Source of the DNA: Gammaproteobacteria bacterium
GTDB taxonomy: Bacteria > Pseudomonadota > Gammaproteobacteria > Pseudomonadales > IMCC2047
Reading direction: 5' to 3'
DNA: 64,000 nucleotides
NCBI GenBank assembly: GCA_021773395.1
Contig: JAJFKB010000001.1
Location: forward strand, 65,955-129,954
In this document: positions 1-64,000 of the stretch, piece after piece
Layout of the letters: each line of letters begins with the position of its first letter
Position numbering within the stretch: position 1 is the stretch's first letter
Program-made: the position numbers and the translations under genes
Notes under the pieces: generated by a model
What the model was told of the DNA's origin: nothing
Databases searched by the model: none
What the model saw: the letters and a program-made list of their open reading frames with translations, nothing else

Positions 1-444
1 ATGAGCGATCAGAATCAGACCATTGGCCGCACGATCCAGTCTATGTACCACGAAAGCCGGGCGTTGAGGCTGCAAATGAGTTTCCACCCAGCGATTAATG
101 GTGCAATGATCACCCCATTTGGACCCCTGAGACCGCATACCATAAGGCTTATTCCATACGCTGTAAGCTCCTTCATCAGCAACCATATGCGCAGACGCAG
201 GCTGCATTTCCAGCACAAGAGGATCGTGATATAGATGCAGTACATCCCCTTGTTTAAGTCGCTTATTACTCCTTCGGATCCGATCTGTCTGACGCCCACG
301 TGATAGCCAAACGGCCCCCTTAAACATCAGCTGCTTTACTTTTTGCCGGGATAGGTGACTGGCGTCAAAAAGCAGATCAACTGGTCTTTGCTCGGAATTT
401 TCCACCTGTACATGGCTCTCGAATTTACTATTGGTTACTGGCAT
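1..444 (-). CDS. RluA-family pseudouridine synthase, N-terminal part only (continues past window start)
   Basis: Manual minus-strand translation from ATG at 444-442 stays open to position 1: MPVTNSKFESHVQVENSEQRPVDLLFDASHLSRQKVKQLMFKGAVWLSRGRQTDRIRRSNKRLKQGDVLHLYHDPLVLEMQPASAHMVADEGAYSVWNKPYGMRSQGSKWGDHCTINRWVETHLQPQRPAFVVHRLDRAANGLILIAH. It has an S4-like N-terminus and the HRLDR catalytic-Asp motif. It is absent from the supplied ORF track because no stop lies in the window. Confidence 0.8.
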   Translation of the reverse strand, partial: MPVTNSKFESHVQVENSEQRPVDLLFDASHLSRQKVKQLMFKGAVWLSRGRQTDRIRRSNKRLKQGDVLHLYHDPLVLEMQPASAHMVADEGAYSVWNKPYGMRSQGSKWGDHCTINRWVETHLQPQRPAFVVHRLDRAANGLILIAH

Positions 445-560
445 CGGTACAGCTTATAAAAACTGTATACCGCTGGACAAGCCCTAGTTTCCGGTAGTAG
501 CCTATCCATAACCGAAATCTATTCTGCAAATAACCGTCCCCGCGTTACGGAGGCCCGCAA

Positions 561-1538
561 ATGCCCAAACTGTATGAAGACAATAGCCAGTCAATTGGCA
601 ATACCCCGCTGATCAAACTCAACCGCATAACTGATGCCAACATCTATGCCAAAATAGAAAGCCGAAACCCCGCCAATTCTGTTAAGTGTCGAATTGGAGC
701 GAGCATGATTTGGGCAGCGGAAAAAGAGGGGCTACTACAACCCGGTAAAGAAATTATCGAGCCTACCAGTGGAAATACCGGCATCGCGCTGGCATTTGTT
801 GCCGCAGCGCGAGGCTATGCACTGACTTTAACCATGCCCCACACGATGAGCCTGGAGCGCCGGCAGTTGATGAAAGCGCTGGGAGCAACGGTAGTTCTGA
901 CTGATGGCGCTTTGGGAATGACCGGCTCCATTAATAAAGCCAAGGAAATAATCGCGAGCAACCCAAACCGCTACCTGATGCTACAGCAATTTGAAAACCC
1001 GGCTAACCCACAAATCCATGAAGAGACAACCGGTCCGGAAATTTGGAACGATACCGATGGAAAAATCGATGTGCTAGTTTCCGGCGTAGGTACCGGAGGC
1101 ACCATAACTGGCATCTCACGATACATTAAAAATACGCAGGGCAAGGCCATTACCTCTGTCGCGGTTGAGCCTACTTCTACCACTATGATTACAGCTGCTC
1201 TGGCGGGCGAGGAACCGACGCATGGTCCCCACAAAATACAGGGTATTGGTGCCGGTTTCGTACCTAAAAATCTGGATCTGTCGTTGGTGGATCAGGTCGA
1301 GCGAGTCGATGAAGATATTGCCATGCAATACGCCCACCACCTGATGTCCCAGGAAGGCATACTTGCGGGCATCTCGTCCGGTGCGGCGGTAGCTGCCGCG
1401 ATTCAGGTCGCCAAACAGGATCAGCACCAGGGCAAAATGATTGTAGTGATACTACCCGACTCGGGCGAGCGGTACCTGACCACAGCGCTATTCCAAGGAT
1501 TTTTTGGGGAAAACGAAACCGTACAGGCTTTTAGCTAA
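561..1538 (+). CDS. cysK: cysteine synthase A (O-acetylserine sulfhydrylase)
   Basis: 325 aa. [19 protein letters not shown] (PLP lysine region), [12 protein letters not shown] and [10 protein letters not shown] motifs are typical of CysK/CysM PLP fold type II enzymes. Confidence 0.9.
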
Positions 1539-1690
1539 GGAACCTCTGAATAACTCTCGGAGCCAGGAGCCAGATCTGACGACAAGGGTTTTCTATATCA
1601 GGAGATGAGTTTACACATCAGCAACGGTGCTATTTCGAAATCAGTAAAGGTGACCATTATCACAGACCAGCCCGAGGACTAGCTTAAATC

Positions 1691-2359
1691 ATGCTCGATT
1701 GGCACCAAATAGATACCGTTTTTCTGGACATGGACGGGACCCTGCTGGATCTTCATTTTGACAACTATTTCTGGCTAGAGCACGTACCCCGTAGATATGC
1801 GGAGCACCATCAAATTGAGACTGAGATTGCTTTTGAGGATTTATTCAGGCAATTCAAACAGCATGAAGGTAGCTTGAACTGGTATTGTCTCGATTTCTGG
1901 TCGGAAGCACTGCGACTGGACATTGCCCAGTTAAAACATGAAATAAGGGACAAAATACAATTTAGGCCCCATGTTGAACAGTTTCTGCAACAACTCAAAA
2001 AAAGCGACAAAAAAACTTTGATTGTCACTAACGCGCACTGGGACAGCATCAGGTTAAAACTACAACAGACTGGGCTGGAACGCTGGGTAGATCAGATTTA
2101 TTGCTCGCACGATTTTGACCTCCCCAAAGAAAATCCGGATTTCTGGTCTCGATTACAAAAGCGCCATCCTTTCGACAAGGAATCTACACTACTCATCGAT
2201 GACAGCCTGGCAGTACTTCGATCAGCCAAAGACTACGGTATCCGTCACCTTCTAACAATCACGCAGCCTGACTCTCAGCAACCGGAACGGCGCGTCGACG
2301 AGTTCGTCAGCATTGATCGTTTTTCAGACCTTCAGTTAAAGGATAAAAGCGTAGAATGA
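1691..2359 (+). CDS. yrfG: HAD-family GMP/IMP nucleotidase YrfG-like
   Basis: 222 aa with the DTVFLDMDGTLLDLHFDNYFW HAD motif I. Conserved yrfG-hslR-hslO order. Stop overlaps the hslR start (ATGA). Confidence 0.8.
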   Translation: MLDWHQIDTVFLDMDGTLLDLHFDNYFWLEHVPRRYAEHHQIETEIAFEDLFRQFKQHEGSLNWYCLDFWSEALRLDIAQLKHEIRDKIQFRPHVEQFLQQLKKSDKKTLIVTNAHWDSIRLKLQQTGLERWVDQIYCSHDFDLPKENPDFWSRLQKRHPFDKESTLLIDDSLAVLRSAKDYGIRHLLTITQPDSQQPERRVDEFVSIDRFSDLQLKDKSVE

Positions 2360-2763
2360 GCGAGGCTTCCATTCGTTTGGATAAATGGCTTTGGGCTGCG
2401 CGCTTTTTTAAAACGCGCGCACTCGCTAAAAAGGCCATCGAGGGTGGCAAGGTTCACTATCAGGGAGCACGCGGCAAACCAAGCCGCAACGTAGAGCTGG
2501 AAGCCACCTTGAGCATCCGGCAAGGCTGGAGCATTAAAACAGTAATCGTAAAAGCATTATCCGAGCAACGCAGAGGCGCTACAGAAGCCCAGTTACTCTA
2601 TGAGGAAACCGCGCAAAGCATCGCTCAGCGAACGCTAGAGTCGGAGCAACGTAAATTGCAAACTGCCTCAATGCGATTGCCGGAGCACCGACCTACAAAA
2701 AAACAGCGTCGCGAAATTGTACGCTTCAAAAATATTCACGATATCGATGAAAACCAGGGCTAA
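2356..2763 (+). CDS. hslR: ribosome-associated heat shock protein Hsp15 (S4 domain)
   Basis: 135 aa. IRLDKWLWAARFFKTRALAKKAIEGGKVHY is the S4 RNA-binding fold of Hsp15. Sits between yrfG and hslO. Confidence 0.9.
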   Translation: MSEASIRLDKWLWAARFFKTRALAKKAIEGGKVHYQGARGKPSRNVELEATLSIRQGWSIKTVIVKALSEQRRGATEAQLLYEETAQSIAQRTLESEQRKLQTASMRLPEHRPTKKQRREIVRFKNIHDIDENQG

Positions 2764-2775
2764 CAGGAGCACCCA

Positions 2776-3672
2776 ATGAGTTCTTCAGATCAGATTCAGC
2801 ACTTCCTGTTTACCAACGCTGACATCCGCGGTCAGCTAGTCGGTCTTGAGGAAAGTTATCGGCAAGCTATTGAAAACCATAACTACCCAAAGTCGATCGA
2901 GAAACTTATTGGTGAGTTTATGGCCGCCGCCGCCCTGCTCGGAAGCACGCTGAAGATTGATGGGACCATTAGCATTCAAGCACAGGGAACCGGGTCTCTG
3001 ACGTTAATCATGGCGGAATGTAAAAGCAATAGAGAGATTAGAGCGGTCGCCCGATACCAGGGCGAGTGTAATAGCAGCGCGATCAACGAGTTGCTCGGTA
3101 TCGGTCAGTTGGCCATTACCATCGACCCCGAGCAGGGTCAACGATATCAGGGAATCGTACCCCTGGAAAACGCAACCCTTGCAAAATGCCTGGAAGCCTA
3201 TTTTGATCAATCTGAGCAATTGAAAACCCGCATCTGGCTCGCGGGGAATTCCGGGGAGCAGGTTTCAGGGCTGCTGCTGCAGGCAATGCCCTCCGCTATC
3301 TCGCCTACAGACTCCGATGCCTGGCCTCGAATCTGCACCCTCACAGATACATTAAGCGAATCAGAACTGGAAAAATTACAAAATATCCAACTTCTTTATC
3401 GACTCTATCACGAAGAGGAGGTCGAGCTTTACCCCCCTCATGAGGTTAATTTTAGCTGCAGCTGTAACCGTGACAGAATCATCAATGCGCTTGTATCTTT
3501 AGGAGCCCAGGAAGTTGAGGAAATGTTCACTGAAGAGCCTTTGGTAGAGATCAACTGTGAGTTCTGCAATCAGTCTTACACCGTTGCGAAGGAGGAGGTC
3601 GAACCGTATCTTATGGAGTTGGATATATCAGAAATTGCCAGTGATCTGGCGCCATCTCGCACTCTTCATTAA
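2776..3672 (+). CDS. hslO: redox-regulated chaperone Hsp33
   Basis: 298 aa. The C-terminal CSC...CEFC zinc/redox switch (FSCSCNRDR ... INCEFCNQSY) is diagnostic of Hsp33. Confidence 0.92.
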   Translation: MSSSDQIQHFLFTNADIRGQLVGLEESYRQAIENHNYPKSIEKLIGEFMAAAALLGSTLKIDGTISIQAQGTGSLTLIMAECKSNREIRAVARYQGECNSSAINELLGIGQLAITIDPEQGQRYQGIVPLENATLAKCLEAYFDQSEQLKTRIWLAGNSGEQVSGLLLQAMPSAISPTDSDAWPRICTLTDTLSESELEKLQNIQLLYRLYHEEEVELYPPHEVNFSCSCNRDRIINALVSLGAQEVEEMFTEEPLVEINCEFCNQSYTVAKEEVEPYLMELDISEIASDLAPSRTLH

Positions 3673-3863
3673 CCTAAACTCTCACCCTTCGTTAACCTAA
3701 ATTTATGGCATGAATACTCAATATCAAAGTGAATTTTCAAATTAAACCAATTTTGACTTAGCGCCAGCCCTTTTTTTTGTCATAATTACGCGCCCAAAAT
3801 CTGATCCGCCGGGTACACAAGGAATTCCGGCAACTAAGTCGGCCAGCGCCGGGAGAACGTTAA

Positions 3864-5426
3864 ATGAATAATGTCGCTGAACAGCAACAATTGAGCACTA
3901 GCTTCACAGACCTGAGTACAGCAGAGTTAGTGGAATTAGCCGTGCGCCGCGGAGAAGGTACGCTGGCAGATAATGGCTCGCTGGTGGTTAATACCGGCAA
4001 GCGAACCGGTCGCTCTCCTATGGATCGCTTCATTGTTCAAGAGCCAAGCACAGAAAACGAAATCCACTGGGGTTCAATTAACCGCCCCTTTTCCGCTGAT
4101 AAATTCGACGCACTGTGGGAGCGGGTAGAAAATTACCTTCACACAAAAGAGTTTTTTGTATCCAGTCTGCATGTAGGCTCCGACCCGGAACACTATATCC
4201 CTGTATCTGTGTCAACCGAAACAGCCTGGCACAACCTGTTTGGCAGAACCTTGTTTGTCAGACCGGAAAAATACAACCCACGCGACAAAGGCCAATGGCA
4301 AATTATCAATGCTCCAAATTTTGTATGTGAGCCTGAGCGCGATGGCACTAACAGCGAAGGTGTTGTGATTATCAATTTCGCCAAAAGACGCGTATTACTG
4401 GCTGGTATGCAGTACGCCGGCGAGATGAAAAAAGCAATGTTCTCTGTACAGAATTTTCTGCTCCCGGAAAAAGATGTGCTGCCCATGCATTGCTCAGCCA
4501 ATACCGACGGTGAGGGCGATGTTACGCTGTTTTTTGGATTGTCGGGCACCGGCAAAACCACGCTTAGCGCAGACCCACACCGCTACCTGATTGGCGATGA
4601 CGAACATGGCTGGGGCAAAGGTACAGTGTTCAACATTGAGGGTGGGTGCTATGCGAAATGTATTGACCTGAGCGAGAAGAATGAACCTGTTATCTGGGAA
4701 GCCATTAAGTTTGGCGCCATCGTAGAAAACGTTGTCACCGATGAGAAAACCCGCGCTCCGGATTATACCGACGCGTCTTTAACACAAAATACCCGGGCCG
4801 CTTATCCCCGCGAGCACATCAAGCTACGCGTTGAAGAAAATCGTGCTGGCGAACCAAGCGCGATTATTTTTCTTACCTGCGATCTAACTGGTGTACTACC
4901 GCCTGTTTCCATTTTGAGCAAGGAGAGCGCAGCCTACCATTTTCTGAGCGGCTACACCGCACTGGTCGGATCTACCGAAATGGGTTCAACTGCGGGGATT
5001 AAATCTACCTTTTCAACCTGCTTTGGCGCACCCTTTTTCCCTCGCCCCGCCGGCGAGTATGCGGAACTACTGATGAAACGCATGGAGGACTTTGGCAGCC
5101 AGGTCTATCTGGTCAATACTGGCTGGACCGGAGGTGCATACGGCGATGGTGGTGAGCGATTCAGCATTCCCACAACGCGCGCTGTCATAGCAGCCATCCA
5201 GAGTGGTGCTTTGCGCGATGCCGAAACACAACGTATCGAGACATTGAATTTAGAGATCCCAACACAAGTTCCCGGGGTCGACACACAACTACTTAATCCT
5301 CGCGACACGTGGCAAGACGCTGCAGCCTACGATACAAAAGCCAAAGAACTGGCCGCCAAATTTGTCGAAAACTTCAAGAAATTTGAAGTTTCTGACGCTA
5401 TCGTTGCAGCCGGCCCGAAAGCCTGA
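3864..5426 (+). CDS. pckA: phosphoenolpyruvate carboxykinase (ATP)
   Basis: 520 aa with the [11 protein letters not shown] kinase-1a loop and IGDDEHGW motif, typical of ATP-dependent PckA. Confidence 0.95.
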
Positions 5427-5458
5427 CGCAACGAACAGCCATCAATGTTATAAAGAAA

Positions 5459-5488
5459 GCGGGGTTACACTAACACCCCGTTTTCTTT
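5459..5488 (+). terminator. rho-independent terminator after pckA
   Basis: GCGGGGT-TACACTAAC-ACCCCG stem-loop followed by TTTTCTTT, 33 nt after the pckA stop. Confidence 0.6.
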
Positions 5489-5509
5489 ATTATGGCCACA
5501 TCACCTTAA

Positions 5510-7123
5510 GTGGGAGCACAGGTATTGGTTAAAAGTATTGAGCATCGTCTTAACCTGGTTTCATCGGCTGATTATTTATCGCAGCTCTCACAAATAAATC
5601 GCGGTATTGAGAAGGAGGGGTTACGCACCACTTACGGTGGCTTACTGGCACAAACTCCACATCCGACCCAGTTAGGGTCGACCCTGACCCACCCAAGCAT
5701 CACCACCGATTATTCTGAGGCACTACTTGAGTTTATTACGCCTGTCTTTACCACACCTGACGGCCCCATTAATAAGCTGTGCGATATTCATCGGTTTTGC
5801 TATAGCCAATTAGACAAAGAGCTTATCTGGGCAACCAGTATGCCCTGTTTTTTGGGTGGAGAAGACGCTATTCCCGTCGCCGATTATGGCCTTTCAAACA
5901 TCGGAAAACTCAAGCATGTTTACCGTGTCGGGCTGGCCCATCGTTATGGCAAAATGATGCAAACCATTGCTGGTATTCATTACAATTTTTCACTACCTGA
6001 AAGCTTCTGGCCCAATTACCAGCAAAGCCTGGAACAGGAAGGCGATTTGGTGCAGTTCCAAACCGATCAGTATTTTGCACTTATCAGGAATTTCCGTCGC
6101 TACTCCTGGCTAATTCTATATCTATTTGGTGCCTCCCCTGCCCTGTGCCCATCTTTTTTACAAGGGCGAAAACACCAGCTTCAATCAATGGTTAACCATA
6201 CGCTTTATGCCCCCTACGGCACCTCTCTGCGAATGGGGGATCTGGGTTATCAGAATAGTGCTCAACAACAACTAAACATTTGTTACAACACGCTAGACAA
6301 CTACACTTCCACGCTGGGACAGGCCATACGTACCCCTCATGCGCCCTATGAAACTATCGGCATTAAAAAGGATGGCGAGTATTGTCAGCTGAACACCAAT
6401 CTACTGCAGATAGAGAACGAATATTACAGCGATATACGTCCAAAACGGGTTACGCCTTCAGGGAAAAAGCCGCTTTGCGAATTAGCAAAAAAAGGTGTGC
6501 AATACATTGAACTGCGCAATATTGATATCAACCCTTACTTACCGGTCGGTATCAACGCCGAACAATCCCGGTTTTTAGATTGCTTCATAATGTACTGCCT
6601 GATGGAAGACAGTCCTTTTACCAGCGACGAGGAATGCCAGTCTTTAAATCATAATAAGAATCTGGTGGTTAATCGAGGCCGCGAACCTGGACTGGAGCTG
6701 GCCAGACAGGGCGAAGGGCCATGCAAACTTAGTGACAGTGCATTTGAAATTTTTAACAAACTGGAAGCTATAGCCAGCATTTTGGATGATGCCAACGGCA
6801 GCACCGATTTTTCTGTAGCGGTTAAAGTACAACTGGAAAAAATCAGGCACCCTGGCGCCACGCCGTCGGCAAAAATCATCCAGCAACTAAAGGATGAAGG
6901 CATTTCGTTTTTTGAGTTTGCTTTACAGCAATCAGCCAAGCACGCCGATTATTTCAAAGGGCATCCATTGGCAGATCAGGAACTGATCAATTATAAGAAA
7001 ATGGCCCAGGAATCCCTGCACCAGCAAAAACAAATTGAAGCAAATGACAGCGTAAGCTTCGATCAATTTCTTAAGGAATATATGGCCATTAGCGTCCACT
7101 CGCCCGCAAATACTGCACGTTAA
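5510..7123 (+). CDS. gshA: glutamate-cysteine ligase
   Basis: 537 aa with a GTG start. INRGIEKEGLR ... LTHPSITTDYSEALLEFITPV aligns with the enterobacterial GshA N-terminus. Confidence 0.9.
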   Translation: MGAQVLVKSIEHRLNLVSSADYLSQLSQINRGIEKEGLRTTYGGLLAQTPHPTQLGSTLTHPSITTDYSEALLEFITPVFTTPDGPINKLCDIHRFCYSQLDKELIWATSMPCFLGGEDAIPVADYGLSNIGKLKHVYRVGLAHRYGKMMQTIAGIHYNFSLPESFWPNYQQSLEQEGDLVQFQTDQYFALIRNFRRYSWLILYLFGASPALCPSFLQGRKHQLQSMVNHTLYAPYGTSLRMGDLGYQNSAQQQLNICYNTLDNYTSTLGQAIRTPHAPYETIGIKKDGEYCQLNTNLLQIENEYYSDIRPKRVTPSGKKPLCELAKKGVQYIELRNIDINPYLPVGINAEQSRFLDCFIMYCLMEDSPFTSDEECQSLNHNKNLVVNRGREPGLELARQGEGPCKLSDSAFEIFNKLEAIASILDDANGSTDFSVAVKVQLEKIRHPGATPSAKIIQQLKDEGISFFEFALQQSAKHADYFKGHPLADQELINYKKMAQESLHQQKQIEANDSVSFDQFLKEYMAISVHSPANTAR

Positions 7124-8426
7124 AAAGATTCGTACGGAACGGTTTATCAGGAATTCTCGGCAATAACTGCAACGTGGTACAGTGCTCGGCTTGCAGATCG
7201 ATCATGCTGACAGCCTCTACAATTCCCCCTTGCCAATCCTGGTTATTGAGGTGATGGTAGCGCGAATCCGAGACACCTGCGATACTCAACTTCCACAGCT
7301 TTTCGCCTCGATCATAGATCCTGCCAAGTAATGGTAGCGAGGTTTGCGCGTCCACATAGAATGACCTCTTCGATAATGGATGATTGGAGTCACGCGGTAG
7401 CGCATCGAGCAGATGCACTTTCCGAAGTTGCCACGCGACATCGGGAAAGCACCCCCCCTCACCGGCAAATTCAATCAGCTTAAAATCACCCTCGCCGGAA
7501 TCCATCAGCTCGCTGTGTCGATACATAGGCATCAGCAACCACTTGCTACCCTGATATCGCCACTCCATATCCATAATACGCCCATTAAAACCGAGAAAAT
7601 CCTCGATCATAATGTCGCTACCGAGAAATGCATCGGTCGTTTGCCCGGCCGCCAAACGTCGCACCCGGCGCTGTGAAGCGTGATACATCCAAACCTGCTC
7701 TTTGCGGGTATCATCCTCCTGACGGTGAATCAACAGTTGCGTATTGGCAATATCCGGTGGCTTATTCACACGGAGGTAAAGCGCGTTATATATTTCCGAG
7801 GGGTTTTTAGGCAGATCGGGGACTATATCTGTCGTGTGGCGATGCTTAAAACGCAGCATCCGTCCATACATCTCCAGATTACGCTCGACCTTGCCAGTCC
7901 GCATATTACGATACTGCCAGTAGAACTTTTCAACTTCGTTCTCATCCGGCGCATAGCCATAACGCATATTCCAGGCTAATTTTTCTCCCGCTCTCAGGAC
8001 TGATTCGTCAATATCCGGAAAAGGGCGTCCAGCAATATAATTGTGTATTTCTCCAGGCTCCTCACCGAGGGAAACTCCAATCGAATATTTTTTTGTCGCC
8101 TCTAGATACGCCGGATGTGTTGGAAAGCTTGTGGATTCGGCGACCAAAATACTCAGTTTTCCATCCGCAATGAGTTCTGCCAGAACGGGGTCAAGGATCG
8201 CCTGGAACTGCTGAACACTGTTCGCGTCTATTAATGTACCTGGTACAGGTGCTTTAATCTCGGAAGCAGGTGCAATATCAAGAGCGAAGCTTTTATCAAC
8301 GAAGTCAGCCTCGGCGACAACGGATCTACTTGTTAAAGCAAGACAAACCAGAACCGACAAAAGAAGTAGTGATTGTGCAACTCCCCAGGGTAAGAAGGGT
8401 AATCTCATAAGAGGTTTCCATGCCAA
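7089..8426 (-). CDS. DUF1329-family periplasmic/outer-membrane-associated protein (LolA-like fold)
   Basis: 445 aa with an N-terminal signal peptide. GRPFP, WNMRYGY, QRRVRRL and TTDAFLGSDIMIEDF motifs resemble DUF1329 proteins as I remember them. The 3' end overlaps gshA convergently by 35 nt. Confidence 0.6.
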   Translation of the reverse strand: MAWKPLMRLPFLPWGVAQSLLLLSVLVCLALTSRSVVAEADFVDKSFALDIAPASEIKAPVPGTLIDANSVQQFQAILDPVLAELIADGKLSILVAESTSFPTHPAYLEATKKYSIGVSLGEEPGEIHNYIAGRPFPDIDESVLRAGEKLAWNMRYGYAPDENEVEKFYWQYRNMRTGKVERNLEMYGRMLRFKHRHTTDIVPDLPKNPSEIYNALYLRVNKPPDIANTQLLIHRQEDDTRKEQVWMYHASQRRVRRLAAGQTTDAFLGSDIMIEDFLGFNGRIMDMEWRYQGSKWLLMPMYRHSELMDSGEGDFKLIEFAGEGGCFPDVAWQLRKVHLLDALPRDSNHPLSKRSFYVDAQTSLPLLGRIYDRGEKLWKLSIAGVSDSRYHHLNNQDWQGGIVEAVSMIDLQAEHCTTLQLLPRIPDKPFRTNLFNVQYLRASGR

Positions 8427-8521
8427 GCGTTGTTATCGATTAGGGGAGACTAACGACTTCCAATTGACAAGGCAACGTCAAAGATCACAGATCTTAAAAA
8501 AATATTTATACAAAGAACGAA

Positions 8522-9340
8522 CTAAATAGAAAACTCCACCACCGCAGCGCCGGCACCATAAACGGGCTCATAAGCATGCACCTTGCCACCAGAAAGCTGC
8601 TTGCCAAGCGCGCCCTGTACAAAAGCCATGTGCTTAAAACCCATATCCACCTTCGCTGCCGCAGCATAATCAGGGCATTCAGCGAGCAGAGCTTCGCTAT
8701 CCCCCGCTTCTATCAAAGCTAGTATTTTTTTATTCCAGGTATCGTCCTCTACAGAGGAGATCCTGTCTTCGGAAATATCAATACCATGACGGAAGAACGA
8801 TCCTGACAACCCGCCTACCGCAACGACTGATATTTTTCTTCGCAACCTTTCGGCCTGCTCCGCAACCAGGGCACCAATATCCCGGGTAATCTCCCAGTCG
8901 TGATATAGGTTATTTGAAGTGTTGAGTAACGGTAACCGATTATTCGGATTCAGAAAGTGCGAGGCAACGATCGTTCCGGTATCGATTGGAAACTGATCGT
9001 AATCCACCCCTTTGGACTTAATCCCCTTTTCATTGGCACTGTCGATCGCAGCCTGTGTTAGCTCGGTATCAATACGAATATCAAAGGGCAGGTCGCCAAA
9101 CTCATGCCAGTTATGATCCACGTGAATCCCTTGCAAATGCGGTCGCATCTGCCAAAGCTGGTCTAACACCGCAAACCAGCCCGTAGAATAGACTACGATG
9201 GTATCCGGTTTTGACTCCGCCAAAGCCGCACCTGCCGTCTCCATAGCATCAGCCAAGCGGCCCCAAGGGGGATTATCCGGCTTCATGCATGGCAGAGCGG
9301 AAGCCGGAATCAGAAACGCTGAGACAATAGCCATAGTCAT
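8522..9340 (-). CDS. amnA: 2-aminophenol 1,6-dioxygenase alpha-subunit-like protein (LigB-superfamily, non-catalytic subunit)
   Basis: 272 aa. VVYSTGWFAVLDQ, NWHEFGDLPFDIR, FPIDTGTI, GGLSGSFFR, EDDTWNKKILALIEAGD and VDMGFKH closely resemble AmnA of aminophenol degraders (recalled, not searched). Lies 16 nt downstream of the amnB-like gene. Confidence 0.7.
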   Translation of the reverse strand: MTMAIVSAFLIPASALPCMKPDNPPWGRLADAMETAGAALAESKPDTIVVYSTGWFAVLDQLWQMRPHLQGIHVDHNWHEFGDLPFDIRIDTELTQAAIDSANEKGIKSKGVDYDQFPIDTGTIVASHFLNPNNRLPLLNTSNNLYHDWEITRDIGALVAEQAERLRRKISVVAVGGLSGSFFRHGIDISEDRISSVEDDTWNKKILALIEAGDSEALLAECPDYAAAAKVDMGFKHMAFVQGALGKQLSGGKVHAYEPVYGAGAAVVEFSI

Positions 9341-9356
9341 TCTCCTGCTAGTTGAT

Positions 9357-10725
<1,369 letters not shown>

Positions 10726-10736
10726 TCTTGCACCCC

Positions 10737-11123
10737 TTAGACTTTGTAAAAACTAAATTCTATTTCCACCAGGGCTCCCAGTGGCAACGCAGCCACACCC
10801 AGCGCCGTTCTAGCCGGTGGCTGCACGCCTTCCTCGAAGACCTCCTCCCAGGCACGATTAATTTCCGCAAAATCATCAAAGCAGGTGGTATAAATCCGTG
10901 CGCTAACCATATCCTGCAGTGCCAGACCAAAATCAGGCAGCGCGGCGATCAGGTTCTCTAGAATTTTTCGCGTTTGAAGATAACCGCTGCCCGATTCCAA
11001 ATTACCGCTTAGCACATCCAGCGCAATCATGCCCGCAGTCTGGTAATGAGGGCCGGATCGTATCATCGGACTATACCGAAAACGTGGCATTGGCAGCTTG
11101 TCAGAACTTAGTGCTTCTATCAT
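10737..11123 (-). CDS. RidA/YjgF/UK114-family enamine/imine deaminase-like protein
   Basis: 128 aa with the [21 protein letters not shown]-terminal RidA signature. First gene of a tightly spaced operon (gaps 11, 13 and 16 nt). Confidence 0.72.
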
Positions 11124-11363
11124 CAGTGAAGATACGAAATGGCAATATGTCTATTTATACCCTAATTATCTTAAATATCAATATTTATCTATCAGTATAT
11201 TAGATGTTGTGATCAAAAAATTCTGCCTGCTTTAAGACAAACAAGCAAATCAGTAGCACAACAGGGGAAACTGAAGTTAGAGTATTTTTCGAGATACAGC
11301 TATCCGGGAGCAGAATTATTCAGTGGCAGAACTATTCAGATACAAGGCCGTTCAAAAGCAGGA

Positions 11364-12524
11364 TTATCCGGGAAAATAAGCCATCGCTTTGAGCATTAAC
11401 AGCTGATGTGGGTGTGGCAATTCACTGACCGCTACGGTCGTTCGCGTAGGCCCGCTATAATCGAAATACTCACCATAGACCTGATTAAAAATCTCATAAT
11501 CCTTCATATTGATTAAAAATGCCTGAATCTCAACAATATCTTCGCGTTTCGCCCCGAAACTTTCGACAATATCAAAAAGATTATTCAGTGCCGCCTGCGT
11601 TTGACGCCGCATATCCAGCTTGGTTTGACCGTCCGCCCCCTGCACTACTCCAGGAAAGGTGTCGTCCTGCTGGCGTGCGCTGGTGCCGGACACCAGAATA
11701 AAATCACCCACTCTTTTGGCATGAGGGTAGTTACCCCGAGGCTTGGCCTTGTAGGGCAGCACCCTGTTTTCCATGTACAGTTCCCGGCGAATCTGCTCTG
11801 CATGATGCGTCAACCCGCCCATGTAACCTTCTATCTGCGCATTACTTAAAGATTTCACCTTTAGGGAAACGGAGAGCGCCGCCACCACATCGTTACGATC
11901 ATCATAGATCGGAACGGCAAGACAGGAAATATCATCAGCCAGCTCACCACAACTCAGCGCATAACCCTGCTGCACTATTACCCGCAACTGCTCAACCAAT
12001 GCCTCTCTGCTTGCAATGGTTTTCTCAGCAGCAGAATCAAAGACGATATCATCCAGCAGATAATCGAGCATTTTTGGCCGCAACCCCGCCAACAAAACTC
12101 GACCGGCGGCCGTGCAATAGGCTGGAAGCAGCTGATCCTCCAGCTGTGTCAACTCAACTGAGTGGGCACTTTTGCCAACCGCTATCTGAATTACCTTTTT
12201 ACCACTGAGCAACGAGACACTAACGCGTTCGGCAAACTGTGACGCCAATGCTTCTACATGGGGTTCAACCACATGCGTCATTAATTTGTTATGTTCTACT
12301 CGGCCGCCCAGCTCCGCCAGCAGGGTGCCCAATTGAAATCGATTATCACCGGTACGCGACACCACTCCTAAATTTTCAAGCGTAAGCAAAAAACGATGTG
12401 CCGTTGCCACCGTCATTTGAGTGCGCTGCGCCACCTCAGTTGCAGACAGGCGGCAGCCACCCGGAGAAAAAGCTTCCAGAATTTGAAACGCTTTTTGAAC
12501 CGAGGTATTTCTGGGAGTTGCCAT
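11364..12524 (-). CDS. IclR-family transcriptional regulator fused to a C-terminal RidA domain
   Basis: 386 aa. Residues about 1-250 are IclR-like (VQKAFQILEAF...LSATEVAQRT HTH, then an effector domain). Residues about 255-386 are a full RidA domain paralogous to the 10291..10725 product. Confidence 0.8.
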   Translation of the reverse strand: MATPRNTSVQKAFQILEAFSPGGCRLSATEVAQRTQMTVATAHRFLLTLENLGVVSRTGDNRFQLGTLLAELGGRVEHNKLMTHVVEPHVEALASQFAERVSVSLLSGKKVIQIAVGKSAHSVELTQLEDQLLPAYCTAAGRVLLAGLRPKMLDYLLDDIVFDSAAEKTIASREALVEQLRVIVQQGYALSCGELADDISCLAVPIYDDRNDVVAALSVSLKVKSLSNAQIEGYMGGLTHHAEQIRRELYMENRVLPYKAKPRGNYPHAKRVGDFILVSGTSARQQDDTFPGVVQGADGQTKLDMRRQTQAALNNLFDIVESFGAKREDIVEIQAFLINMKDYEIFNQVYGEYFDYSGPTRTTVAVSELPHPHQLLMLKAMAYFPG

Positions 12525-12537
12525 AGACTTTTTTGGA

Positions 12538-12558
12538 ATCGGTCAGAGAAAGACCGAT
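12538..12558. promoter_or_regulatory. perfect 7-bp inverted repeat ATCGGTC-N7-GACCGAT just upstream of the IclR-RidA gene
   Basis: Read directly, 14-34 nt upstream of the ATG at 12524. Candidate autoregulatory operator or 5' UTR hairpin. Confidence 0.3.
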
Positions 12559-12716
12559 AATAACCGAATTCTTACGAAATGAAATGCGTTCATCAACTAA
12601 AAAGCTGAAACGCAACCCGCCCAACGAGTCGGCACATCAACTCCATAAACCAACCAATTTTCAATTGTGAGCCTTGCCCAACCCTTAACCGCCAGGTATT
12701 TTTTTACACAGGTTAT

Positions 12717-13130
12717 TCAACGCTGCACAAAGAAACTACTGAACAGCAAATCCTCAATCATCACCTCCCCTTCCTCTTTTTTCATAATTTCCTGCAATTC
12801 GGACAGAGCCTGCAATCGAATCTGCTCTTTACCCTCCATGGTGGTTACTGATTCATCCGTTTGCTGACTGAGCACCATAATGATGGTATGGCGTAAAAAT
12901 GGAATATGATTATTCACCGCACGAAATGCCGATTGCGAGTCGACACGCAAAGAAACTTCAGCTTTAACGTATTTCAACTTGCCCGGCCCACCGTAGTTCG
13001 TTACAAAAGGGGGTTTCAGCTCTACATACCTCACCTCCTCTGCCAGCTTTTCACTCTCTTCATCCTCCGCGAATACTGAAACACTTAGAAAGGGGGCCAA
13101 GCACATCAGAATCAACCATTTAAATTTCAT
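12717..13130 (-). CDS. FliL-like flagellar basal-body-associated family protein
   Basis: 137 aa with a signal/anchor sequence. YVELKPPFVTNY...KAEVSLRV...HIPFLRHTIIMVLSQQ...GKEQIRLQAL...LLFSSFFVQ follows the FliL family pattern. Confidence 0.6.
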   Translation of the reverse strand: MKFKWLILMCLAPFLSVSVFAEDEESEKLAEEVRYVELKPPFVTNYGGPGKLKYVKAEVSLRVDSQSAFRAVNNHIPFLRHTIIMVLSQQTDESVTTMEGKEQIRLQALSELQEIMKKEEGEVMIEDLLFSSFFVQR

Positions 13131-13434
13131 TACTCACATACTCCACAGTTTTTTAAGCTAAAACCAACAACACCAGCCAAGCTGTTCGTGATTCAAGCTG
13201 TTCGTGATTCAAGTTGAATTGCATCCGTATCCGCGCCTTCACACTATGGTTTTTTCTGAACCCGCTGCAACGCGGAGATCGCAGCTAACAGAAAAGACTC
13301 TAACCATCGATACCGAAGAAACTTGAACAATTAGGTTTCAATTTCCAAGGGTGTTTTTATAATAAGGCTCAAATTAATTATAGATGGCGAAGCGCCCCTG
13401 TCTAGGTCGCCCGCCTATCATCCAAGATTATTTT

Positions 13435-13932
13435 ATGAAAATACTTTTTACCCCGCGAAACCTCAACCTGTTCGGCTTCATTTGTTGCGCAGGACTAATA
13501 CTGACAGCCTTCTACTTTCAATACATGAAGAACCTCGAACCCTGCCCCCTCTGTATGGCACAACGCATCGTTATTTATGCCGCCGGCCTGTTTTTTCTAA
13601 TAGCAGCGTTACATAATCCTGCGCTGACGGGGCGGCGCATTTACGCAGCTCTAACACTATTCTTCAGTTTTGCCGGTATCGGACTGGCGAGCCGACAACT
13701 GTGGCTGCAAAGCTTACCCAAGGACCGGGTACCCGCCTGTGGACCAGGCCTCGAATATATGATGGATGTCTTACCTTGGACCGAAGTGGTCAGCATTATG
13801 CTCCGTGGCACCGGTGATTGTGCCGAAGTACAGTGGACCTTTTTGTCATTAAGTATACCGGGATGGTCCTTTATCGCTTTTTGCGGCTTTGTCCTCATCA
13901 GCCTTATGCTATTGAAACGTCAGCCGATATAA
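13435..13932 (+). CDS. dsbB: disulfide bond formation protein B
   Basis: The ORF is open from 13384, but MKILFTPRNLNLFGF at 13435 gives the typical length of about 165 aa. It has four TM segments, the CPLC active-site pair and a second Cys pair (C...C) in the periplasmic loop. Confidence 0.85.
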   Translation: MKILFTPRNLNLFGFICCAGLILTAFYFQYMKNLEPCPLCMAQRIVIYAAGLFFLIAALHNPALTGRRIYAALTLFFSFAGIGLASRQLWLQSLPKDRVPACGPGLEYMMDVLPWTEVVSIMLRGTGDCAEVQWTFLSLSIPGWSFIAFCGFVLISLMLLKRQPI

Positions 13933-13953
13933 AGAAAAACCGGACAACTGAAA

Positions 13954-14958
13954 ATGCCAAAAAACCCTGTTAACTTTAGGCCCGCCTGCTCATATATTAT
14001 CGGCTTATATCTGCTGCTTTTGCTCAGCGGTTGTGACGAAGCCACGCCGCCTAAGAGCAGTTGGGAAAATGCAGTTCAGGGGCTTTATACAGCAGCACTT
14101 TCGAATGATGGTAAATATGGTATTTCCGGATCAATTAATCATGGCGGTGCGCTGTGGGACATGGAGAGCAAGGAGCGCCTGTACAACTGGAATCACACCA
14201 AAGGCGAATATACCGGCATAGTAGCCGCTGCAGTGTCTCCTGAAAACCGATATGCAGCAACGGCATCGCACCGCACGATTGTCCTCTGGGAAGTAGCCAA
14301 CGGTTCGCCGATATGGTTTTGGACTGCTCCAGGCAATATTCTGAGTATGGCGCTGACTCCCAATGGAGATTACGCACTGCTGGGTCTGGATAACCATACC
14401 GCAGTCGTGTTTGATATCAAAAATGGAGGCGTCAAAAGAACGCTGCACCATAACAGCAGAGTGCGCAGTGTGGCGCTGAGCAATGATGCAAAATACGCGC
14501 TGACCGGCTCAGATGATAGGACAGCAAAGCTTTGGGAACTACAATCCGGTGAGATGCTGCATACCTGGAAGCACGAGAATCAAGTAATCACCGTGCGACT
14601 TTCCAGCTCCGGACAATACGCTTTCAGCGCAGCACAGGGCGATAGAGCGGTGATCTGGAATACCGGTAACGGCAGCATTAAAAAAGAACTACCCATTAAA
14701 AAAGGCCCCTATATTGCCAGCGCCGCCTATACTGCCGCCAGCTTTTCCGATGATGAGACTGAATTGCTGACCGGAACCAACAGCCAGCTGGTGCAATTAT
14801 GGAAAATTCAAAATGGAGAAGCGATCAAAAGCTGGAAAGTCGGCAAAAAAGACAGATGGAAACCAACCTCCGCAACCGTATTAGCTGTCAGCTTTAGCAA
14901 CAAAAGGGGACGCTATTTTGCGATCGCCTCCAATGGCATGAGTTACGAATTTCAATAG
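13954..14958 (+). CDS. WD40-repeat lipoprotein
   Basis: 334 aa with an LLLLSGC lipobox. Repeated blades end in LWE/IWN/LWK (TIVLWEVANG, TAKLWELQSG, AVIWNTGNG, VQLWKIQNG). Confidence 0.75.
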   Translation: MPKNPVNFRPACSYIIGLYLLLLLSGCDEATPPKSSWENAVQGLYTAALSNDGKYGISGSINHGGALWDMESKERLYNWNHTKGEYTGIVAAAVSPENRYAATASHRTIVLWEVANGSPIWFWTAPGNILSMALTPNGDYALLGLDNHTAVVFDIKNGGVKRTLHHNSRVRSVALSNDAKYALTGSDDRTAKLWELQSGEMLHTWKHENQVITVRLSSSGQYAFSAAQGDRAVIWNTGNGSIKKELPIKKGPYIASAAYTAASFSDDETELLTGTNSQLVQLWKIQNGEAIKSWKVGKKDRWKPTSATVLAVSFSNKRGRYFAIASNGMSYEFQ

Positions 14959-15000
14959 CCATCGCACAGGATCTTTACCTTTCAGCCAGCTTAGCCTCGA

Positions 15001-15531
15001 CTAACTATCAGCACAGCTTAGAAATACATTGTCTCCTTTATCCACCAATACCAGATCAATAAGCCTTTGCATTTCATCGCGCCACGGCTCTAAATCAATC
15101 TGCGCTGACTGCATATAAGTCTCAAGATTAATTTTTGCAAGATGCCTTTCCGGCCGGTTAGATTCCGGCATCTGCGGCGCCATTCGATACAACAGATTCT
15201 GTTCAACTCTTTCTATATCCAGCTCCGCCTCCTTCAATTTCAGGTAAAGCTTGGGCTGACCAATACTCATGCCAATCCTTTTCATGCCATAACGGGCGCT
15301 ACGCAAAGGCAGCAGCACTTCCTCGCTACATTGACGCAACGCATCACTCTGCAACAATGGCTCCATTTCCAGTATCCGTCCGCGCTTTGCCAACCATAAA
15401 CAAAAGAGCAGCACATTCACTCTGAGATCACATTTGTCCTGAAAAGTCAGACAAATACCAGCAACACCCGGAGTATCGTAATGAAGCAATGAAAAATCCC
15501 AAAAAGGATTGTCTCTTGAAGTAGTTACCAT
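15001..15531 (-). CDS. TIGR02444/DUF2390-family conserved hypothetical protein
   Basis: 176 aa. The NPFWDFSLLHYDTPGVAGICLTFQDKCDLRVNVLLFCLWLA N-terminus matches my memory of this gammaproteobacterial family. Confidence 0.55.
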   Translation of the reverse strand: MVTTSRDNPFWDFSLLHYDTPGVAGICLTFQDKCDLRVNVLLFCLWLAKRGRILEMEPLLQSDALRQCSEEVLLPLRSARYGMKRIGMSIGQPKLYLKLKEAELDIERVEQNLLYRMAPQMPESNRPERHLAKINLETYMQSAQIDLEPWRDEMQRLIDLVLVDKGDNVFLSCADS

Positions 15532-15626
15532 AAAAAATCCGCTATCAATCTATCTTATTCAACCGCAACGCAACTGCGCAAAACCGTTTTACCACTATTC
15601 ATCAAAGCCTGATAATCGAATGACTA

Positions 15627-16706
15627 TTAGCTTGGATAGCAGGCGTCCGGAATAGTCCGCAGCCACCCGAAACTATCTTCCAAACGGCTTTCCTGAATTC
15701 CCAAAAGTGATTCTCGAAGCCTCAATGAAAGATCACCATTGGATTTTACCAGTTGATAGCGGGTACCGTCATACTCACCGAGGGTACTAATTGGGCTAAT
15801 GATCGCTCCCGTACCACAACAGAACACCTCACTACATTCACCAGATTGAATCTGTGCTATTAGCTCATCAATATTGATTGCACGCTGATGTATCTGCACG
15901 CCCATCAGCTCAGCCAGGCTCAAAATCGAATCGCGAGTAACCCCATCCAGTAAAGACCCGGTCAGCCGGGGCGTATGCAGCTCACCATTGATAACCGCAA
16001 AAAAGTTCATCACCGAAAGCTCTTCGATATTTTTCTGATCTCTGGGATCCAGCCATAACGACTGATCGAAACCCATTGACTGTGCATGCTGTCTTGAGGC
16101 AAAACTGGATGCATAATTCCCACCGGTTTTTGCACCCCCGGTACCGCCCAGCGCCGCTCGGGTAAAATCACGTTCGATCAACACCTTCATTGTGCCAGGG
16201 TGCATCGCCTCAGAGGGACTGGAAATAACCATATAGGTAAACTGATTGCCCCCCGAAACACCTAAATTGGTTTCAGATGCAAACATAAAGGGACGAAGGT
16301 AAAGTGACTCACCGGATTTCTCTGGAATAATCGTCTCGCTATAGGCCGTCACCAGATTAACCCCCTCCATAAAGAGCTCCTCGGGTATTTTCGGCATTGC
16401 CATACGCTGCGCGGACTGGTTAAATCGCGCCCAATTACGCTCGGGTCGAAACAGGGTAGCACGCTGCTGGTTGACCCGGTAAGCTTTCATCCCTTCAAAA
16501 ATCTCCTGACCATAATGCAGTACCTTGGCGCTTGGCTGAAGCGATAGAGGTTTGTTCGCCTCCAACAGACCGTCGCCCCATTTGCCATCGACATATTCCA
16601 CGGAATACATAATTGGCCCGGGAGCTAACCCAAATGGCAATTTCACAGGCAACTGGTAACTGCTTAACGCGGCAGCAATATCTTCATGAATCTTATAATT
16701 TGACAC
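15627..16706 (-). CDS. ilvE: branched-chain amino acid aminotransferase (long, about 360-aa class IV type)
   Basis: 359 aa. HYGQEIFEGMKAYR, LYLRPF, GGAKTGGNYASS and GVTRDSIL motifs of fold type IV BCAT. Confidence 0.85.
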   Translation of the reverse strand: MSNYKIHEDIAAALSSYQLPVKLPFGLAPGPIMYSVEYVDGKWGDGLLEANKPLSLQPSAKVLHYGQEIFEGMKAYRVNQQRATLFRPERNWARFNQSAQRMAMPKIPEELFMEGVNLVTAYSETIIPEKSGESLYLRPFMFASETNLGVSGGNQFTYMVISSPSEAMHPGTMKVLIERDFTRAALGGTGGAKTGGNYASSFASRQHAQSMGFDQSLWLDPRDQKNIEELSVMNFFAVINGELHTPRLTGSLLDGVTRDSILSLAELMGVQIHQRAINIDELIAQIQSGECSEVFCCGTGAIISPISTLGEYDGTRYQLVKSNGDLSLRLRESLLGIQESRLEDSFGWLRTIPDACYPS

Positions 16707-16745
16707 TTAAAAACTAACTCCTGATTACTCCATCGGTGCTATTTA

Positions 16746-16791
16746 CTGTACTTTTCACTGTATTTTTCAGCTTATGTAATGAATCTGTCAT
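16746..16791 (+). promoter_or_regulatory. Pho-box-like direct repeats (CTGTAC, CTGTAT, CTGTCAT) in the ilvE-phoB intergenic region
   Basis: CTGTACTTTTCACTGTATTTTTCA (12-nt period), then CTGTCATATTG at 16785. Resembles CTGTCAT-type PhoB half-sites, but spacing is imperfect and the site lies over 220 nt from the phoB ATG. Confidence 0.25.
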
Positions 16792-17013
16792 ATTGAATTG
16801 CTCTAATGTAACATCGGCGCACGGCAAAGGAAATCAGGCGAAATCGGATTATTGGGGAATAGCAGATTCTCAAGTAGCGTTAAGAAGCGTATCCAGACAA
16901 AACCAACCAAGGAGCCTTTGACTCGATGCTTTACATTCAGCCGGTAATATCAAAAATTTATCAACGGTCTCCAACGCTATGGTAGCAGAAGACCTGGCTT
17001 TACGGACAAAAAC

Positions 17014-17709
17014 ATGAGCGATCAAACCATACTGATTGTCGATGATGAGGCTTCCATTCGAGACATGATAGCCTTGACACTTGAGCTGAACGGATACAAT
17101 TGCTTGCAGGCCGGCGATGCCATGACCGCCCATACAATTATTATGGATAATCGTCCGGATTTAATACTGCTGGATTGGATGATGCCGGGTATCAGTGGTA
17201 TTGAACTGTCGCGCCGTTTGCGACGCGAGAACTCAACCAAACAGATCCCCATCATTATGATTACCGCAAAGGGAGAAGAGGCCAACAAGGTGGAGGGCCT
17301 GGAAACGGGTGCTGACGATTACGTCACCAAACCTTTTTCAACCAAGGAACTAATGGCCCGCATCAAGGCACTGCTAAGACGCACCAGCGAGGAATCCGAT
17401 CAACAGATGATTAACTACGATGGCCTGCTGCTGGATCAAGATGCACATCGGATCAGCGCCAACAACCAGGAGGTCAAGCTTGGGCCTACCGAATACAAAC
17501 TACTTCAATTTTTTATGTGCCACCCCGATCGAGCCTATTCACGGGAGCAGTTGCTTGATTTGGTCTGGGGAGGTAATGTGCATATCGATGACCGAACCGT
17601 AGATGTGCATATCCGGCGCCTACGAAAAACACTGGCAGACTTCGGCTATGACAAGTACATACAGACCGTGAGAGGTACCGGTTATCGTTTTTCATCAACG
17701 CGACCATAA
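17014..17709 (+). CDS. phoB: phosphate regulon response regulator
   Basis: 231 aa with a receiver domain (ILIVDDE...DLILLDWMMPG) and an OmpR/PhoB winged helix. Immediately followed by phoR. Confidence 0.92.
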   Translation: MSDQTILIVDDEASIRDMIALTLELNGYNCLQAGDAMTAHTIIMDNRPDLILLDWMMPGISGIELSRRLRRENSTKQIPIIMITAKGEEANKVEGLETGADDYVTKPFSTKELMARIKALLRRTSEESDQQMINYDGLLLDQDAHRISANNQEVKLGPTEYKLLQFFMCHPDRAYSREQLLDLVWGGNVHIDDRTVDVHIRRLRKTLADFGYDKYIQTVRGTGYRFSSTRP

Positions 17710-17717
17710 AATACCAA

Positions 17718-19034
17718 GTGAACTTTAATCCCGAATCAGAATTACGCCATCTTGCCATATTGCTGCTTACCGCACTCATCACAGGCTGGCTGCTTGATGC
17801 GTTAACGATCGTACTGATACTGACGCTGATCGGTTATATTGGCTGGAATCTACGCCAGCTATTTCGAATGTACCAATGGCTTAAGCAACCCAACACCATC
17901 GACCCGCCAACCAGCCACGGCCTGTGGGGAGAGATTTTCGATGATATCTATAAACTGCAACAGCATCAGCTAAAATACCGCGCTCGATTAAAACGTGTCA
18001 TCAAACGTTTTCGCGACTCCACCTTTGCGCTGCGAGATGGATTTGTGATGCTCGACCAGGAAGGCAATATTGAATGGTGGAATCCTGCGGCCGAAAGACT
18101 ACTTGGATTGGTACAAAAAACCGATGTGGGGCAACTGCTGACCAATCTGATTCGCGATCCGGCATTCAAAACTTATTTTGAAAAAAATGACTACGAGAAG
18201 CCATTGGAACTGACTTCCCCGGTTAACGATAACGTCATTCTGCAATACCAGATCGCGCTATTCGGCAAACAGGACAGACTGATAATCGTACGTGATATTA
18301 CTGAAATGAAAAAACTGGAGCAGGTAAGAACCGACTTCGTCGCCAACATGTCGCACGAAATCCGCACCCCCATTACTGTGTTGGCAGGTTACCTGGAAAC
18401 TCTATCCGAGTCAGGTGAGGATATCCCGCCACTTTGGCAGCGCGCGCTATCCAATATGCAGCAGCAGACCGAGCGTATGAAAGCGCTGATTCAGGATCTG
18501 CTGACACTATCCAAACTGGAGACGCGACGAGCATCGGCGCTGCCGCAACTGGTCGAAGTTGACAAATTGATCCATCGTGTCAGCAGCGATTTAGCCACAC
18601 CCCTTGCAGAAAAGAAACAAACGCTGAAGGTCGATTGCTCATCGAGTTGCGCTATTTCCGGGATCGAATCGGAGCTTTACAGTCTGCTATCCAACCTGAT
18701 CGCCAACGCCAACAAATACTCACCAAAAGGTAGCCAGATCAGTATTTGCTGGGCCAGCAGCCCAACAGGTGGGCAACTATCCGTGCAGGACCAGGGGATT
18801 GGAATTGACCATCGTGACATCCCCCGACTCACTGAACGATTTTACCGTGTTGAAAAGGGAAGAGCCTCGGACACTGGCGGCACCGGACTCGGATTAGCCA
18901 TTGTCAAACATATATTGATTAACCACGACGCCACTTTGGATATCAACAGCACACCGGGGAACGGCAGCACCTTTATCTGCAAGTTTCCCAACCAAAGATT
19001 GCATACCATCACGCAGACAGCAGCTAACGCCTGA
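17718..19034 (+). CDS. phoR: phosphate regulon sensor histidine kinase
   Basis: 438 aa with a GTG start. Two N-terminal TM segments, a PAS domain, the H-box FVANMSHEIRTP, and N/G boxes (ANANKYSP, GTGLGLAIVKH). Confidence 0.9.
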   Translation: MNFNPESELRHLAILLLTALITGWLLDALTIVLILTLIGYIGWNLRQLFRMYQWLKQPNTIDPPTSHGLWGEIFDDIYKLQQHQLKYRARLKRVIKRFRDSTFALRDGFVMLDQEGNIEWWNPAAERLLGLVQKTDVGQLLTNLIRDPAFKTYFEKNDYEKPLELTSPVNDNVILQYQIALFGKQDRLIIVRDITEMKKLEQVRTDFVANMSHEIRTPITVLAGYLETLSESGEDIPPLWQRALSNMQQQTERMKALIQDLLTLSKLETRRASALPQLVEVDKLIHRVSSDLATPLAEKKQTLKVDCSSSCAISGIESELYSLLSNLIANANKYSPKGSQISICWASSPTGGQLSVQDQGIGIDHRDIPRLTERFYRVEKGRASDTGGTGLGLAIVKHILINHDATLDINSTPGNGSTFICKFPNQRLHTITQTAANA

Positions 19035-19094
19035 ATCTCAATTGGCCAATAATACAGCAGCCGGCAATACCTGACCCGCACGATGGTAATAAAA

Positions 19095-19640
19095 TCATCT
19101 GCCCTTTAGCATTCTTATAAGCGTTCTGTCCTTATCAAAGAGATGATGTTTGATCGCTGCCAAACCATGAATGACAATCAAAACCACAAGCAATGTCCCG
19201 GTGAGATGATGGGCTTGATGCATAATATCGCCAAAGAATTCGTTTTCTGCCACCAATGCCGGCAGTGTAAAGAGCCCGAAAAAGGAGACATCGTAATCGG
19301 CCGATTGCGACATCAATATACCAAATACAGGCTGCGCAAAAAGAGTCGCATACAACAACAGATGCATCAGGTGAGCCAGTTTTTTTTCGAGTGGGGTTTT
19401 CGCCAATGGTTCAGGACGCTCATTATTAACACGCCAGATAAAACGCAGAAAAATCAGGCCCAGCAACAGTACGCCAATCGACTTGTGTATGCCAATTTGT
19501 GCAAATTTTTCAGGGCCATCGGGCATGTCCTCGGCCGAACCGATAACGAGGATCGTGCCTATAATGAGCATAAAAAACGCCCAGTGAAAGATGATTGAGA
19601 CTAACCCGTAGCTTTGCCTAGTATTTTTTAACATACCCAT
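19095..19640 (-). CDS. cytochrome b561 family protein
   Basis: 181 aa with four TM helices and conserved His residues (IIFHW, IGIHKS, LMHLLLY, HQAHH), like CybB-type b561. Confidence 0.8.
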   Translation of the reverse strand: MGMLKNTRQSYGLVSIIFHWAFFMLIIGTILVIGSAEDMPDGPEKFAQIGIHKSIGVLLLGLIFLRFIWRVNNERPEPLAKTPLEKKLAHLMHLLLYATLFAQPVFGILMSQSADYDVSFFGLFTLPALVAENEFFGDIMHQAHHLTGTLLVVLIVIHGLAAIKHHLFDKDRTLIRMLKGR

Positions 19641-19717
19641 TTCCCCCCTTTCCCTGAGCTGAATCTACCTGTAATAAAGGTTTCTGCCTGCCTTCCAGTA
19701 AACAACTTTAATCGCAC

Positions 19718-21145
19718 TCAGCGATCGATAAAATCCTTCAATGTCGCTTTACCCTCGCCTCTGGCTCGTAAACGTTCAAATTGAATGCGCCGTTCGGGAC
19801 TATTTAATGGTGGCTTGGTGGCGTCAATCCCCCAACGGGCCGCAGAACGCAACTTGGTACTTTCCAAACCGGGTATAAGCTCGCCGAGTGGTTCCAAGTC
19901 AAAGGAACGCAGATCCTCCAGTACAATAATACCCTTTGCAGGATCTGCCCTGACCGAGAGTGCATAGATTAATTCGTCGGTGTCTTGAATATCAACATCC
20001 TTATCCACTGCAATAATCATACGGGGCAGAAAAGGCATTGCCAGCCCCGTCAATATTGCATCACGCACTTCTTCACGACAGTTTGCGGTCATTTGAATGG
20101 CAGCACAATTGATCGATGAGTGCATCGGCACCGCCACATCATGCACATTAATTCCCTTGCTACGTAACGTATTGTAAAGAAGCGGTGCGATATAAAATTC
20201 GCAAATACCGTGGTGATCAGTAAATCGCGTTGGCTGAATATGCCGATAAATCGGCTCCTCGCGCATGCTGATAGCCGTGACATCGAAAAAAATCTCTTCG
20301 CCGATAATCGGGCTATAGGTATCAGTATGAGCTGAAGTATGTATATACGGCCCGGCCTGTGGATCAAAATAGCCTTCAATCACCAGCTCCGCATATGCAG
20401 GCACCTGCAAATCAATGGTCTCGCAGCGAGTCACAGGAATGGGTTGCCCCAGTAGAGTAGCCGCCAGTTGCAGTTCGCTATAGCCGGGATGTGGTCCGGT
20501 ATAGACGGCAGCCAATTCGTAAGCAGGGTGACAACCAATAACCATCGCCATAGGAATGGGCTCATTATGGGCGCGATAGCTTTCAATATTTCGCCACGTG
20601 TGTGATGACAGAATATAACACTGGCCGCGTTGCGGCCCGGCTACCTGAACCATTGAAAAGGAGCAATTCTGTACATCTGTACCGCGCTCTTTGGTAATGA
20701 TAATTGCGCCACTAATCGTCGGTATATGGAAATCGGAGGCTTTTAGTTCTAAATGGGGTACGTCAATGCCTTCACTGGGCGTAGCTGCCGGCAAACGTGT
20801 CAAGTCGGCTTCCTGACCCAACCAGACCTTCGCCTTAACCGGCCCGGTTTTAATTTCAACAATATCACCGGGACCTTTGAGCATGCGTTCCGCATAATCT
20901 TGAATGACCCGGTCAGGCGTCGTATTTAAGGCGATCGCCTGATGTTTACGATTGGTTAAAAGCGCATCGACTAACCGCCATCCAGGATAGCCCTCAATAT
21001 GACTAAAAACTAAAGGACGGCGAGCCTCGGAGCAAAGCGCGGGAACTTGAGTATAAAGATTGACCGGTTTGCTGACATAATCTACCCGATCGACCGCTTC
21101 AACATCAGCAAGGTAGCTTCTTAAATCTGCTTTGCTATAGCTCAT
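19718..21145 (-). CDS. UbiD-family (prenylated-FMN-dependent) decarboxylase
   Basis: 475 aa. Overall UbiD-like layout (N-terminal DLRSYL...; central ISGAIIITKE..., VIGCHP). Substrate unknown. Confidence 0.8.
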   Translation of the reverse strand: MSYSKADLRSYLADVEAVDRVDYVSKPVNLYTQVPALCSEARRPLVFSHIEGYPGWRLVDALLTNRKHQAIALNTTPDRVIQDYAERMLKGPGDIVEIKTGPVKAKVWLGQEADLTRLPAATPSEGIDVPHLELKASDFHIPTISGAIIITKERGTDVQNCSFSMVQVAGPQRGQCYILSSHTWRNIESYRAHNEPIPMAMVIGCHPAYELAAVYTGPHPGYSELQLAATLLGQPIPVTRCETIDLQVPAYAELVIEGYFDPQAGPYIHTSAHTDTYSPIIGEEIFFDVTAISMREEPIYRHIQPTRFTDHHGICEFYIAPLLYNTLRSKGINVHDVAVPMHSSINCAAIQMTANCREEVRDAILTGLAMPFLPRMIIAVDKDVDIQDTDELIYALSVRADPAKGIIVLEDLRSFDLEPLGELIPGLESTKLRSAARWGIDATKPPLNSPERRIQFERLRARGEGKATLKDFIDR

Positions 21146-21456
21146 CAGATAACCTTCTGGGCACCAAAAAGTTGACTTGGAATACGCCCCTTATTTAGTT
21201 AAATACCGTAAATCTTTTTAAATTCAGGTCCCACCAAACTTACTCTTTTAAGCTACCAGAGTAAATCTAATCTACGGTACAAAAAGGATAGCTCATGCTT
21301 TTATTTCTCGAAAACGAGGATATGAACAGCTGATGCATCTCTTACTTGAAACTGCGTATGCATTGATTTGACCAATACATAATTTTAACTAAGCTGTTAT
21401 TTGACAGATTATCGCTATGGAATTCGCCTGCGAACAGCCGACGACTAGGAGTTTGA

Positions 21457-22524
21457 ATGGACATTTCAAAAATGAAAACAGGGACCATCGTAACTCTTTG
21501 ACTCACAGGCGCGCTTCTGTTCTCCTCTAAGGGATGGGCCGTAAACGCCAAAGCCCAAGAACTGATGCTGCAGGGCTATTCTGAATGTAAATCCACCCTA
21601 TTACTGCGCCGCAAAGATTTGCCGAAAGCAAAGTCTGCTTACTAAAACTTCCAAAGTCTTAAATCACAGGCTGTATCAATTGATGCTGGAGTTCTTGAGG
21701 CTAAAGATCCGGAAGTGGATCGCGTCGTTGCCTACTGTCATACGGTAGGCGCGGATATCTCTAGAACAGAGGCATTACCTGTCATTGGCAAGGGAACAGC
21801 AGCCTGTGGTGAAGCCGCAAATCATTTCAGGAACAACGAGTTCGATAGCGCACAAAAGGCCTACTCGGCTTACCTGAAGAAAACGCTGAGTATGTGTTAT
21901 TCGCTGACTATCGCGGATAATCCCATAGATAGCAGCGCCATTAACCGACTCAAGAAAAAATAGCTCAGACCAGAGCACGAAGCGAAGAGGTACCGAACCG
22001 TTCAGCACTGGAAAAAGGTCGCTTTATCAGTTCTGATCAGGCAAAAAATTTCTGATCTGAACAAAGAAATTGAAACGTGTCAGGCATCAAAACAACTGGC
22101 AGTTGATGCCAAAGAGCAGCAACTTATGGAGCTGGCTAAAATAGAGGAAGCTCGCAAAAGAAAAGCGCTGATAGAAAAGCAGGCAGCAGAACAAACCGCA
22201 AAGCATTTAGCGAAAGAGCAAGAAACTGAAGAGGAGCGTGTTGCTAGGTTATCCAGTAATTTCAAGCACTACAGATTGATTGAAAAAGTAGCGCCCAAGT
22301 CCCCTGAATTCATCAGTTATAATCGAGTGGGCTACGCAGTCGTGGAATATAATATCGATACCAATGGCACAGTGGTGGAACCAAAGATTATCAGCTCAAC
22401 GCCAGCGCAAAATTTTGACCAGGCAGTGCTCGATGCGGTTAAGAAATGGCGATATAGCGCAGAATTTGGAGATACTGAACCTGATATCGCGCTAGCTCGA
22501 ACCTGGATTCGCATAGTTCCCTAA
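21457..22524 (+). pseudogene. secreted TonB-C-terminal-domain protein gene interrupted by three in-frame stops
   Basis: One reading frame (positions congruent to 1 mod 3) runs 21457-22524 with stops only at TGA 21499, TAA 21643 and TAG 21961. It carries a signal-peptide-like start (MKTGTIVTL*LTGALLFSSKGWAVNA), a coiled-coil KE-rich region and a TonB_C domain (YAVVEYNIDTNGTVVEPKIISSTP...AVLDAVKKWRY). Confidence 0.5.
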
Positions 22525-22586
22525 ATAGTTCCCTAACGGGCAGTTATCTTAGAAATAGACGGCCCCACTCCCCATTTTACCAGGGA

Positions 22587-22793
22587 TCAATAATGCGGCG
22601 GCACCTCATGCTTCTCTTTATCACCAGGTACGGATTCAGCTAGCTCGCCCATCTTTTCTGACAGCAATCTCACTTTTGCTTCCAGCTGGTCGATCGCGCG
22701 TTGCTGCTGGCAGAGTGCGTCGTTCAGCGCCTGCACCGTATCTTCCTGATAGGCGACCTTGATTTCTATATCGACTAAACGTTCTTCATCCAT
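22587..22793 (-). CDS. slyX: SlyX family protein
   Basis: 68 aa coiled coil. RLVDIEIKVAYQEDTVQALNDALCQQQRAIDQL is the typical SlyX pattern. Confidence 0.8.
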   Translation of the reverse strand: MDEERLVDIEIKVAYQEDTVQALNDALCQQQRAIDQLEAKVRLLSEKMGELAESVPGDKEKHEVPPHY

Positions 22794-22814
22794 TATCGCT
22801 GCCTTTTCAAGAGA

Positions 22815-24155
22815 TTACATATAGCGCATCAGCATGGCGTAACCGCCATCCTCTGCCAAATCTGCCGCGACGGGTAGAGGAATGCGCACGATATGGCCTG
22901 AACCCGGCGCCGCGCTCACGGCTTCACCTTTCTGGTTTTCGAGGTGCTCCAGGCTAAAGATATGATTACCCTGGGGCGTAATCAACTCCAGCGTATCGCC
23001 TTTTTCAAAACGGTTTTTCACCGTGATCGTCAACCAACCCTGACCGGTATCCACCTCTGACACCTCTCCTACAAACTGCTGATTCGGGTTGACGGAAGCG
23101 CCCTGACTGTAGTTCTGGTAATCCTGTGGTACGTGCCTGCGATAAAAGCCTTCGGTATAGCCCCGATTAGCGAGGTGATCCAGTTCGGCCATCAAATTCA
23201 TATCGAAGGGCTGGCCCGCGACCGCACTATCGATAGCATGACGATAAACCTGTGCGGTCCTCGCGACGTAATAGTGTGACTTGGTTCGCCCTTCGATCTT
23301 TAATGAGGCCACACCCATCTCAATAAAACGCGGTACATGCTGTACGGCGCGAAGATCCTTGGAATTCATAATATAGGTGCCATGCTCATCCTCGAAGGCT
23401 GGCATCAGTTCTCCGGGGCGCCCCTGTTCCTCAAGCAGCATAACCGGCACCTCCTCAACCTCCTCCGTTGCCAGTTCCGGGATAGTCTGCTGAACCGTGC
23501 TATTGACCGGCACCAAGTCACCTGTTTCTGTTTCTTTGGCTTCATGTGCCTCATATTTCCAGCGGCAAGCATTGGTGCAGGCACCCTGATTGGGATCGCG
23601 GTGATTCATGTAGCCGGACAGCAGACAGCGCCCCGAGTAAGCGATGCAGAGCGCACCATGTACAAACACTTCCAGTTCCATCTCCGGACACTCGGCTCTG
23701 ATTTCCGCGACCTCGTCCAAAGACAGTTCACGGGACAGGATCACCCGGCTCACACCCTGCAGGTACCAGAATTTGACCGTTGCGTAGTTCACAGCATTAG
23801 CCTGAACCGACAGATGAATCGGCATTTCCGGCCATCTCTCCCGCACCAGCATAATCAGACCGGGATCGGACATAATCAGCGCATCCGGCTGCATGGCGAT
23901 CACCGGTTCCATATCACGCAGATAGGTTTTCACCTTATTATTATGGGGTGAAATATTGCTGGCAATATAGAACTGCTTACCCTGTTGATGCGCCTCGGCA
24001 ACGGCTTCGGCCATAATATCCAGGTGATTAAACTCGTTGTTTCTTACCCTTAAACTATAGCGCGGCTGGCCGGCATAGACCGCATCAGCACCATAAGCAA
24101 AAGCATAGCGCATGCTTTTATAGGTGCCCGCAGGAGATAACAATTCGGGTTTCAT
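22815..24155 (-). CDS. yegQ: peptidase U32 family protein YegQ/TrhP (tRNA 5-hydroxyuridine formation)
   Basis: 446 aa. MKPELLSPAGTYKSMRYAFAYGADAVYAGQPRYSLRVRNNEFN and FVHGALCIAYSGRCLLSGYMNHRDPNQGACTNACRW are near-identical to E. coli YegQ blocks. Confidence 0.88.
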   Translation of the reverse strand: MKPELLSPAGTYKSMRYAFAYGADAVYAGQPRYSLRVRNNEFNHLDIMAEAVAEAHQQGKQFYIASNISPHNNKVKTYLRDMEPVIAMQPDALIMSDPGLIMLVRERWPEMPIHLSVQANAVNYATVKFWYLQGVSRVILSRELSLDEVAEIRAECPEMELEVFVHGALCIAYSGRCLLSGYMNHRDPNQGACTNACRWKYEAHEAKETETGDLVPVNSTVQQTIPELATEEVEEVPVMLLEEQGRPGELMPAFEDEHGTYIMNSKDLRAVQHVPRFIEMGVASLKIEGRTKSHYYVARTAQVYRHAIDSAVAGQPFDMNLMAELDHLANRGYTEGFYRRHVPQDYQNYSQGASVNPNQQFVGEVSEVDTGQGWLTITVKNRFEKGDTLELITPQGNHIFSLEHLENQKGEAVSAAPGSGHIVRIPLPVAADLAEDGGYAMLMRYM

Positions 24156-24259
24156 CTTTTACCACTCGGTTGAAAAACGGGCACACATTGTACATCAACA
24201 GCGCAAATTTTATACAGCCTGGGCTGGGAATATCATTCACTCAACTTTCTATAATGGTT

Positions 24260-26410
24260 TCAGGGACTTTGCGTCAGCAAACTCTGCTTGTCCGCATGGG
24301 CGCGCGCAATCACGTAAGCCTGTATGGCTCCAGCATCCACTTGAGAAAGCACTGTATCAAAAGCAACCATGCCCCTGGACTCGAGCGAGCCCTCCAGAAC
24401 AACCTGATTCCAGACAGGGTGCATTTGCGTATATCTCAGATCGGGCAAGATTCCACCACTGATCGCGCTATTGCCATGGCAAGCACCACAGTACTTGTGA
24501 TACAGCGCTTTACCCCTTTCTATGGTTTCCTGAGTGGCTGTTTGCTGAGGAGGATCCAGTATTTTTAAGGTTGTTTTTAACTTGGGTAGTTTCTGCTTTC
24601 CACCCAGCTTAAACACCAGCAACCGGCTCACATTCTGATTGGCAGCTTCACTTAACATACCACCTATAATGAGCGGCACCCCACCTCCCCAGCCGGCCGT
24701 CACGGCGACATACTGCTCACCTTCGACCGCATAGCTGATTGGGGCGGCCATAATGCCTGTCTGCGCAAAGAAGGACCAAAGCTGCTGCCCTTGATCTGCG
24801 TCATAGGCATTAAAGTAGCCAGCCCCATTACCTTGAAACACCAGATTGGTGGCTGTCGACAGCACACCACCATTCCAGATGTTTGCCTGTTTCACCTGCC
24901 AGCGGGGCTGTTGCTTAACCGGGTCCCAAGCTACCAGATAGCCGGTTAACATGGCTTTCAGCGCTTTGCGTTGCGCTTCGTCCTCTGGCATTGCAGCCAC
25001 CAGATCATCAATTCCGGTATTCCAACCAAAATCGCTATATTGAAAATTCCCTTCCAATTGATAGGGGTACGCAGTTTTCATAGTAGGGAGGTACACCAAC
25101 CGGGTGCCGGGGTTGTAACTCATCGGCTGCCAGGTATGCCCACCGGCTGGACCCGGCATGGCCAGGAAAGGTTTATCGTTGCCGTAGTAAGCGTCTCTTT
25201 TAATTGCCGGCCTGCCCGTTTTACGATCCACGTGAGTGGCCCAGTTGATCTCTACGAAAGCCTCGGCTGAGATAAATTCGCCCGTCTCACGATCCAGCAC
25301 ATAGAAAAAGCCGTTTTTAGGCGCCTGCATGATCACTTTGCGTTGCCGACCCTCAAATTCTAATTCCGCGAGGATCATATGCTGCGTAGCGGTATAATCC
25401 CAACTATCCCCTGGCGTGGTCTGGTAGTGCCAGACATACGCTCCGGTGTCCGGTCGCACCGCGACTATGGAGGACAGAAAGAGATTGTCACCACCGCCGG
25501 GACTCCTGATTTTTCGACTCCAGGGAGAACCATTTCCGACACCAAAATACAATAGATCCAGTTCAGGGTCGTAGGCCATCGAATCCCAGACTGTTCCACC
25601 TCCTCCGACTTCCCACCATGCCCCCCCTTTCCAGGTCTCGGCTGCCCGTTCCAGTTCCGGTTGCTCGAAGGGCTCTGCGGGATTACCAGGTACCGTATAA
25701 AATCGCCACACAAGTTCACCGGTTGGTGCATCATAGGCTGAAACAAAACCACGCACGCCCAGTTCAGCTCCGCCATTGCCAATAATCACTTTACCCTTGA
25801 CTACCCTGGGCGCACCGGTGATGGAATAGGGCTTATCGATGGGCGTGGTTTGCACCGACCAGTCAATTTTTCCGGTTTCTGCGTTCAATGCCACCAGCCG
25901 TCCATCCAGCGTCCCGACATAGATCCTTCCCTGCCACGCAGCAACACCACGGTTGACCACATCACAACAGAGATTCACCGCCCAGCTACGCTGCACTTTG
26001 GGATCATACTGCCACAACAGAGCACCCGTCCTCGCATCCATCGCATACACCCGGCTCCAGCTGCCAGTCACATACAGCACGCCGTCCACCACCAAAGGCG
26101 TGGCCTCCATCCCTCTTCGGGTTTCAAAATCATAAAACCAGTCCAACCCCAGCTGACCAATATTATTTTCATTAATCTGCCTGAGCGGACTGTAACGCTG
26201 CTCATCGTAGGTGCGTCCATGAGTCAGCCAATTCTGTGGTTCCCGGTTGGCATCAATAATACGTACAGAAGTCACCGGAACTGGAGCGCTTTCCTCCGCA
26301 GCATCACTACCCTTCTGCCAGCTACAGGCAATAGCAAGGTATAGCAGGATCAGTGAGACAGCACGTATAGAGATTGCTCCGCCTTTGCGCAAGAGTTTTA
26401 CTCGCTTCAT
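24260..26410 (-). CDS. quinohemoprotein (type II) PQQ-dependent alcohol dehydrogenase
   Basis: The ORF is open to 26494, but MKRVKLL at 26410 is followed by a signal peptide. It has an eight-bladed PQQ propeller (the adjacent Cys-Cys in NLCCDVVNRG is the characteristic disulfide ring) and a C-terminal cytochrome c domain with CGACHG. Confidence 0.88.
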   Translation of the reverse strand: MKRVKLLRKGGAISIRAVSLILLYLAIACSWQKGSDAAEESAPVPVTSVRIIDANREPQNWLTHGRTYDEQRYSPLRQINENNIGQLGLDWFYDFETRRGMEATPLVVDGVLYVTGSWSRVYAMDARTGALLWQYDPKVQRSWAVNLCCDVVNRGVAAWQGRIYVGTLDGRLVALNAETGKIDWSVQTTPIDKPYSITGAPRVVKGKVIIGNGGAELGVRGFVSAYDAPTGELVWRFYTVPGNPAEPFEQPELERAAETWKGGAWWEVGGGGTVWDSMAYDPELDLLYFGVGNGSPWSRKIRSPGGGDNLFLSSIVAVRPDTGAYVWHYQTTPGDSWDYTATQHMILAELEFEGRQRKVIMQAPKNGFFYVLDRETGEFISAEAFVEINWATHVDRKTGRPAIKRDAYYGNDKPFLAMPGPAGGHTWQPMSYNPGTRLVYLPTMKTAYPYQLEGNFQYSDFGWNTGIDDLVAAMPEDEAQRKALKAMLTGYLVAWDPVKQQPRWQVKQANIWNGGVLSTATNLVFQGNGAGYFNAYDADQGQQLWSFFAQTGIMAAPISYAVEGEQYVAVTAGWGGGVPLIIGGMLSEAANQNVSRLLVFKLGGKQKLPKLKTTLKILDPPQQTATQETIERGKALYHKYCGACHGNSAISGGILPDLRYTQMHPVWNQVVLEGSLESRGMVAFDTVLSQVDAGAIQAYVIARAHADKQSLLTQSP

Positions 26411-26658
26411 TCTTTCACCCTGAATAAAGTAACCAACCTGGAAATTGTGGCAGGTAAGGACTGAATAATTATAAATGAGCACACCGCTATTCAATATTCA
26501 TTAGGCGCAACGGCTATCCCTTTCGGGAAAAATTAAAATTCCTTATCTGAAGCTGCGGATGCTGCTTTTGGAATCATTTGCCAATTAGTTGTACTATGGT
26601 GCCTGATGATTCATAGGTCACCGAATCACCGCTACGATATCGGTAAGAGGATACGCAC

Positions 26659-27648
26659 TTGACTCTGGTTGTTAGCGAGAAAAAACGGGTAAGAATCAAC
26701 GAACACACCTTCGAATCCCATAATATAGAGGAAACGATGGGTATGGTGGGCAATCATCTGTGGCCCCACCGAATGAAAGTGGCTCAGGCTAGGCGCACGG
26801 TTAATAGCCATATATTAGGACACCTGCTGGGCGATTTTTCCGTGTTGGATCTGGCCTATGGGGCAACGGTTGAGATCAAACCTGATGAAGCTCCCGATTT
26901 TTATCTGGTACACATTCCCGTTTTTGGCTACGCAGAACTACATTACGGAAAGCTCAAAACTACGAGCACACCGGAAACTATCTCCATCTCATCACCTTCA
27001 GCGCTCTCCTACGTGTACATGGAGCAGAACACCCGGCATCTGAATATCCGCTTCGACCGAGAGACACTGGAGGCTCACCTGCAAAGCTTGATTGGACATG
27101 AAATCCACGCACCGCTGGTTTTTCAGATTGAAACACCAAGCCAGTCGGCTGCTGGAGCGGCACTTATTCAAACACTGGACAGCCTGTTTTTACAGGCCAG
27201 AACCGTGCCACAGATGTTTGTTCACAAGCAGATTGTCGAGCAGTACAAGAACCTGCTGATGTCAATTCTGGTCTCCATGTTTCAACACAGCTATACGGAA
27301 CTGTTGCGCAATGGTGGGCATAATCCGGTTCCCTGGCATGTGCGCCAGGCGAAGGATTATATTGAAGAAAATATTACCGAATTTATCAGCCTGGCCCATG
27401 TTGCGGAATTTGTGGGCGTAAGTGCGCGTACTTTGCAAAATGGATTCCGCCAGTTTGAAGGCATATCACCGGCTGAGTATATTCGCGGACGGCGTTTACA
27501 AAGGCTGCATCAGGCGTTGATGTTGGCCGGTCCCACCAGCAAAATTACTGATATCATGCTCGAGCAGGGGATTACCAGTTTCGGTCGTTATGCCCACTAT
27601 TATCAACAACGCTATCACTGTCTCCCCTCTGAAACATTAAAAAAATAG
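26659..27648 (+). CDS. AraC-family transcriptional regulator
   Basis: 329 aa with a TTG start. C-terminal double HTH (ISLAHVAEFVGVSARTLQNGFRQFEGISPAEYIRGRRL). Divergent from the PQQ-ADH gene. Confidence 0.8.
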   Translation: MTLVVSEKKRVRINEHTFESHNIEETMGMVGNHLWPHRMKVAQARRTVNSHILGHLLGDFSVLDLAYGATVEIKPDEAPDFYLVHIPVFGYAELHYGKLKTTSTPETISISSPSALSYVYMEQNTRHLNIRFDRETLEAHLQSLIGHEIHAPLVFQIETPSQSAAGAALIQTLDSLFLQARTVPQMFVHKQIVEQYKNLLMSILVSMFQHSYTELLRNGGHNPVPWHVRQAKDYIEENITEFISLAHVAEFVGVSARTLQNGFRQFEGISPAEYIRGRRLQRLHQALMLAGPTSKITDIMLEQGITSFGRYAHYYQQRYHCLPSETLKK

Positions 27649-27757
27649 CACCCGCATGTACATCCGAGCATTTTATGAGTCGCCTTTCGTCTGGCAAAAA
27701 AAGGGGATAGCCCTTTCGGCCACCCCCTTTCAAAGGGCAGAATTTAGCTAAGCACCA

Positions 27758-30256
27758 TCAGAACTCATAGGTTGCATCCAGATACCACTGGCGCCCACGA
27801 TTAAAGATTTCAGCAGTAAAACCAAAGGAATCCTGCTGGTTACCGAACTCCTTATATTCCTCATCACCAATATTTTCCACACCAGCCGTGACGGAAAAGC
27901 CCGAGTTCGCAGCATCCCAGCGGATACTGGCATTGAAAATATCGTAATCATCCTGAAATTGTGCCGGACTTGGAATTCCGATATCAAAGGGAGCCAACAC
28001 CGCCTTGGGCCCATCGTACGGGACGTTATTAGCGTTGGTTCCGAACTCCGATCGGTAGGACCATTCAACCCTAGGCATCAGGGTGCCCATATCACCCAGG
28101 TCAATCTCTTTGGTAATCTGGATATTTGCATTTAAGTCGGAGATGTTTTCAAATCGACTGCTTTTCGTTAACCCTTGAACACCGGTACCCACTTTGGTCC
28201 GTTCCGGATCCAGGTAACCCAGACTGGCACTGATCAACCAGCTTTCTGCCGGTACCAGCAGCAACTCGAGCTCAATCCCTTTAATCTCCGCATCACCTGC
28301 GTTGGTGACAAAAGGTCCGACGCGAGTCGGATCTGCAACTAGTAGCTGGATATCCGTGTAGTCCGTGAAGAATACCGCTCCGTTCAAACGCAACTTGTTA
28401 TCCCAGCCATCATACTTAAAGCCAATCTCGTAGGATTTCACAAACTCTGGATCAAAATCAGGCAGGTTCGCCTCCGGCGGGAATATACGCTGAGTAAAAC
28501 CACCACCTTTGAAACCTTCGGAGTAGGTCAGATAGGTCATAAAGCTGTTGTTCCAGCGATAGGCCAGGTTTATCATCGGCGTCACTTCTTCAGCGCTGGT
28601 AGTTTCTTCTACGTAGGGCAACACCCGGTCACCAACACCGCAGGGTAAGCCCGTACCCGGACAAGGCGGTAAAGGTAATGGCCCTATCGGGAAAACCTCA
28701 AAAAACTGGTCCGGCAGGTAGCGTTTGGTGTCTTCGGTATAACGCAGCCCGATGGTCACACTCAGCTTGTCCGTGACCTCGTAGGTTCCCTGCCCAAATA
28801 CCGCCCAGGAATCGCTGTCAAAAAATCCACCCGATTGAATGTGTACCTGTGAGAAACGCACCGGGTTAATATTTTTGCCATCCTCTTCGAAATAATAGGC
28901 ACCGAGAATCCACTCCAGGCGATCATCAAAGGCCGTGCCCAGCAGTTGAAACTCCTGACTGAACTGGTCTTGCTCGAAAATATCAATCAACTGGGAGACT
29001 GGCTGGGGAGCACCGTCATTATCGTTAAAAAATTCACCATCAAAGGTACGAAATGCGGTAATGGATTTGAAGGTGAGATTATCGTTAATCTCCCAATCTA
29101 CCGTGACCGAGGCGCCCCAAAGTTCCAGCTCCGATTTTGTCGGATCGGTACCAAAATTTTTGGTTCCCTCTTTCGGCTGAATATAGCGTTGGTTAAAACA
29201 GGCCGGATTATTCAGGTTGGCCTGCTCAAAGCATGCGCCAAAATTGAAAGGCAATCCCGCTGCGGTGGGATCAAAGAACGTTCCTCCGGGTGCAATTCCT
29301 CCCGGTTCAGCCAGCTGAGCCGCCAAAGTATTTTGTGCCAGCGTCATGGAAGGCGCACCTCCTGGCCCAAAAAAACCAGAGTTAATCGGCTCGATACCTG
29401 TAGTTACCAGGGCAGGTCCATTCTCGTCATCCTTGGAGTAATCAAAAGAAAAACTGACCTCCAGGTTATCATTGGCGATCCAAAGCGCTGACAACCTGGC
29501 CGCTATGGTGTCATCATCACCCAGGTCCTTACCGTCAAACACCCGCTCAACGTGGCCATCCTGATTAAAGGAGGCCAGCGAAACCCGCGTCAAAAGGTTG
29601 TCACTGATCGGCACATCCAAACTGCCGTGCAGATTAAGCCGGTCATCCGTACCTATCTTTACGCCCACTTTACCACCGAACTCTTCACTTGGACGTTTGG
29701 TGGTTATGCTCACCGCGCCACCAATGGTGTTTTTCCCAAATAAGGTTCCCTGTGGACCACGCAACACCTCGATACGCTCTACATCCACCAGGTCCAGCAC
29801 CGCACCCACGGAGCGCCCCAGATAAACGCCATCGACATAAATACCAACGCCAGGATCGATCACCGGCGAAAAATCATTCTGACCAATACCACGGATATAG
29901 ACCGCCGCGTTGGTCACACCGGAATTACTCGGTGAACGATTTAGCACTAGATTAGGTGAAAAATTGTCCAGACTGGATAGATCAGTGACGCCACGAATTT
30001 CCAGTCCTTCTCCGGTAAAAGCCGATACCGCTATCGGCGTATCCTGCAAACTCTCCTCGCGTTTTCGCGCGGTGACCACAATCTCTTCGATCGTCAGTCT
30101 CGACTTTTCGTCGGCCGCAAACACTGGCCCAACTCCCATCGCGATAGTAGCCGCCGCAACGCACACGGATAACTGTCCCAAGGGGTTTCGTTTTCTATTG
30201 TCTGTTTTAACCACCGTATTGCCTCCCATTCCTTTTACTTTTATTGCATGACTCAA
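27758..30256 (-). CDS. TonB-dependent outer membrane receptor
   Basis: 832 aa. Signal peptide, TonB box/plug (IEEIVVTARKREESLQDTPIAVSAF, IEVLRGPQGTLFGKNTIGG), and a C-terminal beta-barrel ending in ...YLDATYEF. Confidence 0.9.
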   Translation of the reverse strand: MSHAIKVKGMGGNTVVKTDNRKRNPLGQLSVCVAAATIAMGVGPVFAADEKSRLTIEEIVVTARKREESLQDTPIAVSAFTGEGLEIRGVTDLSSLDNFSPNLVLNRSPSNSGVTNAAVYIRGIGQNDFSPVIDPGVGIYVDGVYLGRSVGAVLDLVDVERIEVLRGPQGTLFGKNTIGGAVSITTKRPSEEFGGKVGVKIGTDDRLNLHGSLDVPISDNLLTRVSLASFNQDGHVERVFDGKDLGDDDTIAARLSALWIANDNLEVSFSFDYSKDDENGPALVTTGIEPINSGFFGPGGAPSMTLAQNTLAAQLAEPGGIAPGGTFFDPTAAGLPFNFGACFEQANLNNPACFNQRYIQPKEGTKNFGTDPTKSELELWGASVTVDWEINDNLTFKSITAFRTFDGEFFNDNDGAPQPVSQLIDIFEQDQFSQEFQLLGTAFDDRLEWILGAYYFEEDGKNINPVRFSQVHIQSGGFFDSDSWAVFGQGTYEVTDKLSVTIGLRYTEDTKRYLPDQFFEVFPIGPLPLPPCPGTGLPCGVGDRVLPYVEETTSAEEVTPMINLAYRWNNSFMTYLTYSEGFKGGGFTQRIFPPEANLPDFDPEFVKSYEIGFKYDGWDNKLRLNGAVFFTDYTDIQLLVADPTRVGPFVTNAGDAEIKGIELELLLVPAESWLISASLGYLDPERTKVGTGVQGLTKSSRFENISDLNANIQITKEIDLGDMGTLMPRVEWSYRSEFGTNANNVPYDGPKAVLAPFDIGIPSPAQFQDDYDIFNASIRWDAANSGFSVTAGVENIGDEEYKEFGNQQDSFGFTAEIFNRGRQWYLDATYEF

Positions 30257-30354
30257 TGCTCGACAATTTATAAGGTATTCTATTTTTCAGGCTTTGTTGG
30301 TAATTTGGTATTTATTGCCCGAGCATCGCTACCAACCCACTTTAATGTACCTCG

Positions 30355-30399
30355 ATTCGCAACAACCAAGTATGCGAATTACGCAGCAATTATGCGAAT
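30355..30399. promoter_or_regulatory. ATTCGCA-N11-TGCGAAT inverted repeat plus a second TATGCGAAT copy in the TBDR/trpB-like divergent intergenic region
   Basis: Read directly: ATTCGCA 30355-30361, an 11-nt spacer, TGCGAAT 30373-30379. TATGCGAAT recurs at 30391-30399, 20 nt later. Confidence 0.3.
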
Positions 30400-30539
30400 C
30401 AGGCATTTATTTACGAACTCTACCGAGCCACATGGGCAATTCGCTACCGCCAATCTCAATTTGCTTAGTTAGACCAGACAATTTATACTTCGCCCCCTGT
30501 CAAAAATCGTGAAATTATTTCAAGTATTTAGAGGCCAGT

Positions 30540-31745
30540 ATGAGCAAATATGAATTTCTTCCAATGCCTGATGCGCGTGGCTATTTTGGAGAGTATGGGG
30601 GTCAGGAAAACATCCCCCCGGAACTCAAGCAGGTGATGGATAATATCTATCAAACCTACTGCGATATCCGTAATACGGAAGGATTCCAGTCTGAACTGCA
30701 GAACCTGTTTCAACACTACGTTGGAAGACCCAGCCCGGTCTATTTTGCCAAACGGCTTTCGCAACAACTGGGCGGAGCTCAGATCTACCTTAAAAGAGAG
30801 GATCTTAACCATACCGGCGCTCACAAAATCAATCATTGCCTCGGTGAAGCTCTGCTCGCGAAACACATGGGTAAATCAAAAGTGCTCGCTGAGACTGGGG
30901 CCGGCCAGCATGGCGTTGCATTAGCCACTGCCTGTGCGCTACTCGACATGCCGTGTGAGATCCATATGGGTGAAGTTGACGTGCTTAAAGAACACCCCAA
31001 CGTTACGCGCATGAAAATCCTTGGTGCAAAAGTCATTTCGGTCACTCGCGGCACCCGAACCTTGAAAGATGCAGTGGATAGCGCCTTCGAAGCCTATCTG
31101 GCGGACCCGCAAAACTACTTCTATGCCATCGGCTCAGTCGTCGGGCCACACCCCTTCCCGCAAATGGTCAGGGATTTCCAACGTATCGTCGGCGACGAGG
31201 CACGTGTACAGTTTCAGGAAATGACCGGACAGCTACCTGATCAGATTATTGCCTGTGTCGGCGGCGGCAGCAATGCCATTGGTATTTTTACAGCCTTCCT
31301 GGAAGACGATGAGGTTAAAATTACCGGCGTTGAACCGAGCGGCCATGGCCTGAACACACCGGATCACGCTGCCACCTTAACTAAGGGTAGGCCGGGAAGC
31401 CTGCACGGCTACAAGTCATATGTACTGATGGATGAGCAGGGCGAGGCGCTGCCTGTATACTCAATCGCATCGGGCCTGGACTATCCGTCAGTTGGGCCTC
31501 AGCACAGTTATCTGCATGATATTAAACGCGTTGAGTATGTCGCTGCAGATGACAAAGAGTGTCTGGACGCCTTTATGAGACTCTCTCGGACCGAAGGTAT
31601 TATCCCTGCACTTGAGAGCGCACATGCGCTGGCCCACGCAATTAGAATCGCTCCCGAGTTGAGCCCGGATTACAAAATTCTGGTTAATTTGAGCGGTCGT
31701 GGTGATAAAGATGTGGACTTTGTCGCCGAGAAACTGGGATTGTAG
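30540..31745 (+). CDS. trpB: tryptophan synthase beta-subunit-like PLP enzyme (stand-alone, divergent)
   Basis: 401 aa. [15 protein letters not shown] (PLP Lys), [19 protein letters not shown]. Several normally invariant TrpB1 blocks differ ([24 protein letters not shown]). No trpA is adjacent. Confidence 0.75.
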
Positions 31746-31778
31746 CGACATATATCGTCCCTAAATACCCCATAATAA

Positions 31779-31810
31779 GGGGCGAAGCGATTCGCTTCCC
31801 CCTTCTCTTA
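31779..31810 (+). terminator. rho-independent terminator after the trpB-like gene
   Basis: GGGGcGAAGCG-ATT-CGCTTCCCCC hairpin followed by TTCTCTT. Confidence 0.55.
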
Positions 31811-31886
31811 AGCCCCCGGGGCCCTCAACACTTATTTGATTAAGAATCAAGCAGATCATGCTATACTTGCGCCCTTATTAAATTAG

Positions 31887-33371
31887 GTGCAAGAGGCAAA
31901 TTTGATCCGTAAGCTGTTCCAAAAAAGAGCAAAGACTGAAAGTACCACCCCGGTCACACCACCCGCCACTAACAAACCCACAAATAGCGGGGTTAAGAGC
32001 ACAGGTAATCAGGGAGCTAAACGACAGGGTCATCGCCGCAAAAAGTCTCACCCAAAAAAACCTGCTCAACCCTGGAGCCTGACTCAGTTCGAGGTCCCAG
32101 AACTGGAAGGCAAGACCCGATTTCATGATCTGGACCTGCAGATCGATTTAATGCATGGCATTGCTGATCTTGGTTTTGAATACTGCTCCCCTATTCAAGC
32201 GCAATCCTTACCACAAACACTAACAGGGCATGACCTGATAGGAAAGGCGCAAACTGGAACCGGAAAAACAGCAGCCTTTTTGATTACTATCATTCAAGAT
32301 CTGCTCAACCACAAACCTGAGGGAGAGCGCTTTGCGCATGAACCTCGTGCCTTGATCATTGCACCCACCCGTGAGCTGGCACTGCAAATTGCCGAGGACT
32401 CTGAATCCCTAAACCGTTACACCGGGCTTAAGACGCATGTATTAGTGGGCGGCATGGATTACGGTAAACAACAGAAACGCTTGAACAATGAGATTGTTGA
32501 TATTCTGGTTGCGACCCCGGGGCGACTGCTGGATTTTAGCAGCAACAAAGATGTCTATCTCGATCAGATTGAAATCATGGTGATCGACGAAGGGGACCGA
32601 ATGCTCGATATGGGTTTTATTCCTCAGGTCAGACGTATTATTCGTCTAACCCCCCAGAAAATACATCGCCAGACTTTGCTCTTTTCAGCGACATTCACCA
32701 CCGATGTACTGACTCTTGCTGACCAGTGGACGGTTGATGCCAAAAAAGTGGAAATTGAACCGGATAGCATTGCCACGGATACGGTTAAACAGCACGTTTA
32801 TATGTGTGCCACCGACGAAAAATACACACTACTGTATAACCTTCTTCAACAATCTGATACCGACAACGTTATCGTTTTCGCCAATCGCAGAGACCAGTGC
32901 CGTAATTTGCATGAAAAACTGCTGCGACACGGTTTTAAAGCCGGGCTACTCTCCGGCGAAATCGCCCAAAACAGACGTGTCAGGACGTTAGATGACTTTA
33001 AATCCGATAAGCTCGATGTCCTGGTAGCGACTGATGTCGCTGGTCGCGGGATTCATATAGACGGTATCAGCCATGTGGTTAACTACACACTGCCGGAAGA
33101 ACCGGAAGACTATGTCCACCGCATCGGGCGAACCGGCCGCGCCGGAAAAAGCGGTACCTCAGTCAGTTTTGCCTGCGAAGAAGATGCCTTTCATCTGATA
33201 CCTATTGAGCAATTGCTGGGTAAAAAAATAGAATGTGAACACCCTCCCCAACAGTTATTGGTAGCGACTCCAGCGCTTGGCAAACCCCTTCCTTCGGCAA
33301 AAAGAACACCAGCCCAATCAAAAAACGGTTCTAAGTCAAGCCAATCACGACATAGAAGCAGAGGGCGTTAG
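31887..33371 (+). CDS. rhlB: DEAD-box ATP-dependent RNA helicase (RhlB-like)
   Basis: 494 aa. Q-motif region, [14 protein letters not shown], the DEGD variant of DEAD ([14 protein letters not shown]), SAT and [10 protein letters not shown]. Basic N- and C-terminal tails. Confidence 0.8.
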
Positions 33372-33373
33372 CG

Positions 33374-34495
33374 TTACCTTTCTGATAACGCAGTATCAAT
33401 TGTGCGTAATAGTGCCTCTGTTGTTTCCCAGCCGATGCATTCATCGGTTATCGAAACACCATAGTCCATTAATTCAGGAGTGATGCTCAAGGCTTGATTA
33501 CCTGGATTAATATGACTCTCCAACATTAACCCGGCTATCGCTTTTTCCCCCTGACTAAATTGAATTAACAGATTCTCTACTACCTTTGATTGATTACTCG
33601 CATTTTTACCGCTGTTAGCATGACTGCAGTCAACGACAATCCTGGCTTCTATGCTGGCCTGCGCGAGCATCTTTTTGCAATGCTCGATCGAGTCGGGATC
33701 GTAGTTAGAACCTGACTTACCACCACGCAAGATAATATGGCTACTCTGATTCCCGACAGTCGTTATCGCACTCATACGCCCGTGCCTATCAATCCCAGCA
33801 AAACAGTGTTCCGAGCGCACCGCAAGCAGTCCATTGACTGCAGCTTCAATACAGCCGTTGGTCGCATTTTTAATGCCAACTGGTGATGACAATCCACTGG
33901 CAAACTGACGGTGCAACTGCGACTCCGCGGTGCGCGCACCAATTGCCGTCCAACTAACCAAATCCTGATAATAATGAGCCAGATTGGGCTCCAGGGCTTC
34001 TGTAGCGACCGGCACTCCCAAGGCCGTAATGTCGAGTAATATCCGTCTAACTAACGCGATGCCCGCAGCAATATCGCAACTGCCATCCAGATTAGGATCG
34101 TTAATCAAGCCCTTCCAGCCGAGTGCCGTACGTGGCTTTTCAAAATAGCAACGCATCACTAAACACAGCTGACCAGAAAGCTCTAACGATAATTTTCTAA
34201 GTCGGCGCGCATAATCCAGAGCCGACTCATAATCATGAATTGAGCAGGGGCCAACAATGACAAGTAGTCGCTGGTCCTTTCCTGCTAAAATCGCCTTGAT
34301 ATCCTTTCTTGCAGTTGCCACACATTTTGCACTAACCGCTGTGGCGGGCAACTTATCCAACAACTCGGCAGGTGACGCCAGCGACTGCACATTTTGCTCT
34401 CGTACCTCGCAATCATTCAATAACAAGGCCGTATCAAACTGCGCCCGCTGAAGCACTTCCTTTTCTGACCTGCTGTCCATACAAATTTCACTCAT
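33374..34495 (-). CDS. class I 3-deoxy-7-phosphoheptulonate (DAHP) synthase
   Basis: 373 aa. LLVIVGPCSIHD, KPRT..GWKGL, GARTAESQ.HR and DCSHANS motifs of AroF/G/H-type enzymes. The isozyme (feedback specificity) cannot be told from sequence by eye. Confidence 0.9.
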   Translation of the reverse strand: MSEICMDSRSEKEVLQRAQFDTALLLNDCEVREQNVQSLASPAELLDKLPATAVSAKCVATARKDIKAILAGKDQRLLVIVGPCSIHDYESALDYARRLRKLSLELSGQLCLVMRCYFEKPRTALGWKGLINDPNLDGSCDIAAGIALVRRILLDITALGVPVATEALEPNLAHYYQDLVSWTAIGARTAESQLHRQFASGLSSPVGIKNATNGCIEAAVNGLLAVRSEHCFAGIDRHGRMSAITTVGNQSSHIILRGGKSGSNYDPDSIEHCKKMLAQASIEARIVVDCSHANSGKNASNQSKVVENLLIQFSQGEKAIAGLMLESHINPGNQALSITPELMDYGVSITDECIGWETTEALLRTIDTALSER

Positions 34496-34531
34496 AAAAA
34501 AACCCTCGGATTGCGATCTGCCCTCCGAGGG
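34496..34531 (-). terminator. intrinsic-terminator-like hairpin plus U7 abutting the DAHP synthase start codon (candidate attenuator)
   Basis: The minus strand reads CCCTCGGA-GGGCAGATCGCAA-TCCGAGGG-TTTTTTT-ATG. The only Shine-Dalgarno-like sequence (GAGGG) lies inside the 3' arm. Confidence 0.55.
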
Positions 34532-34593
34532 TTTCTATTCCTAGGTAAGGCAGCTTGTTTAAACTGCCTTACTTGTATAGGGATTAGGCGAGC

Positions 34594-34692
34594 TTAAACG
34601 TGGTCTCCAAAATAAAAACCAAAAAAGCTACGCCACTGAACGCAAAATTCCAGTGCCGATGCTGCCTGTTGATTTACCCTATTTGTATTCAT
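34594..34692 (-). CDS. candidate aromatic-rich leader peptide (32 aa)
   Basis: Manual translation gives MNTNRVNQQAASALEFCVQWRSFFGFYFGDHV*. Seven aromatic residues, with FFGFYF in six consecutive codons. Followed by two hairpins (34546-34571 and 34503-34531). Below the ORF-track size cutoff. Confidence 0.5.
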   Translation of the reverse strand: MNTNRVNQQAASALEFCVQWRSFFGFYFGDHV

Positions 34693-34768
34693 GGTTTGCT
34701 ATCTTATTGATTTTCACGAAAAACACAAGTTCTTTCTAGGGAACCTATAAGAACTTAAGTTCGACCAC

Positions 34769-35827
34769 TTAAATCACACCTCTTTTAATCTGATCCATTT
34801 CGATAGACTCAAATAACGCCTGAAAATTACCTTCACCGAAGCCTTCGTTACCCTTACGCTGAATAAACTCGAAGAAGATCGGGCCAATAACATTGGTCGA
34901 GAAAATCTGCAGCAATAATCCCTGCCCTTCTGTCGGAGCTCCATCAATCAATATCCTTCGCGTACGCATCGCCTCAACATCCTCTCCATGCCCAGGTAAC
35001 CGTTTATCGATCAGCTCGTAGTAGGTTTCGGGAGTTTCCTGCATCACAACACCACTGGCCTTGAGCACATCCACTGTTTTATAAAGATCATCTGTGCCTA
35101 GCGCTATATGCTGAATACCCTCTCCGTTGTATTCGTTCAGGTACTCAACGATCTGCGATTTATCATCTCTAGACTCGTTAATTGGAATGCGGATTTTACC
35201 GCATGGACTCGTCATGGCACGACTAACCAGCCCCGTGCGCTGCCCTTCGATATCGAAATAACGGATTTCTCGGAAATTAAATATATGCTCATAGAACCCG
35301 GACCACTTATCCATATTGCCACGCCTAACATTATGTGTCAGATGGTCTATATAGGTCAGTCCGGCATCACAGGGTGAACTTATTTCATCATATGCTAGTG
35401 GCTCAAAATCGATATCATAGATAGTGCTCTCGGCATAGCGATCAACCAGATACAGGCGGCTTCCTCCGATACCCTCAATGGCGGGAATATTTAATTCCAT
35501 CGGCCCAATATTGCTTTCCACTGGAGTGGCACCAAGCTCAATGGCCCGAGCATAGGCCTTCGCAGCATCTTTAACCCTAAATGCCATGGCACAGGCCGAA
35601 GGACCATGCTTTCGCGCAAAATCCTGGGCGAACGAGTTGGTTTCCGCATTGATAATAAAATTTATATCACCCTGCTTATGCAGGGTTACATTTTTTGAAC
35701 GATGCCTGGCGACCGCAGGAAACCCCATCTTGTGAAAAAGCTCGCGCAGAAGATCTGGATCGGGCGCTGTATACTCTACAAATTCAAAACCATCTGTCCC
35801 TGCCGGGTTTTCAAATAAATCATTCAT
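34769..35827 (-). CDS. hppD: 4-hydroxyphenylpyruvate dioxygenase
   Basis: 352 aa. [10 protein letters not shown], two VOC domains, GIQHIAL, LLLQIFS and FFEFIQRKG are typical HppD. Confidence 0.92.
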
Positions 35828-36035
35828 TTTAATAGGCTCTTGTTGAAATTTATTTTATAACTAAAATAATACGCCTGAATAAATGAGTTATTTTTCCTTA
35901 TACGAATGAAAACAATAAATATTCGGAATGAAAACCCGAATAGTATAATAATATGGGTAAATTTCCCGTTTTTACACTCTTGACCGGCACACCAGCCGCT
36001 CAAGAATGCGTATCAAACTCAATTAATGGGCGACA

Positions 36036-36503
36036 TCAAGGCGGTGTAAGTCTGGTACTGTACTTAACTTCACGCAATGTAAAACTGGAAGACGCCGAGT
36101 CAACCAGCGAATGATTCAGCACCTGCCGCGTTAACAGTCTTTCAAAAGCGGCCACATCTTCTACCACTATTTTTAGAATATAGTCATGGCTTCCCGAGAC
36201 CGCATAACACTCAGTGATCTCCGAAAGTGAGGCAACAAACCCTTCAAACTCCAATCGCGTTTCATCACTGTGATGACTGAGCTTAACATTACAGATCACA
36301 CACACATCCAGACCAATCGCATGACGATCTACCAGCGCAACGCGAGCACTAATAACACCCTTGCTTTCTAAACTCTGAATACGTCGCCACACAGAGGTTG
36401 GAGAACTTCCAATACGGTCAGCTATTTCCTGGTGCGTAAGACGTGCATCTTTCTGCATCAATTCAAGTATGTTTCGATCAATTCGATCCAGCTTAGCGCT
36501 CAT
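36036..36503 (-). CDS. Lrp/AsnC-family transcriptional regulator
   Basis: 155 aa. LDRIDRNILELMQKDARLTHQEIADRIGSSPTSVWRRIQSLE HTH plus a RAM/ACT-like C-terminal domain. Confidence 0.85.
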   Translation of the reverse strand: MSAKLDRIDRNILELMQKDARLTHQEIADRIGSSPTSVWRRIQSLESKGVISARVALVDRHAIGLDVCVICNVKLSHHSDETRLEFEGFVASLSEITECYAVSGSHDYILKIVVEDVAAFERLLTRQVLNHSLVDSASSSFTLREVKYSTRLTPP

Positions 36504-36574
36504 CGCAGCGACCCTGTGTAGTTAGGTTGTGTGTAGTTAGGTTAATAGTTAAAGTTGACCGTTAAGGTTAATAA

Positions 36575-37036
36575 TTAGATCTTTGTAATGCTAGTAACAC
36601 GCCTATCCAGATGATTCAGCAGATTGTAAAGTGCCTCCTGCTGTTGTCCGTCGAGCTCCATTAACAGAGCTTTTTCCCACTCCAGAGCTTTTTTGGCAAT
36701 TTCTTTATAGAGCTTGACTCCCTGATCATTTAACGCAAGCCGTATAGCCCGGCTATCGCTGTCATCCTTTTGTCTTACCAGGCAGCCCTTTTTGTCCAGC
36801 GCGCTAACCGCTCGCGAAACCTTAACCTTGTCCATATGGGTCTGTAACCCTATTTCCTTAGCCAATAACTCCGGGTATTCAGCGAGCGTTGCCAGAATAC
36901 GCCATTCCGCCACACTGATACCAAATTGGTCTGAATAAATTCGTGACAGCGCCAGGCTGACACGTTCTGCCAGATTATTCAGCCGGTAAGGGATAAAATT
37001 CTTTAACTTAACTTTCGGACTACAATCGTTACCCAC
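36575..37036 (-). CDS. MarR-family transcriptional regulator (likely homogentisate-pathway repressor)
   Basis: The ORF track extends to a TTG at 37117. A GTG at 37036, preceded by GGAAAG, gives a typical 153-aa MarR (ISVAEWRILATL..., VSRAVSALDKKG winged helix). Divergent from hmgA. Confidence 0.78.
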   Translation of the reverse strand: MGNDCSPKVKLKNFIPYRLNNLAERVSLALSRIYSDQFGISVAEWRILATLAEYPELLAKEIGLQTHMDKVKVSRAVSALDKKGCLVRQKDDSDSRAIRLALNDQGVKLYKEIAKKALEWEKALLMELDGQQQEALYNLLNHLDRRVTSITKI

Positions 37037-37122
37037 TGTTCTTTCCAAATAGAAGTATTTAATTTTCGCTCTGCTAAACGCTTGCCAGAGTTTAAGCGCA
37101 AAACAAAGCGGTTGCAAAAGAG

Positions 37123-37145
37123 ACTAGTTTACATTAAACTAGTTT
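37123..37145. promoter_or_regulatory. two ACTAGTTT/AAACTAGTTT palindromic sites between the MarR gene and hmgA (candidate operator)
   Basis: ACTAGTTT at 37123-37130 and the perfect 10-bp palindrome AAACTAGTTT at 37136-37145. Cores are 15 bp apart, about 50 nt upstream of the hmgA ATG. Confidence 0.4.
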
Positions 37146-37192
37146 CATATGTAACTATATGCAACACTTGATTTATTAACAGGACATGCATC

Positions 37193-38335
37193 ATGAGCGC
37201 CAGAAAGTGGGTAGATTTTCCAATTCAGGAAGGTACAACTTCGCGCCAGGCCCATTGCGATTTTCCAGAGGGCACCTATGAACGCGAGCTGGGCCGAGAA
37301 GGTTTCTTTGGTCCGGCATCCCATATGCACCACCAAAATCCACCCACCGGCTGGATCGACTGGGAAGGGCCGCTGCAACCACGCGCATTCGACTTCAATC
37401 AAATAACGGCTGTAGATGCTTCTCCATTAAATGCACCAATTACGCTGGAAAACAATAATCTTGCAGTAAGGCTATGGAAAAGTAATAGCAATATGTCACA
37501 TTTGGTGCGAAACAGTGATGGTGATGACTTGCTGTTCATCCATTACGGCAAAGGCGAGCTGTATTGCGATTATGGTCACCTGAGTTTTCGTGATGGCGAC
37601 TATATAATGATCCCACGCGGCACCGCCTGGCGGGTCGAGGTAGATGAACCAATCACCGTGCTCATGATGGAGAACAAAGACGGAGCCTATACCATGCCGG
37701 ACCGCGGTATTTTAGGCCCAAATGCGATCTATGATCCTGCGATACTGGATTATCCTAGAATAGATGAGGCCTTTAAAGCCCAGCAGGGTAACGACACCTG
37801 GCAGGTACACATCAAGCGACTGGATCAGGTCAGTAAAGTCACCTTTCCTTTTAATCCATTGGATGCGGTCGGCTGGCATGGTAACAATACTGTGGTACGC
37901 CTGAACTGGCGAGATATCAGGCCTTTGATGAGTCACAGGTACCATTTGCCTCCTTCCGCGCACAGTACTTTTGTAGGTAATGGCTTTATCATTTGTACCT
38001 TTTGCCCCAGACCGATTGAATCCGACCCCGGGGCATTAAAAGTACCCTTCTTTCATAACAACGACGATTATGACGAAGTACTCTTCTACCATCGTGGCAA
38101 CTTTTTCAGCCGTGACAATATTGAAGAGGGTATGGTCACCTTCCACCCCTGCGGGTTCGCACATGGCCCTCACCCGAAGGCGCTAAAAAAGGCACTGACC
38201 AATCCGAATAAAGAAACCGATGAGGTTGCGGTAATGATCGATACACGCCACTCGCTTCGGGTAACGGAAGTTGCTGAGAGTACCGAAAACCTGGAATACA
38301 TTAACTCCTGGAAATCACCTGGAAAGGATTTATAA
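37193..38335 (+). CDS. hmgA: homogentisate 1,2-dioxygenase (short, about 380-aa form)
   Basis: 380 aa cupin-type protein (DGDDLLFIHYGKGELYCDYGHLSFRDGDYIMIPRG). Followed by FAH and maleylacetoacetate isomerase genes. Confidence 0.85.
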   Translation: MSARKWVDFPIQEGTTSRQAHCDFPEGTYERELGREGFFGPASHMHHQNPPTGWIDWEGPLQPRAFDFNQITAVDASPLNAPITLENNNLAVRLWKSNSNMSHLVRNSDGDDLLFIHYGKGELYCDYGHLSFRDGDYIMIPRGTAWRVEVDEPITVLMMENKDGAYTMPDRGILGPNAIYDPAILDYPRIDEAFKAQQGNDTWQVHIKRLDQVSKVTFPFNPLDAVGWHGNNTVVRLNWRDIRPLMSHRYHLPPSAHSTFVGNGFIICTFCPRPIESDPGALKVPFFHNNDDYDEVLFYHRGNFFSRDNIEEGMVTFHPCGFAHGPHPKALKKALTNPNKETDEVAVMIDTRHSLRVTEVAESTENLEYINSWKSPGKDL

Positions 38336-38337
38336 CA

Positions 38338-39324
38338 GTGAAATTAGCATCCTTAAAAAGTGGCCGAGACGGCCAGTTAGTTGTCGTATCACGTGATCTG
38401 CAACGCGCCATTGCTGTTCCTGAAATCGCTAACACGCTGCAAAGAGCACTGGACGAATGGGAACAGCTCGAAGCACGCCTGCAGGTGGTATCTGATCAGC
38501 TCAACACAGGAGAGATCAAGGGCTTCGATTTTAATCCTGAACAGTGCGACGCCCCCCTGCCTCGCGCCTTTCACTGGGCGGACGGTAGCGCTTATGTCAC
38601 CCATGTAGAGCTGGTTCGCAAAGCACGAGGCGCCGATCTTCCCGAGTCTTTCTGGAGCGATCCGTTAATCTATATGGGTGCATCGGATGCTTTTTTGGGT
38701 CCCCATGATGACATTCCCGTGGAATCCGAAGAGTGGGGTATTGACTTCGAATCGGAGGTGGTGGTCTTTACGGATGATGTGCCCGCAGGCACGAAACCGG
38801 ATCGAGCACGCAACCATATTAAATTGATAGCGCTGGTCAATGACGTTTCCTTAAGGAATCTGATACCTGCAGAGCTCGGAAAGCAATTTGGATTTTATCA
38901 GTCTAAGCCCTGGACCAGTTTCACACCGGTCGCCGTCACTCCGGATGAGCTGGGCGAGAGCTGGGATGGTAGCAAAGTCCATTTACCGCTAGTCAGTGTA
39001 CTTAACGGCAAACAGGTCGGGTCACCTAATACCGGACAGGATATGATTTTCGATTTCGCTCAGCTAATTACTCATGCCGCAAAATCACGTTCTTTAATGG
39101 CAGGAACGGTAGTGGGTTCCGGTACCGTTGCCAACGTGGGCAGCCCTACGGGCTCCTCATGTCTGGCGGAAATCCGTTGCCTCGAAACTATAGCAGATGG
39201 CAAGCCAAGCACGCCCTTTATGCAGTTTGGTGACACCATCCGAATTGAGATGAATGATGCCCAGGGCCAGTCAATATTCGGTGTCATCGACCAAAAAGTC
39301 ATTCAATATCAGCCACCAAAATAG
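38338..39324 (+). CDS. fumarylacetoacetate hydrolase family protein (probable fumarylacetoacetase)
   Basis: 328 aa with a GTG start. FAH-fold C-terminal domain (IDFESEVVVFTDDVP..., LVNDVSLRNL, GTVVGSGTV). Pathway context hmgA-fah-maiA. Confidence 0.82.
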   Translation: MKLASLKSGRDGQLVVVSRDLQRAIAVPEIANTLQRALDEWEQLEARLQVVSDQLNTGEIKGFDFNPEQCDAPLPRAFHWADGSAYVTHVELVRKARGADLPESFWSDPLIYMGASDAFLGPHDDIPVESEEWGIDFESEVVVFTDDVPAGTKPDRARNHIKLIALVNDVSLRNLIPAELGKQFGFYQSKPWTSFTPVAVTPDELGESWDGSKVHLPLVSVLNGKQVGSPNTGQDMIFDFAQLITHAAKSRSLMAGTVVGSGTVANVGSPTGSSCLAEIRCLETIADGKPSTPFMQFGDTIRIEMNDAQGQSIFGVIDQKVIQYQPPK

Positions 39325-39336
39325 CACGGATTCAGC

Positions 39337-39966
39337 ATGGAACTCTTTACCTATTATCGTTCGTCGGCAGCCTATCGCGTGCGCATCGCACTCAATTTTA
39401 AAGGCATTCAATATGATGCGGTGCCCATCAATCTGCTAACGGGAGAGCATAAGGAAGAAAAATACCAGCGTATTAGTCCTCAAGGCTTAGTGCCTGCGCT
39501 GCGCCTGGATGACCGAAAAATAATGACCCAGTCAACTGCCATTCTGGAATGGCTGGAAGAAAGCCACCCTGCACCTGCACTGTTACCTGATGACTCTTAT
39601 CAAAGGGGCGTTGTTCGCTCCTGGGCAAATATCGTCGCCTGCGATATTCATCCCATTGATAATTTACGAGTGCTGAATTATTTAGTCGGCGAACTGGGCG
39701 CCAACGACGAACAGAAGCAGGCCTGGTATCAACACTGGATTAAGCTTGGATTTGATGTGCTTGAATCGCAAATCAAGGCCAATCCCTATTGCCATGGTGA
39801 TCAGGTAAGCATGGCCGATATTTATTTGATTCCTCAAGTATATAACGCCCTGCGCTTTAAATTTGATATGACAAGCTATCCAAAAATTTTATCGGTCTAT
39901 GAGCGCTGCAATCAGCTGGATGCCTTTATTCAAGCGGCACCTGAGAATCAACCGGATGCCGTCTAG
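39337..39966 (+). CDS. maiA: maleylacetoacetate isomerase (GST zeta class)
   Basis: 209 aa. The LFTYYRSSAAYRVRIALNFKGI N-terminus is the zeta-GST signature (SSxxxRVRIAL). Confidence 0.88.
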   Translation: MELFTYYRSSAAYRVRIALNFKGIQYDAVPINLLTGEHKEEKYQRISPQGLVPALRLDDRKIMTQSTAILEWLEESHPAPALLPDDSYQRGVVRSWANIVACDIHPIDNLRVLNYLVGELGANDEQKQAWYQHWIKLGFDVLESQIKANPYCHGDQVSMADIYLIPQVYNALRFKFDMTSYPKILSVYERCNQLDAFIQAAPENQPDAV

Positions 39967-40032
39967 GCACCAGACTACCGCTAGCAGCATTACGCTAAAA
40001 TTTTCTAATCTCATTTTTTTTGATATTACATG

Positions 40033-40198
40033 AGACCTTTGCACGGAAGAATATTTTTCTTTCAGGCAAGGCAAAAGCGCACGGAATGAGGGAGTTTATA
40101 GGTTATAAATAACCGATTGAGTACGTTTTTAACGAAGTATGGGAGCGAAATAGCTTTCGTGCAAAGGTCTATACATGAAGCCTTAGCACGAAAGAACA
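40033..40198. repeat. three copies of an about 17-nt motif AGACCTTTGCACGRAAG (two direct, one inverted)
   Basis: Copy L is 40033-40049 (+). Copy R is 40154-40170 (inverted, 16/17). The third copy is 40181-40194 (CCTTAGCACGAAAG, + orientation). R can pair with L or with the third copy. Confidence 0.6.
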
Positions 40199-40257
40199 AT
40201 CATGGTCGCCGGCTAGTTAGGTTAGGCCACACCACCACCCCTTAAACGGAGCCAAAA

Positions 40258-40980
40258 ATGAATCGAGTAATTATAGTAACCGGCGGTACCAGAGGTATTG
40301 GTGCGGCAATATCTATCAGCATGAAACAAGCTGGATATAAGGTTGCAGCCTGTTATGCAGGGAATGAAGAGGCTGCGATTGCTTTTAAGGAAAAAACCGG
40401 CATCGCTGTTTATAAGTTCGACGTGGCTGATTTTACTGCCTGCCAAAAAGCGGTTGACCAGATCTCCAGCGACCTCGGACCCATAGCTTGCTTGGTTAAT
40501 AACGCGGGAATCTCCAGGGATGGCACCCTGCATAAAATGGACTTTGAAAAATGGAATGAGGTTATTCAGACGAATCTTTCTTCATGCTTCAACATGTGCC
40601 GGTCTGTTATAGACGGCATGAGAGAACGGAATTATGGTCGTATCGTCAATATTGGTTCAATTAACGGCCAAGCGGGGCAATATGGACAAGTCAATTATGC
40701 CGCAGCCAAATCGGGCATTCATGGCTTTACCAAGGCACTTGCTCAAGAAGGCGCTACCAAGGGAATCACAGTAAACGCCATCGCACCCGGCTATATTGAC
40801 ACTGACATGGTTAGAGCAGTACCCGAAAATGTACTGGAGAAAATAATTGCCAAGATCCCCGTTGGCAGGTTGGGGCAAGCGGAAGAAATTGCTCGGGGCG
40901 TGTTGTTCTTGTTATCTGAAGATGCAGGATTTATTACAGGCTCTACCTTAAGTATAAACGGCGGACAGCACATGTATTAA
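40258..40980 (+). CDS. phaB: acetoacetyl-CoA reductase (NADPH, SDR family)
   Basis: 240 aa. VTGGTRGIG, NNAGISRDG, RIVNIGSINGQAGQYGQVNYAAAKSG and ITVNAIAPGYIDTDM closely follow PhaB/PhbB. Confidence 0.83.
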   Translation: MNRVIIVTGGTRGIGAAISISMKQAGYKVAACYAGNEEAAIAFKEKTGIAVYKFDVADFTACQKAVDQISSDLGPIACLVNNAGISRDGTLHKMDFEKWNEVIQTNLSSCFNMCRSVIDGMRERNYGRIVNIGSINGQAGQYGQVNYAAAKSGIHGFTKALAQEGATKGITVNAIAPGYIDTDMVRAVPENVLEKIIAKIPVGRLGQAEEIARGVLFLLSEDAGFITGSTLSINGGQHMY

Positions 40981-40986
40981 GGGATG

Positions 40987-41013
40987 GGGGCAACTTCAAT
41001 TAGACGTTGCCCC
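40987..41013. terminator. bidirectional terminator hairpin between phaB and the OFOR beta gene
   Basis: GGGGCAAC-11 nt-GTTGCCCC, an 8-bp GC-rich stem, followed on the + strand by TGGATTTTT. Confidence 0.55.
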
Positions 41014-41020
41014 TGGATTT

Positions 41021-42070
41021 TTACCTCAGCCCTTCGTTAATACTGTTCAAAAACCGACTACCTGGACACAACTCGTCCTCACGCAAAGCATTGAGCGGCT
41101 TCGGTACCGTATCCAGCACTTTATGCAGATCCTCTGAATCGTGTGCCATGTACAATAAGCCAGTTAAGATTCGACCTTCTTTCTTATGATCATAAACAGC
41201 TTCCATGGCAGCCTGACGATCATGAATATCAAAATCTGCTGCGGTTTTGTGCAAGTGAACGGACGAACCATCATGCATGCAAACCTGCTGCGTGGTACCC
41301 GCTTTGTAGCTGGTACAAATTTCTTCGCGCATAGGTACAAAATCTACTTCCATATTATCAGCATGGCTACGAATATACTCATAACCCTTGGTCGAAGTTG
41401 CTGTGTTATTAAAGGTCACACAGGGCGAAATCACATCAATTAAGGCAAAGCCCTTATGAGTGATTGCCGCCTTAATCAGTGGCTCTAGCTGTTTCTTATC
41501 TCCAGAAAAACTACGCGCAACGAAAGTTGCACCTAATCTTAGCGCCAGAGCAACCAGATCAATAGGCTCATACATATTCGGCCTACCCTTTTTGGTCGCA
41601 GAACCCAGATCTGACGTTGCCGAGTCCTGTCCTTTAGTGAGGCCATAACAACCGTTATTTTCCACCATGTAGAGCATATCCAGATTCCGCCTGACGACGT
41701 GCATAAACTGCCCTACTCCTATTGAGGCCGTATCGCCATCACCGGAGATGCCAATATAGATCAGATCACGATTTGCTAGATTGGCTCCAGTTGCCACTGA
41801 AGGCATGCGCCCGTGTACCGAATTAAAACCATGGGACTTGCCCAAAAAATAGGCCGGACTTTTTGAGGAACAACCGATACCGGATAGCTTGGCAACGCGA
41901 TGTGGCTCAATTGACATTTCAAAGCAGGCATTCAGAATGGCCGCGCTGATAGAATCGTGTCCGCAACCGGCGCATAGCGTCGAAATCGCTCCCTCATAAT
42001 CCGTTTTACTCAGTCCCAATTCGTTTTTGGGCAGATCCGGATGTCTGAATTTTGGCTTCGAATAACTCAT
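41021..42070 (-). CDS. korB: 2-oxoacid:ferredoxin (acceptor) oxidoreductase beta subunit (TPP-binding)
   Basis: 349 aa. CAGCGHDSI, GISGDGD (TPP Mg site) and MVENNGCYGLTKGQ. Start overlaps the alpha-subunit stop by 4 nt. Confidence 0.85.
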   Translation of the reverse strand: MSYSKPKFRHPDLPKNELGLSKTDYEGAISTLCAGCGHDSISAAILNACFEMSIEPHRVAKLSGIGCSSKSPAYFLGKSHGFNSVHGRMPSVATGANLANRDLIYIGISGDGDTASIGVGQFMHVVRRNLDMLYMVENNGCYGLTKGQDSATSDLGSATKKGRPNMYEPIDLVALALRLGATFVARSFSGDKKQLEPLIKAAITHKGFALIDVISPCVTFNNTATSTKGYEYIRSHADNMEVDFVPMREEICTSYKAGTTQQVCMHDGSSVHLHKTAADFDIHDRQAAMEAVYDHKKEGRILTGLLYMAHDSEDLHKVLDTVPKPLNALREDELCPGSRFLNSINEGLR

Positions 42071-43941
42071 GACTTCACCTTCTTCGCTGTTTTGCGACGT
42101 ATCGGGGTGACCTTGTTGGTCGTAAGTGAATCCCTCATACTCATTGCGATACTGCGCGCGGTAATGGGCAGCCCATCATAATGTAAAATTGAAATCAGCT
42201 TATTAGGCGGCAATTCGCACTCGTTGATCAACAAGCGACGTAGCTGGCCATCGCGATTTTGTTCGATCACAAATACCGTGTCATGATCAGCAATAAACTG
42301 TTCTACTTCAGCATTAAAAGGGAATGCTCTGATGCGAATGGTATCAATAGCACTTCCTTCATCAGCGAGCATTTCAATTGCCTCATAACAGGGTGACGCG
42401 GTGGTACCAAAGAACAAAGCTCCCACAGAGGTTTTCTTGCCCGCCAATTTGATCTTTGGCGCAGGCACATATTCCTTCGCGGTTTCAAATTTTTGCAGCA
42501 ACCGCTCCATATTATGCACATAGGCCTCGCCATCTTCCGTATAGGTGGCGTACACATCACGCGACGAACCCCGCGTAAAGAAAGCCCCCTTTTCCGGGTG
42601 AGTACCCGGATAAGTACGATAGGGAATGCCATCTTCATCGGTATCCAGATAACGACCAAACCGTTCATCCATGTTATCCAGATCTTCAGCACTCAACACC
42701 TTACCACGATCAAACTCACGTTCATCATCCCACTCTAACGGCGGAGACATATGATCATTCATGCCTAAATCAAGATCCGACATCAGAATGATAGGGGTCT
42801 GCAACCGATCAGCCAGATCAAAAGACTGGGCTGTCATATCAAAACACTCTTTCGGTGTAGAGGGGAAAAGCAGCACGTGTTTTGTATCACCGTGCGACGC
42901 ATAAGCGGCCGCCAGAATATCCGGTTGCTGGGTGCGAGTTGGCATTCCCGTTGAAGGGCCGGCACGCTGCACATTGACCAGCACAACAGGAACCTCCGCA
43001 AAATACGCCAGGCCCAGGAATTCTGACATCAGCGACAAACCCGGCCCACTGGTTGCGGTAAAGGATCGCGCACCGTTCCAGGCCGCACCAATACAAATAC
43101 CCATGGCGGCAAGCTCGTCCTCGGCCTGCACAATCGCAAAATTATTCTGACCGGTACCCGGATCAATTCGTAGCCGACGAGCGTATCTTTCAAAGGCTTC
43201 AATCACTGAAGTTGAGGGCGTAATGGGATACCACCCAGCGACCGTTGCACCGCCGTAAATGGCGCCCAATCCTGCGGCGGTATTACCATCCATTAAAATA
43301 TGCTTAGTGTAGGATATATGTTCGCCAATCTCGCTGGCATGCTCTACACGAATACTCAAAGGGCAGTCAAAATTTTCCGTTGCATACTGATAACCCAGCT
43401 CCATAGCATGCACATTTGGCGTGATCAGCTTTTCCTTGCCTCTAAACTGATCGCCGACCAGATCCTTTAACACGGCAAAGTCGATATTTAACAGCGCTGC
43501 CAAGGCCCCGACATAGATCATATTTTTAAATAACAAACGTTGTCGCGCATCATCATACTCACGCAGACACATTTGCGTGAAGGGAATACCAATAAACTCA
43601 ACATCGTTGCGCCTCAGGCGCTGGTCCAGAGGTTTGCTGGAGTCATATATAAAATAACCGCCTGGTTCAACACTTTGAATATCATCGGCCATACTCTGTG
43701 GATTGACGCAGAGCAGTATATCCACACCCCCACGACGCCCCAGATAGCCCTTCTGGCTCACTCTCACTTCATACCAGGTAGGCAGCCCCTGAATATTAGA
43801 CGGAAAAATATTACGCGGGCTTACTGGAATACCCATGCGGAAAATAGATTTTGCAAACATATGGTTAGCACTGGCAGAACCAGTACCATTTACATTGGCA
43901 AACTTGATGACGAAATCGTTGACTGCTTCTATCCTGCGCAT
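42067..43941 (-). CDS. korA: 2-oxoacid:ferredoxin (acceptor) oxidoreductase alpha subunit (fused gamma-alpha domains)
   Basis: 624 aa. N-terminal gamma-like domain (KFANVNGTGSASAN), then a pyrimidine-binding alpha domain (MDGNTAAGLGAIYGGATVAGWYPITPST). Confidence 0.85.
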   Translation of the reverse strand: MRRIEAVNDFVIKFANVNGTGSASANHMFAKSIFRMGIPVSPRNIFPSNIQGLPTWYEVRVSQKGYLGRRGGVDILLCVNPQSMADDIQSVEPGGYFIYDSSKPLDQRLRRNDVEFIGIPFTQMCLREYDDARQRLLFKNMIYVGALAALLNIDFAVLKDLVGDQFRGKEKLITPNVHAMELGYQYATENFDCPLSIRVEHASEIGEHISYTKHILMDGNTAAGLGAIYGGATVAGWYPITPSTSVIEAFERYARRLRIDPGTGQNNFAIVQAEDELAAMGICIGAAWNGARSFTATSGPGLSLMSEFLGLAYFAEVPVVLVNVQRAGPSTGMPTRTQQPDILAAAYASHGDTKHVLLFPSTPKECFDMTAQSFDLADRLQTPIILMSDLDLGMNDHMSPPLEWDDEREFDRGKVLSAEDLDNMDERFGRYLDTDEDGIPYRTYPGTHPEKGAFFTRGSSRDVYATYTEDGEAYVHNMERLLQKFETAKEYVPAPKIKLAGKKTSVGALFFGTTASPCYEAIEMLADEGSAIDTIRIRAFPFNAEVEQFIADHDTVFVIEQNRDGQLRRLLINECELPPNKLISILHYDGLPITARSIAMSMRDSLTTNKVTPIRRKTAKKVKS

Positions 43942-45719
43942 GTTTGGCCAGCCTTAGTTACATTATATAAAAATTTCTGCATATCCCAGGCACCTGTCGG
44001 GCACCGCTCAGCGCAAAGTCCACAGTGCAAACAAACGTTTTCATCCTTAATCATAATTCGGCTGGTCTGCTTTAACTTGCCCGATGCATAAAGATCCTGA
44101 TCACGATTATTAGCTGGAGCCCGCAATTGCTGGCGTAGCTCCTTTTCACTCCCATTCATCAAAAAGTTAATGCAGTCGGTCGGACAGATATCCACGCAGG
44201 CATCACACTCTATACACTTCTCTCCTGTGAACACCGTTTGCGCATCACAGTTTAAACACCGCTCTGCCTCCTTAAACCCCAGCTCAATATCAAATCCAAG
44301 CTCAACTTCTACCTTTCGATCCGAAAGCGCCTTCTCTTTGTCCGCGTGGGGAACATGCACCCGACCATCGTTAGAAATTTGGTTATCATAGCTCCACTCA
44401 TGGACACCCATTTTTTGGCTGGTCAAGGTGACTCCCGGACCGGGACGGTCTTGAATCACATCTTTACCATGACAAAAAAGGTCGATGGAAATAGCCGCCT
44501 GCTGTGCTTGCGCAACGGCTGTAATGATGTTTTCTGGCCCGAACGCAGCGTCACCACCAAAAAAAACTCTCTGACAGCTGGATTGAAAAGAAACCTTATC
44601 CACCACAGGCATACCACGCCGATTAAACTCTAACCCGATATCACGCTCTATCCAGGGAAAGGTGTTATCCTGGCCAATCGCAATCAGCACATCATCACAC
44701 TCAAGATAAATCGGGCCTTCTCCGGTTGGCACCAGATTACGACGACCCTGCTCATCGTAAACCACCTCGACTTTTTCAAAGCGCATACCAACCAGTTTTC
44801 CCTCTTCATGCACGAACTCTTGCGGTACATGACAGTTAAGAAATTCAACATACTCAGCCATCGCATCTTCTTTTTCCCAAGGCGAGGCTTTCATTTTTTC
44901 AAATTCCGAGCGCACTACAATTTTAACGTCTTCACCACCAAGCCTCTTTGCCGTGCGACAACAATCCATCGCTGTATTTCCGCCCCCTAGTACCAGTACA
45001 CGTTTGCCGATCGAACCGGTATGCTCAAAGGCAACACTGGCTAACCACTCAATACCTACATGAATATTGGCAGTGGCCTCATTGCGTCCTGGGATATCAA
45101 GATTTTTACCACTCGGCGCACCTGTTCCGATGAACACCGCATCATAGTCTTTATCCAAAACTGATTTCAGGCTATCGACATAGGTGTTAAAGGTCGCGTT
45201 GACCCCCATATCCAATATGTAATTCACCTCCTCATCCAGCACCTCCGGCGGCAACCGAAAACTGGGTATTTGACTGCGCATCATGCCACCTGCCTTGGCC
45301 TGATCGTCATAAAGATCAATCGAGTAACCGAGTGGCATCAAATCTCTCGCGACCGTCAGTGATGCCGGCCCACCACCAATCAAAGCAACCTTTTTACCGT
45401 TTTTCCGTGTGGGTATTTTCGGCAAACGTTCGGTAACATCATCTTTATTATCCGCAGCCACTCGTTTTAAGCGGCAAATAGCCACCGGCTTTTCCTCAAC
45501 TCGCCCCCTGCGACAAACCGGTTCGCACGGGCGATCACAAGTTCGTCCCAAAATGCCTGGGAATACATTCGACTCCCAGTTCACCATATAGGCATCCGTA
45601 TATTGCTTGGCTGCAATCAGGCGTATGTACTCAGGTACCGGGGTATGTGCCGGACAACCATATTGGCAATCCACCACCTTATGAAAATATTCCGGATTAT
45701 TAATATCTGTCGCTTTCAA
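43929..45719 (-). CDS. GltD-like FAD/NAD(P)H oxidoreductase fused to a 2x[4Fe-4S] ferredoxin domain
   Basis: 596 aa. The N-terminal Fe-S region is like the glutamate synthase small subunit (CPAHTPVPEYI...RTCDRPCEPVC). Two Rossmann GxGxxG motifs (VALIGGGPAS, VLVLGGGNTAMD). C-terminal CIECDACVDICP and CLHCGLCAERCP. Overlaps korA by 13 nt. Confidence 0.8.
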   Translation of the reverse strand: MKATDINNPEYFHKVVDCQYGCPAHTPVPEYIRLIAAKQYTDAYMVNWESNVFPGILGRTCDRPCEPVCRRGRVEEKPVAICRLKRVAADNKDDVTERLPKIPTRKNGKKVALIGGGPASLTVARDLMPLGYSIDLYDDQAKAGGMMRSQIPSFRLPPEVLDEEVNYILDMGVNATFNTYVDSLKSVLDKDYDAVFIGTGAPSGKNLDIPGRNEATANIHVGIEWLASVAFEHTGSIGKRVLVLGGGNTAMDCCRTAKRLGGEDVKIVVRSEFEKMKASPWEKEDAMAEYVEFLNCHVPQEFVHEEGKLVGMRFEKVEVVYDEQGRRNLVPTGEGPIYLECDDVLIAIGQDNTFPWIERDIGLEFNRRGMPVVDKVSFQSSCQRVFFGGDAAFGPENIITAVAQAQQAAISIDLFCHGKDVIQDRPGPGVTLTSQKMGVHEWSYDNQISNDGRVHVPHADKEKALSDRKVEVELGFDIELGFKEAERCLNCDAQTVFTGEKCIECDACVDICPTDCINFLMNGSEKELRQQLRAPANNRDQDLYASGKLKQTSRIMIKDENVCLHCGLCAERCPTGAWDMQKFLYNVTKAGQTCAG

Positions 45720-46050
45720 AACTATATATCTCCGCTACAGGAAGGATGAGTGTTCGATTATTAACAATAACAGTACCAATGCAAGAAAACAGACTGGTTT
45801 TCATGTCTGCAACGTCAGTATGATTTTGGTTGCGCCTTTAATCCCGATCAAATGGATTCAAATTCGCTAAATATTTTATCTGATCGTACCAATAACAGAT
45901 CATAAACAACGCACAAAGCCATGTCTTGTCTACCAGTGCGTAAAGGGTTGACTGTAAATGTATCAGTTGTGTTGACACTGTTCTGTTTAAAAAGTGCTGT
46001 AGGTGACTCAGGTTTACTTAAAGGCGCCGAGCAAAGCTCAAGCCCCAAAC

Positions 46051-47268
46051 CTAGCCATAATTTTTAATGACGTAGTTATTTATTATTGTTTGAAATTCTT
46101 CGGCAATATTATCACCTTTGAGCGTTATTGTGCGCTCTCCATCTACAAAAACAGGAGCCACCGGCGTTTCACCTGTGCCTGGAAGGCTGATACCAATATT
46201 GGCATGCTTACTTTCACCCGGACCATTCACCACACACCCCATCACCGCTACGGTCATCTCCTCTACACCCGGATAAGTTTGACCCCATACTGGCATTTGC
46301 GCGCGCAGATAACTTTGGATTTTATCCGCCAATTCCTGAAAATAAGTGCTCGTCGTGCGCCCGCAGCCGGGACAGGATACGACCATGGGTGTAAATGAAC
46401 GCAGCCCCATCGTCTGCAATATCTCTTGCGCGACCACTACCTCTTTAGTTCGATCACCGCCAGGCTCAGGCGTCAGTGAAATGCGTATCGTATCACCTAT
46501 TCCTTCCTGCAGAAGTACGGCAAGCGCCGCCGTCGAAGCAACAATACCTTTAGAACCCATGCCCGCTTCTGTCAATCCAAGATGCAATGGGTAATCACAT
46601 TGCTTTGCCAACTCCCGATATGTTTGAATCAGTTCCTGCACGGAGCTGGTTTTACAGGAGATTACGATTTGGTCATGTCGCAACCCTATTATTTCAGCAG
46701 CCTTGGCGCTTTGCAGCGCCGAGGCAATCAGCGCCTCCCGCTGCACTAAGGCTAACTCTTTGGGCTCTTTTAATTGACTATTATTATCCAGCATACCAGC
46801 CAACAGCTGTTGATCCAGACTACCCCAATTCACACCGATGCGAACCGGTTTATCATAACGACAGGCCACCTCAATCATAGTGGCAAACTGCTCATCTTTT
46901 TTCTTGCCCCGCCCCACATTACCGGGATTAATTCGATACTTGGCTAATGCTTGCGCGCATTCGGGGAAGCGGGTAAGCAATTTGTGGCCGTTATAGTGGA
47001 AATCTCCGATCAAGGGCACATTGATATCTTGCACCGACAACTGCTCAAATATCCGGGGAATTGCCTTTGCTGCCGCCTCGTTATTGACCGTCAAGCGAAC
47101 CAATTCTGAACCAGCTCGCGCCAAAGCCGACACCTGCGTCACGGTCGATTCAATGTCGGCAGTATCGGTATTAGTCATTGACTGCACTACTACAGGCGAT
47201 CCACCACCCAACGACAGGTTCCCAACCTTTACGCTAGTTGACTGAGGCTTGAGAGATTTTGCCAACAT
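46051..47268 (-). CDS. ispG: 4-hydroxy-3-methylbut-2-en-1-yl diphosphate synthase
   Basis: 405 aa. [15 protein letters not shown] and SCPGCGRT motifs of IspG/GcpE. Confidence 0.92.
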
Positions 47269-47518
47269 ACCTTTTCCTTACACAACGATTTTCCGGCATT
47301 AGCTTCTGCGAATGCCGCAATTGAATTGATTAATTATATCAGGCTGTGATTACAGAAGTATCATCGTTTTAGAACTTAAGAAAATGCGCCGGTTTCTTGA
47401 TCTTTAGCCGTTTTTAGTCTAAACAACTAATACAGTAACACCTCACCAACCAACAGTTCGGATGTTAGCTCGTGTGAAATACAAATCCTGGCTTTTTAAT
47501 CGCGATTAAGAGAGCAAA

Positions 47519-48850
47519 ATGTTTGAACGAAATCTACACAAAATACGTGTTCCCGTGCATCAGATTACGATTGGAATGTACGTTTGCGATCTGGATCGTC
47601 CCTGGCTGGGCACGCCGTTTCCTGTTCAGGGTTTTGAAATAACCTCCCCTGAAGATATACAACTGATCTCGGATATTTGTGAATATATTTACATCGATGT
47701 AAAAAAATCCAAATTAAATCAGCACCTACCGGTAACACAACCTGTTCAAACCCAAGCCACACGAAATGGCCTGTTTAAACGCCTGTTCAGACGCCCAAAT
47801 GAAAGCTCGGCCGCCAAAGATGGTGAGAAGCAGCCGTATAAGGATAAATGCTCCGTTGAGGAGGAGCTCGAGAACGCAGGAAATGCCTACCGAAATACTA
47901 AAGATACCGTCAACGAAATTCTAAAAAACTTCAAATCAGGCCGTGATATTAATATCAATCAGGCCCGAAGAGTTGTCAACGAATGCGTCGAAAGCATCTT
48001 TAATAACAAAGATTCGCTGCTGTGGTTTACCCTTATCAAGAATCGCGATCTCTATACATCCGAGCATTGCCTTAATGTTGCCATTCTATCCATCGCATTC
48101 GGTCGCCACTTGGGACACTCGGAAAAAACCTTAAAAACAATCGGTCTTTGCGGCCTATTGCATGATGTCGGTAAAGTTAAAATTCCTTTGGAAGTACTAA
48201 ACAAGGAAGGTACTTTTACCCAGGAAGAGTTCGAAATCATGAAGCAGCATCCAGTTCACGGACGCGACTATCTGGAGAAGCAGTCAGGCATTATCCCTGA
48301 AGCCATCGATGTTACCTATGGACACCATGAAAAAATAGATGGGTCTGGCTACCCGCAGGGCCTATGTGGATCGCAGATACCTTACTTTGCAAAACTGGTG
48401 GCTATCACAGATGCTTACGATGCCATCACCAGCGATCGCAGCTATCAGAATGCCCGCTCCACATTACAGGCACAAAAAATACTTTATGAAGCTGCCGGAA
48501 GCCATTTTGATGAAGAGCTGATCAGAGGTTTTATTCAATGGCTGGGCATATATCCACCCGGCAGCATTATTGAAATGACCAATGGTGAGGCCGGAATCGT
48601 TTTATCGGTCAACCCAAAATATAAATTAAAGCCGCGCGTGGTATTGCTGGTTGACGAGGAAAAGCACTCAAGGCCACAACGAATTGTGGATCTATCCAAG
48701 ATCGACCTGGATCGCCAGGGCAAAGAGTACAAAATCAAAACCTCCCACCCCAACAATAGCTTTGGTATCGACCTGACGGAGTATCAACAAAAAGGCTTGG
48801 TTCTCCAGGCGGCCGACCAGCAAAGCAAAGAAGCCATCACCAGTAGTTAG
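47519..48850 (+). CDS. HD-GYP domain c-di-GMP phosphodiesterase with N-terminal DUF3391-like domain
   Basis: 443 aa. LLHDVGKVKIP and HHEKIDGSGYPQGL (HD...GYP). Confidence 0.88.
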   Translation: MFERNLHKIRVPVHQITIGMYVCDLDRPWLGTPFPVQGFEITSPEDIQLISDICEYIYIDVKKSKLNQHLPVTQPVQTQATRNGLFKRLFRRPNESSAAKDGEKQPYKDKCSVEEELENAGNAYRNTKDTVNEILKNFKSGRDININQARRVVNECVESIFNNKDSLLWFTLIKNRDLYTSEHCLNVAILSIAFGRHLGHSEKTLKTIGLCGLLHDVGKVKIPLEVLNKEGTFTQEEFEIMKQHPVHGRDYLEKQSGIIPEAIDVTYGHHEKIDGSGYPQGLCGSQIPYFAKLVAITDAYDAITSDRSYQNARSTLQAQKILYEAAGSHFDEELIRGFIQWLGIYPPGSIIEMTNGEAGIVLSVNPKYKLKPRVVLLVDEEKHSRPQRIVDLSKIDLDRQGKEYKIKTSHPNNSFGIDLTEYQQKGLVLQAADQQSKEAITSS

Positions 48851-48884
48851 CGGCTAGTAGACCGGCTCTCTAAAAAAAGGGGTA

Positions 48885-50183
<1,299 letters not shown>

Positions 50184-50243
50184 TCAATAAAGCTACAATT
50201 CTTGATAAAAATCTACCCAATAGAACTTATGGGCAGGTGCAAA

Positions 50244-51425
50244 TCAAATGGGTTCTACCACCCACTCTCCATCATACTCAACTAATTGCCGATCGCAGTC
50301 CAGCTGCTGTTCAGCGGCGACATCACCCGGCAACTGGTAAACCACTGTTTGTCCTTGTTCACGCAAATCTCTCACAATCCCTGCTAAGCGGCTATCAGCG
50401 TTACGTGGTGACAGCACAGCTTTTTGCGGCAGGGGTTGTGTCGAGATTAATTTAATCAAGGCTTTTAAATCGGCACTAAACCCCGTGGCTGCCCTCGCTC
50501 GCCCAAAAACCTTTCCAATATCATCGTAACGCCCACCCTTTGCAATCGCCTGACCGAATCCTGCGACATAAATGGAATAGACTAAACTGGTGTGATATTG
50601 ATACCCTCTTAACTCAGCCAAATCAAAATACAGATCAATTCCGGAGTAAGATTTCAGCAAATCCTCTCCCAATGTCTGCAACAAAGTTAAGGCCCGCTTA
50701 ACGGATTCCGGTGCCGCAGATAATGCCACTTCTGCATCGGCCAATACTTCGATATTGCCATTTAAACTGACTAGCGCCGATAACATCTGCGCCACGCCAA
50801 CGTCGCTGATATTTTGCGTAACAAACTGCTCAATATCTGCTTTTGCCTTGCTTTGCAGCAGCCCGAATAATTCAGCTTCCTGATCTGCATCCAACTCCGC
50901 AACCGCGACCAGATCACGGTAGATGCCCACATGCCCAAGGTCGAGATGAAGTTGCCCGGCACCCGCTATCGTTACCGTCTCAATCATCAAACTGATAATT
51001 TCACAATCAGCAGCCATGTCAGGGCACCCGTAGAGCTCTGCCCCCATTTGAATCGGGCTACGCGAAGAAAGCATATTGGGCGGCCGGGTATGCAAAACGC
51101 TCCCACCATAGCAGAAGCGCGCCGGCCCTGCGTGTTTCATGCTGTGTGCGTCAATCCGTGCGACCTGAGGCGTCATGTCGGCACGCACCCCCATCATTCG
51201 ACCGGTTAACTGATCAGTGACCCGATAGGTTTGCAAATCAAGATCGGAGCCGATTCCCGTTAAGAGGGAGTCTATGTATTCAATATAAGGGGTAATGACT
51301 AACTCGTAGCCCCAACTGCGGTAAAGATCCAGCAACTCTCGCCTTAATGTCTCGGCACACCAAGCCTGGGGAGGCAGGACCTCTTCAATACCATCTGGTA
51401 ACAACCAACGATTTGAGTCCGTCAT
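50244..51425 (-). CDS. hisZ: ATP phosphoribosyltransferase regulatory subunit
   Basis: The ORF is open to 51452, but MTDSNRWLLPDGIEEVLP at 51425 is the typical HisZ N-terminus. HisRS-like fold without an anticodon domain. hisZ-purA synteny. Confidence 0.86.
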   Translation of the reverse strand: MTDSNRWLLPDGIEEVLPPQAWCAETLRRELLDLYRSWGYELVITPYIEYIDSLLTGIGSDLDLQTYRVTDQLTGRMMGVRADMTPQVARIDAHSMKHAGPARFCYGGSVLHTRPPNMLSSRSPIQMGAELYGCPDMAADCEIISLMIETVTIAGAGQLHLDLGHVGIYRDLVAVAELDADQEAELFGLLQSKAKADIEQFVTQNISDVGVAQMLSALVSLNGNIEVLADAEVALSAAPESVKRALTLLQTLGEDLLKSYSGIDLYFDLAELRGYQYHTSLVYSIYVAGFGQAIAKGGRYDDIGKVFGRARAATGFSADLKALIKLISTQPLPQKAVLSPRNADSRLAGIVRDLREQGQTVVYQLPGDVAAEQQLDCDRQLVEYDGEWVVEPI

Positions 51426-51466
51426 CTTTATCTCTATTTCTACAAATACCAATGCGCAAATAACAC

Positions 51467-51676
51467 CTAATTGACCAGATACAATACGCCTGTACCAATC
51501 AACATGCTGATCAGGCCCATAATGCGCATACTGCGATCATCGACCTCAGCCAGGAATTGAACCATGCTTCGCCAGCGTCTCGGTGCTATGAAAGGCACAA
51601 TACCCTCAATCACCATCATTAAGCAGAATGCTACGGCTAGCTCATGCCAGAAATTCAATTCAAATCCACCTTTCAT
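51467..51676 (-). CDS. yjeT: DUF2065 small membrane protein (YjeT-like)
   Basis: 69 aa with two TM segments. The position between hflC and hisZ/purA matches the enteric hflKC-yjeT-purA arrangement. Confidence 0.7.
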   Translation of the reverse strand: MKGGFELNFWHELAVAFCLMMVIEGIVPFIAPRRWRSMVQFLAEVDDRSMRIMGLISMLIGTGVLYLVN

Positions 51677-51707
51677 AAAAAAGCCGGACGTACACCGTAC
51701 CTCCGGC
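51677..51707 (-). terminator. hairpin plus U6 between hflC and yjeT, abutting the yjeT ATG
   Basis: The minus strand reads GCCGGAgGTAC-GGT-GTACgTCCGGC-TTTTTT-ATG (6+4 bp stem). Confidence 0.45.
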
Positions 51708-51808
51708 TAGCGGCTGATTAAACCGCGCGATTATAACAAATTTCTGCGTTTAAATAACTAGGAGATCCAGGATTAATATCATGATCTCCAAGGTTTTTTA
51801 ACAGCTAT

Positions 51809-52675
51809 CTATTTCTTCTTATTTAAGTACTTGAAGAAATCACTATCAGGCTCCAGAACAAGCAGGTCGCCTTTATTACCAAATGTTTCCTTGTAGGCGT
51901 TTAAGCTTCTATAAAACGCGTAAAACTCTGGATCCTGCTGATAGGCCTCAGCGTAAATAGAGGCGGCGCGGGCATCACCATCACCGCGAATTTTTTCTGA
52001 ATCACGAAATGCCTCTGCTTCAATAACAGTTTGCTGTCGATCGGCATCAGCCTCAATACCCTCAGCAAGCTCTTTACCTTTAGCGCGGTGATCTCTTGCC
52101 TCTTTCTCTCGCTCGGTGGCCATTCTACTAAATACCGAGTTGCTGACTTCCGGGGGCAGATTAATCCCCTTGACCCTGACATCCAACACCTCCATACCCA
52201 GCTCCTGCTGTGCAATTTGATTCAGCTCCAGAGTCAGTTCCTGCATCAATTCATCGCGCTCGCCCGATACCACCTCGTGCATTGACCGTTCACCAAACTG
52301 ATTACGCAGTCCAGTATCGACGCGCGAAGAAAGCAGCCGAGCGGCCACAAATTCATCACCAGAAGTTGCTGTATAGTACTTTTCAACTGACCGAATACGC
52401 CACTTGACAAAGGAATCCACGATAACCGCTTTTTGCTCCAGGGTGAGAAAGCGCTGCGGCCTCGCATCGAGCGTTAGCAACCGGCCATCGAACTTTCTAA
52501 CTTTATTTACAATTGGTATCTTAAAATGAAGGCCAGGCTGAACATCCGCCTCTACAACCTCACCAAATTTAAGCAGCACGGCACGCTCGCGTTCGCTTAC
52601 GATATACAAACACTGGGAGACAATAAACAGGCCCAGCAAAACTATGACTATTGAGAATGCAGATTTAGGTCCCAT
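51809..52675 (-). CDS. hflC: FtsH protease modulator HflC
   Basis: 288 aa with an N-terminal TM and an SPFH/band-7 domain. Follows hflK by 1 nt. Confidence 0.92.
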   Translation of the reverse strand: MGPKSAFSIVIVLLGLFIVSQCLYIVSERERAVLLKFGEVVEADVQPGLHFKIPIVNKVRKFDGRLLTLDARPQRFLTLEQKAVIVDSFVKWRIRSVEKYYTATSGDEFVAARLLSSRVDTGLRNQFGERSMHEVVSGERDELMQELTLELNQIAQQELGMEVLDVRVKGINLPPEVSNSVFSRMATEREKEARDHRAKGKELAEGIEADADRQQTVIEAEAFRDSEKIRGDGDARAASIYAEAYQQDPEFYAFYRSLNAYKETFGNKGDLLVLEPDSDFFKYLNKKK

Positions 52676-52676
52676 G

Positions 52677-53840
52677 TTAACGGCCCTCCCTTAGCCGACC
52701 ACCGGCCTGCCGGTCTCTCATTCGGTCGACCACCTGATTGGTTAACTCCTCCAACTGACGCGAATTAACGGTAGCACCGGAACCGGTCGAGCCAGCATTT
52801 GCACCGACCAGTTTATCAAGAGGCAAGTACATCATATTGTTTCCACCTTTGACATCCACCAGTATTTTTGTGCTATTCGACAATACGCTTTGCATTGCAT
52901 CAATATAAATACGCTCCCGGGTCACGCTCGGTGCCTTTTGGTACTCTGTCAACAGCTTGAGAAAACGATTCGCCTCACCTTCGGCCCTGGCAACCACCTG
53001 TTCACGATAGGCACTTGCTTCCTCCCTGACCCTTTGAGCATATCCTCTGGCCACCGGAATAATGCCATTAGCATAGGCTTCAGCCTCATTCTTCACCCTT
53101 TGCTCATCTTCTCGCGCCTTAATCACATCATCAAAAGCCGCCTGCACTTCCTTGGGTGCCTGGGCATTTTCGATATTGACCTTGCTGATTTGCAGCCCGG
53201 TACCGTAACGATCAAGATAGCCCTGTAATCGAATCTGTACATCCTGAGCTATCAGTTCCCGACCTTCGGTCAGAACCTGGTGCATCTCCCCACTGCCAAC
53301 CACATGACGCAGCGCGCTCTCATTGGCATGTACCAGACTCAACTCCGGATCACGCACATTCAAGTAAAACTTTCGCGGATCGGAAACGACATATTGGACT
53401 GATAAATTGATTTCTACGATATTTTCATCTTCGGTCAGCATCGTACCGCGCGAGCTATGCGAGCGGACTTTCGTCACATTAACTTTTTCGACCCGATCCA
53501 CAAGCGGCGGATTCCACTGCAATCCTGGCTGCACCGTTTCCAGAAACTTACCCAAACGCAACACCACGCCTCGCTCTTGCTGATCAATGGTATAGAACCC
53601 CATCAGCGCCCATACAACCACCGCACCAACTAGAATCAGAGCAAAAGCACCTCCACTTATTTTTCCCGAACCAGATCCTGACCCACCTTTACCACCAAAA
53701 ATTTTACCCAGCTGACCCTGCAGCTTGCGCAGGGCTTCATCTAAGTCGGGGGGGCCCTGGTTTCCACCATCTTTTTTCCCGCCCCAAGGGTCTTTGTCGT
53801 TCTGATTACCCGGCTCATTCCAGGCCATAGCCTTCTCCAT
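52677..53840 (-). CDS. hflK: FtsH protease modulator HflK
   Basis: 387 aa. Gly-rich N-terminus (MAWNEPGNQNDKDPWGG), a TM segment and an SPFH domain. Confidence 0.92.
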   Translation of the reverse strand: MEKAMAWNEPGNQNDKDPWGGKKDGGNQGPPDLDEALRKLQGQLGKIFGGKGGSGSGSGKISGGAFALILVGAVVVWALMGFYTIDQQERGVVLRLGKFLETVQPGLQWNPPLVDRVEKVNVTKVRSHSSRGTMLTEDENIVEINLSVQYVVSDPRKFYLNVRDPELSLVHANESALRHVVGSGEMHQVLTEGRELIAQDVQIRLQGYLDRYGTGLQISKVNIENAQAPKEVQAAFDDVIKAREDEQRVKNEAEAYANGIIPVARGYAQRVREEASAYREQVVARAEGEANRFLKLLTEYQKAPSVTRERIYIDAMQSVLSNSTKILVDVKGGNNMMYLPLDKLVGANAGSTGSGATVNSRQLEELTNQVVDRMRDRQAGGRLREGR

Positions 53841-53954
53841 CTATAGTTTGTCGGCGTCATCGCTCAGCACAACAAACCCATTAATTAAAGAAATTGTCTC
53901 GCATTCTAGAGCCCAGATCCGGCCCCTGCAAGCATAATCGAAATCGACGCCAGG

Positions 53955-55214
53955 TTAATTCCGCGCCATTATTCTATCCAAATCCTTTTTCGGCAAACAT
54001 ACTTGCATCAGATATTCGCCTGTTTCATTCACCTTCTCATCCAATACTGCGCCCTGCCGGTAAAATTCAGCACGCAGCCGCCCCTTATCTGCTGGAATTC
54101 GCAGTTCCTTTCTCACCATGTTCTGAGCCAGATTTTCGCTAATTGCCTGCAACAAAAGATCCACGCCCGTCCCGGATTGCGCGGACATCCATACACGCCA
54201 AGGCCGTCCTGACTCATCACGATCAATACGCGGCTCCATTTTATCCATCATGTCGATTTTGTTATATACCAGCAAGCGGGGCACTTGCTCAGCCTTGATT
54301 TCATTGAGCACGAAATTAACCTGCTCCATATTCACATCACGATTTACATCCGCCGCATCCACTACGTGCAACAACAGATTAGCATCGCTGGTTTCCTGTA
54401 ATGTAGCCCGAAAAGCCTCAACCAGTTTGTGAGGCAAATGACGTATAAAACCCACCGTATCAGCCAAAACGATCGCGCCTAAGCCATCAACTTCTATACG
54501 TCGCAGCGTTGGGTCCAAGGTTGCGAATAACTGATCCTGCGTATAAACGTTTGCATCCGTGAGTCTGTTAAACAGCGTTGACTTACCTGCGTTGGTATAG
54601 CCCACTAACGCTGCTGTTGCCAACTCTGCGCGCTTGCGCGCCTGCCGCCCCTGACTTCGTTGTTGCCGCACCTTGACCAACTTTGCTTTGATCGTTTTAA
54701 TACGAGCGCGCAATAATCGACGATCAGTTTCAAGCTGGGTTTCACCCGGCCCACGCAGTCCAATACCACCTTTCTGTCGTTCGAGGTGGGTCCAACCACG
54801 GATTAGCCGGGTAGATATATACTGCAACTGGGCCAGCTCAACCTGCAATTTGCCTTCATGGGTCCGCGCCCGCTGCGCAAAAATATCGAGAATCAGCCCG
54901 GTTCGATCAAGCACTCTGCACTTTAACGCTTGCTCTAGGTTACGTTCCTGACTGGGGGTTAAGGCATGGTTAAAGAGTACTAATTCGGCATCATTCGCAA
55001 CTGCGACTTGACGAATTTCTTCAACTTTTCCTGCACCAACAAAGTATTTTGGATTCGGTTGAGAGAGACGCGCAGTCAACATGGCGGCCATATCCACACC
55101 CGCCGATCTGACCAGCTCCTGAAATTCTATACAGTCTTCCTGCTCCGACTCATCAGTGAGATCGAGATGGACCAGAATAGCTTTCTCACTACTTTGCGGA
55201 CGCTCAAAAAACAA
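53955..55214 (-). CDS. hflX: ribosome-associated GTPase HflX
   Basis: 419 aa. HflX N-domain, then G1 GYTNAGKST, G3 DTVGF and G4 NKID. Confidence 0.92.
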   Translation of the reverse strand: MFFERPQSSEKAILVHLDLTDESEQEDCIEFQELVRSAGVDMAAMLTARLSQPNPKYFVGAGKVEEIRQVAVANDAELVLFNHALTPSQERNLEQALKCRVLDRTGLILDIFAQRARTHEGKLQVELAQLQYISTRLIRGWTHLERQKGGIGLRGPGETQLETDRRLLRARIKTIKAKLVKVRQQRSQGRQARKRAELATAALVGYTNAGKSTLFNRLTDANVYTQDQLFATLDPTLRRIEVDGLGAIVLADTVGFIRHLPHKLVEAFRATLQETSDANLLLHVVDAADVNRDVNMEQVNFVLNEIKAEQVPRLLVYNKIDMMDKMEPRIDRDESGRPWRVWMSAQSGTGVDLLLQAISENLAQNMVRKELRIPADKGRLRAEFYRQGAVLDEKVNETGEYLMQVCLPKKDLDRIMARN

Positions 55215-55242
55215 AAATACTGCCCAACCTCTGAGTGTGCTG

Positions 55243-55476
55243 CTATTTATTCATTTCCGCCGCTGGAATCTGTACATTTCGCGCGGGCACTACCGTAGAA
55301 ATCGCGTGTTTATACACCATCTGGCTGACTGAATTCTTTAGCAATATAACAAACTGATCAAAAGACTCTATCTGCCCTTGCAATTTAATTCCATTTACCA
55401 GAAAAATAGAGACCTGTACCCGCTCTTTCCGTAAAGCGTTTAAAAAAGGGTCTTGTAATGTATGCCCCTTTGACAT
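55243..55476 (-). CDS. hfq: RNA chaperone Hfq
   Basis: 77 aa. [64 protein letters not shown] is canonical Hfq. Confidence 0.96.
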
Positions 55477-55539
55477 TGAAATTGCTCCTGTATTACTTCA
55501 GTATCGCTACCGAATTTTTATCTTATTGTTCTGCTGGCG

Positions 55540-55548
55540 ATTATAACA
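55540..55548 (-). promoter_or_regulatory. extended -10 element TGTTATAAT upstream of hfq
   Basis: The reverse complement of attataaca at 55540-55548 is TGTTATAAT, 64 nt upstream of the hfq ATG. I saw no convincing -35. Confidence 0.3.
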
Positions 55549-55794
55549 ACAAAAGCCAACGCCCGCCTTTGGATATAGCCTCTGAAGCTAAACTATCCCC
55601 TGATAACCAACATAATTCAACTAAATAATCTGCCCAGATTCCTTTTTTAGGCAAATGTATCAGGAGATTTGCCCTTGTCGCTGCCCAATTGTTTTACGAG
55701 CAGCCTATAATCTTTTGCACCCCCTAAAACTGGAGACAAAACAAAAGGCTTTTAATTCCCTTCCAAGGACAACAAATTTACACAAATACAGCTA

Positions 55795-56745
55795 TTACCC
55801 CGTTTTATATGGAGGCAATTCCAGCATTTTCAAGATTGTACCAGACAAATCCTCATCATTCATATTGAGCCAATTAAGCGGCGACCAGCTGCGCAACCAG
55901 GTTAGCTGTCTTTTTGCCAGCTGTCGGGTCGCAATTATCGCTTTATCAATCATTTGCTCATAGCTCAAGCTTCCCTCAAGGTACTGCCATACCTGGCGAT
56001 AGCCTACCGCACGCAACGCCGGTAAATTGCCATTTAAGTCGCCGCGCCGATATAGTACACCAACTTCATCGACCAACCCCTGCGCCAGCATAGCCTGAAA
56101 TCTATCCTCGATGCGTTGATGCAATTCACTTCTTTCTTGTGGTGCAATAGCGAAGTTCACCAGCTGAAAACGACCCACGCCTTCTGTATCCAAGCCCTGC
56201 TTTTGCCAGTGCTGCCCCATCGGCAACCCGGTGAGTTCATAGACTTCCAGTGCTCGCATCAACCTTTGCGGATTATTGGGGTGTATCTTTTTTGCAGCAA
56301 CGGGGTCAATCTGCTGCAGCTTTTTATAGAGTCTTTCCCAGCCGCCTCGATCCGCCTCATCCTGAATTTGCTTTCGCACTCGCTCATCTGCTGCGGGCAT
56401 CGCCGCAATGCCCTCGCTGAGCACCTTAAAGTAAAGCATCGTACCACCGACCAACAGAGGAATACGGCCCGCCTGCACGATTTCATCCATTTCCCTGAGC
56501 GCATCGAGACGAAAATCTGCTGCCGAGTAGGGTTGAGAGGGATCCCTAATATCTATCAAGCGGTGGGGCGCCCTGGCGAGCACTTCAGGACCAGGCTTAG
56601 CCGTCCCTATATCCATACCACGATAAACCAGACTTGAATCAACACTGATAATATCGCAGGGCAACCTCTGTACTAACTGTTCAGCCAACTCCGTTTTGCC
56701 AGTCGCCGTTGGGCCCATTAAGCAGATAGCAAGCGGCTTGCTCAC
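55795..56745 (-). CDS. miaA: tRNA dimethylallyltransferase
   Basis: 316 aa. The MGPTATGKTELA P-loop and IISVDSSLVYRGMDIGTAKP. Confidence 0.93.
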   Translation of the reverse strand: MSKPLAICLMGPTATGKTELAEQLVQRLPCDIISVDSSLVYRGMDIGTAKPGPEVLARAPHRLIDIRDPSQPYSAADFRLDALREMDEIVQAGRIPLLVGGTMLYFKVLSEGIAAMPAADERVRKQIQDEADRGGWERLYKKLQQIDPVAAKKIHPNNPQRLMRALEVYELTGLPMGQHWQKQGLDTEGVGRFQLVNFAIAPQERSELHQRIEDRFQAMLAQGLVDEVGVLYRRGDLNGNLPALRAVGYRQVWQYLEGSLSYEQMIDKAIIATRQLAKRQLTWLRSWSPLNWLNMNDEDLSGTILKMLELPPYKTG

Positions 56746-58574
56746 TAGCGCCCCCTCAGGAACAGCTTATCAAGTTCAGCAAGACTCAAACTGGTCCAGG
56801 TTGGCCGGCCATGGTTGCACTGACCACTGCGCTCGGTGAGCTCCATTTCTCTTAATAGAGCATTCATTTCCGGCAGAGACAATTGTCGATTGGCTCGCAC
56901 GGAACCATGACACGCCATGGTACTCAATATTTCATTGATATGCTGCTGTATACGGTCGCTCTGTCCGTGCTCTAGCATATCGGTCAGAACATCCCTCACC
57001 AGCGTTTCTACATTTGAGTTACATAGCAACATGGGCACCTGCCTGACCAACAGTGTTTCAGGTCCCGCTCGCTCAATCAAAAAGCCCAGCTCTTCAAATA
57101 TGGAATGACAGTCCTCCGCACAGGTCGCTTCGGTTTCACTCACTGCCAAAGAGACAGGCACCAGCAATGGCTGTGCTTGTACGCCTTTTTGCGCATGGCT
57201 GAGTTTCATTTTTTCATAGGTTATACGCTCATGAGCCGCGTGCATATCAACGATCACCAGACCCTGTAAATTTTGTGCGAGAATATAAATCCCTTGTAAT
57301 TGAGCCAGCGCAAAACCCAAGGGCGGCGACCGCTCCTCTGAATCAGGAAGACCAGCTACAGACATCGTTCCACTTTCTTCAGATCCTGCCAATTGATCAA
57401 CCGCTTCAGCTAAACGCTGATAACCGCCTAATTGCTCCCCAATTCGCTGTTCAGTATACCGAAATCCAAACGATCCAGAGTAAGGCGATCCCGGGCCATT
57501 ATATTCGCGCGAAACCTGCTGTTCGCGCGACTGACTATAGAGGGCCTCTGGAACACCAGCCTCTTGCGCAGGCCGAATATCGGCTAACGCGCGATGCAAT
57601 GTGCTAAAAATAAAATCGTGCACTAGCCTGCCATTACGAAAACGCACCTCATTTTTGGTGGGATGGACATTTACATCGACTAAAGCCGGGTCTATTTTCA
57701 GATATAAGATATAGGTTGGATGGCGCCCGTGATAAAGCACATCGGCATAGGCCTGTCGAACCGCATGGGTCACTAATTTATCCCTTACTGCTCGACCATT
57801 TACAAAAAAGTACTGAAGATCCGCCTGACTGCGTGAAAACGTAGGAGATCCCACCCAACCATGAATATTCACACCGGCACCTTCAACGTCTATATGAATA
57901 GCGTGCTCCATAAAAGCTGAACCGCAGAGTGACATCACTCTGCGCTCCTTATCCTGTGCGGTCGCTGCAGGCTTCAGTGAATGAATGACGCGCTGATTGT
58001 GTCGTAACTGAAACCCTACATCAAAGCGGCTTAACGCAATGCGCTTAAGGATCTCCTCCAGGTGGCGAAACTCTGTTTTTTCGGTGCGCAGGAATTTGCG
58101 CCTTGCCGGGGTATTAAAAAACAGATCCCTGACTTCTACTGTGCATCCAACCGGATGAGCTGCAGGACTAACACTAGCTTCCATCTCCTGACCAGCACAC
58201 TCCACTTTCCAGGCACTATCTTGATAGTCAGTTCCTGAGACTAAACTAACCCTTGCCACAGAGGCGATACTGGCTAGCGCCTCACCGCGAAACCCAAGAC
58301 TAGAGACTCGCTCCAGATCCTCTAACTCGGTTATTTTGCTGGTAGCATGGCGACTTAATGCGAGTGGCAGGTCATCGCTCATAATGCCGCAACCATTATC
58401 TCTAACCCGAATTAGCCGCACGCCACCCTGCTCAATATCCAGGTCAATCTGCCGGGCTCCCGCGTCCAGTGAATTTTCGAGCAGTTCTTTGACCACGGAG
58501 GAGGGGCGTTCAACAACCTCACCCGCAGCGATTTGGTTCGCCAGTCGCGGCGAAAGAAGTTTAATTCGTGACAT
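56745..58574 (-). CDS. mutL: DNA mismatch repair protein MutL
   Basis: 609 aa. [33 protein letters not shown] ATPase N-terminus and a C-terminal dimerisation domain. One-nt overlap with miaA. Confidence 0.93.
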
Positions 58575-58722
58575 TTTTGATAGCGCTAATACTTGGTCGT
58601 TTAATTGTCTGCCGGTTTATCGGAGCACCATGTTAATAGAAGCGCCATACTATTAATAGCAGTTAGAGACCTTTGCATAACTGCTGCTCTCGGCAATATG
58701 ATGCGAAAAACCGATTCAGAAT

Positions 58723-60051
58723 CTATGACGAGGGTATTTGAATGACCTGTCCGACTCTTATTTCATCGGATTTCAAACCATTAAGCGATTTGATGCGGCC
58801 AGTAGAAACCCGGTTGCGAATAGCAATTTCCGACAGCGTATCTCCACGGGCAATCCGGTACTCCCGGGCATTCATTTTCTGTTCCTGCTGCCACGCAAGA
58901 TAGGTACCGGGCGGAGGGCTTTCTGAAAAGAAGGATTGCACGCCACGATAGATCGCCTTGGCGATAGCCCTCTGGTGCGTCCGACTGTTCAAACGCTTTG
59001 CTTCCTGGGGATTGGATATAAAGCCGGTTTCAACCAATATCGAAGGAATATCCGGTGATTTAAGGACGACAAAACCAGCCTGTTCCAACTGCTTCTTATG
59101 CAACCGCGTCACCTTACCCAGCTCTGCGACCACTTGGCTGCCCGCAGCTACGCTGGCACGCATGCTCGCCGTCATTGACAAATCCAATAGCACTCCGGCA
59201 AGCACGTCATCCTTATCATCGAGACTTACGCCTCCCACACCTCCGATTAAATCTGAACTGTTCTCCGACTCTGCCAGCCAACGAGCCGCTTCACTGGTCG
59301 CGCCGCGCTTCGAAAGAGTATAAACAGAGGCACCCTTGGCCTGAGGGCTTTTAAAGGCGTCAGCATGAACAGAAATCATCATATCCGCTTTACTATCACG
59401 AGCTAATTTAGTGCGGCTGCGCAATCCCACATAGTAGTCACTCTTTCGAATCATCACCGGCCGATAACCCTTATGCGAGCCGAACAGATTCTCCAAATCC
59501 CGAGCAATTGCCAACACCACAGCTTTTTCTCGAATTCCATGAGCACCAATCGCGCCGGGGTCATCTCCCCCATGCCCAGCGTCAATAGCGATGATTACGT
59601 TACGTTTATCGCTTAGTGTTTTGGTAACTACCGGTGGCTGAGTTTTTTGCGCTACAGGATAAAGGTCTACCACCAGTCGATTGCCATACTGTTGGTTAGG
59701 AGGCAATACGAAACTACGAGGTTTTATTCTGCCTTTTAAATCAAGCACCACTCGTAAATCGGTGCTGTTGCGCGCCGCATACCTTACACCCTTTACCAAT
59801 TGAGGTGGCAACTGCAGCGACTTGAGATCTATTTTGGCCGTGGCGTTTTCGATGTCAATCACCAGACGCTGCGGGTCACTCATCACAAATAGCTTGTGCT
59901 CAACCGGATTCGAGACATCAAATACAATACGAGTATGATCGGGTGCAGGCCAAATACGTACACCACTAATGCTGGTAGCCGCCGCAACGGGCTGCACAAT
60001 CAACAGAAGACTGATAACAAGAACACTGATAAGCCGCATAGATGGAATCAT
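58723..60051 (-). CDS. amiB: N-acetylmuramoyl-L-alanine amidase (AmiB/AmiC type) with C-terminal LysM
   Basis: The ORF is open to 60093, but MIPSMRLISVLV at 60051 begins the signal peptide. AMIN domain, Amidase_3 (IAIDAGHGGDDPGA, ISVHADA), and C-terminal LysM (YRIARGDTLSEIA). Confidence 0.86.
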   Translation of the reverse strand: MIPSMRLISVLVISLLLIVQPVAAATSISGVRIWPAPDHTRIVFDVSNPVEHKLFVMSDPQRLVIDIENATAKIDLKSLQLPPQLVKGVRYAARNSTDLRVVLDLKGRIKPRSFVLPPNQQYGNRLVVDLYPVAQKTQPPVVTKTLSDKRNVIIAIDAGHGGDDPGAIGAHGIREKAVVLAIARDLENLFGSHKGYRPVMIRKSDYYVGLRSRTKLARDSKADMMISVHADAFKSPQAKGASVYTLSKRGATSEAARWLAESENSSDLIGGVGGVSLDDKDDVLAGVLLDLSMTASMRASVAAGSQVVAELGKVTRLHKKQLEQAGFVVLKSPDIPSILVETGFISNPQEAKRLNSRTHQRAIAKAIYRGVQSFFSESPPPGTYLAWQQEQKMNAREYRIARGDTLSEIAIRNRVSTGRIKSLNGLKSDEIRVGQVIQIPSS

Positions 60052-60103
60052 TGTTTTTTGTTTGATGTTAAAAATGTAGTATAAATCAAGCAATTACGCA
60101 AAA

Positions 60104-60568
60104 CTAATTAGCTACTATCTTAGCAAATAGCCGGTCGCCCATCTCCGTATAAGCCTTGGCACAAAACATGCGGCTCACACCAATCATCTTTATCTGGATT
60201 TCCAGGTCAGGCTCTCCCAGCAACCCCTGTGCCTTTTCAGGCCACTCCACCAGACAGATAGATCCGCCGTCAAAATAATCGCGATACCCGATATACTCTA
60301 ACTCCGATGGATCCGCTAGTCGGTATAGATCAAAATGATAAAGCGTAGCCACCTCTAAGGAGTAGGGCTCCACCAGAGTGTAGGTCGGGCTTTTTACCCT
60401 TCCCCGATACCCTAGCGCTTCAATAATATAGCGACAGAGCGTTGTTTTACCGGCACCCAGATCTCCCGACAGATGCAGAACTGCCCCTGGTGCCAGAGCA
60501 TTCGCCAGTTCAGTTGCCAGCTTTTTGGTGGCCGACTCTTCAGTAATGTCTATCTTACTCCACGGCAT
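60104..60568 (-). CDS. tsaE: tRNA t6A37 biosynthesis ATPase TsaE
   Basis: 154 aa. GDLGAGKTTLCR P-loop, SPTYTLVEPY and HFDLYRL. Confidence 0.88.
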   Translation of the reverse strand: MPWSKIDITEESATKKLATELANALAPGAVLHLSGDLGAGKTTLCRYIIEALGYRGRVKSPTYTLVEPYSLEVATLYHFDLYRLADPSELEYIGYRDYFDGGSICLVEWPEKAQGLLGEPDLEIQIKMIGVSRMFCAKAYTEMGDRLFAKIVAN

Positions 60569-60586
60569 TAACCCGCTACTCCCTCA

Positions 60587-62089
60587 TTAACCGGGATTAA
60601 CCAGGTTACGTAAGTGGGGCAGCAAATCAGTTGCCAACATCCCCCGCTGCCCGCTTTGAGCCGCGCGGTCTGCGGCAGCCGCATGCAAACTCACGCCCAG
60701 CTGAGCGGCCTGATAAAGACCAAAGCCCTGCGCGATCAAACCTCCCAACACACCGCTCAGCACATCACCCATACCGCCGCTGGCCATGCCCGGATTGCCG
60801 CCTGAACAGACAGCCATATCAGTTAATTCAGGCCCACAAATCAAACTCCCGGCTCCTTTTAACACCGCCACGCCACCAAAGCGCCTCTGCAACTGTCTGA
60901 CCGCATCAAATCGATCCCGTTGCACCTGAGCTGTAGTTTGCTGCAGCAATCGCGCCGCCTCCCCGGGATGCGGCGTAATAATCCAACCATCGTTATGACA
61001 GTCAACTGCCTGTCCGGATGCGATCAAATTTAACGCATCAGCGTCCACAACCAGCTTTTTCTGGCTCGACAATACGACCCTAAGCAATTGCTCTGACCAG
61101 GCGTTCTGCCCCAGACCCGGACCAATCACTACCACGTCAGCGTCGGCCACCAAGGGCTCCAAATCCTGCCCTGAATCGACACCATGCGCCATAACTTCCG
61201 GACACCTCGCCAGAATACCTGCCAAGTGATCCGGCCGCGTGGCCAAAGTCACCAGTCCCGCGCCAACACGACATGCAGCCTGTGATGCCATCAGTGCGGC
61301 GCCACCCATACCCAGATTACCACCGACGATCAGCACCCGTCCAAAATTTCCTTTATGCGCATCACGCTTGCGTCTCGGAAGTAATTTGGAGAGCACTAAA
61401 GCATCCACACGACTGGCGCTAGCGACTACTTTATCAAATACCTGATCGGGCACCTGCAAATCATCAAAATACAAATCTCCGCATCGATCAGAACCGCTAC
61501 CCGTCAGCAAGCCCTGCTTCAGACCAATAAAGGAGATGGTGGCATCAGCAATAACCGACCGACCTAGAACACTTCCAGTATCAGAGCACAATCCGGACGG
61601 GATATCTATTGCCAGTATTGGTTGCTGCGATGCAGTCATGATTTCTATGGCATCGAGGTAGGAGCCGCCCACGTCCCCAGTAAGTCCAGTACCCAGCAGC
61701 GCGTCAACAATCACATCTCCCTGGACCATAACACCGCTCTCAAATGGAGCAAATGCAACACCCTCCTGACGCGCCCAGTCGCAAGCGAGTTTAGCATCCC
61801 CCTGCAATTTGCCTTCTGCGCCAACCTGTATTAGCTGCACCGCCAGCCCGCTTCGCAGCGCCAACCCAGCCACAATGTACCCATCACCCCCGTTGTTCCC
61901 TGAGCCACACCAGACACTGATCGACTCCGCTTGAGGCCACTGTTCCCGCAGCAGCTTTAACGCCGCCTCTCCGGCTCGGCGCATTAACCTGATACCCGGA
62001 ATATCAAAATCCTGTATCGCGCATCGATCCATTTCCCGGGCCTGATTGGCGAGATAAAGTCGGGTGGGCAGCTCCTGCTGTTCAGTCAT
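60587..62089 (-). CDS. nnr: bifunctional NAD(P)H-hydrate repair enzyme (epimerase/dehydratase)
   Basis: 500 aa. The N-terminal YjeF_N domain (GSGNNGGDG) is fused to a C-terminal carbohydrate-kinase-like dehydratase (GGMGDVLSG). Confidence 0.9.
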   Translation of the reverse strand: MTEQQELPTRLYLANQAREMDRCAIQDFDIPGIRLMRRAGEAALKLLREQWPQAESISVWCGSGNNGGDGYIVAGLALRSGLAVQLIQVGAEGKLQGDAKLACDWARQEGVAFAPFESGVMVQGDVIVDALLGTGLTGDVGGSYLDAIEIMTASQQPILAIDIPSGLCSDTGSVLGRSVIADATISFIGLKQGLLTGSGSDRCGDLYFDDLQVPDQVFDKVVASASRVDALVLSKLLPRRKRDAHKGNFGRVLIVGGNLGMGGAALMASQAACRVGAGLVTLATRPDHLAGILARCPEVMAHGVDSGQDLEPLVADADVVVIGPGLGQNAWSEQLLRVVLSSQKKLVVDADALNLIASGQAVDCHNDGWIITPHPGEAARLLQQTTAQVQRDRFDAVRQLQRRFGGVAVLKGAGSLICGPELTDMAVCSGGNPGMASGGMGDVLSGVLGGLIAQGFGLYQAAQLGVSLHAAAADRAAQSGQRGMLATDLLPHLRNLVNPG

Positions 62090-62233
62090 CTTTAATTTTG
62101 ATCCATTGGTTTGTTATCGAATAGTAGCCCAAATATTTCACCAGTACGCCTAAATAGCTCTGAAGCCCCTATGCATATTGGCTTTGATTTAAAATCCTGG
62201 CGCCTAGCGAAAAATCGGCGCTAGTACGCTATT

Positions 62234-63352
62234 ATGGCACAACAATTCCGTATTTTTCAGTACCCCACAATAATCGCAATGCAAACACCAGATCAGGAAA
62301 GTTCAAGCCTTATTCAACTGGCCGAAGAGATTAAAATCTGGGGCGCTGATTTTGGTTTCCAGCAGGTGGGCATCACTGATATCCATTTAGCCGAGCACGA
62401 ACAGCATTTGGCTGAATGGCTTGCGAAGGGGCTTCATGGAGACCTGAATTATATGGCGCAACATGGTACCAAGAGGAGCCACCCGGAAGAGCTTCTTCCA
62501 GGAACGTTGCGCGTAATCTCTGTACGACTGGATTATCTTACTACCGCGCCAAGAACAACGGAACACCAGCAGCAGGGCGAGAATGCAGCCATCTCTCGCT
62601 ATGCTATGGGCCGCGATTATCACAAAATGATGCGCAAACGCCTGGCCAAACTGGCTGAAAAAATTGATACCCGGGCCAATCAGCACGGCTGCAGAGCATT
62701 TGTCGACAGCGCTCCGGTCCTTGAACGTGCATTAGCGGAAAAATCCGGGCTGGGCTGGATTGGCAAAAACACGATGCTGCTCAACCGAAAGGCAGGCTCT
62801 TACTTTTTTTTGGGCGAGATTTTTACCAATCTTGCTCTTCCTATTGATCACCCGGAATCAACGAACAACTGCGGCAGTTGTACCGCCTGCCTCTATGCGT
62901 GTCCCACACAGGCTTTCGTAGAACCTTATGTGCTGGACGCCCGAAAGTGTATTTCCTACTTGACGATTGAGCTAAAAGGATCAATTCCTGAACATTTGAG
63001 AGCGCCCATAGGCAACCGTATTTTCGGCTGCGATGACTGCCAAACCGTTTGCCCCTGGAATCGGTTCGCGCAGTTTTCGGAAGAAGATGATTTCAAGCCA
63101 CGACATGGACTCGACACTGCCCAGTTACTTGAGTTACTCAACTGGTCTGAGGAAGAGTTTCTCGATAAAACGGCAGGTTCAGCTATACGCCGAGCTGGTT
63201 ACCAAGGCTGGCTGCGAAACATTGCCGTCGCACTAGGCAATGCAGCAACCAGCAGGGATATCATCGATGCACTGGAAAATCGTCTGACGGACTCCTCAGA
63301 GATGGTGCGGGAGCATATAACCTGGGCGCTAGAAAGGCAGCGCGGCAGTTAA
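62234..63352 (+). CDS. queG: epoxyqueuosine reductase
   Basis: 372 aa (a likely alternative start is ATG 62279, MQTPDQ). GFQQVGITD, two 4Fe-4S motifs (CGSCTACLYACP, CDDCQTVCPWN) and a HEAT-like C-terminus. Confidence 0.88.
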   Translation: MAQQFRIFQYPTIIAMQTPDQESSSLIQLAEEIKIWGADFGFQQVGITDIHLAEHEQHLAEWLAKGLHGDLNYMAQHGTKRSHPEELLPGTLRVISVRLDYLTTAPRTTEHQQQGENAAISRYAMGRDYHKMMRKRLAKLAEKIDTRANQHGCRAFVDSAPVLERALAEKSGLGWIGKNTMLLNRKAGSYFFLGEIFTNLALPIDHPESTNNCGSCTACLYACPTQAFVEPYVLDARKCISYLTIELKGSIPEHLRAPIGNRIFGCDDCQTVCPWNRFAQFSEEDDFKPRHGLDTAQLLELLNWSEEEFLDKTAGSAIRRAGYQGWLRNIAVALGNAATSRDIIDALENRLTDSSEMVREHITWALERQRGS

Positions 63353-63368
63353 CGGAAATCCTGTCGCT

Positions 63369-63914
63369 TTAAGTGAACTTGAAAAAGCGCTTTCGATAAT
63401 ACTCTAGCTCAGCAATTGAGTCTTTGATGTCATCCAATGCCAGATGCGCTCCTTTCTTTTGAATACCATTGAGTAACGATGGGTGCCAGCGTTTTGCCAG
63501 CTCCTTAACAGAGCTCACATCCAGATTTCGATAATGAAAAAAAGCTTCTAACTGTGGCATATAGCGCGCCAGAAAGCGCCTATCCTGACAAATACTGTTG
63601 CCACACATGGGTGATACTCCTGGCTCTAAATACTGTTGCAGAAAACGAATGGTTTCCTGCTCGGCATGCTGCATACTATTCTTGCTCTGCAATACGCGAG
63701 CAGTCAGCCCCGACTTGCCATGTTGCGTAGTATTCCATTCATCCATAGCCTGCATCACCTTATCTGTCTGTGTAATAGCAAACACAGGACCCTCCGCCAA
63801 AATTTTTAAATCTGAATCAGTCACTATGGTCGCTATCTCTATTATGGTATCTTGCTCTGGAATAAGACCGGTCATTTCTAGGTCAATCCAAATTAAATTT
63901 GCTTTACTTAGCAT
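63369..63914 (-). CDS. orn: oligoribonuclease
   Basis: 181 aa. [12 protein letters not shown] DEDDh exonuclease motif I and [18 protein letters not shown]. Confidence 0.93.
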
Positions 63915-64000
63915 GGAAACATCCTAGTCAGGATTAATATGAAGTCTATTAACAGTAACGGTACATTACTCAATATTGGATCTCGAATCTAGCGTTATGA

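Follow-up and report, generated by a model that had tools for sequence, protein, structure and literature searches.

The leader region of the DAHP synthase gene

The window (the whole 64,000-nucleotide stretch of DNA that was analysed, which comes from an uncultured gammaproteobacterium) carries on its minus strand a gene for a type I-alpha DAHP synthase (DAHPS) of the AroF/G/H family (33374..34495, 373 aa; NCBIfam NF009395 with 476.9 bits and TIGR00034 with 443.8 bits), whose closest solved structure is the Tyr-sensitive AroF of E. coli (6agm, 369 bits; AroG, 340). Lrp-type and MarR-type regulators are encoded adjacent. Between the DAHPS gene and hppD, which precedes it on the same strand, lie a short open reading frame (ORF), a hairpin and a terminator. 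The leader ORF (34594..34692, minus strand) comprises 32 codons and a stop and encodes MNTNRVNQQAASALEFCVQWRSFFGFYFGDHV; its ATG starts at 34692 and its TAA occupies 34596-34594. The regulatory codons begin with W (34635-34633) and continue to the end of FFGFYF (34626-34609), 7 of the 11 residues in the stretch FQWRSFFGFYF are aromatic, and the whole ORF holds W, five F and Y. All five Phe codons are TTT, a usage that is uninformative because TTT accounts for 73% of the Phe codons in the long ORFs of the window. No Shine-Dalgarno (SD) sequence was found ahead of the leader ORF.

Downstream of the ORF, the first hairpin, TAAGGCAG-N10-CTGCCTTA (34571-34546), extends to a 12-bp stem (G34572..C34545, ΔG -17.1). 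It is followed by the terminator CCCTCGGA-N13-TCCGAGGG-T7 (34531-34496), which together with the flanking AAA/UUU (34534-34496) forms an 11-bp stem with a ΔG of -22.5. The T7 run stops at 34496, abutting the DAHPS ATG at 34495, and the sole SD-like motif, GAGGG (34507-34503), is located 7 nt upstream of this ATG in the 3' arm of the terminator. The SD and the sequence GGGTTTTTTTATG, unchanged in 10 of 10 homologues, leave no space for a separate promoter, so that DAHPS expression must traverse the terminator. Our reading of the minus strand agreed to the base with the original prediction of a 32-codon ORF with a W, an FFGFYF run and only TTT for Phe, and confirmed the hairpin, the terminator, the U-tract that ends at the DAHPS ATG and the single GAGGG.

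A putative sigma-70 promoter of the leader-DAHPS transcript is located at 34701..34728 (minus strand), with a -35 TTGTGT (34728-34723), a spacer of 16 nt, a -10 TAAGAT (34706-34701) and 8 nt more to the leader ATG. With 7 of 12 matches to the consensus it is weak and falls under the threshold of the consensus promoter scan, and it is therefore proposed from its conservation alone: CTTGC.T-N16-TAAGAT, with a variable spacer sequence, is common to all 8 loci that reach that far (L087 has TAATAT), and the gap to the leader ATG is 7-8 nt in these 8 loci. Since the conserved promoter stops 7-8 nt short of the ATG, the leader mRNA, with its start predicted at this site, is probably leaderless or nearly so. 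A terminator-like hairpin, recognised by sequence and fold, follows hppD (34727..34756, minus strand; AAGTTCTT-N14-AAGAACTT, then GTGTTTTT at 34726-34719), and the 3' arm of this hairpin shares bases with the -35 element of the leader promoter. Loci L002 and L083 have a hairpin and a T-run in the same place, with different sequences.

Conservation and distribution of the element

The element precedes every near DAHPS orthologue found, giving 10 distinct sequences, 9 of them full-length, with DAHPS protein identities of 95%, 72% and 57-62%. Its nucleotide identity to the window is 0.73-0.92 in the leader against 0.59-0.68 in the adjacent gene, where the third codon positions are saturated (identity 0.36-0.41), and in runs X4-X6 positions 34471-34695 were the only part to align at 80% or more. 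One locus (L084) is without hppD and still has the element, which indicates that the element travels with DAHPS. A search with nhmmer and the 10-sequence alignment against the window and 209 loci found the element once in the window and nowhere upstream of other genes. Furthermore, no attenuator was found ahead of trpB. A degenerate DNA pattern of the peptide motif was also run against metagenome contigs, and all 120 of its 120 matches were without the hairpin and terminator and were rejected as chance; one of them (L099) is inside an integrase gene. The sequencing runs that contain the locus are DNA runs: a search for RNA-seq runs gave none for the window and, for L002, just runs of unknown kind that are evidently DNA.

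The leader frame is the sole open frame in 9 of 9 full-length homologues, the other frames running into stops. A 3-nt TTT insertion in L083 and L089 leaves it intact and the Arg codon differs synonymously among the homologues (CGT/CGC/CGG). The run QWR[SGA]FFGF[YWF] is invariant, with an aromatic residue always in the last position, and the N-terminal half of the peptide is variable. The tail that follows is 4 to 7 codons long, yet the stop codon always falls within the same RNA segment (segment 2, see below). From this conservation of the frame we infer that the leader ORF is translated, which in view of the missing SD would depend on a leaderless start from the weak putative promoter. The persistence of the small ORF and the hairpins in relatives, which the original prediction had named as a check, is thereby established; covariation, named with it, is limited to one helix.

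The only Rfam match of the element was His_leader, which aligns the 3:4 hairpin and the terminator, and its score of 22.8 bits, where the gathering score is 49, means that the element is not a member of that family. Phe_leader and Trp_leader gave no match even at E <= 10, and nothing in the entire window reached the gathering score of any Rfam family. Other aromatic leaders, each with a terminator, are situated upstream of DAHPS in a sister gammaproteobacterial group (..AAAWYWFFYR), in a Fibrobacteraceae MAG (..HFYFYFWYF..) and in a Desulfobacterales MAG (..YYFYFGYYFF..). No similarity could be detected between the element alignment and the sister-group leaders (L210-L212), and in these analogous leaders of other lineages the terminator is set apart from the SD.

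Predicted mutually exclusive pairings of the leader RNA

In the following, RNA positions are counted from the leader ATG as 1 (window coordinate = 34693 - position), and all segments are on the minus strand. The 216-nt leader region folds at -76.2 kcal/mol compared with -50.3 ± 4.5 in 200 dinucleotide shuffles, none of which equalled it (z = -5.81). Within the ORF, hairpin P1 (34634..34655, CACTGGAA...TTCAGTG) has a predicted ΔG of -8 to -12 across the 9 full-length homologues and 93.7% of its cells paired, its changes being one-sided only (AU/GU, CG/UG); it is speculation on our part that P1 might serve as an RNA polymerase pause hairpin before the U-run. Segment 1 (34625..34634, GGCGTAGCTT) covers the W-R-S-F codons and pairs with segment 2 (34586..34599, GTTTAAGCTCGCCT), which holds the leader TAA and can pair with segment 3 instead. 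Helix 1:2 encloses a small hairpin over the G-F-Y-F-G-D codons (GGTTTTT-loop-GGAGACC, 34602..34620, from folding); it appears in the local minimum free energy (MFE) fold of positions 57-107 in 10 of 10 sequences (-12.5 to -21.8 kcal/mol), with 89% of cells paired and no significant covariation. The small hairpin is paired in 97% of cells, and L087 and L086 retain its GGAGAC nucleotides despite reading them in another frame.

Segment 3 (34557..34572, GTAAGGCAGTTTAAAC), the 5' arm of the first hairpin, can pair with segment 2 or 4. Segment 4 (34540..34553, CTGCCTTACCTAGG), the 3' arm, pairs with segment 3 as an anti-antiterminator or with segment 5 as an antiterminator. Segment 5 (34518..34534, AAACCCTCGGAGGGCAG) comprises the 5' arm of the terminator and the first part of its loop, and its alternative partner is segment 6, the 3' arm with the DAHPS SD, which with the U7 tract (34502-34496) spans 34496..34510. 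Helix 2:3 consists of 13 pairs, with 94.6% of its cells paired; two of the pairs are compensatory, GC to AU in L086 and UA to CG in L084. Its covariation score was matched by 6-8 of 500 shuffles, and the loop that joins segments 2 and 3 differs among the homologues in both sequence and length. The antiterminator helix 4:5 is predicted with 12 bp in 10 of 10 sequences (96.7% of cells paired) and takes up 6 of the 11 nt of the terminator 5' arm. Helix 3:4 and the terminator are invariant in all 10 sequences, and helices 3:4, 4:5 and 5:6 show no significant covariation. Overall, the six helices are 89-97% paired over the 10 sequences, with ΔG values in the homologues of -10 to -18 (2:3), -12.6 to about -17 (3:4), -13 to -21 (4:5) and -18 to -23.5 (5:6). 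Because most helices are invariant, the covariation support amounts to the two pairs of helix 2:3 in 10 related sequences. A long-range pairing that seemed compensatory (ATAGGG/CCCTAT in the window, ATTGGG/CCCAAT in L002) was rejected, as it is broken in L001 and absent from other clades. In 5 of 9 sequences an extra AGGCAG at positions 26-31 offers segment 4 a further pairing partner, a feature that the model does not explain.

We consider it likely that the element is a ribosome-mediated transcription attenuator with coupled SD sequestration, by which the supply of charged aromatic tRNA would control the type I-alpha DAHP synthase. The transcript would begin at, or a few nt from, the leader AUG at the conserved promoter, and a ribosome would translate the 32-codon leader as RNA polymerase moves on. 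The six RNA segments would then adopt one of two mutually exclusive pairing sets, an OFF set of 1:2 (59-68 with 98-106), 3:4 (121-129 with 140-148) and the terminator 5:6 (159-169 with 183-193) with its U7, or an ON set of 2:3 (94-107 with 124-136) and the antiterminator 4:5 (140-153 with 163-175). With ample aromatic tRNAs, the ribosome would reach the stop codon (97-99) inside segment 2 and mask this segment, upon which 3:4 would form, segment 5 would be free for segment 6 and transcription would stop at the U-tract, a single base ahead of the DAHPS AUG. A ribosome stalled at W-R-S-F-F-G-F-Y-F (58-84) would mask segment 1 and leave segment 2 free, so that 2:3 would capture segment 3, 4:5 would capture the 5' arm of the terminator and the polymerase would read through; DAHPS would be translated in this ON state because the GAGGG in segment 6 is then single-stranded. 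Without translation of the leader, 1:2, 3:4 and 5:6 would be expected and, with them, termination. We propose that the supply sensed is mainly that of Phe, with Trp and Tyr codons lying within the same stretch, and we infer that stalling and termination take place in vivo.

The switch was simulated by folding the RNA in two states. When segment 2 was left free and segment 6 was yet to be made, the MFE fold was 2:3 plus 4:5 in 10 of 10 sequences; when a ribosome covered the stop codon, 3:4 formed and segment 5 was free in 9 of 10, and in 10 of 10 when the RNA extended only to segment 4. All homologues are compatible with both helix sets. As 5.4% of dinucleotide shuffles of positions 94-158 (segment 5 fixed) also switch upon stalling, a switch of this kind is, for any one sequence, only modestly improbable under chance. 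The nested and constrained full-length MFE folds always retained the terminator, which rules out a purely thermodynamic switch, and antitermination must therefore be kinetic. The terminator and antiterminator alternatives anticipated in the original prediction are thus both predicted in 10 of 10 sequences, and an aromatic attenuator that would act on transcription as well as on the SD gains support from the comparative and the folding evidence. The pairing of CTGCCTT with GGGCAG proposed there does exist and is the core of the conserved 12-bp helix 4:5 rather than the whole antiterminator: a hand search yields a 7-bp pairing that overlaps 3 bp of the terminator, and folding the RNA before segment 6 is made yields the 12 bp.

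The dominance of the terminator in the full-length RNA would also suit a control that is only translational, in which the 5:6 hairpin would mask the SD without efficient termination and leader translation or stalling would expose it, since transcripts that had escaped termination would fold back and bury the SD; the location of GAGGG within the 3' arm, and U7 as an exact 7-nt spacer to the AUG, fit such control. We hold it to be improbable. An 11-bp GC-rich stem with seven U is a canonical intrinsic terminator, the cascade that frees the SD abolishes the terminator as well, so that both effects are expected together, and the analogous leaders elsewhere have a terminator separate from the SD.

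The very high nucleotide conservation, loops included (GTTTAAAC; GGCAG...GCAA in the terminator loop), the leader without an SD and the adjacent Lrp-type and MarR-type regulators could point instead to antitermination by an RNA-binding regulator or a riboswitch-like fold, with the small ORF being incidental or a folding aid. Such a mechanism is quite improbable. Changes within the ORF preserve its frame and keep it open, its Arg is written with different synonymous codons, unrelated lineages place other aromatic-rich ORFs at the same site, no Rfam family reached its gathering score, and the aromatic run and the position of the stop in segment 2 would be left unexplained.

The invariance of QWRxFFGF, although the gene is only 55-60% identical, and the retention of Arg despite differing codons, which hints that the amino acid itself is under selection, raise the question of a TnaC/SecM-type arrest peptide. 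Such a peptide would stall the ribosome by way of the exit tunnel, perhaps triggered by a free aromatic amino acid, and not through scarcity of charged tRNA. In TnaC-type control, a specific arrest peptide is combined with downstream Rho-dependent termination and induced by the free amino acid; the element has a conserved peptide motif, but the terminator downstream is intrinsic. Moreover, the invariance of the motif is accounted for by its codons, most of which also serve as arms of P1, of helix 1:2 and of the small hairpin; the tolerance of Y, W or F after FFGF is the mark of a codon class, the sister family carries another aromatic peptide (YWFFYR), and induction of a biosynthetic enzyme by its free end product would be illogical. 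An arrest peptide is thus very improbable. Finally, it is hardly credible that the hairpins are merely the terminator region of hppD and the ORF is there by chance, as might be supposed for a region between two same-strand genes with a terminator at its end, since hppD has its own terminator-like hairpin further upstream, the element is kept without hppD in L084 and is better conserved than coding genes, and a terminator next to the ATG that always acted would shut DAHPS off.

Relation to known attenuators and implications

The ribosome-mediated attenuator favoured here has its nearest functional counterpart in Corynebacterium glutamicum, whose aroR-aroF attenuator was detected (PMC4046766, PMC3890552) and studied experimentally (Neshat et al. 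2014, as summarised in PMC11802643). According to that summary, a short leader with aromatic codons (F-Y-F) precedes the DAHPS gene and attenuation is relieved by Phe limitation. C. glutamicum belongs to a different phylum and the likeness, taken from its description, is functional. In comparison, the leader of the present element is longer (W, 4-5 F and Y/W/F) and is part of a six-segment cascade, with the SD inside the terminator arm and the U-tract as spacer. C. glutamicum leader peptides can be made without a ribosome binding site (Morbach 2000, as cited in PMC4046766). Attenuators were also predicted before aroF-tyrA in Vibrio (Merino database, as cited in PMC1173090), and an attenuator or structured leader before aroF in Shewanella (PMC2659441). 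These likewise concern gammaproteobacterial DAHP synthase genes; by their description, they are predictions, made for Tyr-sensitive aroF-tyrA operons. The attenuator on DAHP synthase that the original prediction set against the enteric paradigm is likely, and judging from these citations (PMC4046766, PMC11802643, PMC1173090, PMC2659441) it is not unprecedented.

In topology, the element resembles the enteric his leader (RF00514), which has A:B, C:D and E:F against B:C and D:E, the stop codon in the second segment and the run of regulatory codons in the first. It differs from it in its aromatic instead of His codons, in the regulated gene and in the missing SD before the leader. The pheA (pheL) and pheST leaders (PMC3082878), to which it was originally likened, also belong to Gammaproteobacteria and combine a short leader with a run of Phe codons and a choice between terminator and antiterminator, but they are four-segment systems with leaders of ~15 codons preceded by an SD, and they control terminal-branch or tRNA synthetase genes, whereas the element precedes the gene of the first common step. 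The likening is thus upheld as to a ribosome-mediated attenuator and has to be amended from a four-segment to a six-segment, his-like cascade. The mycobacterial leaderless polycysteine uORFs (bioRxiv 10.1101/834739) share with it a sensor ORF at the 5' end of the transcript, the lack of an SD and a run of cognate codons; they are found in Actinobacteria, sense Cys and are reported to attenuate operonic gene expression. A more far-reaching view sees the sensor as doing more than counting codons. That the leaderless mini-ORF, through an invariant Q-W-R-x-F-F-G-F nascent chain that itself promotes stalling as an arrest peptide, tunes one DAHPS to all three aromatic amino acids, and that an abundant terminated leader RNA of ~200 nt, with its 73-92% conservation, also acts in trans, like the Sinorhizobium rnTrpL/peTrpL (PMC6614838, PMC7298713), is in our opinion doubtful.

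The element is most likely a clean unannotated case of a well-known type of control and introduces no new principle. It adds a well-defined, putative cis-regulatory RNA family that is absent from Rfam and would join the small set in which the entry enzyme of the shikimate pathway is under attenuation rather than under repressors of the TyrR/TrpR type. Its proposed design is compact, in that the promoter abuts a leaderless sensor ORF, five helices are mutually exclusive, and the 3' arm of the terminator provides the SD with the U-tract as the spacer between SD and AUG; this could be of interest for attenuation kinetics and for amino-acid biosensors. Taken with the unrelated aromatic leaders in three other lineages, the element points to leader peptides as a common and under-annotated means of controlling DAHP synthase in uncultured bacteria.

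The putatively regulated gene and its neighbourhood

Direct reading of the minus strand (34300-35100, with all ORFs listed) located each component that the original prediction of an aromatic attenuator had placed there: a leader ORF encoding MNTNRVNQQAASALEFCVQWRSFFGFYFGDHV (ATG at 34692 to TAA at 34596-34594, all Phe codons TTT), a first hairpin TAAGGCAG-N10-CTGCCTTA (34571-34546), a terminator CCCTCGGA-N13-TCCGAGGG-T7 (34531-34496) and the ATG of DAHP synthase (DAHPS) at 34495. The latter opens a 373-aa ORF for a type I-alpha DAHP synthase (NF009395, 476.9 bits; TIGR00034, 443.8 bits), whose nearest solved structure is the Tyr-sensitive AroF of E. coli (369 bits; AroG, 340 bits). Upstream on the same strand lies the 4-hydroxyphenylpyruvate dioxygenase gene hppD (34769-35827), and past it genes for an Lrp/AsnC-type and a MarR-type regulator and, on the plus strand, a homogentisate-dioxygenase-like gene (37193-38335). 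The surroundings of the biosynthetic DAHPS gene (hmgA-like, MarR-type, Lrp-type and hppD, window 33374-38335) are those of Tyr/Phe catabolism. The hmgA-like product is short (380 aa) and scores 99.8 bits with TIGR01015 (hmgA) against a cut-off of 510.75; its 380-aa counterparts in related loci carry precomputed Pfam assignments to HgmA_N and, weakly, HgmA_C, and it is a divergent family member kept across related loci. On the other side of DAHPS are rhlB and a solitary trpB without adjacent trpA. The 284 nt before trpB contained neither a leader ORF nor a terminator; a direct repeat TATGCGAAT...N11...TATGCGAAT within them (30371-30399, plus strand) may be a regulator binding site.

Conservation, probable translation and putative 5' end of the leader

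Close relatives of this DAHPS are few. Among GTDB species represented by one genome each, just two MAGs were close (95% and 72% identity; the rest about 50%), and a collection of 5.8 billion proteins contained only eight DAHPS clusters at 57% identity or more. The predicted element, from leader ORF to terminator, proved to be conserved directly before the DAHPS ATG in the contigs of all eight, which provided ten distinct sequences (the window and loci L001, L002, L081, L082, L083, L089, L084, L087 and L086 of relatives), nine of them full-length as L086 is truncated at its 5' end. The gene order hmgA, MarR, Lrp, hppD, leader-DAHPS, rhlB, trpB is retained in relatives down to 57% identity; because the element still precedes DAHPS in L084 and L085, where hppD is missing, it belongs to DAHPS. 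Nucleotide identity to the window ranges from 0.92 (L002) down to 0.73 (L087) for the leader and from 0.68 to 0.59 for the DAHPS gene (third positions 0.36-0.41), and in three further metagenome runs 34471-34695 was the only stretch aligning at 80% or more. The leader is far better conserved than its surroundings.

The homologous leader peptides, besides that of the window, are MNISRVNQQAASALEFSVQWRSFFGFYFGDHV, MNRNWVNQQAAVTLEASFQWRSFFGFYFGNHV, MMNQYTVNQQLVVALESGFQWRSFFGFYFGDLV, MNQYRIDQPLIVPLESGFQWRSFFGFYFGDLV, MKQTLVNQQADTPLNIIFQWRSFFGFYFFGDHV, MNQTLVNQQAATPLNVIFQWRSFFGFYFFGDHV, MKQINAYNQVQTPLNAGFQWRGFFGFWKPV and MMMIANAKHNTILALTAGFQWRAFFGFFMETD. Their N-terminal half drifts freely and QWR[S/G/A]FFGF[Y/W/F] is invariant, its last position being always aromatic and occupied by any of Y, W or F; such an interchangeable aromatic residue is expected of regulatory codons for an enzyme of the common pathway. 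In each of the nine full-length sequences the reading frame is uninterrupted between ATG and stop, and the other two frames are full of stops. A TTT insertion preserves the frame, Arg is encoded by CGT, CGC or CGG, and the stop codon always lies within the same RNA segment despite a tail of 4 to 7 codons after FFGF; together, these features point to a leader that behaves as translated. The GGAGAC of the 3' arm of a small hairpin (34602-34608) is kept as nucleotides in L087 and L086 and read there as M-E-T instead of G-D, and this frame-shifted copy is a sign of constraint on the leader tail at the RNA and not the peptide level.

All eight loci that reach far enough upstream share CTTGC.T, a variable spacer of 16 nt and TAAGAT (TAATAT in L087), with 7 nt, or 8 nt in the window, between the -10 and the leader ATG. 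Since the putative leader promoter (-35 at 34728-34723, -10 at 34706-34701, minus strand) matches the consensus weakly and was not reported by a generic promoter scan, its assignment rests on conservation. No Shine-Dalgarno (SD) sequence was found before the leader ATG, and we infer that the leader ORF is leaderless or nearly so. Downstream of hppD is a terminator-like hairpin (34756-34727; with its T-run 34719-34756, minus strand) whose 3' arm shares bases with the -35, packing terminator and promoter together; in L002 and L083 another hairpin occupies this site.

RNA segments and the proposed switch

Folding of the 216-nt leader region gave -76.2 kcal/mol, well below shuffled sequences (-50.3 ± 4.5 kcal/mol; z = -5.8). 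Counted from the leader ATG as 1 (window coordinate = 34693 - position), the RNA comprises a hairpin P1 within the ORF (38-59), segment 1 with the W-R-S-F codons (59-68), a small hairpin (73-79 with 85-91), segment 2 holding the stop codon (94-107; stop at 97-99), segments 3 (121-136) and 4 (140-153), which are the 5' and 3' arms of the first hairpin, segment 5 with the terminator 5' arm and the first part of its loop (159-175), and segment 6, the terminator 3' arm (183-193), followed by U7 (191-197) and the AUG at 198. The DAHPS SD sequence GAGGG (186-190) lies in segment 6, the U-tract being the exact 7-nt spacer between SD and AUG. Helix 1:2 encloses the small hairpin in 10 of 10 local folds (-12.5 to -21.8 kcal/mol), and the corresponding energies are -10 to -18 for helix 2:3, -12.6 to -17 for 3:4, -13 to -21 for 4:5 and -18 to -23.5 for 5:6. 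The predicted alternative pairing with the terminator exists but is longer than claimed: helix 4:5 is a 12-bp antiterminator (140-146/169-175, 148-149/167-168, 151-153/163-165) that uses 6 nt of the 11-nt terminator 5' arm.

Across the ten sequences pairing per helix is 89-97% and most pairs never vary, as expected of segments that each have to match two partners and partly code for protein. Real covariation is confined to helix 2:3 (G-C to A-U in L086, U-A to C-G in L084), which also shows four one-sided changes and whose covariation score was reached by 6-8 of 500 column shuffles. The RNA joining segments 2 and 3 is variable in sequence and length (12-25 nt), as would suit the loop of helix 2:3. 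The leader contains three copies of AGGCAG (positions 26-31, 124-129 and 170-175; 34662-34667, 34564-34569 and 34518-34523, minus strand), all complementary to segment 4 (CUGCCU); the first, kept in only five of nine sequences and paired with segment 4 in the minimum free energy (MFE) fold of L001, is given no role in our model.

The ribosome was simulated by masking nucleotides. When segment 2 was free and segment 6 had yet to be transcribed, as for a stall at the aromatic codons, the MFE fold was 2:3 + 4:5 (10/10). With segment 2 masked, as for a ribosome on the stop codon, helix 3:4 formed and left the terminator 5' arm free (9/10), with the same outcome for RNA reaching only to segment 4 (10/10). 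Complete-RNA folds contained the terminator in every case, hence antitermination must be kinetic, as in classical attenuators. In a control with segment 5 fixed and positions 94-158 shuffled, 5.4% showed the same conditional behaviour; the switch in a single sequence is only modest evidence and the weight is carried by its preservation in all homologues.

We propose that when charged Phe, Trp and Tyr tRNAs are plentiful the ribosome would reach the stop codon inside segment 2, allowing 3:4 + 5:6 to form and transcription to stop one base before the DAHPS AUG. Upon aromatic shortage the ribosome would stall on W-R-S-F-F-G-F-Y-F and cover segment 1, so that 2:3 + 4:5 form, polymerase reads through and segment 6 stays unpaired with its GAGGG accessible. 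Zero translation would yield 1:2, 3:4 and 5:6, and thus termination. P1 and the U-run after it could, speculatively, be a pause site synchronising ribosome and polymerase. GGGTTTTTTTATG is invariant. There is no room for a promoter between terminator and DAHPS, so expression must pass through the terminator gate.

Control at the level of translation only, through the SD in segment 6, could be one component, although the terminator is canonical. The invariant motif suggests that the leader could act as an arrest peptide; however, its codons also serve as arms of P1, of helix 1:2 and of the small hairpin, and codon sensing is favoured by the aromatic position that varies and by the distinct peptide of a sister family. 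Antitermination by a protein or ligand leaves the conserved frame, the aromatic codons and the stop-codon geometry unaccounted for, and a non-functional region is excluded by conservation and terminator position.

Resemblance to known attenuators

The element shares the topology of the his leader (A:B, C:D, E:F versus B:C, D:E), which accounts for its weak match to His_leader, the only Rfam match and a sub-threshold one (22.8 bits against a gathering score of 49) that leaves it outside this family. No Rfam family reached its gathering score anywhere in the 64-kb window, and Phe_leader did not match the element at all. Its regulatory codons follow the logic of the pheA and pheST leaders. Comparative sequence supports the attenuator reading, with the predicted pheA/pheST architecture giving way to a six-segment cascade of his-leader topology and a probably leaderless start.

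In function, the nearest precedent is aroR-aroF of Corynebacterium glutamicum, where an F-Y-F leader peptide upstream of DAHP synthase is described as de-attenuated under Phe limitation (PMC11802643, PMC4046766, PMC3890552) and translation of leader peptides can reportedly do without an RBS (Morbach 2000, cited in PMC4046766). Attenuators are described as predicted before aroF-tyrA in Vibrio (PMC1173090), and in Shewanella the region before aroF was picked out as a structured leader (PMC2659441). A sister gammaproteobacterial group (L210-L212; DAHPS 54-56% identity), from which the synteny is absent, has its own leaders (L210:2240-2503, L211:2240-2503, L212:30-290) ending in (W)YWFF(Y)R, namely MNRTPTETYPKGFEEAGAALAVARYWFFYR, ..AAAWYWFFYR and ..AVAYWFFRR. 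There, 8-10 nt separate the end of a promoter TTGACA-17-GAGAAT from the leader ATG, and the leader is followed by a terminator, SD and GTG start; nhmmer detected no similarity between these leaders and the family of the window. Small ORFs rich in aromatic codons also lie upstream of DAHPS in MAGs of Fibrobacteraceae (MTPEKIQKVFINHFYFYFWYFTPKKFRGV; L031:3800-4030), Desulfobacterales (..GGYYFYFGYYFFSTGPPRVR; L015:3700-4030) and Bdellovibrionota (MFSISSQNFFFFGYYFPLRG; L054:2320-2640). Clear intrinsic terminators follow the first two, that of Fibrobacteraceae being strong, and these unrelated, strongly aromatic ORFs are probably independent aromatic attenuators. Thus the notion that DAHP synthase lies beyond the reach of attenuation holds for the enteric paradigm only, and the comparative data support well a lineage-specific regulator family that is new, of a kind already known.
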